A stretch of 64,000 nt of DNA from an uncultured Clostridia bacterium (GCA_963559365.1 CAUWKC010000003.1:2769-66768); one strand, 5' to 3'. Shown: positions 1 to 64,000, counted from the stretch's first letter. The notes: generated from the sequence alone by a model not told the origin. Numbers and translations: made by a program.

Positions 1-2057
1 TAGCAGCCATAACTGGTTCTTTAGTTTCAATTTTATAAGTTTTTATAGAACCATTATTTTTATTGCCATATCCCCATGTGTAATGTGAATCTTGAAACAT
101 AGTTTCTTTATTTGTTTTTTCTCCAAAGGCTTCTTCATATCCTTCTAATAATTCTTGTGGAATTTCTTGTAAAAATCTTGATACTGGATTATAGCTAGTA
201 GAACCAAATACCGTTCTTTGTTTGCTACAAGTTAAATATAAATTTTCTTTAGCTCTTGTAATTCCTACATAGCATAATCGTCTTTCTTCTTCTAACTCTT
301 TTGGTTCCATCATAGATTGGTGTCCTGGAAAAATCCCTTCTTCCATTCCTACTAAAAATACTACTGGAAATTCTAACCCTTTGGCACTGTGTAATGTCAT
401 TAGTGTTACAGATTCTTCTTGTTCTTCCATATTGTCTAAATCACTTGATAAGGTAATTCCTTCTAAAAATTCGCTTAGAGTATTTTCTGCAAATTCTTCT
501 TCAAATTCTATAGCAACTGTTAAAAATTCTTCTAAGTTTGCAATTCTATTTTCTGCTTCTATGGTATTTTCTTGTTCTAATGCTTTTGTATATCCTGATT
601 TTTTTAATGTAAGTTTAATTAATTCTGAAATAGTTAATTTTTCTTTTTTATCTTTTAATTCTTCTATTGTATTTATAAATTCCCTAGAATTTAAAAACAC
701 ACGATTTAATCCATATTCATCTGCTTTTTTAATGATTTCATACATTGATTTTTCATTTGCATTAGCTAATTGTTCTATTTTTTCTAAACTGGTTTTTCCA
801 ATTCCTCGTTTTGGCTCATTTATTATTCTTTTTAAGCTTAAATTGTCGGCACTATTTTGTATTAATCTTAAATATGCTATTGTGTCTTTAATTTCTTTTC
901 TTTCATAGAATTTTAAGCCTCCTACAATTTTATATGGGATATTTTCTCTTCTGAAAATATCTTCTATAGCTCTGGATTGTGTATTCATTCTATATAAAAT
1001 TGTAAAGTCAGAGTATTTGTAATATTCTTCTCTTCTTAAATGTTCTATTTCTTGAACTATATAACTTCCTTCATCATATTCGTTTTCTGCCTGATATACA
1101 TGTGGTAAATTTCCTTCATCATTTTGTGTCCAAAGTTCTTTTTTATATTTTACTTCATTATTTTTAATTACACTGTTAGCTGCTTTTAAGATATTTTGTG
1201 TACAACGATAATTTTGCTCTAATTTTATAATTTTGGTTCCTGGAAAGTCTCTTTCAAAATTTAAAATATTTGAAATGTCTGCTCCGTCTAAAACTATAAA
1301 TTCCTTGGTCATTATCCCCTACAACTGTGATATTTCCATGTTTACAAGCAAACATTGTGATTAGTGCAAATTGTGCTTTGTTTGTATCTTGATATTCGTC
1401 TACTAATACATATTCAAATTTGTTTGTATAATATTCTAATATGTCTGGATTGTCTGATAAAATTTTTATAGTATAATTAATTATATCATCAAAGTCTATT
1501 GCATTATTTTCTTTTAGTCTTTTTTGATATAATTCATAAACAGTGGCAATTTTTTCTTTTCTAAAGTCTCCATTTGCTCTTGCTGTATACATTTCTGGTT
1601 CTAACATTTCATTTTTTGCATTACTTATTTCTGATAATACGCTTCTATCAGTAAATAATTTGTCATCTATTCCTAAGTCTTTTAAGCATGCTTTAATTAA
1701 AGTTCTTTGATCACTTGTGTCAAATATAATGAATGAAGTATCAAAACCGATTCTGTCAATAAATCTTCGTAAAATTCGCACACAAATAGAGTGAAATGTT
1801 CCCATCCAAATATCTTTTGCTTCATCTCCTACTAGATTTGATATTCTTTCCTTCATTTCGTTTGCTGCTTTATTTGTAAATGTTATTGATAAAATATTCC
1901 ATGGTTTGATTCCTTTTTCACTAATTAAGTAAGCAATTTTATGTGTTAATACTTTTGTTTTACCACTTCCTGCTCCTGCAATTACTAGGCATGGTCCTTC
2001 TGTGTAAGTTACTGCTTCTTTTTGTTTATCATTTAGTCCTTTTATAATATCTTGCAT
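1..2057 (-). CDS. pcrA: ATP-dependent DNA helicase PcrA/UvrD family; 3' end runs off the window; reading frame requires a +1 shift at CGGA (1283-1286)
   Basis: ORF 1254..2057 starts MQDIIKGLNDKQKEAV..AGAGSGKTKVLTHKIAYL (Walker A, UvrD motifs). It breaks after VVGDNDQGIYSFR. Skipping one nt at 1286 continues GADISNILNFERDFPG ... LHSAKGLEFPVVFLVGMEEGIFP ... RRLCYVGITRAK down to nt 1 without a stop. Confidence 0.85.
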
Positions 2058-2175
2058 TTTTACTTCCTTTCGTTATATTTTTGTATATTTTTTGTTTTGT
2101 CTTTTTCAAATGTCTGTTTGTATTTTACTATATCTATTTTTAAAATGCAAGTGTTTTTTTTAGTTTCGATTTTTT

Positions 2176-2472
2176 CTAAAGTGTTGTTGCAAAAATTCCT
2201 ATTAAAAAACCTATCATGTTTCCTAATGCTGTCATCCTACCATGGTATAATTGATTATATTCTGGAACTAATTCCCCTGATACAATATACAGCATCGCTC
2301 CTGAGGCAAAGCTTAAACATATAGCTATAATTTGTTCCGAAATAGAACCAATTATAGCTCCAAAAAATGCTCCTATTCCTGTTGTTATTCCTGACAGGAT
2401 AACTAAAAATAATACTTTGGATATTTTCATTCCTCCTTGTTTCATTGGTACTGCCATAGATATTCCTTCTGG
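2176..2472 (-). pseudogene. ZIP-family (ZupT-like) metal transporter, C-terminal fragment separated from its N-terminal half by a 7.36 kb insertion
   Basis: ORF 2176..2457 (GAFFGAIIG..ASGAMLYIVSGELVPE) is a ZIP C-terminus. Reading upstream to 2472 gives PEGISMAVPM, which joins in frame to ..LHDIPEG at 9830. Confidence 0.8.
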
Positions 2473-2491
2473 TTGATTCCGATTTAGACAG

Positions 2492-3068
2492 TTATTTTAA
2501 TTTTTTCTTTTTATTCCATTCAAAGCCAAAATCACTTCTTTTTATTTTACACATTTCTCCATTACCACGATAAAAAACTATTCCTTCTATATAGTGATTT
2601 TCAAGATATTGTTTAATTTCCTCATAATCTCTTGGTACATTTTCTAATATTCTCTTTCCATGTTTTTCTAGAATATCTGTATCTAAATTATATGGATTAC
2701 CATTTATATGTTTTCCGATTAATTCATAAGTTCCTTCTTCTAAATTATCATTTTTTTGCCTTTCAAATGCTTCTAAATAATATTTAGCATTTGAATCATC
2801 TTCAGTACATAAAAGCCAATGTGGAAAATGCCCTGTTACTGGATCAGGTTTTTCTTGGCAAGAAATTGCACCTTGTGGCAGAATTCTTCCTTTTTTATAA
2901 TCATATCTTCTATAAATTTTTCCGTCCTTTATAAAACAACATGTCCCATCTATCTTTTCTGTTGCCCAACCTTCTCCGATTTAATACCCACTGACATTCA
3001 GTTTCCACTTCATTTAAACATTTTATTATATCATGATTTTCAAATTGCCTTTTAAAAAGTGTTTTCAT
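2492..3068 (-). CDS. KxDG nucleotidyltransferase, RNA/DNA-ligase-like protein (~191 aa); needs a +1 shift at CGGA 2975-2978
   Basis: My minus-strand translation: MKTLFKRQFENHDIIKCLNEVETECQWVLN | GEGWATEKIDGTCCFIKDGKIYRRYD...GIVFYRGNGEMCKIKRSDFGFEWNKKKKLK*. ATEKIDGT matches ligase motif I (KxDG). Length is 3n+1. The listed + strand ORF 2819..3055 is antisense to it. Confidence 0.55.
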
Positions 3069-3077
3069 TTTTTTCAC

Positions 3078-4283
3078 TTAATCATCTCCTAATAACCAAT
3101 CTATTAAATATTTAATCTTAATGCCATCTTCCGAAGTGTTATTATATAATTTATCCATTGTTAAAACTATTTTTTCGTAATTATCATTTATTTGTCTTAA
3201 AGAATTTAATTCACGTTGTTTTACATTTTCTTCTAGCATTGTATATGTCACTTGAAAATACTTTTTATCGTTTGACTTTGTTGCTATAAAATCAACTTCT
3301 AGTGTATCTGTTTTTCCTATTGTAACATCATATCCTCTTCGCAACAATTCAAAATAAACTATATTTTCTATAATATGACCAAAATCTGAATTTCTAAAAC
3401 CTAATGTTACATTTCTTATGCCCGTATCTACTATATAATATTTTTCTAATGTTTTTAATAATTCCTTTCCCTTAATATCATATCTTGGAGCTTTATATAT
3501 AATATATGCATTTTCAAGCATTTGTAAATAATTGAGAACTGTGTTGTGTGTTATTTTTGTACCTTGACTTGTTAAATAATCTGCAATTTTTTTAGAAGAT
3601 ATTTGACTTCCAATATTGCTCATTAAAAATTTTAAGATTTTTTCTAATAAACTTCCATCTACAAGTTTGTTTCGCTCAACAACATCTTTCATAAACACTG
3701 TATTATATATTCCTTTTATAACATTTTCATACAAGTCTGCCTCATTTTTTATTGTTATAATTCCTGGCATTCCTCCAAATTTTACATATTCAATAAATTT
3801 ATCTTCAATACTTATATTGTCCTCAAGAACTGTAAAATCTAAAAATTCCTTGAATGACAATGGCAATACTTTTATTTCAATATATCTGCCTGTAAGATAT
3901 GTTGATAATTCTGATGATAACAAATAAGCATTTGAACCTGTTATATAAATATCACTATCAATGTCTATTAATAATGCATTTACAACTTTTTCCCATCCTG
4001 TTATTCTTTGAACTTCATCAAGCAATATATAATTTTTTTGCTTTTGCTTAGTTCTTTCTTTTATCCAATCATGCATCTCTTTGTAATTTTTTATATCATC
4101 AAATTCAAATGATTCAAAATTCATATATATAATATTTGCTTTTTTATTTTCTTTTAATATTTCATCTTTGAATATTTTTAATAAGCTAGATTTTCCACAT
4201 CTTCTAATACCTGTAATAACTTTTATAAATTCTGTATCTTTATAAGCTAATAATTTGTTAATATATAATTCTCTATTTATCAT
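3078..4283 (-). CDS. AAA+ ATPase of the AAA_14/DUF4143 type
   Basis: ORF 3078..4310. Walker A ITGIRRCGKSSL, Walker B ILLDEVQ, and C-terminal architecture typical of DUF4143 ATPases. The likely start is the ATG at 4283 (MINRELYINKL) after GAGGTGA; the listed upstream GTG lies inside the promoter. Confidence 0.7.
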   Translation of the reverse strand: MINRELYINKLLAYKDTEFIKVITGIRRCGKSSLLKIFKDEILKENKKANIIYMNFESFEFDDIKNYKEMHDWIKERTKQKQKNYILLDEVQRITGWEKVVNALLIDIDSDIYITGSNAYLLSSELSTYLTGRYIEIKVLPLSFKEFLDFTVLEDNISIEDKFIEYVKFGGMPGIITIKNEADLYENVIKGIYNTVFMKDVVERNKLVDGSLLEKILKFLMSNIGSQISSKKIADYLTSQGTKITHNTVLNYLQMLENAYIIYKAPRYDIKGKELLKTLEKYYIVDTGIRNVTLGFRNSDFGHIIENIVYFELLRRGYDVTIGKTDTLEVDFIATKSNDKKYFQVTYTMLEENVKQRELNSLRQINDNYEKIVLTMDKLYNNTSEDGIKIKYLIDWLLGDD

Positions 4284-4301
4284 AAATTTCACCTCATTAT
4301 A

Positions 4302-4330
4302 ATTATACACTTCTAGTTTTTTATTGTCAA
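4302..4330 (-). promoter_or_regulatory. Sigma-A-type promoter for the ATPase gene (TTGACA-17 nt-TATAAT)
   Basis: The minus strand reads TTGACA (4330-4325), a 17 nt spacer, then TATAAT (4307-4302), about 18 nt upstream of the ATG at 4283. Confidence 0.55.
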
Positions 4331-4356
4331 GTTTTGTTAATCTGTTAACAAAACTT
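4329..4356. promoter_or_regulatory. Perfect 12 bp palindrome (AAGTTTTGTTAA-4 nt-TTAACAAAACTT) abutting the -35 box; operator or terminator hairpin
   Basis: Arms at 4329-4340 and 4345-4356 are exact reverse complements. It lies between the recombinase stop (4406) and the ATPase promoter. Confidence 0.4.
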
Positions 4357-4405
4357 ATTTTTTTTTATTTTTTTGTTTTTTTATTAACATTTTATATTTT
4401 TTCAC

Positions 4406-5966
4406 TTACTCTAAATTTTGGGGTAACTGATTTAGTATTTTAAAATTAAAAATAATATCAACTTGTTTATCTTGATGCACTTCTATTCGATTAACAAGAA
4501 CTTTCATTATTTCTGGTGTTGGTTTTTCTAATTTCAAAAAATCATTTATCAATTTTTTAATGTTTTCTATATCATCATCTGAATTATTTTCCTGTTCATT
4601 TTTTAACCCAATATATTCTTCTTCTTTTTGTTTTATCTCACCTTTTAGTTTATTAAATATTCTTTCATACATTTCTTCACTAATTTTTTCATTTAATTTA
4701 TCAACATACATTTTATCAATATTTTTATTTATTAGTTTTATTTGTGTTTCTATTTTCTCTAACATTTTTACATAATCATGCTTTGATATACTGTTTTTTA
4801 TATTTAACTCTATTTTCTTAGTATCAATTTGTAGAAATAATTCTTTTATGTACTCTAATACTATTCTTTCTAATGTTTCATAATTAAATCCATGTGATGT
4901 GCAAAGTCCTAATTTTGAGTTTCTACGGTAATTATTGCATATCATATCTAATCTTCCATTTTTTCTTGTTCTTACACCCATTTTGTGCTTACATTCATAA
5001 CATACTAGCAAACCATCTAACAAAAAATGATGTTTCTTTTCACTTCTATTATAATTTTGAACTATTACCATTTTTTGTACCGTATCAAAAATTTTTTTAT
5101 CTATAATTGGTTCATGTGTATTTTCTACAATATTCCATTGCTCTTTTGGATTTGGTCTTATTTTCCTATTTTTATAATTTATTCTGCTTCTTTTATTTTG
5201 TACTGTAACTCCAATATATATTTCGTTTTTTAAAATATTTTTTACTGTTTTATTTTCCCAAAATGTTGCTTTATTGTATCTAATCTGACTTGCTGTAGGG
5301 ATATGTTTGTTATTTAAATAGTCTCTTATTTCACTAATTGACTTTCCGTGAAATTGCCATACTAAAAATTTTTCTTATTATTTCCGCTTCTGCCTTACAG
5401 ATAATTAATTTATTTTTATTATTTGGATCTTTAGTGTATCCAAGTGCTATTTTACCACCTACCCATTTTCCTTGTTTTTGCATAGTATGTAGAGCTGTCC
5501 TAATCTTTTTCGATAAATCTTTAGAATACATATCATTTAATATAGATTTAAAAGGTGCAATATCATTATTACCATTAGATGTTTCAAAAGTGTCTATACC
5601 ATCTGCTAGAGACACATATCTAACATTATTTTCAGGAAACCATTTTTCTATATATTCCCCTGTTTCTATGTAATCACGACCTAAACGAGATAAGTCTTTT
5701 GTTACAACCATATTAACTTTTCCTGAATTGATATCTCTAATCATTTGTTGAAAAGCTGGTCTGTTAAAGTTTGTTCCTGTGTAACCTTGGTCAATATAAA
5801 TATCTATAAGTTCATATTCCCATCCTAATTTCTGTACATATTCTGTTAATAATGTTCTTTGATTTTTTATGCTTTCACTTTCATCATAACCTCTATCTAC
5901 ATCTTCTTTTGATAACCTTATATAAATTGCTACATTGTATATTGTTTTTTCTATTTGTTCAAGCAT
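4406..5966 (-). CDS. Large serine recombinase (resolvase catalytic domain, recombinase domain, zinc ribbon/coiled coil; ~519 aa); needs a +1 shift at CGGA 5345-5348
   Basis: ORF 5334..5999 carries VAIYIRLSKED..SIKNQR..VVTKDLSRLGRD (serine recombinase N-domain). ORF 4406..5071 carries LLDGLLVCYECKHKM..CNNYRR (zinc ribbon) and a coiled coil. My translation of 5072-5345 bridges them (GKSISEIRDYLNNKHIPTASQ...THEPIIDKKIFDTVQKM) once one nt is skipped. RBS GGGAGG precedes the ATG at 5966. Length is 3n+1. Confidence 0.8.
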
Positions 5967-6443
5967 TGCTCCTCCCTTCCTATGCTTGATAAAAAACAAT
6001 TTGAATTCAGCTTAAATTATAACCTATCTTTTAGAGAATTCAAATGCTCAAATGATAAAAATTTTTTGTTATCTTTTCACTAATATATCAATTAGTAGAC
6101 GTTCTATTAAGCTTTCTAATTCTTCACCCTTTTCATCAAAATACACATTAATTCTAAATGATTCGCACATAGTTACCTCCTGCTCATTTTAATTTGTTTA
6201 TTCAATTTATATGTTTTAAAAAATTTATTATTCACATATAAATTGTTGATATGAAGGGTTATATTTTGAAGGATAAACACTATATTTTCATTTCTGCTTT
6301 ACTAATTTTTACTAGTTAGTAAAACTGTCAAAATATAAATATTTTTTCTATTGTTTGAAAATAATTCTTATTTTTTTAGAAAAATCCCATAGCCACATTG
6401 TAGCTACAGGATTGAAAGTTTTTGACAGACTAGTTATTATATA

Positions 6444-6674
6444 TTAGATATTGTTGTTAGCAGTTTTCTTCTGCTGGATACGGGATTGCAGTTCGCAGTA
6501 CTCGGGCATTTCTCTGGTGCGAAGGGAATCGTACTTAGCATGAGCTTCCTCGATTCCGCCACAGAACTTGACATGCTTTTTCAAAATGTTGGGGGCTTCT
6601 ACTCCGAGAACAAAACTCCGATTCTCCAGAGAATGTCCTCCGCAAGATGCGAGATGAAGATAATAACCTGGCAT
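6444..6674 (-). pseudogene. Truncated, conspicuously GC-rich gene fragment of foreign origin (MPGYYLHLASCGG...)
   Basis: About 6455-6740 is visibly far more G+C rich than everything around it. The ORF has a good RBS (AAAGGAGAA) before the ATG at 6674 but ends after ~76 aa in an AT-rich tail (KKTANNNI*). This suggests a 5' gene fragment. Confidence 0.5.
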
Positions 6675-6931
6675 AATGTTTTCTCCTTTCATTAGTCATG
6701 ACCGCTATAGCAGTGCGATTGTGAATGTCTTACATTTGGTACTATACACATTTTCAAACATTATATCAAGTTGTTTTTTCTTAGAAACGATTGTAATTAA
6801 ATAATAACACATTATTTTGATATATATTTCTACTATTAAATTTTACTATGATACCACTGTTATTTTCTGCTAAAAAATCTATATTTGCTTGATTATTTGA
6901 TATTTTAGAGTTATTACTTTCTTATCTAATT

Positions 6932-8803
6932 TTAATTACTATTATATTCAATATATTTCTGCGGCAATTCATTTCCTTCAATTACCATTAATTCTTCCTT
7001 ATATGCTGAGTTTACTCTTAAAACTAATGCATACTGTGTTCCAGAGGTTTTTACTATTATATTTCCATTAGAATTTTTAAATTGTGATAAATCTCCACTA
7101 CGCTTTCCTTGTTTATTAACGGCTGTGACTGTCCCAACAAATGCACCTTTTTGTTTAAGTGTTCCAATAGTATATGTTGTATATGGCTTTACAGGAATAG
7201 CTTTCAAAAATGTTTCATATTTCCCACCAGCAGTATTAGCATCATTTAAAGATACATTGTAATTATTCATATCTACCCAAATATTTGGACCTGCCATAAA
7301 TTCATTAGAAGTGCTCCATTGCCAATTTAATAAATTTTCGTTTGTTGGATAAAATTGCTCATAATTCACAATATAATTTCCACTTTCTATGCTTCCACTT
7401 AATACATTACCCATATTTACTCCAGTAGCAGCATTTTGATCAGTAGTAGTTGTAGGAGTAATATTTGAACCGATTCTTGCTACTGATATAGTATTTTTTT
7501 CTCTATTTATAGAGAGAATTGAATAATCGTTAGAACCAATACTTATGTATCTAAAGCCATAACTTAAGCTATTTTTAATACCAACTTCATTATTTGTATT
7601 GTTCCAATGAGTATGACCACTTATAAATGCAATTACTTCACCTTTTCCTTTTTGACTATAATCGATATTTACATTATATGAAAAGTCACCTACTTTATCT
7701 AATATATTAACATCTTTAACATATCCTCCATCTCCACTTAATTCACATTTGGTTCCATTTTTATATGCACTAATAATTGATAACATTATGTCGGTATTTC
7801 TTACTAATGCATCTTTTATTCCAAACCTTTCATAATCTGATACAGAAGTATCTAAAGGTATATGCATTAAAAATAATGTAGCCCATCCATCTTCTAATGA
7901 TTTTAAATTATTTGCTACAAAGTTAAGCTGTGCATTACTAAATGCTCCTGGACCAAATGAAGTGTATCTATATCCATGTGCATATAATTGGGGCTTAGTT
8001 GAAGAAGTATTATATTCTTCTTTTGTAATCTTTATATATTGGTTATTATTCTTAACAAAATACTCTGTAATATCAAAATTAATGGTGCTTTTATCGGTTA
8101 TAGGTTTATAACCAATATAATATGGAATATCAGATGTATCTAAAACAAAAACTCTTATTTTACTTTTGATATCGTCATAATAAAAATAATTCCCTTTAGA
8201 ATTATTACTATCACGAACAATTTTATCACTGGTATTTGTAGTTTCTTTCCATTCCAAATCATTTATAATTTCATTTTCTTTATAGCTACCTCCATTTCCT
8301 AAAGAGTACCAACCATTATCATCATGATTTCCTCTAGCAAAAAAAACTGGAACATTTGAGTTTGCTTTAGTATTATTTACAAGGTCTTTTAAATCATTAA
8401 GCTCTTTTTCTTTTGGATTTTTTCCTGCGATACAATCTCCTAAATTTGCAATAAAACTTGCATTATATTGATTTGCAGTAGCTACCATATCTCGGGTTTC
8501 TGATATTTTTTCTGTATAATTTAAAATAGAAGAGTCAACATGATTATCAGAAGTTACGAATAATGTTAAATTATTTGATTCTTTTTCTTTATTTGTTCCA
8601 AGTAATTGTTCCATTATTTCTAATTTATTGTTTTCATCTATTTGTGCTTTTTCTGTTTCTGTTTTTGCTTTTCGAGCCATATTTAATATTCCGTTATCTC
8701 CTCCAAGAATTGATATGGTTACACTTACTAAAATAAATAAAACAACTATAGTCACTACTAAAACTATAAGTGTTATTCCTTTGTTCCTTTTCATTTTTAA
8801 CAT
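6932..8803 (-). CDS. Secreted or surface protein: pilin-like hydrophobic N-terminus, calcineurin-like metallophosphoesterase domain and C-terminal beta-rich domain
   Basis: N-terminus MLKMKRNKGITLIVLVVTIVVLFILVSVTISILGGDNGIL resembles prepilin-type leaders (KG|ITLI) but lacks Glu+5. Phosphoesterase motifs: LGDCIAG, GNHDDNGW, ISGHTHW. Strong RBS AGGAGGA sits 8 nt before the ATG. Confidence 0.6.
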   Translation of the reverse strand: MLKMKRNKGITLIVLVVTIVVLFILVSVTISILGGDNGILNMARKAKTETEKAQIDENNKLEIMEQLLGTNKEKESNNLTLFVTSDNHVDSSILNYTEKISETRDMVATANQYNASFIANLGDCIAGKNPKEKELNDLKDLVNNTKANSNVPVFFARGNHDDNGWYSLGNGGSYKENEIINDLEWKETTNTSDKIVRDSNNSKGNYFYYDDIKSKIRVFVLDTSDIPYYIGYKPITDKSTINFDITEYFVKNNNQYIKITKEEYNTSSTKPQLYAHGYRYTSFGPGAFSNAQLNFVANNLKSLEDGWATLFLMHIPLDTSVSDYERFGIKDALVRNTDIMLSIISAYKNGTKCELSGDGGYVKDVNILDKVGDFSYNVNIDYSQKGKGEVIAFISGHTHWNNTNNEVGIKNSLSYGFRYISIGSNDYSILSINREKNTISVARIGSNITPTTTTDQNAATGVNMGNVLSGSIESGNYIVNYEQFYPTNENLLNWQWSTSNEFMAGPNIWVDMNNYNVSLNDANTAGGKYETFLKAIPVKPYTTYTIGTLKQKGAFVGTVTAVNKQGKRSGDLSQFKNSNGNIIVKTSGTQYALVLRVNSAYKEELMVIEGNELPQKYIEYNSN

Positions 8804-8826
8804 TTGTTATTCCTCCTATATTTTTT

Positions 8827-8988
8827 ATTAAGTATAAAACTTAATAAAAAGTATAAATCCATTTAATCTTAGATATAAAAGAATTTCAGAAAATATGAAA
8901 AGAAAAAATTGATTTTTAAGTATTTACTTTTTGCTTGAAAAATGATACATTATTGCTAATAATAATATAATTAAGTTTTATACTTAAT
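8827..8988. repeat. Perfect 19 bp inverted repeats (ATTAAGTATAAAACTTAAT / ATTAAGTTTTATACTTAAT) flanking a 124 bp spacer, 24 nt upstream of the pilin-like gene; candidate invertible promoter
   Basis: 8827-8845 is the exact reverse complement of 8970-8988. Confidence 0.7.
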
Positions 8989-9576
8989 TACCAATTTTTC
9001 AAATCCACATATTTGCAAAAATGATATAACTTTTTTAATAATCCAAATATAGTTGCTACAGAAATAATTAGCTAAAGTGGATAACAATCCACGGGTAAAA
9101 GTGCATAAAAATGAAAACATCATTTTATGCACTTTATTACTTACCATTACATTTTTTTACCTTTTCCTAGAAAATGGATTACGCATATTTTCTTTTCTTT
9201 TTATTTTCTTGTTTTAGGCATCTCAATTCTTATGACTGTTCTCCTTTCAAAATCTTGATAAAGTTTCTACCCATACCATTCCCCTAAAGGTTATTCAAAT
9301 CTTATCACACTCAAATTATTTTTTAATGCTGTCATTGGTATTATATATATTCCATCAGGTCTTTTAATTATAACTCCATATTCACCATTTGGCATCTTCA
9401 CTATTGAATCTATTTCTAATCCTGTTGTATTATCTATAAAATGGTATAAGTTACCATTATAACTTTCTATATATATTTTTAAATCTCTTTGGTACTTTTA
9501 TGCTAAGTAAAAAAGTAGACACAAAAAAATTATTTTTTATGTACTCTAGTATTAAGTTTTCCAATATTTGACAGTT

Positions 9577-9672
9577 GAATCTATGTGGTGTACAAAGTCC
9601 TAATTGTGAATTTTTACGATACATCTTCTTTTGATAATATTATATAAATAGCTACATTATACATTATTTTTT
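9577..9672 (-). pseudogene. Fossil of a second serine recombinase gene with a large internal deletion
   Basis: 9577-9622 aligns at roughly 80% identity by eye to 4893-4938 (zinc-ribbon region of the intact recombinase). The directly adjacent 9621-9672 aligns at roughly 85% to 5899-5950 (its N-terminal coding region). Confidence 0.6.
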
Positions 9673-19573: not shown

Positions 19574-20959
19574 CTATTTTAAACTTTCTGCTATTTCAAA
19601 AAATTTCATTCCATTTGACGCTTTTATTAAAATAACGTCTTCTGGTTTCATAATTTCTTTTAACTTTTCTATAATTTCTTCTTTATTTTTACATTCATAA
19701 ATTTTTTCTTCTGGCATTCCTTTTTGTTTTGCTTTTTTAGCAATTTCTTTTGATTTTTCTCCAGTTACTAATAAAATATCTACATTATTTTTAACTACTT
19801 CTTCTCCTACTTTTTCATGCAATTCTTTTGCATATTCACCTAATTCTAAAATATCACCTAATACCGCTATTTTTCTATTACTCTTTAATTCTGACATATA
19901 CTTCAAGCTCGCATGTATAGATTCTAAACTTGCATTATATGCATCATTAATTATTTTTACATTGTTTTCTAATGTAATAATATCCATTCTTTTTTTTGTT
20001 AATTCAAAAGTTTCAATTCCTTGTTTTATTTTTTCTACTTCTATTTTTAAAGTTTTTCCCACACATGCTGCACATAAAGCATTTAAGACAAAGTGTTCTC
20101 CTCCTACTGGCACTTCGATTTTTACTTCTTTTTGTTCTATTTCACAAGTAAATTCACTACTATCTTCTTTTAATTTTATATTTTTAGCATTTAAATCACT
20201 TTTTTCCTGAATCCCATAAGTAAAAATTGGTCTTTTTTCTCTATTTTCTTTTACCCATTGATGTAATAAGTCATTATCATTATTTAAAATTACAACTGGA
20301 TTTTTACTTCCTTCTAAAATTTCTAATTTTGCTTGTAGTATATTTTCTCTTGAGCCTAAATTTCCAATGTGAGAAGTTCCAATATTAGTAATAATACAAA
20401 TATCTGGTTTTGCTATTTGCGTCAATAATTTTATTTCACCAAAATGATTCATTCCCATTTCTAATATCATAGCCTCTTCTTCTTGTAATTGCAAAATAGT
20501 AAATGGTAACCCTATATTATTATTATTATTTCCAATTGTTTTTAAAGTTTTATATTTTTGTGATACAACATTAGCAACAATATCTTTTGTACTAGTTTTT
20601 CCTACACTTCCTGTTATAGCAATAACTGGTATTTTGTAGTAATCCCTTTTTAAACTAGCTATTTTGTATAAAGCATCTAATGTATCTTCTACTTCTATTA
20701 TATTTTTATTTTTAAATTTATCTGCTTTTTCTTTTTCGATATTAACTCCTGCTATTATTACAGTATCGGCTCCTTGTAAAAATGCTTGCTCCCAAAACTG
20801 GTTGCCATCAAAACTTTCTCCTTTAATTCCTATGTAAGTATCTCCTTTTTTTATGGTTCTTGTATCTTTAGAAAAATTTTTACAAATATATTCTTCGTTT
20901 CCTTGTATTAATTTTCCTTTGGTTACTTCTACTATTTCTTTTATGGTTAAATTTTTCAT
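19574..20959 (-). CDS. murF: UDP-N-acetylmuramoyl-tripeptide--D-alanyl-D-alanine ligase
   Basis: Mur ligase motifs (ITGSVGKTSTKD, DAYNAS) and the murF-ddl arrangement. Confidence 0.9.
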   Translation of the reverse strand: MKNLTIKEIVEVTKGKLIQGNEEYICKNFSKDTRTIKKGDTYIGIKGESFDGNQFWEQAFLQGADTVIIAGVNIEKEKADKFKNKNIIEVEDTLDALYKIASLKRDYYKIPVIAITGSVGKTSTKDIVANVVSQKYKTLKTIGNNNNNIGLPFTILQLQEEEAMILEMGMNHFGEIKLLTQIAKPDICIITNIGTSHIGNLGSRENILQAKLEILEGSKNPVVILNNDNDLLHQWVKENREKRPIFTYGIQEKSDLNAKNIKLKEDSSEFTCEIEQKEVKIEVPVGGEHFVLNALCAACVGKTLKIEVEKIKQGIETFELTKKRMDIITLENNVKIINDAYNASLESIHASLKYMSELKSNRKIAVLGDILELGEYAKELHEKVGEEVVKNNVDILLVTGEKSKEIAKKAKQKGMPEEKIYECKNKEEIIEKLKEIMKPEDVILIKASNGMKFFEIAESLK

Positions 20960-21067
20960 TTTTACACCTCTTATTTCTTTTGTTAGATTATATGTCTTTT
21001 TTCTTTTTTTTGCAACTAAAAAAAGGAGTTTATTTCAAAAAACTCCTTTTTTCTAAAGTGTACTATA

Positions 21068-21247
21068 TTATTTATTTTCTACACTTCGATTAGCAATTTC
21101 AATTGCTTTTGTTACAATATTACCACATTGTTTTGATGATACATTAGCCCAACTTCCTCCATCTTGTTTTACTTGATCATATACTCCTAATTCTTTTGCA
21201 ATTTCTTCTCTTAAATTTTCAGATATTAATTTACTATTTCTAGACAT
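21068..21247 (-). CDS. Alpha/beta-type small acid-soluble spore protein (59 aa, below the ORF-track cutoff)
   Basis: My translation is MSRNSKLISENLREEIAKELGVYDQVKQDGGSWANVSSKQCGNIVTKAIEIANRSVENK*. This shows the SASP pattern (EIAxELGV ... G.IVTKAIE). RBS GGAGGA lies upstream. Confidence 0.7.
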   Translation of the reverse strand: MSRNSKLISENLREEIAKELGVYDQVKQDGGSWANVSSKQCGNIVTKAIEIANRSVENK

Positions 21248-21321
21248 AACATCCTCCTAATTATCGTTCAATTATTATTAAACGATTTTATCTATAAAAC
21301 TTTTTTCAAGTTTTATATTAT

Positions 21322-21350
21322 TAGTATGAACTTTTTTTTAAAAAATATCA
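21322..21350 (-). promoter_or_regulatory. Candidate forespore (sigma-G/F-like) promoter for the SASP gene
   Basis: The minus strand reads TGATAT-16 nt-CATACTA. CATACTA equals the sigma-G -10 consensus. The -35 and spacing are only approximate. Confidence 0.3.
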
Positions 21351-21428
21351 TAACAATTTTTATGTTTTTTTCACTTTTTTGTCAAAATATGATATAATAA
21401 ATTAGATTTTTACAAAAGGAGTTTTAAC

Positions 21429-22979
21429 ATGAGCTATAAGAATCCAATTTTACAAAAACCTGGAATTGAAGAAAATACAAGTGAAATGATAACAAAACCT
21501 AGTAGTGAATTTGTACCTGTAAAGACCAAAAATACAAATATTTTTTCTACTTTAGGTTTATTTGCTATTTTATTTATAGTTGTTTTACTTGTAATTTTTG
21601 CCATTTTTTCTGTATATCATTCTTTTAGTAGTAATATTGTTTCAGGTGTATCAATTAAAGGTATTGATGTTTCTGGATTAAGTTCATCTGATGCGAAATA
21701 CCAAATAGATAATTATATAAAAGATAATTTACCTGAAGAAATTAAAGTAAAATATAATGATTTTGAGGCAACAATATCACTTGAACAAATGGATATTACT
21801 TTTGATACTAAATCTGCTTCACAATCTGCTTTTCAAATCAGTAGACAAGGAAATATTTTTGAAAATACTTTTGAAATGATTTCTACTATGTTTGGTAACA
21901 TTAATATAGAGCCCAATATTACTTTAAATAAAGAACTATTAACAAAAAATTTAGAAGATTTATCTCCACAATTACCAGATGCTGTTTCACAAAGTAGTTA
22001 TTATATAGAAGGAAATGAATTAATCATTACAGCAGGAAAAGAAGGAAATGTAGTAGATGTTGATGCAACAATGGAAGCAATAAAAAATTCTATTTCTACA
22101 TTTTCTTGCAAAGACCAACCAGTTGAAATTATTGTAAAAACACAACAACCAGATGAAATTAATATAGAAAAAATTCATAATGAAATTTATAAGGAACCAG
22201 TAGATGCCTATTATACTACTGAACCGTTTTCAGTTTACCCTTCTGAAAATGGAGTTGACTTTAATATTTCTTTAGAAGAAGCAAAATCTATTATTACTTC
22301 TGAAAAAAAAGATGAATATAGTATTCCATTAAAATTTATAACACCTAATGTTACAACTAACATGATTGGAACAGAAGCTTTTCCAGATTTACTTTCTAAT
22401 TTTTCTACCAACTATGCAGTAAGTAACAGAGATAGAACCACTAATTTAATTTTAGCTGCCAACAAAATAAATGGTACAGTTCTAATGCCAGGAGAAACCT
22501 TCTCTTACAATAAAGTAGTTGGTGCTAGAACCATTGCTGCTGGTTATAAAGAAGCTCCTATATATGTTCAAGGAGAAGTTGTAGACGGTCTTGGTGGTGG
22601 AATTTGCCAAATTACCTCTACATTATACAATGCTGTTTTATATGCTAACTTAGAAATCACACAAAGAAGCAATCATCAATTTGTTCCTTCTTATGTAACA
22701 GCAAGCCGTGATGCAACTGTAGTATATGGAGCAATTGATTTCCAATTTAAAAATAACAGAAACTACCCAATAAAATTAGTTTGCTCCGTATCTGGTGGAA
22801 TCGCTAACTTCAAAATATTTGGTTTACGTCAAGAAGACGACTGTGAAGTACAAATTTCCTCTTATGAAACAGGAAGAACTTCAACTGCTATCTACTCAGA
22901 AGCTTACCGCATTTTAAAAAGAGATGGCAAAATAATCAATACACAACTATTGTCAAAAGACACTTATAAAAGACATTAG
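21429..22979 (+). CDS. VanW family protein with N-terminal membrane anchor
   Basis: PGETFSYNKVVGARTIAAGYKEAPIY..GGGICQITSTLYNAVLYANL..RSNHQF..ASRDATVVYG are VanW-domain hallmarks. Confidence 0.8.
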   Translation: MSYKNPILQKPGIEENTSEMITKPSSEFVPVKTKNTNIFSTLGLFAILFIVVLLVIFAIFSVYHSFSSNIVSGVSIKGIDVSGLSSSDAKYQIDNYIKDNLPEEIKVKYNDFEATISLEQMDITFDTKSASQSAFQISRQGNIFENTFEMISTMFGNINIEPNITLNKELLTKNLEDLSPQLPDAVSQSSYYIEGNELIITAGKEGNVVDVDATMEAIKNSISTFSCKDQPVEIIVKTQQPDEINIEKIHNEIYKEPVDAYYTTEPFSVYPSENGVDFNISLEEAKSIITSEKKDEYSIPLKFITPNVTTNMIGTEAFPDLLSNFSTNYAVSNRDRTTNLILAANKINGTVLMPGETFSYNKVVGARTIAAGYKEAPIYVQGEVVDGLGGGICQITSTLYNAVLYANLEITQRSNHQFVPSYVTASRDATVVYGAIDFQFKNNRNYPIKLVCSVSGGIANFKIFGLRQEDDCEVQISSYETGRTSTAIYSEAYRILKRDGKIINTQLLSKDTYKRH

Positions 22980-23009
22980 GGATTTTAGGGACGTTCCTTA
23001 AAATCCCTA
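22977..23009. terminator. Bidirectional hairpin terminator between convergent vanW-like and ypeB genes
   Basis: TAGGGATTTTAGGGA-cgt-TCCTTAAAATCCCTA, a 15 bp stem with one mismatch, flanked by T/A runs. Confidence 0.6.
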
Positions 23010-23038
23010 TTCGTCCCTAAATTTTTTTATCATTAAAA

Positions 23039-24412
23039 TTACATGGTCAAAGTTCCGTTTGGCGTATTAGTTATAATTAAAATATCTTCTTCTCTTCCAT
23101 TTTCAGCATTTATATATACTAAGAATTCTCTGTCTTCTACATTTCCTTTGAATTCATAACACAAAATTTCTGTTTTCCACTCTGTGGGAATTACAGCTAA
23201 TCCTTCACTTTCTATTTGTAAATCTTTATTTAAACTTTTTTTAGCTTCTTCTTTTGTTATAGCAATTTTTGATACATCTCTTTTCGTATGATTATTTAAA
23301 TAACCTGTTGCTTCTATTCCTAATACTTCTCCATTATCTAAAGCAACTTTTACTTTAATTAAATCTGGATACATAATTACATTGTCCTGTGTCGCTGCAT
23401 AATTTATAGTTACAATCCCCTCTTGTTTTAAATAATACGTTTCTTTCATGTTTGTAAAGCCTTTATTTTCTAAAAATTCTTTTCCTTTTTTGTCTGCTTC
23501 TTCTTGTGAAATTACTTCTGATTTTACTTCACGATTTGTATTCATATATACAATGTGTCCACCTTTTTTTGAAACAGATACATTGATTGTTTCATTGTTT
23601 TGATTATTAATTGAAAAGTCATAAGTTGGAATTGTAGCATTTTCTGAAAATCCTAAGTTATTGATTTCTTTAACATCATTTTTACCAATAAATTCTTTCG
23701 CTATTTCTTTTGCTTGTTCTTCTTCTATATCTTCACCTGTCAGTCCTTTTGCTTCACTACTTGTTAAGTGTTCTGAAAATGCACCATCATAAATTAATCC
23801 AGAGTACTCATGAAAATTTTCTTCTAAATTACTGAAACTTTCTTTTGAAATATTATCAACTTGTTGAGCAAAAGCCATTGTTCCTTTTTTTGTTAGTTCT
23901 CCCCAAGCAAATCTTCCATTATTTAAGTCATCTGATAATTGATTTAATGTATTTTCTAATTCTACACTATAAGAATGTAATTCTTTTAAATTTTTTAAAT
24001 CTTCTTGAGTTAAATCTTCTTTATAAATATTTTTTCTAGATAAAGAATAACTATAATCACTTACTTGATTTAAAAATTTTTCTGTATTTTCTAATTCTTG
24101 ACTTTCAATTGGTAATCTTGACAAATAAGCTTGCGCTAAATTTGCTTCTCTCCATAAACTTGTTAAAGTTTCTGCTCCATGCTCTGAAGTAGAAGATATC
24201 AATGATTTGGCTAAATAGGTTTCTACATTTTGCACATAATCCACTAATTCATAAAAAGCCATATTATAACTATTTTCAGAAGCTTGTCTATATTCTCTTT
24301 GTTTACGATATAAAATAAACCCTAAAATAGCAACAATAATAAGCAATACACAAATAACACTAAGCATATGTCCTTTTTTTAATCTTTCTTTCCAATCTTG
24401 TAATTTATTCAT
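23039..24412 (-). CDS. ypeB: Germination protein YpeB
   Basis: N-terminal TM, long helical region and C-terminal PepSY-like repeats. It lies immediately downstream of sleB, as in the sleB-ypeB operon. Confidence 0.8.
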   Translation of the reverse strand: MNKLQDWKERLKKGHMLSVICVLLIIVAILGFILYRKQREYRQASENSYNMAFYELVDYVQNVETYLAKSLISSTSEHGAETLTSLWREANLAQAYLSRLPIESQELENTEKFLNQVSDYSYSLSRKNIYKEDLTQEDLKNLKELHSYSVELENTLNQLSDDLNNGRFAWGELTKKGTMAFAQQVDNISKESFSNLEENFHEYSGLIYDGAFSEHLTSSEAKGLTGEDIEEEQAKEIAKEFIGKNDVKEINNLGFSENATIPTYDFSINNQNNETINVSVSKKGGHIVYMNTNREVKSEVISQEEADKKGKEFLENKGFTNMKETYYLKQEGIVTINYAATQDNVIMYPDLIKVKVALDNGEVLGIEATGYLNNHTKRDVSKIAITKEEAKKSLNKDLQIESEGLAVIPTEWKTEILCYEFKGNVEDREFLVYINAENGREEDILIITNTPNGTLTM

Positions 24413-24423
24413 ATTATTCCTCC

Positions 24424-24900
24424 TTATTTACAAAAACGATGTTTACCGATAGTTTTTACCAAAGGTCTTGACCATATCCATTTATTTGTAGCAGTAGATG
24501 GATTAAAATAGTAAATACATCCTCCTGTAGGATCCCATCCATTTTTTGCATCTTGCGCGGCTTTATACACTGTAGACCCTTCACTAATAGGTTCATTAAT
24601 TTGTCCATCTGCTACTGCTGTAAAAGCCCCTGACTGATAAATAACACCAGCTATTGTATTGGGAAATTGTGAACTTTTTACCCTATTTAAAATAACAGCT
24701 CCTACCGCAACTTGACCTTCATAAGGTTCTCCCCTTGCTTCTCCATTAATCGCCCTTGCCATTAATTGTATATCAGAAGATTGAGAAATAGCTGCATAGC
24801 TAACATTAATTTCTTGTTTATCTCCTGGTAAAAAAATTAATACTAAAATTATAAAAATCAATATTAATAAAAATAATATTATTTTCACTCCATTTTTCAA
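24424..24900 (-). CDS. sleB: Spore cortex-lytic enzyme, SleB/CwlJ hydrolase family
   Basis: ARAINGEARGEPYEGQVAVGAVILNRV..FPNTIAGVIYQSGAFTAV is the SleB/CwlJ catalytic-domain signature. Confidence 0.75.
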   Translation of the reverse strand: MKNGVKIILFLLILIFIILVLIFLPGDKQEINVSYAAISQSSDIQLMARAINGEARGEPYEGQVAVGAVILNRVKSSQFPNTIAGVIYQSGAFTAVADGQINEPISEGSTVYKAAQDAKNGWDPTGGCIYYFNPSTATNKWIWSRPLVKTIGKHRFCK

Positions 24901-25034
24901 AAAATCACCTTTTTCTATTTAAATTTATTTGTTTTTATTATTTTGCTTTTTTTATTAAAAAATATTCCATTTTTTGAATTTTTCTTTTTTTTATGATAAA
25001 ATACTAACAATAAAACAAAAGGAGAGTATTCATT

Positions 25035-26159
25035 ATGAAAAATATTTTAATTTTTTATGCCTCTTATGGTGGCGGTCATCTAAATGCTGCAAAGTCCATT
25101 TATGAATACATAGAAAAAAATTATCAAGGAAACCAAATCGAATTAATCGATTGTATGAAGTATGTAAATAAAACAGTAGAAAAAGTAACAACTGCTGCTT
25201 ATCGTGAAGCTGCTAAAAAAGCACCTTGGGTTTGGGGAAAAATTTACAATGATTCACAAAAAGGTCCTTTAGCTCACATTTCTAGCCGTTCAAATAAAAT
25301 TATGGCTATCAAACTATTACAATTATTACGTGAAAAACAACCAGATTTAATTATTTCAACACACCCATTTAGTAGCCAGATGTGTAGTTATTTAAAACGA
25401 AAAGGTAAAATCACATCTAAAATCGCCACAATCATGACAGATTTTGCACCACATGACCAATGGCTAATAGGAAGTGATTTTACTGACTATTTCTTTGTAG
25501 CTAATGAAAAAATGAAGGAATTTTTAATCCAAAAACAAATTAAAAGTTCTAACATTTTTGTAACAGGAATTCCTTTATCAAGCCGATTTCTGCAAAAATA
25601 CAATAAAAAAGAAATTTTAAAGCAATATGAATTAGAAGAAGGAAAACAAACCATTTTATTCTTTGGTGGCGGTGAATTTGGTTTAGGAAAAACAAGAACA
25701 TTTACCATATTTGATACACTAATTCAATTAGCAAAAGACAAGCAAATAATTGCAATTGCTGGAAAAAACGAAAAAATGAAAACAAAATTCGAAGAAATAG
25801 TATCCAGCAACACAGCCAACAATCGAGTAAAAGTTCTCAGCTTTACCAATCAAATACCAGAACTAATGAGTATTTCCGACCTAGTCATAACCAAACCCGG
25901 AGGAATGACAACCAGCGAAACCCTAGCATCACATTTACCAATGATAATAATCAACCCCATCCCGGGGCAAGAAGAAGAAAACGCCAAATTCTTAGAATCA
26001 AAAGGCGTTGGAATTTGGTTAAAAAAAGAAGACAACATAAAATCAACATTACAAAACATATTTTCCAATCCAGAAAAATTAGAAAAAATGAAACAAAACA
26101 CCCTAACACTAGGGAAGCCAAATTCCACAAAAGAAATTTGCGATATTTTACTAAATTGA
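25035..26159 (+). CDS. MGDG-synthase-family glycosyltransferase (UgtP-like diacylglycerol glycosyltransferase)
   Basis: N-terminal YGGGH motif and C-terminal GT28-like ..ITKPGGMTTSE..PGQEEENA. Confidence 0.75.
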   Translation: MKNILIFYASYGGGHLNAAKSIYEYIEKNYQGNQIELIDCMKYVNKTVEKVTTAAYREAAKKAPWVWGKIYNDSQKGPLAHISSRSNKIMAIKLLQLLREKQPDLIISTHPFSSQMCSYLKRKGKITSKIATIMTDFAPHDQWLIGSDFTDYFFVANEKMKEFLIQKQIKSSNIFVTGIPLSSRFLQKYNKKEILKQYELEEGKQTILFFGGGEFGLGKTRTFTIFDTLIQLAKDKQIIAIAGKNEKMKTKFEEIVSSNTANNRVKVLSFTNQIPELMSISDLVITKPGGMTTSETLASHLPMIIINPIPGQEEENAKFLESKGVGIWLKKEDNIKSTLQNIFSNPEKLEKMKQNTLTLGKPNSTKEICDILLN

Positions 26160-26188
26160 GACAATGGGGACAGTTCCAATTTGTCTCA
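26157..26188. repeat. Palindromic intergenic repeat unit, copy 2
   Basis: tgagacaatggggacagttccaatttgtctca. Its first three nt are the TGA stop of the glycosyltransferase gene. Confidence 0.75.
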
Positions 26189-26249
26189 CTTTTTTTGTAT
26201 TATTTTGTCGAAAATAGTCTAATATAAGTATAATAGAAAGAACACACAA

Positions 26250-26540
26250 TTAGTGTGTTCCTCTTAATATAAGACCTCCATTTACTAGGAAAATTTCTAC
26301 CTCAATATCTCCCCCTCTAATGTTTTTAGGGATATTGATTCTTCCCTGTCTATCTATTTTGGTAAAAGAAAGTACTTCGCAATCTTTGCATTCTTCTATC
26401 TTTTTAATAGTAATTTCGTTTTCTTTCCATGAACAGATAGCTAACTGGGTTTTTTCTGTAATACCTAAGAACTTCATCATATCTCTAGGTACTATAATTC
26501 TCCCTTTTACATCAAACCGTCTTATTTTTTTATTATTCAT
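26250..26540 (-). CDS. AbrB/SpoVT-family DNA-binding protein (two swapped-hairpin-like halves)
   Basis: MNNKKIRRFDVKGRIIVPRDMMKFLGI and a second FTKIDRQGRINIPKNIRG repeat. RBS AGGGGGT precedes the ATG at 26540. It contains the only native-looking in-frame CGG I found (26517-26519). Confidence 0.7.
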   Translation of the reverse strand: MNNKKIRRFDVKGRIIVPRDMMKFLGITEKTQLAICSWKENEITIKKIEECKDCEVLSFTKIDRQGRINIPKNIRGGDIEVEIFLVNGGLILRGTH

Positions 26541-26704
26541 ACTGTACCCCCTTTTGGTTGCTAACAAGTATCACATGGATTATAACATATATTTTAATTT
26601 TTGGCAATTATGTTCCCTTTTAAGTTTTGTTTTTTGATTTGATCATTACATTTTGAATATGACATGTAATTTTTTTATATTTCGACAAAATAATACAAAA
26701 AAAG

Positions 26705-26736
26705 TGAGACAAATTGGAACTGTCCCTATTGTCTCA
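26705..26736. repeat. Palindromic intergenic repeat unit, copy 3 (inverted relative to copy 2, 31/32 identical)
   Basis: tgagacaaattggaactgtccctattgtctca. Its last three nt (tca) are the complement of the recR TGA stop. Confidence 0.75.
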
Positions 26737-27333
26737 TAATTCGCGTCTGCCTTCTAAGGCTTTGGTTAGTGTGATTTCGTCTGTGTATTCTAAGTCTCCT
26801 CCTACTGGAATTCCATGGGCGATTCTTGTGACTGTTATTCCTAATGGTTTGATTAGTTTTGATAAATACATGGCTGTTGCTTCTCCTTCTACTCTCGGAT
26901 TCGTTGCTAATATTACTTCTTTTACTTGTCCGTCCATTATTCTTGCTAATAGTTCTTTTATTTTGATGTCGTCTGGCCCTATTCCGTTCATGGGTGATAT
27001 GGATCCATGTAGTACATGATATACTCCTTTGAATTCGTGTGTTTTTTCCATGGCTATGACGTCTCTTACGTCTTCTACGACACATATTAGTTCTTGGTTT
27101 CTTTTTGGGTTGCTACAGATTGTACATGGGTCTGTGTCTGATATGTTAAAACATTTACTACAATATTTTAGGTTTTTTTTGGCGTTTACAATGGATGATA
27201 TGAATTCGTTTGTTTCTTCTTCTGAACTGTTTAGTATATGGAATGCTAGTCTTGCTGCTGTTTTATGCCCTATGCTTGGTAACCTTTCAAAACTTTCGAT
27301 TAGTTTTTCGATGGATGGTGAGTATAATGACAT
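26734..27333 (-). CDS. recR: Recombination protein RecR
   Basis: [15 protein letters not shown] helix-hairpin-helix, C4 zinc finger [16 protein letters not shown] and Toprim region. Sits in the dnaX-ybaB-recR order. Confidence 0.9.
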
Positions 27334-27373
27334 TTTTTTGTTTCCTTTCTTTTTGCTTGTTTTATATTGCTAT

Positions 27374-27715
27374 TTAAAAACCTGGTATGTTGAATTTTCC
27401 AAGTTGAGAGGCTTGTTCACTATCTACTTTTCTTAATGCTTCATTTATACATGTTAAAATTAGATCTTCTAACATTTCTACATCTTCTGGATCAACTACT
27501 TCTGGTTTTATTTTTATTTCTTTTATTACTTTTTCTCCTGAAACTTTTACTGTTACAGCTCCTCCTCCTGCTGATGCATCAAATTCTTTGCTTGCTAGTT
27601 CAGCTTGCGATTTTTCCATGTCTGCTTGCATTTTTTTGGCTTCTTTCATTAAATTGTTTATATTCATTCCGCCAAATCCTCCCATTCCTCCTGGGAATCC
27701 TCCTCTTTTTGCCAT
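27374..27715 (-). CDS. ybaB: Nucleoid-associated protein YbaB/EbfC
   Basis: Typical sequence ([31 protein letters not shown]) and conserved position between dnaX and recR. Confidence 0.9.
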
Positions 27716-27739
27716 TTTTACATTCTCCTTTCTTTTTTA

Positions 27740-29314
27740 TTATTCTATAATTTTAAATGGTATATCTGATTGATTAGCAAAATTTTGTAAGTTTTCTGTA
27801 TTACTCATTGACCTTTCTTTTTTTTCTTGTGTAAGATATTTGATTTGCATTTCTTTTCCGCATGCTATAGAAATTAAGTTAGAAATTTCTCTTATGTTTT
27901 CTTGTTTTTCTAGTACTGCTTTTCCGAATGCTGTCATTCCATTTGGAAATTCAATTCCAACTGTCATATCATTTAACTCTATTGCGTTTGTTCCTAATAG
28001 GTTTGTATATAATACAATTTTTCCATTTTGTTTTAGGTCTTTCATTATTTGTGGCCAATATTCTTGAGCATGTTTTGAAAAATTCTTTGGCTTTGTTTGT
28101 TGTGTTGGTGTTTTATTTTCTTGTGGCTTATTTTGAACTTCTGGTTTTATTGTTTGCATTATTGGTTTTACTGATTGTTGTGCTTTTTGTATTGATGTTG
28201 GTGTTGATGTTATTATTGGCTCTACTTGCCTTATTTCTGGTTTATGACATAATTTGATTATTCCCGCTTCAAACAGAATTGTTTTTTGGGTTGACCATTT
28301 TATTTCATTTTCTAAATCTGATAATTTGTAAATCAATTCTACTAATTTTTCTTTTGATGCTGTTTTTGCAATTTCTTCTATTTGTTTTATTTCTTCTTCA
28401 TTATATAATTCTGACTTTTTTGTTGATTGATATACTAATACATCTTTTACATATTTTATCATTTCCCAGATAAAATTTTGAATATCTTTTCCTTGTTGCA
28501 ATACTTCTTCTACTTTCTGAAAAGCTTTTTCTACATCATATTCTAAAATAGCTTGTATGATACTATTTACAAAAGTTATTTTTGGAATCCCTACTAAGTC
28601 TTTTACTTTATCTTCATCAATTTTGTTTTCCCCGTCTTGTATACATCTTTCTAAAATAGATAAACTATCTCTCATAGCACCTTCTGACAAAGAAGCTATA
28701 ATAGATAATGCTCCTTTTGTTGCCTCAATGTTACTTTCTTTGCAAACAATTTCTAATCTTTTAATAATATCTTCATTAGCAATCCTTTTAAAGTCAAACC
28801 TTTGACATCTGGATAAAATAGTAGCTGGTAATTTTTGTGGTTCTGTTGTTGCTAAAATAAATTTTACATGTTCTGGTGGTTCTTCTAATGTTTTTAATAA
28901 AGCATTAAAAGCTCCTGTGGAAAGCATATGAACCTCATCTATAATATAAACACGATATTTTGCTTTTGTTGGTAAAAAGTTTACTTCTTCTCGAATACTT
29001 CTAATGTCCTCTACACTATTATTAGAAGCTGCATCCATTTCTACAATATCTGTCAAAGCTCCTGATATAGCCCCTTTGCAAATCTCACATTCGTTACATG
29101 GCTCTCCATCTTTTGGATTTAAACAATTAATAGCTCTTGCTAAAATTTTAGCAGCTGACGTCTTTCCTGTTCCTCGTCCTCCATTAAATAAGTATGCATG
29201 GCCTACTCTATTTGCTATAATTTGATTTTTCAATGTTTTAGTAATCGCTTCTTGACCTACCATTTCTGAAAATGTTATTGGTCTAAATTTTCTATAAAGA
29301 GCTGTGTACCCCAT
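27740..29314 (-). CDS. dnaX: DNA polymerase III subunit gamma/tau
   Basis: YTALYRKFRPITF..GHAYLFNGGRGTGKTS..CNECEIC..IIDEVHMLS. The ATG at 29314 has better RBS spacing than the listed GTG at 29323. Confidence 0.9.
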   Translation of the reverse strand: MGYTALYRKFRPITFSEMVGQEAITKTLKNQIIANRVGHAYLFNGGRGTGKTSAAKILARAINCLNPKDGEPCNECEICKGAISGALTDIVEMDAASNNSVEDIRSIREEVNFLPTKAKYRVYIIDEVHMLSTGAFNALLKTLEEPPEHVKFILATTEPQKLPATILSRCQRFDFKRIANEDIIKRLEIVCKESNIEATKGALSIIASLSEGAMRDSLSILERCIQDGENKIDEDKVKDLVGIPKITFVNSIIQAILEYDVEKAFQKVEEVLQQGKDIQNFIWEMIKYVKDVLVYQSTKKSELYNEEEIKQIEEIAKTASKEKLVELIYKLSDLENEIKWSTQKTILFEAGIIKLCHKPEIRQVEPIITSTPTSIQKAQQSVKPIMQTIKPEVQNKPQENKTPTQQTKPKNFSKHAQEYWPQIMKDLKQNGKIVLYTNLLGTNAIELNDMTVGIEFPNGMTAFGKAVLEKQENIREISNLISIACGKEMQIKYLTQEKKERSMSNTENLQNFANQSDIPFKIIE

Positions 29315-29335
29315 ATTTTTCACATCCTTTATACT

Positions 29336-29471
29336 AAAAATGGTTGATATTTCATCTCTCTATGGAAAGACTCCACATAAAGATTTCTACTTATTGCTGC
29401 TTCCTTCCGGACCTGACAAGATTCATAGGTCTTTATTGGATTCTCTCCATACAAAGATGAAACATCAACCA
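29336..29471 (-). ncRNA. ffs: Signal recognition particle RNA (small, single long hairpin form)
   Basis: The minus strand contains GUCAGGUCCGGAAGGAAGCAGC (the conserved SRP domain IV motif). The 5' AUGGUUGAUGUUUCAUCUUUGUAUGGAGAG pairs with the 3' CUUUCCAUAGAGAGAUGAAAUAUCAACCAU, followed by UUUUU. The position directly upstream of dnaX matches Bacillus/Clostridium synteny. Confidence 0.8.
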
Positions 29472-29476
29472 TGGAT

Positions 29477-29505
29477 ATTATATACTGAAATTTCAATTTT
29501 ATCAA
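29477..29505 (-). promoter_or_regulatory. Sigma-A promoter of the SRP RNA (TTGATA-17-TATAAT)
   Basis: Minus strand: TTGATA (29505-29500), 17 nt spacer, TATAAT (29482-29477). The predicted start is ~6-7 nt further on, at the 5' arm of the SRP helix. Confidence 0.6.
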
Positions 29506-29515
29506 GTCATTTTTA

Positions 29516-30268
29516 TTAATTATTTACTCTTTTGAAGATAAAATCTTTCATATCTGTTATTTCTCTTGATGTAGTTCCTTTTTCAATAACATCTTCAATC
29601 GGAAGTTCTAACCTTATCTCTGATTGGTATTGTATTCCACTTGCTAATTGAATGGTTAATATAAATTTCATTTTTGCTTGTAAATCTTCTATTGTTACTC
29701 CAGCTTTTTTTAATAATTCCTGATGTTTAATTTCTTCTTCATTAGAAGTATAGTTTGCTAATTTTTCATTTGAACAACGTAATGCTATTATTCCTCCTTG
29801 ATTTGAAATTTTTAATTGTTTTAGATTTGATTTCATTTCTCCAGTATAAGTCATATTTTCTATTATGTTTTCTTCTTTATTTTTAAAAATTAATTTTTCG
29901 TCTTTTTCATCTGGTTTATAAATTTTAATATTTTCTTTTTTTAAAGATTCAATTTCTATTCCACTAATATTTATTGATTGTATTGCTTCTGTTTTTCCAT
30001 AATTTTCATTTTTATCTATATACAAAAAGATATCATTATTTTGGCAAACATCAAAAGCCCATTTTGTATCTATAGCTTGTTTGTCAATTCCTTCTGATGA
30101 ACTAATTATTGATATTTTTGACAGTTGAAATGGCATATTAGTTTCTCCTTCTACTTGATAGCGTAAAATAATAACACCTGATATAAATATAAGGACAACT
30201 AAAATGATGATAATTACTACTAAATGAAAATATCTTTTATTTGTTATTGTTTTAAATTTTTCGAGCAT
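29516..30268 (-). CDS. Hypothetical membrane-anchored protein (250 aa)
   Basis: Clean ORF with an N-terminal TM (YFHLVVIIIILVVLIFISGVIIL). No recognisable motif. Confidence 0.5.
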   Translation of the reverse strand: MLEKFKTITNKRYFHLVVIIIILVVLIFISGVIILRYQVEGETNMPFQLSKISIISSSEGIDKQAIDTKWAFDVCQNNDIFLYIDKNENYGKTEAIQSINISGIEIESLKKENIKIYKPDEKDEKLIFKNKEENIIENMTYTGEMKSNLKQLKISNQGGIIALRCSNEKLANYTSNEEEIKHQELLKKAGVTIEDLQAKMKFILTIQLASGIQYQSEIRLELPIEDVIEKGTTSREITDMKDFIFKRVNN

Positions 30269-30276
30269 ATTGCCTC

Positions 30277-30744
30277 CTATTTTTTCATTTTTCTTAATTT
30301 TTTAAAAAAGCTTTTTAAAACTTCTTCACATTTTTCTTTTTCAATTCCTGTTTCTATTTCTATTGTATGATTAAAAGTATAATCTTGTAATAAATTTAAA
30401 ACAGAACCACAAGCTCCTGTTTTATCATCCATTGCTCCAATATATACTTTTCTAATTCTAGCTTGAATCATTGCTCCTGCACACATAGAACATGGTTCTA
30501 ATGTCACATACATATCACAATCTAATAGACGCCACTCTTTTAATTTTTTACTTGCTTTTTGAATTGCTATAATTTCTGCATGTTTAGTAGTATCTGTTTT
30601 TGTTTCTTTTAAATTATGAGCTCTTGCTATAATTTTACCATCTTTTACTATAACACATCCCACTGGTACTTCTAATTTCTCGGCAGCTTTTTGAGCTTCT
30701 TTAATAGCTTCTTTCATAAATTTTTTTGCTTCTATTGTTGGCAT
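30277..30744 (-). CDS. tadA: tRNA adenosine(34) deaminase
   Basis: CMP/dCMP deaminase zinc motifs HAEIIAI and PCSMCAGA. Confidence 0.9.
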   Translation of the reverse strand: MPTIEAKKFMKEAIKEAQKAAEKLEVPVGCVIVKDGKIIARAHNLKETKTDTTKHAEIIAIQKASKKLKEWRLLDCDMYVTLEPCSMCAGAMIQARIRKVYIGAMDDKTGACGSVLNLLQDYTFNHTIEIETGIEKEKCEEVLKSFFKKLRKMKK

Positions 30745-30774
30745 TTTTTCTCTTACCTTTTCTTTTTTAATTTA

Positions 30775-30850
30775 TGGTGTGCCTAGAGGGAATTGAACCC
30801 TCATCTACCGCTTAGGAGGCGGTTACTCTATCCGTTTAAGCTATAGGCAC
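30775..30850 (-). tRNA. tRNA-Arg (anticodon CCU), CCA encoded
   Basis: Hand-folded cloverleaf. Acceptor stem GTGCCTA/TAGGCAC, T arm GAGGG-TTCAATT-CCCTC, anticodon stem ACCGC/GCGGT with loop CU-CCU-AA, and 3' ACCA. Confidence 0.85.
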
Positions 30851-30920
30851 AAATTGCTAAAAAAATTATACTATATATATTTTTAAATATCAAGAAAATT
30901 TAATATTTTCATTGTTTTAT

Positions 30921-31085
30921 TCAAAATTTATCATAACAATCTTTTCCATCAATAAAACCTAATAAATAAATCTTTTTTACACATTGATAATGTTTTTTTA
31001 TATATGAAAGCTCGCTTTTCGTAAATAATTTTTCGTTTTCTTTAATTCTTTTTTTAATAAAACCACTTAAAGTTGTATTTTTCAT
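30921..31085 (-). CDS. Possible small protein (54 aa)
   Basis: My translation is MKNTTLSGFIKKRIKENEKLFTKSELSYIKKHYQCVKKIYLLGFIDGKDCYDKF*. It has only a weak RBS (GAAGGG). Confidence 0.25.
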   Translation of the reverse strand: MKNTTLSGFIKKRIKENEKLFTKSELSYIKKHYQCVKKIYLLGFIDGKDCYDKF

Positions 31086-31117
31086 AAAATAAAACCCTTC
31101 TTTCGTATAAAAATCGT

Positions 31118-31146
31118 TTGACTTTCACACTCAAAAAGGTTATACT
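31118..31146 (+). promoter_or_regulatory. Sigma-A-type promoter (TTGACT-17-TATACT) with no protein gene downstream
   Basis: TTGACT at 31118-31123, 17 nt spacer, TATACT at 31141-31146. Confidence 0.45.
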
Positions 31147-31152
31147 AATCTT

Positions 31153-31230
31153 GTACATACTTTCGAGTGTGTATTACATTTTATGGAGATAGTAAGGTTT
31201 TGCGGTCTAGCTATCTCCTTGTTTTGTATT
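31153..31230 (+). ncRNA. Candidate small RNA (~78 nt) ending in an intrinsic terminator
   Basis: A good promoter is followed by the 8 bp hairpin GGAGATAG..CTATCTCC (31185-31218) and TTGTTTTGTATT. There is no convincing RBS or ORF, and the listed ORF 31167..31439 overlaps the opposite-strand gene. Confidence 0.3.
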
Positions 31231-31297
31231 ATACTATACCATTATTTAAATCACAAAATCCATTTTCGACAAAAAAATCCGCAATGCCTTGCAAACA

Positions 31298-31648
31298 CTA
31301 CGAAAATTTTTCTGATAAAATTCTATTTTTCAAATCATGCCACGCATTTCCACTAATATATTTTAAACTTTCCGAATTTAACAAATTATTCTCTTTAGCA
31401 TATTCATTCCATTCATTAATTGTCGGAAAACTAATATAATCTTTTGCTATACTTTTCAAATATTGAATTGATTCTATATACTGTGTCTGCATATGATTTC
31501 CTTCATGATATTGCTTCTCTTTTCGATAATATTCATTTACCAAATTATTATACTCATTACTGACATCAATTGCTTCTTCTGAATTTAGTCCATATTCTTC
31601 AATTACTTCATGCAATTTTTCTCTTAATTTTTCAAAATCGTTTATCAT
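31298..31648 (-). CDS. Hypothetical protein; N-terminal ~50 aa faintly Spo0E-like
   Basis: MINDFEKLREKLHEVIEEYGLNSEEAIDVSNEYNNLVNEY has the helix-loop-helix pattern of Spo0E-family phosphatases. This is an uncertain assignment. Confidence 0.45.
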   Translation of the reverse strand: MINDFEKLREKLHEVIEEYGLNSEEAIDVSNEYNNLVNEYYRKEKQYHEGNHMQTQYIESIQYLKSIAKDYISFPTINEWNEYAKENNLLNSESLKYISGNAWHDLKNRILSEKFS

Positions 31649-31926
31649 TTGTGTAACCAACCTCTTCTTATTTTTTCTCTTTTTATCACATTTTTATAAA
31701 AAATGGTAGGCACTAAAAATGTCAGTTTTTGTATTTTTTCGTAGAATTGCTATTATTTATTAGTAACAAATCATATTAACTTATCCATATAAAATTTTAT
31801 GATTTTCTAACTGCAAGTATACACAACATATAGTTGTTTGTCAATAGTTTTTCGTACAATTTGTTCTTTGTAATTTACAATTTGAACTAATTGTAGTATA
31901 ATCAAAAACGAAAGGATGGATTTTCC

Positions 31927-32259
31927 ATGAATCGATTAAAACAATTAAGATTAGAAAAAAATTTATTACAATCTGACATCGCAAAAATCATCAACAAAAG
32001 TGACCGAGCCGTTGGACAATACGAAAGAGAAGAAAGAGACCCAAGTTCTGAAACTTGGACTATTTTAGCTGATTATTTCGATGTTTCTTTAGACTATCTT
32101 CTTGGAAAATCAGACATTAGAAATGCCAACAACTTAGATGACATTGATATCGCTTTTGCAAGTGGCATACGAGGACTTACCAAAGAAAATCAAGAAATTG
32201 CTAAAAATATCATTGAAGGACTTTTAGCAAAACAACAAAAAGAAGAAAAAAAAGAATAA
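31927..32259 (+). CDS. XRE-family helix-turn-helix transcriptional regulator
   Basis: LKQLRLEKNLLQSDIAKIINKSDRAVGQYEREERDPSSETWTILADYFDVSLDYLLG is a classic Cro/C1 HTH. Confidence 0.85.
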   Translation: MNRLKQLRLEKNLLQSDIAKIINKSDRAVGQYEREERDPSSETWTILADYFDVSLDYLLGKSDIRNANNLDDIDIAFASGIRGLTKENQEIAKNIIEGLLAKQQKEEKKE

Positions 32260-32277
32260 TTGCCATAAAGGAGCTAC

Positions 32278-32697
32278 ATGGAAACAAACGATTTATACAA
32301 AATAATCGAAAAAGAAAAAATTCATTATTGTAACCACAACCTATATGCTACTAATGGCATGATAGCACATTATAAAGACATTACTGCCATAATAGTAGAC
32401 GACAACAAAGTAAAAGGACAAGTAGCAGAAAACACCGTACTTATCCAAGAATTAGGACATTATATGGCAGGTGCATATTATCGCACGAACAGTCACTGTG
32501 AGTTAATTTCAAAAATGGAATACAAAGCAGATAAAAAAGCTTGGGAAACCTTTTTCCCTTATACAGAAATCAAACAACTCATGAAACATGGACTAACAAC
32601 TGCAACACAATTAGCAGAACACTATCAAGTGGAACCTCCTTACATGGCAAGATGTCTCAACTATTATTACAAAAAATACAATGGGTTTTACTCTTAA
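32278..32697 (+). CDS. ImmA/IrrE-like protein with a degenerate metalloprotease motif
   Basis: Located directly after the XRE gene. The motif region LIQELGHYMAG has QELGH where HExxH is expected. Confidence 0.5.
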   Translation: METNDLYKIIEKEKIHYCNHNLYATNGMIAHYKDITAIIVDDNKVKGQVAENTVLIQELGHYMAGAYYRTNSHCELISKMEYKADKKAWETFFPYTEIKQLMKHGLTTATQLAEHYQVEPPYMARCLNYYYKKYNGFYS

Positions 32698-32728
32698 TAT
32701 AAAAATCAAAAGGAAGTAGTGATATAAA

Positions 32729-33436
32729 ATGCAAAGAATATTAAGTCATATGAGAAAAGCAATCGAAGAATATAAAATGATAGAAAACGGCGATAAAATC
32801 GCTGTTTGTTTATCTGGTGGAAAAGATTCAATTACTATGTTACAAGCCTTTAAAACTTTACAAAGATTTTATCCAAAAACTTTTAGTATTATCGCCATTA
32901 GTATAGATCCAGGTTTTGAATTCTTTAATACTAAACTTTTAAAAGAAATTTGCGATTCCCTTGAAATTCCTTTATTCATTGGAAAAAGCAATGCAAAAGA
33001 AATTGTATTTGATATAAGAAAAGAAAAAAATCCATGTTCACTTTGTGCTAATTTACGTAGAGGTGTAATCAACTCAATAGCAATTGAACAAGGCTGTAAT
33101 AAAATTGCACTTGGGCACAACCAAGATGATGTTTTAGAAACTTTTTTATTAAACCTTTTCTATACTGGAAGCATTAATACCTTTTCACCCATTAGCTATA
33201 TGGATCGTTCTAAAATAACATTAATTAGACCTCTCATTTACACCCCAGAAAAAGAAATTCGAAGATTTATACGAAAAAATAATATTGAAGTTATGCCTAA
33301 AGTATGTCCAATGGATGGTACATCTAAAAGAGAAGATATGAAACAATTTATTTTTAACTTAACCAAAAGTATTCCTATGATTCGTGCTAACCTATTCGGC
33401 GCAATTCAAAGAAACCTAAATGATTGGAAAAAATGA
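32729..33436 (+). CDS. ttcA: PP-loop ATPase, tRNA 2-thiocytidine biosynthesis TtcA family
   Basis: CLSGGKDS PP-loop, CSLCANLRRG, ALGHNQDD, CPMDG. Confidence 0.8.
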   Translation: MQRILSHMRKAIEEYKMIENGDKIAVCLSGGKDSITMLQAFKTLQRFYPKTFSIIAISIDPGFEFFNTKLLKEICDSLEIPLFIGKSNAKEIVFDIRKEKNPCSLCANLRRGVINSIAIEQGCNKIALGHNQDDVLETFLLNLFYTGSINTFSPISYMDRSKITLIRPLIYTPEKEIRRFIRKNNIEVMPKVCPMDGTSKREDMKQFIFNLTKSIPMIRANLFGAIQRNLNDWKK

Positions 33437-33464
33437 GACAATTAGGACTGTCCCAATTGTCTCA
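33434..33464. repeat. Palindromic intergenic repeat unit, copy 4
   Basis: tgagacaattaggactgtcccaattgtctca. It supplies the TGA stop of ttcA and, on the other strand, the last six codons (RQLGQS*) of the phosphoglucomutase gene. Confidence 0.75.
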
Positions 33465-35172
33465 ACATAGACTCTTTTAAATCTTTTAATTTTTCATCTG
33501 CCTCTTTTTCTGTTTTCCCTTTAATTCCCATATATAATTTTATTTTTGGCTCTGTTCCTGATGGTCTTATACAACACCAAGCATTATCTTCTAATTCATA
33601 ATATAAAACATTAGATTCTGGTAGTCCTGTTTTGCTCGTTTCTCCTGTTTTCATATTTTTTACAATGTCTTTTTGTATATCCTTAAAAGTTAATACTTGA
33701 TATTCTCCTATGTTTGTAATTTCTTTATTTCTCATTTTTGTCATCATTTCTTTAATTTCTTGGGCTCCTTGAGCTCCTTCTTTAATTATTGATACTTGCG
33801 CTTCTTTATAGTATCCATATTTTTCATAAATATCTATCATTGCATCCCATAAGGTTTTTCCATGTGCTTGATAATAACATGCTGCTTCACAAAGAGCCAT
33901 TACTGCTGCAATTCCGTCTTTGTCTCTTGCATAATCTCCAATTAAACAACCATAGCTTTCTTCATAACCAAATACATAAGTTTTATCTTTGTTTTCTTCT
34001 GCCTTTTTCATAATTGCTCCGATATTTTTAAATCCTGTTAATACTTCTATACATTCTAAGTTATAATTTTTTGCTATTGCTTTTGCTAATTCAGATGATA
34101 CTATTGTTGTTATAAACATCCCATCTTTTGGTAAAATACCTTTTTCCTTCATTTGAGAAATTCTATATTCTGCAATTAATAATGCTGACATATTTCCTGT
34201 GTATGTCATATATTCTCCTGTTTTTACATCTTTTGCAAAAATCCCTAAACGATCTGCATCTGGATCAGTAGCCAACACTACATCTGCTTCTACTTTTTTT
34301 GCTAATTCTAATGCTAGCTTAAATGCTTTTGGATCTTCTGGGTTTGGATAGTCTACAGTTGGAAAGTTTCCGTCTGGCTCTTTTTGTTCTGGTACAACAT
34401 AAACATTTTCTAATCCTAATTCTTTTAGAAGCTTTTCAGTTATAGTATTTCCTGTTCCATGTAATGGTGTATATACCACCTTTAATTTTTTTCCTTGTTC
34501 TTTCATAACTTCAGGATTTAAAACTGCATCTTTTAAAACTGCTAAATATTTATCATCCATTTCTGTTCCGATTATTTTTAACAATCCTTTTTCTATTGCT
34601 TCTTCTTTAGTCATTTCTTTAATGTCACTAAATTTTTCTACTTCTCTTACTTTACCAATAATATCTTTGTCTCTTGGTGATACAATTTGTGCTCCATCAT
34701 CCCAATATACTTTATAACCATTATATTTAGGTGGATTGTGGCTTGCTGTAATCATTACTCCTGCTGTACATTTTAATTCTCTTATTGCAAAAGATAATTC
34801 TGGTACTGGTCTTAAATTTTCGAATAAATAAGCTTTTATACCATTTGCACAAAAAATCAAAGCTGTTTGCAAACTGAATTCCTTTGACATTTTTCTCGAA
34901 TCATAACTGATTGCTACTCCTTTTTCTTGTGTTCCTTGTTCTAAGATATAATTTGCTAATCCTTGGGTTGCTTTTCCTACAGTATATTTATTCATACGGT
35001 TAGTACCTGCTCCAATTATTCCTCTTAATCCCGCTGTTCCAAATTCTAATTCTTTATAAAATCTGTCTTCTATTTCTTCTTTATTTTCTTTGATTTCTTG
35101 TAATTCTTTTTTTGTTTGTTTATCAAATTCTGAACTTTCGCACCATTTTTGATATTCTTCTAAATAATTCAT
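33442..35172 (-). CDS. Phosphoglucomutase/phosphomannomutase family protein
   Basis: MITASHNPPKYNGYKV active-site loop, DPDADRLG metal site, GYEESYG. Confidence 0.85.
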   Translation of the reverse strand: MNYLEEYQKWCESSEFDKQTKKELQEIKENKEEIEDRFYKELEFGTAGLRGIIGAGTNRMNKYTVGKATQGLANYILEQGTQEKGVAISYDSRKMSKEFSLQTALIFCANGIKAYLFENLRPVPELSFAIRELKCTAGVMITASHNPPKYNGYKVYWDDGAQIVSPRDKDIIGKVREVEKFSDIKEMTKEEAIEKGLLKIIGTEMDDKYLAVLKDAVLNPEVMKEQGKKLKVVYTPLHGTGNTITEKLLKELGLENVYVVPEQKEPDGNFPTVDYPNPEDPKAFKLALELAKKVEADVVLATDPDADRLGIFAKDVKTGEYMTYTGNMSALLIAEYRISQMKEKGILPKDGMFITTIVSSELAKAIAKNYNLECIEVLTGFKNIGAIMKKAEENKDKTYVFGYEESYGCLIGDYARDKDGIAAVMALCEAACYYQAHGKTLWDAMIDIYEKYGYYKEAQVSIIKEGAQGAQEIKEMMTKMRNKEITNIGEYQVLTFKDIQKDIVKNMKTGETSKTGLPESNVLYYELEDNAWCCIRPSGTEPKIKLYMGIKGKTEKEADEKLKDLKESMLRQLGQS

Positions 35173-35220
35173 TTTATCCCTTCCTTTAAATATAATTAAT
35201 CTTTAGGACTTATTTATATT

Positions 35221-36471
35221 TTAATCTATTTTATAAAATTTTTTATATAATTCTCTAGCTGTTTTTGGGCAGTCTACTCCTGCTTCGTCTGAATTTTTTA
35301 CTGGTGCAAATTCTTCTTCTCTTTTTACTCGCAATACTGCCATCTCATCTACTACACCAAAAGCATCAAATAGAAAAGCTTCAAATTTATATGCATTTGG
35401 TGAATCTGGTATTATTAAATTTCCATCTTTATCTAAGTAGGTCGCTTTTTTATAAGCTACATGATATGGTAATGGTGTTTCTCCCATTCTTTCTATTGCG
35501 TTTAAATTAAATAAGTTACAAAGAATATGAGCTTCTCCATATAATAATTCACCTTCTTTGTCACGTGCTTCTGCCATTTCTTCTGTTATTTCTGAATATT
35601 CAATTACATTTGGTTTTCCATTTCTTTTACAAAATACTCCTACTTTTTCTTGTGGATTTGCTTTTACTACAGATTTACATGCAACTGTTACTTGTTTGTC
35701 AATAGCAATTCCCATTAATACAGGGTCTACCATTTTTACTAAACAGTTGTCTACTCCTCCTATGAATACCCATTCTATTCCCATTTGCCTCATTTTTTGT
35801 GTCATACCACTTTTCACAAGTGATTCGTAAATTCCTCCATGTCCATCTGCTGCTTGTTTTATAAGACCATCTTCTCCAATTAATATTTTTCCTTCTGTGT
35901 CTGTCATTGGTAATTCGCCTTGAATAAAGAAAAAGATGTTTTTGTCTTTTTCATAACCAAAATATTTATGTTTTTCAAAAAATTCGATTGTTGCTTTATT
36001 GTTTTCTCTACTTGTCATTATAAACCATGGAATTGTTACTCCATATTTTTTTCCTTCTTCTTTTAGGTTGTCACATAATAATTCAAATAAAGATTTATGT
36101 GTGTTTAATCCAATATCATATGTTCCTTTTGGACCATCATGTCCTAATCTTGTTCCTTGTCCTCCTGCCATTGTTACTGCTGCTAATTTGCCTTCTTTTA
36201 TTTCTTTTTTCCCTATGTTTTCGTAATGCTTATAGTCATCATATAATTTATATTTGTCTAAATATTCTATTGGAGTAATTACGTCTTGCTTTTGTTTTAC
36301 TTCTTTTTTTGTATGTTCATATATTTGGTTTATTAATTCAAAGTTAATGTTTTCTATTTGTTGTAATAATTCTTTTTTATGTGTATCATCTAATGTTTCA
36401 TAATGGTTTAGCAAATGTTCTTGCCCATATTTTTTTAATGTGCTTTTCCATTTTTCTGCTTTTATATCCAT
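35221..36471 (-). CDS. UDP-sugar pyrophosphorylase (UDPGP family, eukaryote-like UAP/USP type)
   Basis: MAGGQGTRLGHDGPKGTYDIGL.., WFIMTS, AADGHGGIY and similar motifs. Confidence 0.75.
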   Translation of the reverse strand: MDIKAEKWKSTLKKYGQEHLLNHYETLDDTHKKELLQQIENINFELINQIYEHTKKEVKQKQDVITPIEYLDKYKLYDDYKHYENIGKKEIKEGKLAAVTMAGGQGTRLGHDGPKGTYDIGLNTHKSLFELLCDNLKEEGKKYGVTIPWFIMTSRENNKATIEFFEKHKYFGYEKDKNIFFFIQGELPMTDTEGKILIGEDGLIKQAADGHGGIYESLVKSGMTQKMRQMGIEWVFIGGVDNCLVKMVDPVLMGIAIDKQVTVACKSVVKANPQEKVGVFCKRNGKPNVIEYSEITEEMAEARDKEGELLYGEAHILCNLFNLNAIERMGETPLPYHVAYKKATYLDKDGNLIIPDSPNAYKFEAFLFDAFGVVDEMAVLRVKREEEFAPVKNSDEAGVDCPKTARELYKKFYKID

Positions 36472-36512
36472 CTTTATCTCCCTTTCTTTTTCCCCTTATT
36501 TTTTTCACGACT

Positions 36513-36541
36513 AAAAACAGATAATTTTATTATCTGTTTTT
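36513..36541. terminator. Hairpin terminator (AAAAACAGATAA-N5-TTATCTGTTTTT)
   Basis: Perfect 12 bp arms with flanking T/A runs, between the genes ending at 36580 and starting at 36471. Confidence 0.6.
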
Positions 36542-36579
36542 ATTTATACACTACTTTTTAAAATTTATCAACCCATTTT

Positions 36580-37053
36580 CTATATTTTCTCTATTTCCTT
36601 TTCTCCTGTTATTTTTAAAATTTTTGAATATTTGTTGATAATTTTTTCTAAGTTCTCTCCTATTTCTTCCATTGCATAACAATCTATAATTTTTACTTTT
36701 TGTTTTTCTGGAATCCATCTTTCTATGTTTTGGTGTATGTTATGTATATAGTTTTCTCTTCCTTTAATGAAAATTGTTAGTTCTTTTTCTTCTTTTATTT
36801 TTTCTTTCATTTTTTTGAATTTTTCTAAGTCATTGTTTTTCCAATTTAAATTTATTATTTGTTGCTTTTTTTCTTCTTTGAAATTTGTACTTTTTAATAC
36901 TTTTTGCATTGTTTCTTCTAAATTGTTTTCTGTTAGAATTATTACTTCTTCTTTTTCTCCCATCTTTTTATCTATATATGGTAAACTCATCATTTCAAAA
37001 TGATAGTCACTGGCATAAAATGCACAGATTTTTTCTTTTGTGTTTTTATTCAT
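36580..37053 (-). CDS. Hypothetical protein (157 aa)
   Basis: Clean ORF with no recognisable motif. Confidence 0.45.
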   Translation of the reverse strand: MNKNTKEKICAFYASDYHFEMMSLPYIDKKMGEKEEVIILTENNLEETMQKVLKSTNFKEEKKQQIINLNWKNNDLEKFKKMKEKIKEEKELTIFIKGRENYIHNIHQNIERWIPEKQKVKIIDCYAMEEIGENLEKIINKYSKILKITGEKEIEKI

Positions 37054-37211
37054 TTGAATTTCTCCCCTTTAACTTCAAAATTATACGGAAAATCAAGTTT
37101 GTTGTTTTCTGATTACTGGTAAATTTTACCATTTGTTTACAAATATGTCAATATTATTTCAAAGAAAATTCATCTTGTTTTTTCGACATTTTGAATTTTT
37201 CTCCATTTTTA

Positions 37212-37240
37212 GTATAAATTTTTTAAAATGGTTAATAATT
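37212..37240 (+). promoter_or_regulatory. Candidate sigma-F-like promoter upstream of spoIIR
   Basis: GTATA (37212-37216), 13 nt, then GGTTAATAAT. This resembles the GTATA / GGnnAnAHTR forespore consensus, but the spacer is ~2 nt short. Confidence 0.25.
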
Positions 37241-37271
37241 AATATTAAAGATTATTTTTGGAGGTAAACAT

Positions 37272-37913
37272 ATGAAAAAAAATTTAAAAATGATTGTTAT
37301 TTTGGCTTTTCTTCTTTTTATTTACACTTCTATTTGTGCTATTTCTTATGCGGAAAATATTTCTTATAATCTTTCTGATAATATGTTTCGTTTACATGTT
37401 TTAGCTAATAGTGATAGTGAAGAAGATCAAGCTTTGAAATATAAAGTTCGCGATTCGTTATTAAGTTACATGAATTCTCTTTGTGTAAATTGTAAAACAA
37501 AACAAGAAGCTATTAGCTTAGTAGAGAAAAACAAATATACTTTTGAACAAATAGCAAAAAATACAATCAAAGAACAAGGTTATTCTTATCCTGTAACTAT
37601 TAATATTGGAAATTTCGAATTTCCTACAAAAACTTATGGTGATATTTCACTTCCTGCTGGTTATTATGATGCTTTACGTGTAGAAATTGGAGAAGCAAAA
37701 GGACAAAATTGGTGGTGTGTGATGTTCCCTCCTTTATGTTTTGTAGATATTTCTTCTGGTGTTGTACCAGATGAGTCAAAAAAATGGATGGAAGACAATT
37801 TATCAGAAGAAGAATTTGCTCTTATTTCAGACCAATCAGATAATCAAATTAAGTTTAAGTTTAAATTATTGGAATTTTTTAATAAATCTGGTCTAATAAC
37901 TGCAAAAAAATAG
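37272..37913 (+). CDS. spoIIR: Stage II sporulation protein R
   Basis: FRLHVLANSDSEEDQALKYKVRD.., NWWCVMFPPLCF are SpoIIR signatures. Confidence 0.85.
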   Translation: MKKNLKMIVILAFLLFIYTSICAISYAENISYNLSDNMFRLHVLANSDSEEDQALKYKVRDSLLSYMNSLCVNCKTKQEAISLVEKNKYTFEQIAKNTIKEQGYSYPVTINIGNFEFPTKTYGDISLPAGYYDALRVEIGEAKGQNWWCVMFPPLCFVDISSGVVPDESKKWMEDNLSEEEFALISDQSDNQIKFKFKLLEFFNKSGLITAKK

Positions 37914-38016
37914 TTGCAATTAGATGTACTTTGTGATATATATAAAAATAGAAAAAGAGTGTTATGTTTAATACACTCTTTTTGATTGGAAACATACAAT
38001 AATGGAGGTTATTGAA

Positions 38017-48000: not shown

Positions 48001-49399
48001 TATTCGTTCTTTATTAGCTAGTATGAAAAAACGTGAACAAGAAAAAAGAGAAAAAATATCAGATGGTAATTACGAAGTAAAGAAAAAAATCTTTACCAAA
48101 GAGATGCGTAAAGATTATACAATTTTAATCCCACAAATGGCACCTATACATTTTGAACTATTAGAAGCAGCTGTTGCATCTTCTGGTTACCATGTAGAAT
48201 TATTAAGAGAATGTACCCAAAAAACTGTAGAAACTGGTTTAAAATACGTTAATAATGATGCTTGTTACCCATCTATTTTAGTAACAGGTCAAATGATAGA
48301 AGCTTTACAATCTGGCAAATATGACTTAAATAAAACAGCTTTAATTATGTCACAAACTGGTGGAGGATGCCGTGCAACAAATTACATTGGCTTTATACGA
48401 AAAGCCCTAAAAGACGCTGGTTTCTCTAATATTCCTGTTATCTCCTTCAACATTGTTGGTATGGAAAAAATGCCAGGATTTAAATTAACAGTTCCTTTAG
48501 TAGAAAAACTATTAAGAATGGTTGTATATGGTGATTTATTACAAAAAATGCTAACAAAAAATAGAGCTTATGAAAAAAACAAAGGAGAAACACAAAAGTT
48601 ATTTGATTCTTGGATGATAAAATGTAAAGAATTATTAGCAAAAGCAAACAACAAAGAATTTAAGCAAAGTATTTACGATATAGTAAATGATTTTGAAAAA
48701 ATAGAATTAGATACTTCTGTTCAAAAACCTCGTGTTGGTATAGTAGGTGAAGTATTAATTAAATACCATCCTTTCGGAAATAATTATGTGGCAGATTTAT
48801 TAGAAAAAGAAGGTGCTGAAGTAATTTTACCTGATTTTATGGGATTTACAAAATTTATGTGTACACATAAAATTACATTCCATAATTTACTAAATATTAA
48901 TAAAACATCTTCTAAATTAATGAAAGTAGCTATTAAATTAATTGATATTCTTGAAAAAGATGTTAAAATTGCACTATCTAAATCTAAGAAAAATTATTTA
49001 CCACCTTGTGATATTTGGCATTTAGAAGAAAAAGTAAAAGATGTTTTATCTATAGGAAATCAAACAGGAGAAGGTTGGTTTTTAACAGCTGAAATGATTG
49101 AATATATTGAAAATGGTATTCCAAATATTGTATGTGTTCAACCATTTGCTTGTTTACCAAATCACGTTGTAGGTAAGGGTGTTATTAAAACAATTAGAGA
49201 AAAATACCCAGATGCAAATATTTCTCCAGTTGATTATGACCCTGGCGCTAGTGAAACAAATCAAACTAATCGTATTAAATTATTAATGACTGTAGCTAAA
49301 GATAATTTAGCTTTACAAGAAAAAAGAAAACAAGCTATCGATATGGAAAATACATCAAATTTAGAACCTCAAGAAAAAAAGACTAGGAATGCTTTTTAA
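45041..49399 (+). CDS. Fused BadF/BcrA/HgdC-type activase (two ATPase domains) and 2-hydroxyacyl-CoA-dehydratase-related domains (~1450 aa)
   Basis: Two actin-fold ATPase modules (GLDVGSTTVKIVV.. and GIDAGSTTTKLVL..) with cluster-helix cysteines. A Cys-rich region follows (CNQCENHCKL..GNRCEKG), then dehydratase-like C-terminal domains. Start is at the Met after AAAGGAG. Confidence 0.7.
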   Translation: MININNIENTNDVLHVGLDVGSTTVKIVVMDKDKNTIYQDYQRHFSDTKNTVCKVLENLLIRFPLASFTLALTGSGAMSAAKFLGVNFIQEVVSCKRAVEKYIPKTDVVIELGGEDAKIIYFDQSIEQRMNGTCAGGTGAFLDQMASLLHTDTAGLNELAKNYSTIYPIASRCGVFAKTDIQPLINEGAAKEDIAASIFQAVVNQTISGLACGRPIRGNVAFLGGPLNYLSELRTRFIETLHLKDDEIIVPEEAHLLVAKGAALDSINSDVITTNELEQKIENLRNSHDNTTHPLDPLFKNKEEYQRFLERHNKATVKKASLDNYEGNCYLGIDAGSTTTKLVLIDENNQLLYSLYESNEGNPLKSVMGMLKKLYDILPQKAILRYSGVTGYGEKLIQTALNVDLNEIETIAHYTAAKTFEPDVTSIVDIGGQDMKYIRMKDGSIDNIMLNEACSSGCGSFIETFAKSLNLEISEFVKEAINSKRPVDLGSRCTVFMNSKIKQAQKEGYSVGDISSGLSYSVIKNAIQKVMKIRDVETLGNHIVVQGGTFYNDAVLRAFELIVGKNVVRPDISGLMGAYGMALLAKEQYEANLDMSYKSTILKPDELDNLEIKVTHTRCNQCENHCKLTINKFSNGQIHVSGNRCEKGSGMITKSKKLPNLIQYKYERIFDYKPLEEQFAPRGTIGIPRVLNMYEDYPFWFTFLTTLGFRVVLSEKSTRKTYEKGMESMPSESVCYPAKLSHGHIESLLEQGIKTIFYPCMPYSRKEYEKADNHYNCPIVISYSEVLKNNVEGLKANDIKFINPFLPFDQKNLVKKIMELDEFKEYNFTKAELMEAAKKAEEEYQKCKKDIRDKGTETVRYIKENNLKGIVLAGRPYHVDPEINHGIDTLITSLGLCVLTEDSISDKAEAKRPIRVVDQWVYHARLYAAADFVGKHDNLELVQLNSFGCGVDAVTTDQVEEILNSYNKMYTLIKIDEVNNLGAVRIRIRSLLASMKKREQEKREKISDGNYEVKKKIFTKEMRKDYTILIPQMAPIHFELLEAAVASSGYHVELLRECTQKTVETGLKYVNNDACYPSILVTGQMIEALQSGKYDLNKTALIMSQTGGGCRATNYIGFIRKALKDAGFSNIPVISFNIVGMEKMPGFKLTVPLVEKLLRMVVYGDLLQKMLTKNRAYEKNKGETQKLFDSWMIKCKELLAKANNKEFKQSIYDIVNDFEKIELDTSVQKPRVGIVGEVLIKYHPFGNNYVADLLEKEGAEVILPDFMGFTKFMCTHKITFHNLLNINKTSSKLMKVAIKLIDILEKDVKIALSKSKKNYLPPCDIWHLEEKVKDVLSIGNQTGEGWFLTAEMIEYIENGIPNIVCVQPFACLPNHVVGKGVIKTIREKYPDANISPVDYDPGASETNQTNRIKLLMTVAKDNLALQEKRKQAIDMENTSNLEPQEKKTRNAF

Positions 49400-49438
49400 A
49401 AGCTCCTAGTTCTTTTTTTATTTTAAATTATTTATTTA

Positions 49439-50725
49439 CTATGGTTTTAGTGTCGTAATTGGCACAACATATACACCATCTGGTCTTTTGTAGGCTGCAT
49501 TTGAAAGTCCACATATTACGCAAAGAACTGATGGCGCTTTCCCTCCTTCTTTTTCTATTTCTTCTTTTAACTTTAATAAATTTCTCGCTGCTTCATCAAT
49601 TTTATTCGCCCCAAGTTTTATTTCAAATACACACCATTCTCCATTTTCTAATTCTATAACACAATCCACCTCTCTGTTTTGATAATCCTGATAATGATAA
49701 CATTTAGCATTAAAACTGTCAGCATATATTTTCAAATCTCTTTCTACCATTGCTTCAAATAAAAATCCAAATGTATTTAAATCATTAATTAATTTTTCTT
49801 CTTCCCTTATATTTAATAAAGAACATGCTATTGATGGATCAGCAAAATGTCTCTTTTCTGATTGTTTTACCCTTATAGAAGAACGTATATTAGTTGAAAA
49901 TGGTTCATCATTATCTAGCAAATACAATTTATCTAATGCATTTAAATACGAAGCTATTGTATCTATATCTATATCTTCATTATCAACATCGCTTATATCC
50001 TTTTTTAATGTCATATTAGATACTGTTGTACTTTCATTTCTCGCCAATGATTTTAATAATAATTTTACCTTATGTTTATCTCTATTTACTCCATCTAGTC
50101 TAATTAAATCATCATCAATTATTAACTTTATATATTCTTCTATAGCTTCACTAGAATCTTTAGGAGAATATTCTAAATTTCCAGGCCACCCTCCTCGAAT
50201 AATTAACCCCGCAAGATGTTTTAAATCCACTTCTCCTGTTAATTTTTGTTTTAATTTATTATTACATAATTCTTGAAGTGATACATCTCCTGTTGAATCT
50301 CCCGATTCAAACAAGCTCATGGTTCTTAAATATATTTTTCCATATCTTCCTGCTCCACTATGTGATATTCCTTTTCTATTAGGTGTAGAAGATCCTGTTA
50401 AAATATATTGTCCTTTTAATCCTGTTTTATCAACATCTGCTCTAATTTCATCCCATAAGTTTGTTGCTTCTTGCCATTCATCAATTAACTTTGGTTTCTT
50501 TCCCTCTAAAATTAATGATGGAGATATTTTAGCAAGTTCGACATTATTTGATGATTCTCCTGTTTTTTTATGTAAAAGTACTTCACTATTAGAATGATAT
50601 CTTCCTGCCCATGTTTTACCACAATATTTCGGACCTTCTATACAAATAGCACCAAATAGTTTTAAATAATGCTCTATCTTATCGTCAACAATTCTTTTTT
50701 TATAATTTTTTATTTCCATAATCAA
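49439..50725 (-). CDS. AAA+ ATPase of the DUF4143 type (second copy in window)
   Basis: Walker A IEGPKYCGKTW, Walker B-like LIDEWQ, and C-terminal restriction-endonuclease-like end (DCVIE..CVFEIKLG). Confidence 0.7.
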   Translation of the reverse strand: MIMEIKNYKKRIVDDKIEHYLKLFGAICIEGPKYCGKTWAGRYHSNSEVLLHKKTGESSNNVELAKISPSLILEGKKPKLIDEWQEATNLWDEIRADVDKTGLKGQYILTGSSTPNRKGISHSGAGRYGKIYLRTMSLFESGDSTGDVSLQELCNNKLKQKLTGEVDLKHLAGLIIRGGWPGNLEYSPKDSSEAIEEYIKLIIDDDLIRLDGVNRDKHKVKLLLKSLARNESTTVSNMTLKKDISDVDNEDIDIDTIASYLNALDKLYLLDNDEPFSTNIRSSIRVKQSEKRHFADPSIACSLLNIREEEKLINDLNTFGFLFEAMVERDLKIYADSFNAKCYHYQDYQNREVDCVIELENGEWCVFEIKLGANKIDEAARNLLKLKEEIEKEGGKAPSVLCVICGLSNAAYKRPDGVYVVPITTLKP

Positions 50726-50759
50726 CTAATCTCCTTTTATAATTAGATATATCAATATT

Positions 50760-50823
50760 ATTTTATTCCATTCGGTGATTTTTGTCAATCTTATTCCGTG
50801 ATATTTTATGTTTTTATTCCGTG
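50760..50823 (-). promoter_or_regulatory. Promoter (TTGACA-17-TAAAAT) with CACGGAATAA direct repeats upstream
   Basis: Minus strand: TTGACA 50788-50783 and TAAAAT 50765-50760. Exact 10-mers ttattccgtg lie at 50791-50800 and 50814-50823, plus a degenerate copy at 50763-50777. Confidence 0.45.
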
Positions 50824-50877
50824 TTTTTTATTTTGACTTACGATGTTTTATAAGCTTTTTTTACTTTTTAACTATAA

Positions 50878-50906
50878 TAAAAAAGGGATACTTTTATCCC
50901 TTTTTT
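50878..50906. terminator. Hairpin terminator after the cohesin-like gene
   Basis: AAAAGGGATA-cttt-TATCCCTTTT with flanking T/A runs. Confidence 0.6.
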
Positions 50907-50907
50907 A

Positions 50908-51600
50908 TTATTCTGATTTTTCTTCTTCTTGTTTATCATTCTCTACTTTTATTCCTTTTACTTCTTCGTATAATATATTTTTTACTTCTTCTTTTTCTCT
51001 ATGTTGAATATAATAAAATGCGATAAGTAAAATTATAATAATTGTTACAATTCCAATGATAAGAGAAATAATCATATTTCTTTTAAACATCCATTGATTA
51101 TCTAGTAAAACATCTGCCATTTCTTCTTTTTTGTTTTTGACATCAATTTTTATGTTTGTATCTTCATTTTCAATTGTGTTTTCTCCATCAGATGCCTCAA
51201 AATTCAATAAACTAATTTCTGTTTGTCCTGGTTTTGCATCATCTTTAATTTTAAAAGATAAAATCATAACTTTCTGATTTTCTTTTGTTGGTTGCATAGT
51301 TGTTGTTGTTGTTTGAATCAAATCTTCTACCATTATAGGAGTTGTCCAATTAGAACCATTTAGAATTATTGGCTCTTCTAATATTGTTTCATCATAAGAT
51401 AATACTGTACTTAATGCTACAATCCCATGTTCCATATTAATATTTTCTACTATAACTGGTATTTGAATAGTTTCACCTGTTACATATTTTTCTTTTTCTA
51501 TTTCCATTTTTATATCATATTCACTTGTTGCACCATAAGAAATTCCTACCATCAAAAGAAATATAATACAAGTTAATACAAAAATTTTTGTTTTTTTCAT
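50908..51600 (-). CDS. Cohesin-domain protein with signal peptide and C-terminal transmembrane anchor
   Basis: IKMEIEKEKYVTGETIQIPVIVENINMEHGIVALSTVLSYDETILE follows the cohesin pattern G(D/E)T(V/I)xIPV...GI...(V/L)xYD..(V/I)LE. A later KPGQTEISLLNF strand and C-terminal IISLIIGIVTIIIILLIAFYYI are present. Confidence 0.55.
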   Translation of the reverse strand: MKKTKIFVLTCIIFLLMVGISYGATSEYDIKMEIEKEKYVTGETIQIPVIVENINMEHGIVALSTVLSYDETILEEPIILNGSNWTTPIMVEDLIQTTTTTMQPTKENQKVMILSFKIKDDAKPGQTEISLLNFEASDGENTIENEDTNIKIDVKNKKEEMADVLLDNQWMFKRNMIISLIIGIVTIIIILLIAFYYIQHREKEEVKNILYEEVKGIKVENDKQEEEKSE

Positions 51601-51618
51601 CTGTAAACTCCTTACTTA

Positions 51619-54447
51619 TTACCAATTTGTTTGAATAATCCAATCTGGATGATTCGTTTGTATTGTTTCACTCTTAGAAGCTGCCATATGTCTTTGTATT
51701 TTCAAAGCATCTGTTATGTCGATAATTCCATTTGCATTAATATCTCCCAACAAGAATTTTTCGTTTTCTAAAATCCAATCTTGGTGCTTAGTAGATATTT
51801 CTTCACTAGACATTACTGCCATATGTCTTAATATTAATAATAGGTCTGTTGTGTCTATATTTCCATCTGAATTTATATCACCAATTTTTAAATTTGATCC
51901 TGTTTCTATTTCTATTACTTCTATTGTACTATAAGCTTTTTTTCCATTTGCTGTTGTTGCTGTTATAACAACTGTTCCTTTTGCTTTTATTGTTACTTTT
52001 CCTGTTTCGTCAACTGTTGCTATATTTTCATCACTACTTTTATATGTAATTTTTGTATTTTTGTTACTATTAGATGGTATTATTGTTGTCTTTAATTGAA
52101 GTGTTTGTGTTTTACCTAGTACAACTTGTATATTTTTTATATTAGTTTCAATGCTTGTTGGTTCAATTTCATTTTTGTTAGAATTTGTAACAATTACTGT
52201 ACAAATTGCAGTTGTTCCATCTTTTGCTTTTGCAATAATTTGTGTTTCTCCTGTTGAAATAGCTACTACTTTTCCTGTTTCATCTACTGTTGCTATATTT
52301 TTGTCAGAGCTACTCCATGTTATTTCCATTTCTTTTGGTTCTACTGTTGCTATTAATTTTTCTTCTTTTGTTCCGTTTAAGTCTAATTCTAATCTTTCTT
52401 TATTTAATTTTACTTTTGTATTTCCATTTGTTGTATCTTTTACTGTTACTTTACAACTTGCTTGTGCTCCATCTTCTGCTTTTGCTATAATAGTAGTTTC
52501 TCCTATTGCAATTCCTGTTACTTTTCCTGTTTCATCTACTATTGCTATATTTTTATCTGCTGTTTCCCATGTTAATTTTTTATTTTCTGGTTTTACTGTT
52601 GCATTTATTTGAGCTGTTTTCATTCCATTTAAATCTAATGTTATTTCTTTTTTGTCAAATGTAATTTGTGTTAAACCACTATTAGCTTTTATAACATTTC
52701 CTGTTAATTCTTTTCCTTTTATTAATTGTGTTACATTTCCTATTTCATCATATATTTCTTTCATAGTAAATGCTTCTTCTGCATCTACTTTTAATTCTCC
52801 TCTGTCTTCATTTGTAATAGTATATTCATATATTAAACTATTGTCTGTATTATCATATGATTTATAAGTTATTTCTTTTTTATTTCCTTCTCCAAAGTAT
52901 ATTTGTAATATTGGAGCAGTTTCATCTATAATTGGTGTTTTATCTTTGGTTCCATAAATTTTTTCATTAAAAGAAACTTTGATTTCTATTTTATCTCCTG
53001 TCTTATATTCCCCTGCTTCTGAAATTGCTTCAATTTTTTGTACACTTGGTCCTAAATTGTCAGCTATTATTTCTTTGTTTTCTTCTAATTTTTCTATTTT
53101 TGTTAAATCTGCTTTAACTCCAGATTCATTGTAAACGGTTCCTATGAAATTATCACCTGAACCTATTTCTAATTTTCCAGTATCTTCTTTTTGTATTTTA
53201 TAAGAATAATTAATTGCTTTTCCATTTGCTGAATCAAAAGTAGTTAATTTATTTTGTCCTCCTACTCCAAATTTAATAAATAATTTTGGAGCTGTATTTT
53301 TATTAATCACAATTTTCTTTTCTGTTCCATAAATATTTTTGTCAAATTCTACTTTTATTTTTATTTCTTGACCTTCACGATAAGTTCCACTACTTGGAGA
53401 TGTTACACTAACTTTACTAATGCTTGGTGCTACTTTGTCTACTGGTTCTTCTGGTTTTTCTCCTTCACCTCCAGATGTGTTTCCTCCTCCAGAGCCTCCA
53501 CTTGAGCCTCCTCCTGATGTGTCTCCTCCTCCAGAGCCTCCTCCTGATGTGTCTCCTCCTTCAGAACCTCCGCCTGAGCCTCCTCCGTCTGGCTTTTGAT
53601 TTTCTTCTTTTGAGCTATTAACTATATCTTTTATTTCGTCTGATAATTCTTTTCCTCCTATATATCCGTCTAATATATTTTCACCTTTTGATTCCTTTAC
53701 AATTTTTTCTAACATAGATTTAAAAGCCATCTTACTTTCATTATCTTTAAAATTTCCATCTTCGCCTACAAAACTTGTGCCTAATATTTTTTCTGATACT
53801 TTTATCCAAAAATTAGTATAAGAATCAAAATTTCCATCTGGATACTGTGATTGAAAATTCTTACCATTGTCAGTCCAACTATCCAACTGTTTAATATATC
53901 TTTCATAATCTCTTAATGCAGCATCAAAATTTTCTTGTATACTTTTTCTTGCCTCAGCTTCTTTTTGTTCTGCTACATCTCCTACAAAGAATCCTACTTT
54001 TATAGGTTTAGATTCTACTGTTCTCCCCCTATATGTATAAAAGGCTTTTGCATAATATGCCGTTTGTCCTGGCACAATATCATCTGCTGCTTTATAAGTT
54101 ATAGATTCTAATTTTGGTTTTTCTCCTGGATCAACTACACCTTCGATTTGAAAAAACAATTTTCTTATTTCTTCTTCAGTATATTCCTTTATATTATTTC
54201 CAGGTAAAATAAAATAACCAAAACCAGATTGCATCAACGCAGTTTCAATTAATTGATTATTAATAAGTTCCTCTGTATTATCTCCATCAGCTAGCAATTC
54301 TTTTGTTTGTGTTCCACCTATTGAAGCCAATGTTTGAATTTTTTCATCAACATTAAAAATAGCAATGGCACAAGTAACAAAAACAATAATGACACCTGTT
54401 ATTGCTGATGTAATTAAAAATATTTTCTGAGATTTTTTCATAACCAT
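51619..54447 (-). CDS. Large surface protein (942 aa): N-terminal anchor/signal, Gly/Ser linker, two ~130-aa repeats, three Big_2 Ig-like domains, C-terminal type I dockerin
   Basis: Big_2-like repeats (..TWETADKNIAIVDETGKVTGIAIGETTIIAKA.. three times). Dockerin: two EF-hand-like segments, GDINSDGNIDTTDLLLILRHMA and GDINANGIIDITDALKIQRHMA, at about nt 51619-51905. Confidence 0.7.
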   Translation of the reverse strand: MVMKKSQKIFLITSAITGVIIVFVTCAIAIFNVDEKIQTLASIGGTQTKELLADGDNTEELINNQLIETALMQSGFGYFILPGNNIKEYTEEEIRKLFFQIEGVVDPGEKPKLESITYKAADDIVPGQTAYYAKAFYTYRGRTVESKPIKVGFFVGDVAEQKEAEARKSIQENFDAALRDYERYIKQLDSWTDNGKNFQSQYPDGNFDSYTNFWIKVSEKILGTSFVGEDGNFKDNESKMAFKSMLEKIVKESKGENILDGYIGGKELSDEIKDIVNSSKEENQKPDGGGSGGGSEGGDTSGGGSGGGDTSGGGSSGGSGGGNTSGGEGEKPEEPVDKVAPSISKVSVTSPSSGTYREGQEIKIKVEFDKNIYGTEKKIVINKNTAPKLFIKFGVGGQNKLTTFDSANGKAINYSYKIQKEDTGKLEIGSGDNFIGTVYNESGVKADLTKIEKLEENKEIIADNLGPSVQKIEAISEAGEYKTGDKIEIKVSFNEKIYGTKDKTPIIDETAPILQIYFGEGNKKEITYKSYDNTDNSLIYEYTITNEDRGELKVDAEEAFTMKEIYDEIGNVTQLIKGKELTGNVIKANSGLTQITFDKKEITLDLNGMKTAQINATVKPENKKLTWETADKNIAIVDETGKVTGIAIGETTIIAKAEDGAQASCKVTVKDTTNGNTKVKLNKERLELDLNGTKEEKLIATVEPKEMEITWSSSDKNIATVDETGKVVAISTGETQIIAKAKDGTTAICTVIVTNSNKNEIEPTSIETNIKNIQVVLGKTQTLQLKTTIIPSNSNKNTKITYKSSDENIATVDETGKVTIKAKGTVVITATTANGKKAYSTIEVIEIETGSNLKIGDINSDGNIDTTDLLLILRHMAVMSSEEISTKHQDWILENEKFLLGDINANGIIDITDALKIQRHMAASKSETIQTNHPDWIIQTNW
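53471..53572 (-). repeat. Tandem ~30 nt coding repeats encoding the GGSGGG(D/N)TSG linker
   Basis: cctgatgtgtctcctcctccagagcctcct (53513-53542) is repeated at 53543-53572 with 4 changes. A longer variant lies at 53471-53512. Confidence 0.7.
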
Positions 54448-54681
54448 ACACTCCTATTTCAATTATAGTCTTATAATTTATTATTACAATATTTTTCTTA
54501 ATTTGTAAAGTACTTATTAATCATGTTGCTTAAATACACTTGTAATTAGCTTACGGATATACATTAGCCATAAAATCTCTTTTTTTTATTAAATTTATAT
54601 TACATTTTTTAAAATATCCTAATTTTTTTGTAAAAATACTTTGATTACACATATCTCCGTAAGTTTTCCTTACTTTTTAAT

Positions 54682-54710
54682 AAAAATCCTAGAAATTCTA
54701 GGATTTTTAT
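54682..54710 (-). terminator. Rho-independent terminator after the 443-aa gene
   Basis: AAAAATCCTAGAA-t-TTCTAGGATTTTT followed (minus strand) by a T-rich tail. Confidence 0.6.
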
Positions 54711-54711
54711 A

Positions 54712-56043
54712 TTAATGTTTAAATAAATTCATAGACATAACAAAATTTTCTTCTTCTTTTAACTGCATAACAAAACTTCTATCAAAAGTAGGTTCTTCTT
54801 CATTTTCCATATTTATAAAAGTAACTTGTTGTGTATATACTTTTGCCTCTTCATTAAAATCTCCAAACTCTATTTTGTAATGAGCCGGAAAATATTGTTG
54901 CATATAAGAAGTAAAATCTTCTAATGACTCAAAATAATTATTTCTAAATGTTTCATCCAAAACTTGATAAGCTGCTTTATAATCACGACTATTTATCATT
55001 TGAATCCATATATCTATGTTAGTTGCAACTTTCTCTTGTTCGGATGACTTTTTATAAATTTGTTTAAATTCATCATCTTTTATTGTATATCTATCTAATT
55101 TTATTGTATATTCATGAATTGCTGTTTCTTTAAAAGTATATATATTATCAAATTGGTCTTTACAAGTATAAAGTTTGAAATCTTCTTTATTTTCTACTTG
55201 ATATCCTTTAATTTCAATTTTAGATAAGTCTTTTTTATAATTTTGTAGATATTGTTCAAAGTTTTCTTGATTTTCAAATCTTTTATTTCTATATTCCTCA
55301 TCTAATAATTCATAACTAATATTTGCATTTGATAATAATTTTTTCTTCATGTCATTAAAATATTCTACTGCCATTTTTTCTTCTGAAATACTAACAAATT
55401 TAAATTTATTGTATTCATTTTCTTCAATTGGCTCTGAAAATACAGTATCAAAATCTTCTTTTTTACTTTCATAAGAATAATTTTTTTGTTTCATATATTC
55501 TTCTGGAAAAATTGAAAATCTCATTTGAGAACTGTCTGTTCTTACCATAATTTGAAAATCTTTTTGTGATACTTTCATAGTTCCATATACTAAAAACAAG
55601 TTAGAAGAAGCACTTTTTTCAACAAAATACATGTCTTTAATTTCTATTACTTCATCTTCTGATATTTCATTATAAAGTTTTTCTATATCTTGCTCGTTAA
55701 TATCATATTCTTGTTTATATGTTTTATCTAAAACATCTATTACTGCTTTTGTAGTAAGATTTTTTATTTCATCTTCTGTTTTTTCATCTTTTAAATCATT
55801 CAAATATGTTATATAACGCTCAATTAAAGTTTTAACTGTATAATATTTATTTCTATTTTTTACTTTTTCAATATTTTCTTCTACTTCATAGCTTTCTTGC
55901 ATTTCAAATTCTGTTGCTTTTTCTTCTTCACTTGTTCCTTTTTTATTAGAAAAATGTATCCATACCACAATAATAATTATTAGAACAATTAAAATCGCTA
56001 TTATAATTGCTAGTTTTTTAATTTTAGCTAAATCTAATTTCAT
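54712..56043 (-). CDS. Hypothetical membrane-anchored protein (443 aa)
   Basis: N-terminal TM (LAIIIAILIVLIIIIVVWI) and an acidic, Tyr-rich extracellular part. No catalytic motif recognised. Confidence 0.55.
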   Translation of the reverse strand: MKLDLAKIKKLAIIIAILIVLIIIIVVWIHFSNKKGTSEEEKATEFEMQESYEVEENIEKVKNRNKYYTVKTLIERYITYLNDLKDEKTEDEIKNLTTKAVIDVLDKTYKQEYDINEQDIEKLYNEISEDEVIEIKDMYFVEKSASSNLFLVYGTMKVSQKDFQIMVRTDSSQMRFSIFPEEYMKQKNYSYESKKEDFDTVFSEPIEENEYNKFKFVSISEEKMAVEYFNDMKKKLLSNANISYELLDEEYRNKRFENQENFEQYLQNYKKDLSKIEIKGYQVENKEDFKLYTCKDQFDNIYTFKETAIHEYTIKLDRYTIKDDEFKQIYKKSSEQEKVATNIDIWIQMINSRDYKAAYQVLDETFRNNYFESLEDFTSYMQQYFPAHYKIEFGDFNEEAKVYTQQVTFINMENEEEPTFDRSFVMQLKEEENFVMSMNLFKH

Positions 56044-56066
56044 ATCATCTTCAACCCTTTCTTTTA

Positions 56067-64000: not shown

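Follow-up and report, generated by a model that had tools for sequence, protein, structure and literature searches.

Cohesin-dockerin pairs are encoded outside cellulosomes, where, to our knowledge, their roles are mostly unknown. In C. perfringens, cohesin and dockerin modules are located within secreted enzymes and link these enzymes together. In R. flavefaciens, cttA and scaE are neighboring genes of the sca cluster. CttA is a non-enzymatic adhesin with N-terminal binding modules and a C-terminal XMod-dockerin; it is held on the cell by ScaE, a small single-cohesin protein, itself sortase-anchored via its own C-terminus (PMC4266597). TIEpLS20 has no sorting signal, and how it is attached is described as unknown (PMC8092201). 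In PilV shufflon adhesins, variation concerns the contact-making part of the transfer apparatus (PMC9045228).

A sequence-only reading of a 64-kb stretch of DNA (hereafter, the window) had proposed that two neighboring genes of a conjugation module encode a cognate pair: a 230-aa membrane-anchored cohesin-like protein and a 942-aa Ig-like protein ending in a dockerin. Both ORFs were found on the minus strand exactly where that reading had placed them (Table 1), and HMM searches with the Cohesin, Dockerin_1 and Big_2 profiles, suggested there as a check, detected all three domains.

Table 1. Features of the cohesin-dockerin locus and its T4SS neighborhood (window coordinates)
Feature	Residues	Position	Strand	Basis
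309/312-aa protein and C-terminal 625 aa of the 782-aa VirB6-like polytopic protein		61140-64000	(-)	
1,684-aa multi-domain peptidoglycan hydrolase		56067-61121	(-)	Pfam, NCBIfam
443-aa protein, N-terminally TM-anchored		54712-56043	(-)	between hydrolase and dockerin genes in synteny
Hairpin terminator after 443-aa gene, separating T4SS core operon from the pair		54680-54710	(-)	terminator scan
Sigma-70-type promoter of the pair		54480-54509	(-)	scan, leader alignment
Stalked surface (dockerin) protein gene, 942 aa		51619-54447	(-)	ORF, Pfam, homologs, AlphaFold2 model
K-rich N-terminus and 23-residue hydrophobic segment	1-45	54313-54447	(-)	sequence, allele and orthologue comparison
Hypervariable cassette, N-terminal ectodomain	about 51-301	53546-54296	(-)	protein and DNA identity, metagenome coverage
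Gly/Ser-rich flexible linker	~285-335	53443-53595	(-)	sequence; pLDDT about 30
Two ~120-aa beta-sandwich repeats without Pfam family	~338-590	52678-53436	(-)	AlphaFold2
Three Big_2 Ig-like domains	~592-845	51913-52674	(-)	Pfam, model
C-terminal dockerin, two ~44-residue duplicated segments	~853-942	51622-51891	(-)	Pfam Dockerin_1
Spacer with RBS between dockerin and cohesin genes, 18 nt		51601-51618	(-)	sequence
Membrane cohesin gene, 230-aa product		50908-51600	(-)	ORF, Pfam, AlphaFold2, Foldseek
Signal peptide of 230-aa protein	1-23	51532-51600	(-)	
Cohesin domain of 230-aa protein	~26-155	51136-51525	(-)	
TM helix of 230-aa protein	176-198	51007-51075	(-)	
Cytoplasmic tail of 230-aa protein, motif YYIQHREK..ILYEEVxGI	199-230	50911-51006	(-)	
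Hairpin terminator overlapping cohesin stop codon, end of unit		50874-50911	(-)	scan, sequence

The Pfam Cohesin profile (PF00963) matched residues 31-143 of the 230-aa protein with 31.9 bits against a cut-off of 24.1, and its orthologues with 40-41 bits; a profile of the family matched C. thermocellum cohesins in the PDB (E 0.003). The AlphaFold2 model (mean pLDDT 77.9, 90 residues with pLDDT of at least 90) contains a beta-sandwich at positions 29-155 followed by a single long helix, 157-209. Together with Foldseek comparison, it revealed the nine-stranded jelly-roll sandwich of the cohesin fold: the best 22 matches in the PDB were all cohesins, with target TM-scores up to 0.80. The top ones were C. 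perfringens cohesins 2jh2, 2w1n and 2vo8 (E 4e-8 to 2e-7; target TM-scores 0.71-0.80, except 0.44 for 2w1n, a 228-residue double module), and cohesins of C. acetobutylicum, R. flavefaciens and C. thermocellum came next. The proposed cohesin with a C-terminal membrane anchor was thus confirmed. Pfam detected neither a Gram_pos_anchor nor an SLH match in the protein, which has a TM helix and a tail in place of the wall-anchoring module of the ScaE/SdbA type. Its cohesin domain is only ~20 residues off the membrane, beneath the wall. The 32-aa cytoplasmic tail is acidic and conserved; the TM helix and the cytoplasmic motif ILYEEVxGI are conserved above the cohesin domain itself, of which one surface stretch is strongly conserved. 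This is the sole cohesin in the window, and the 942-aa protein carries the sole dockerin.

In the latter, Pfam found three Big_2 domains (104.8 bits over 3 stretches) and Dockerin_1 (PF00404; 38.2 bits against a cut-off of 22.9), as read earlier from the sequence; every orthologue tested scored above the Dockerin_1 cut-off (30.6-42.4 bits). The dockerin has the type I organization of two duplicated segments, each composed of a 12-residue EF-hand-like Ca-binding loop (DINSDGNIDTTD at 857-868 and DINANGIIDITD at 902-913), a helix (..LRHMA) and an extension (S.E.I...H.DW). Segments of type I dockerins are ~30 residues apart, whereas those found here, each with its conserved extension, are ~44 apart. 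A profile of the dockerin region matched C. thermocellum type I dockerins in the PDB; in three alignments examined, both segments of the latter align to segment 1 of our protein. Conservation within the module is highest at the Ca ligands of loop 1 and in the two recognition helices: D1, N3, D5, D9 and D12 of this loop and both helices are invariant between lineages; positions 3 and 5 of loop 2 vary in some lineages. The beta-sandwich repeats are all-beta with pLDDT 75-90 and vary in copy number (P0025 has four). Whole-model Foldseek matches of the protein were S-layer, cadherin, RTX-adhesin and invasin rods, and the stalk is confidently modeled as a rod of tandem beta-sandwiches, similar to those of adhesins and S-layers; AlphaFold2 confidence is low for the dockerin and the tip domain. 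Neither Pfam nor NCBIfam detected a polymer-adhesin domain, a thioester domain or an LPXTG motif in the 942-aa protein.

The RBS of the cohesin gene, AAGGAG, is located 8 nt ahead of its ATG. Both ORFs are in one frame, with two stop codons and four sense codons between them, and an 18-20-nt spacing with an AAGGAG-like site is also present in L002, L016, L018 and L027. The promoter of the pair consists of a -35 element, TTTACA, an 18-nt spacer and a TG-extended -10 element (TGTAATAAT). In an alignment of six diverged leaders TTTACA is invariant, and a TG-extended -10-like box with the consensus TGGTAAAAT is found at conserved spacing. The upstream terminator, a GC-rich hairpin with a T-run, is matched by an equivalent at the corresponding site of five diverged loci. 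A search of the leader revealed no Rfam riboswitch; RNA evidence consists of a single fragment. As judged from these sequence elements, the dockerin and cohesin genes are a tight two-gene unit with its own promoter and with terminators on both sides, which bears out the adjacency proposed earlier. Since this promoter and the terminator toward the T4SS genes set the unit apart, only its position links it functionally to the T4SS.

Six lineages have retained the pair together with its synteny (the window group, L001, L002-5, L016/17, L018/19 and L027), although their cohesin proteins share only 43-55% identity. In all of them the gene of the dockerin protein comes after those of the T4SS hydrolase and of a ~450-aa TM protein at the same spacing, and homologs of the dockerin protein were found only in such T4SS loci. 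In L014/L015 the dockerin protein is intact and no cohesin gene was seen within 24 kb. In L028 a cohesin occupies the same chromosomal junction, with a polytopic membrane protein upstream and no adjacent dockerin gene or T4SS. Near its single cohesin, L027 encodes a second secreted protein with the same dockerin subtype, outside the T4SS operon, in which a clean signal peptide is directly followed by the N-terminal dockerin and no other anchor is present. Elsewhere, a gene for a dockerin protein with NPCBM/discoidin cargo is directly followed by that of a single LPXTG cohesin (L020; P0052, a distant relative of the 230-aa protein that carries LPQTG), and a GH42-like dockerin cargo by a single anchored cohesin (L021). 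The order of a dockerin gene and then a single anchored cohesin is, from these gene arrangements, independently recurrent with unrelated cargo.

The existence of dockerin-only (L014) and cohesin-only (L028) loci would agree with an accidental adjacency of two modules that do not bind each other, the dockerin (or cohesin) binding something else or serving a purely structural function in Ca binding; for many dockerins outside cellulosomes, no partner is known. We nevertheless consider this very improbable, because the 18-20-nt linkage is kept across diverged lineages, the same gene order recurs with unrelated cargo, the dockerin helices and the cohesin surface stretch are strongly conserved, and the window contains no other cohesin or dockerin.

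The 1,684-aa protein encoded upstream of the pair combines lysozyme-like, M15, Amidase_3 and CHAP/NlpC domains and is predicted to be the VirB1-type wall-opening enzyme of the T4SS. Contig L010, which is identical to the window wherever the two overlap, extends the operon by VirB4, a PrgI/VirB3-like gene and three VirB2/TrbC-like pilin genes. The window and L010 together contain what is expected of a monoderm T4SS, i.e., a VirB4 ATPase and VirB6-like, VirB1-like hydrolase and VirB3/PrgI-like proteins. VirB4 is 42% identical to VirB4 of Clostridium plasmids, which also carry the closest annotated relatives of this T4SS, one of them with a coupling protein. No relaxase was found in the subset of window ORFs scanned or in L010, and the 10 kb preceding the hydrolase gene contained neither a coupling protein nor a relaxase, the reading being extended about 2.7 kb further upstream. 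The only VirD4-type coupling-protein gene in view (14672-16628) is frameshifted and 35 kb away. The conjugation module proposed earlier is verified in part, by the mating-pair-formation genes directly upstream of the pair; DNA transfer by this T4SS is putative.

The island is found at the same chromosomal site in related species, which also weakens the case for transfer. The pair lies directly after the T4SS genes but in its own transcription unit. It could instead be a general surface-display module of the lineage, located beside a T4SS island at a variable chromosomal junction and serving adhesion to host, mucus, fibre or biofilm, not mating. The separate promoter and intervening terminator agree with such a role, and so do the L028 cohesin at the same junction, the second dockerin protein of L027 and the glycan-binding or glycosidase cargo that cohesin relatives serve in non-T4SS loci. 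The nearest T4SSs of Clostridium plasmids have no cohesin-dockerin pair, and the sources are gut metagenomes, which also fits. Against this stand the invariable position of the dockerin gene behind the hydrolase and ~450-aa genes in six diverged lineages and the confinement of dockerin-protein homologs to T4SS loci. We consider a general display role unlikely, while giving it appreciable weight.

The N-terminal ectodomain of the 942-aa protein is an orphan, with 8 matches among 1.84 billion representatives, and is encoded by a cassette of ~750 bp for which at least three unrelated alleles were found in loci otherwise 98-100% identical. Protein identity is 18-38% inside the cassette versus 94-100% outside; DNA identity is 98-99% on either flank and undetectable within. 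The 3' boundary falls inside the Gly/Ser linker, at 53545/53547. Coverage in metagenome runs is lost only at the cassette, and one contig joins 53545 to 54296. No shufflon recombinase was seen with the cassette replacement. Such hypervariability with sharp boundaries is as expected of an exposed specificity domain, and its N-terminal location fits a distal ligand-specific tip on a C-terminal anchor, as the adhesin model requires.

Residues 1-45, which include the hydrophobic segment, are 82-90% identical between alleles and may be either a signal peptide or a signal-anchor; a possible cleavage site between AIA and IF was read from the sequence. Were the helix left uncleaved, it would hold the protein with the variable domain membrane-proximal and the dockerin distal. 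Contact with the cohesin would then be a recognition event, either in cis (loop closure) or between locus-carrying cells (surface or entry exclusion, kin recognition), and the variable domain would define specificity groups. The 23-residue length and the long K-rich N-region of orthologues are indeed more typical of a signal-anchor, the segment is conserved between alleles, and the L014 lineage keeps an intact protein without a cohesin. Exclusion systems such as YddJ/ConG of ICEBs1 and Eex/TraG of SXT, too, typically show allelic cassettes within transfer loci that are identical elsewhere. However, every orthologue inspected has small residues at -3/-1 where the segment ends, so cleavage is possible, and a membrane-proximal domain under the wall would have no obvious reason for hypervariability while all neighboring T4SS proteins are 98-100% identical. 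With about 20 residues between it and the membrane, the cohesin would hardly be accessible to another cell, and in L027 the same type of dockerin is N-terminal behind a clean cleavable signal with no other anchor. We regard this model of N-terminal anchoring and recognition as distinctly unlikely.

In the cohesin-anchored adhesin model, the pair, as a unit with a promoter of its own at the end of a Gram-positive T4SS cluster, would produce a device for non-covalent surface display. The 230-aa protein would be exported and kept in the membrane by its C-terminal helix, showing one cohesin just outside the membrane and the conserved acidic tail inside the cell. The 942-aa protein would be exported with removal of its N-terminal signal, and, as family knowledge and synteny suggest, its C-terminal dockerin would plug into the cohesin in a Ca-dependent manner. 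Five tandem beta-sandwich domains with the Gly/Ser linker could form a stalk of roughly 30 nm bearing the ectodomain through the wall and beyond. The ectodomain would be a ligand-specific tip, swapped by replacement of a 750-bp cassette among loci that are identical elsewhere, and probably determines the cell surface bound during T4SS-mediated contact (mating-pair formation or stabilisation). Taken as a whole, this model is in our view evenly poised between right and wrong, and the interpretation offered by the earlier reading is supported in part. A more tentative extension, possible but doubtful in our view, is that the cohesin is a dedicated T4SS socket for exchangeable stalked adhesins with a dockerin at either terminus; swapped tips would choose the contacted cells, and the invariant tail, ILYEEVxGI, would link the adhesin with the secretion machinery or signal to the latter that contact has been made. 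If true, this would be a sortase-independent modular way for Gram-positive transfer systems to attach and diversify mating adhesins. Natural tip alleles could account for partner-specific cell contact among gut clostridia, and a TM-anchored cohesin could be useful in surface-display engineering.

The locus probably represents a new, CttA-ScaE-like form of cohesin-dockerin surface anchoring and a T4SS-associated adhesin. It shares with CttA-ScaE a (here presumed) N-terminal binding module, a C-terminal dockerin and a cohesin anchored by its own C-terminus; P0052, with its LPQTG cohesin, is exactly of the ScaE type. In contrast to ScaE, the cohesin described here is anchored through a TM helix, followed by a conserved cytoplasmic tail, and has no LPXTG or SLH, which adds another type to sortase- and SLH-anchored cohesins. 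The dockerin, unlike that of CttA, is not preceded by an X-module and has an extra conserved extension in each segment; in place of a CBM, the tip consists of a hypervariable orphan domain, and the genes are associated with a T4SS operon, not a cellulosome. The non-cellulosomal modules of C. perfringens hydrolases and toxins, likewise from low-GC clostridia and making contacts outside fibre degradation, are the best structural matches of the cohesin model, but here the cohesin is carried by a dedicated membrane anchor and its predicted partner is a stalked non-enzymatic protein. Like PrgB of pCF10 and TIEpLS20 of pLS20, which are products of transfer operons, the 942-aa protein is large, multi-domain and predicted to be exported, with a presumed adhesive N-terminal domain on an Ig-like stalk; its gene is next to those of the T4SS. 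Neither LPXTG, which is also missing from TIEpLS20, nor a polymer-adhesin or thioester domain was detected in it, its proposed attachment is via a cohesin partner, and its role in mating is putative. The locus offers a concrete, testable case of proposed sortase-less adhesin attachment at a T4SS, by a two-gene snap-fit anchor; such attachment is an explicitly open question for TIEpLS20 (PMC8092201). Allelic or cassette variation of a (here presumed) contact part amid conserved transfer genes is a feature shared with TraN alleles and PilV shufflon adhesins, the recipient-specificity variants of Gram-negative conjugation, but the proteins are unrelated, the envelope is different and a whole 750-bp cassette is replaced here.

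Both open reading frames were recovered on the minus strand exactly where the sequence-only reading had placed them. The 230-aa product (the cohesin protein) matched Pfam Cohesin with 31.9 bits (cut-off 24.1) over residues 31-143, and its family profile reached C. thermocellum cohesins in the PDB. An AlphaFold2 model built from 14 family members (mean pLDDT 77.9) folds residues 29-155 into a beta-sandwich, after which comes a single long helix. The 22 best PDB matches of this model found by Foldseek were all cohesins, headed by the non-cellulosomal C. perfringens glycoside hydrolase cohesins 2jh2, 2w1n and 2vo8 (E 4e-8 to 2e-7; target TM-score up to 0.80). A signal peptide (...GISYG, then A) opens the protein, a TM helix spans residues 176-198, and the cytoplasmic tail is acidic and 32 residues long; no LPXTG signal or SLH module was found in the protein. 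Thus, the proposed cohesin fold was upheld by profile and fold searches alike. In members that are only ~55% identical overall, the TM helix and a cytoplasmic motif, YYIQHREK..ILYEEVxGI, are invariant. In the family alignment both are better conserved than the extracellular cohesin domain, which hints that the cohesin protein has a partner inside the cell. The motif matches no known motif and is absent from remote family members P0049 and P0047. The family is small (36 clusters among 5.8 billion); a scan of JGI metagenomes with the cohesin alignment gave no match, and the sole match in a genome-collection search was a R. flavefaciens cohesin, 27% identical.

Pfam analysis of the 942-aa dockerin protein, encoded upstream, revealed the predicted three Big_2 domains (104.8 bits) and terminal two-segment dockerin (Dockerin_1, 38.2 bits, cut-off 22.9), whose two EF-hand-like Ca-binding loops were located as DINSDGNIDTTD and DINANGIIDITD. 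The dockerin is unusual: its duplicated segments are ~44 residues each, with a conserved extension (S.E.I...H.DW) after each helix. Its profile matches classic type I dockerins as well, and lineages do not differ in the Ca-ligand positions of loop 1 or in the two helices (..LRHMA). Searches with a family-specific HMM and with a loop pattern detected a single cohesin and a single dockerin in the whole 64-kb window. The confident part of the AlphaFold2 model of the dockerin protein, residues 343-845 only, comprises five tandem beta-sandwich domains, namely two repeats without a Pfam family and then the three Big_2 domains; a whole-model fold search led to S-layer, cadherin, RTX-adhesin and invasin rods. 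This stalk is connected with the N-terminal ectodomain by a Gly/Ser linker of ~50 residues. No fold could be assigned to the N-terminal domain, where pLDDT was only 25-60; for this purpose Pfam, NCBIfam and PHROGs offered nothing apart from Big_2. A phage origin was rejected, as the PHROG matches reflect merely Big_2 and lysin domains.

Sequence features indicate that the pair is a separate two-gene transcription unit directly after the T4SS genes: 18 nt containing an AAGGAG site separate the dockerin stop from the cohesin start, hairpins flank the pair, and a predicted promoter precedes it (see table) within the leader. Alignment of this ~265-nt leader from six diverged loci revealed conservation of the terminator hairpin, a -35 TTTACA box and a TG-extended -10-like box. 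No Rfam riboswitch family matched the leader. RNA-seq data provided one 140-nt fragment only. Two further short leader motifs, TTGTCATA.AAATTTAATAT (window version TGTAATATAAATTTAATAA) and ATCCCTAA (window version ATCCGTAA), recur in five of the six diverged leaders, with partial matches in the window; these could be operator sites.

Coordinates of features of the cohesin/dockerin locus and its surroundings (window positions unless a contig or locus is named)
Feature	Coordinates	Position or content	Basis
Cohesin protein gene	50908-51600(-)	230 aa	
TM helix and tail motif of cohesin protein	50911-51075(-)	residues 176-230	family alignment
Dockerin protein gene	51619-54447(-)	942 aa	
Tip cassette	53546-54296(-)	N-terminal ectodomain of dockerin protein	
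443-aa protein gene	54712-56043(-)		
Hydrolase gene	56067-61121(-)	1,684 aa	
Hairpin terminator	54680-54710	after upstream 443-aa gene	scan and sequence
TG-extended sigma-70-type promoter (predicted)		~40 nt before dockerin start codon	scan
Second hairpin		overlaps cohesin stop codon	scan and sequence
Two short leader motifs	54520-54660(-)		
Second dockerin protein, L027	12445-15249		
Dockerin protein, L018	6393-9983		
Three pilin genes, L010	1672-2985	past window end	T4SS_pilin/TrbC above cut-off
Coupling-protein gene	14672-16628(-)	frameshift-split	T4SS-DNA_transf, 217.8 bits
163-aa ORF of coupling-protein gene	16137-16628	two N-terminal TM helices	
Variable junction	49400-50900	between cohesin and activase genes	
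DUF4143 ATPase	49439-50725		
Serine recombinase, apparently split	4406-5999(-)	Resolvase 5334-5999; Zn_ribbon_recom 4406-5071	
DUF4143/AAA_14 ATPase	3078-4310(-)	adjoins split recombinase	
Small SRP RNA	29357-29452(-)		
tRNA-Arg(CCT)	30775-30850(-)		

The case for the cohesin and the dockerin as a cognate pair rests on comparison with related loci. In loci with sufficient sequence context, the genes run hydrolase, ~450-aa protein, ~900-1,200-aa Big_2/dockerin protein, cohesin protein. Six lineages retain this arrangement (the window group and loci L001, L002-5, L016/17, L018/19 and L027), in which every partner passes the Dockerin_1 cut-off and the dockerin-cohesin spacer is likewise kept at 18-20 nt. 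In non-T4SS loci, the genes of two distant cohesin-protein relatives immediately follow those of unrelated dockerin proteins, an NPCBM/discoidin protein in L020 and a GH42-like protein in L021. Therefore, dockerin cargo followed by a single anchored cohesin is a recurrent two-gene design. Against strict pairing, loci L014/L015 retain a 1,355-aa dockerin protein in intact form, but the 24 kb seen there contain no cohesin gene; in L028 a cohesin gene is present at the same junction, but upstream of it a polytopic membrane protein takes the place of the dockerin protein. Such loci would fit a lack of interaction between the two modules; however, given the order and spacer kept in six lineages and the same design in L020 and L021, we consider this very improbable. 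The L020 cohesin has a sortase anchor of the ScaE type, LPQTG, at its end and was therefore ruled out as a second TM-anchored cohesin.

Near the single cohesin of L027 a second dockerin protein is encoded, with a clean signal peptide, right behind it the same dockerin subtype as N-terminal module, then stalk domains and a C-terminal domain with no Pfam match; no other anchor was found in it. This arrangement fits a socket shared by both L027 dockerin proteins. By eye, the S-A-G-C-A-H motif of the C-terminal domain recalls L,D-transpeptidases. The dockerin is not always C-terminal: in the L018 protein an acidic linker and one more domain of ~100 aa come after it.

In contigs whose cohesin, hydrolase and 443-aa proteins share 98-100% identity with those of the window, overall identity of the dockerin protein falls to 74-78%. 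All allelic difference is confined to residues ~46-300 (18-38% identity, at least three allelic types), with residues 1-45 and 300-942 being 82-100% identical between alleles. DNA identity is 98-99% on either side of the corresponding tip cassette and undetectable within it. In two metagenome runs coverage was lost solely at the cassette, and in one contig 53545 is followed immediately by 54296. The tip domain is nearly without relatives (8 matches in 1.84 billion representatives). Cassette replacement is expected of an exposed specificity-determining tip, and it favours a topology with the C-terminal dockerin at the base and the N-terminal domain distal. It thereby speaks against the reverse orientation, in which the dockerin protein would be anchored N-terminally and its distal dockerin would mediate a recognition or exclusion event. 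That orientation, which we regard as improbable, draws on a K-rich stretch followed by a 23-residue hydrophobic segment at the N-terminus, which may be an uncleaved signal-anchor. Small residues are present at -3/-1 at the end of this segment in all orthologues inspected, so signal cleavage is possible.

The T4SS context of the pair is real. In the window, the same strand upstream encodes the 443-aa TM protein, the 1,684-aa peptidoglycan hydrolase (lysozyme-like, M15, Amidase_3 and CHAP/NlpC domains), a ~310-aa protein and the C-terminal part of a VirB6-like protein. Contig L010, identical to the window where shared, adds the full 782-aa VirB6-like protein, a VirB4 ATPase (DUF87/AAA_10) and a PrgI/VirB3-like protein. 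The VirB4 is 42% identical to VirB4s of large C. beijerinckii and C. botulinum plasmids; a coupling protein with a TraM-recognition domain is encoded upstream on the C. beijerinckii plasmid, and no cohesin or dockerin was found on these plasmids. PLSDB contained no match to the DNA of the region, the cohesin protein or the dockerin module. The L010 operon is headed by three consecutive TrbC/VirB2-like pilin genes, which are of interest given a preprint where VirB2-like pili are reported to be essential for conjugation in many Gram-positive bacteria (bioRxiv 10.64898/2025.12.18.695078).

The sequence-only reading had taken the pair to suggest a surface display, which in a conjugation module would plausibly be a mating adhesin. 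This interpretation is supported in part: cohesin, dockerin, stalk and linkage of the genes agree with it, as do the T4SS genes directly upstream. Conjugation, however, is not established, because no relaxase or coupling protein was found within readable upstream reach of the T4SS genes, the VirD4-type gene of the window is distant and broken, and at least five related lineages carry the island at one and the same chromosomal site, beside a BcrAD/BadFG-type activase gene. In two of these, compared in full, flanking proteins are 68-90% identical, compared to only 32-59% for T4SS proteins. A display module unrelated to the T4SS is a fairly improbable reading. The best explanation, to which we give an even chance, is snap-fit membrane anchoring of a variable-tipped, T4SS-associated adhesin.

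The sole VirD4/TraG-type coupling-protein gene in the window has its Walker A motif, GSGSGKS, in a different frame, beyond stop codons. The gene is surrounded by housekeeping (SbcCD-like, DnaJ-like, Ddl and Mur-ligase) genes, and the T4SS operon is 35 kb away. The junction between the cohesin gene and the convergent activase gene varies among the window, L006, L007, L014, L016-L018, L027 and L028, with the activase itself being ~90% identical across the lineages compared. The junction contains a DUF4143 ATPase gene in the window, nothing in L007 and L014, a patatin gene alone in L018, and DnaJ-like and patatin genes in L016/L017, L027 and L028, with an extra dockerin protein in L027. The large serine recombinase and the DUF4143/AAA_14 ATPase next to it, which is of a paralogue type of the ATPase at the junction, are possible remnants of another mobile element. 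Ordinary housekeeping RNAs, the SRP RNA and the tRNA-Arg(CCT), confirm that most of the window is chromosomal. The organism is a low-GC (~27%) spore-former, the window encoding YpeB and a GerM-like protein, and the window sequence is found mainly in gut metagenomes, including bovine ones.

Full-text literature searches returned no paper relevantly linking cohesin/dockerin with conjugation or T4SS. The pair belongs neither to the sortase/SLH anchoring-scaffoldin class nor to the PrgB/TIE adhesin families. PrgB, a Gram-positive transfer adhesin, is, in contrast to the pair, LPXTG-anchored; TIEpLS20 lacks a sorting signal, and the literature calls its mode of attachment unknown (PMC8092201). By analogy of function, the closest counterpart is CttA-ScaE of R. 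flavefaciens, in which one cohesin, fixed to the cell via its own C-terminus, holds an adhesin whose binding modules are N-terminal and whose dockerin is C-terminal (PMC4266597). In contrast to that system, a TM anchor and a conserved tail take the place of the sortase signal here, the dockerin protein of the window is without an X-module and its dockerin repeat is extended, and the locus combines an orphan hypervariable tip with a T4SS neighbourhood.
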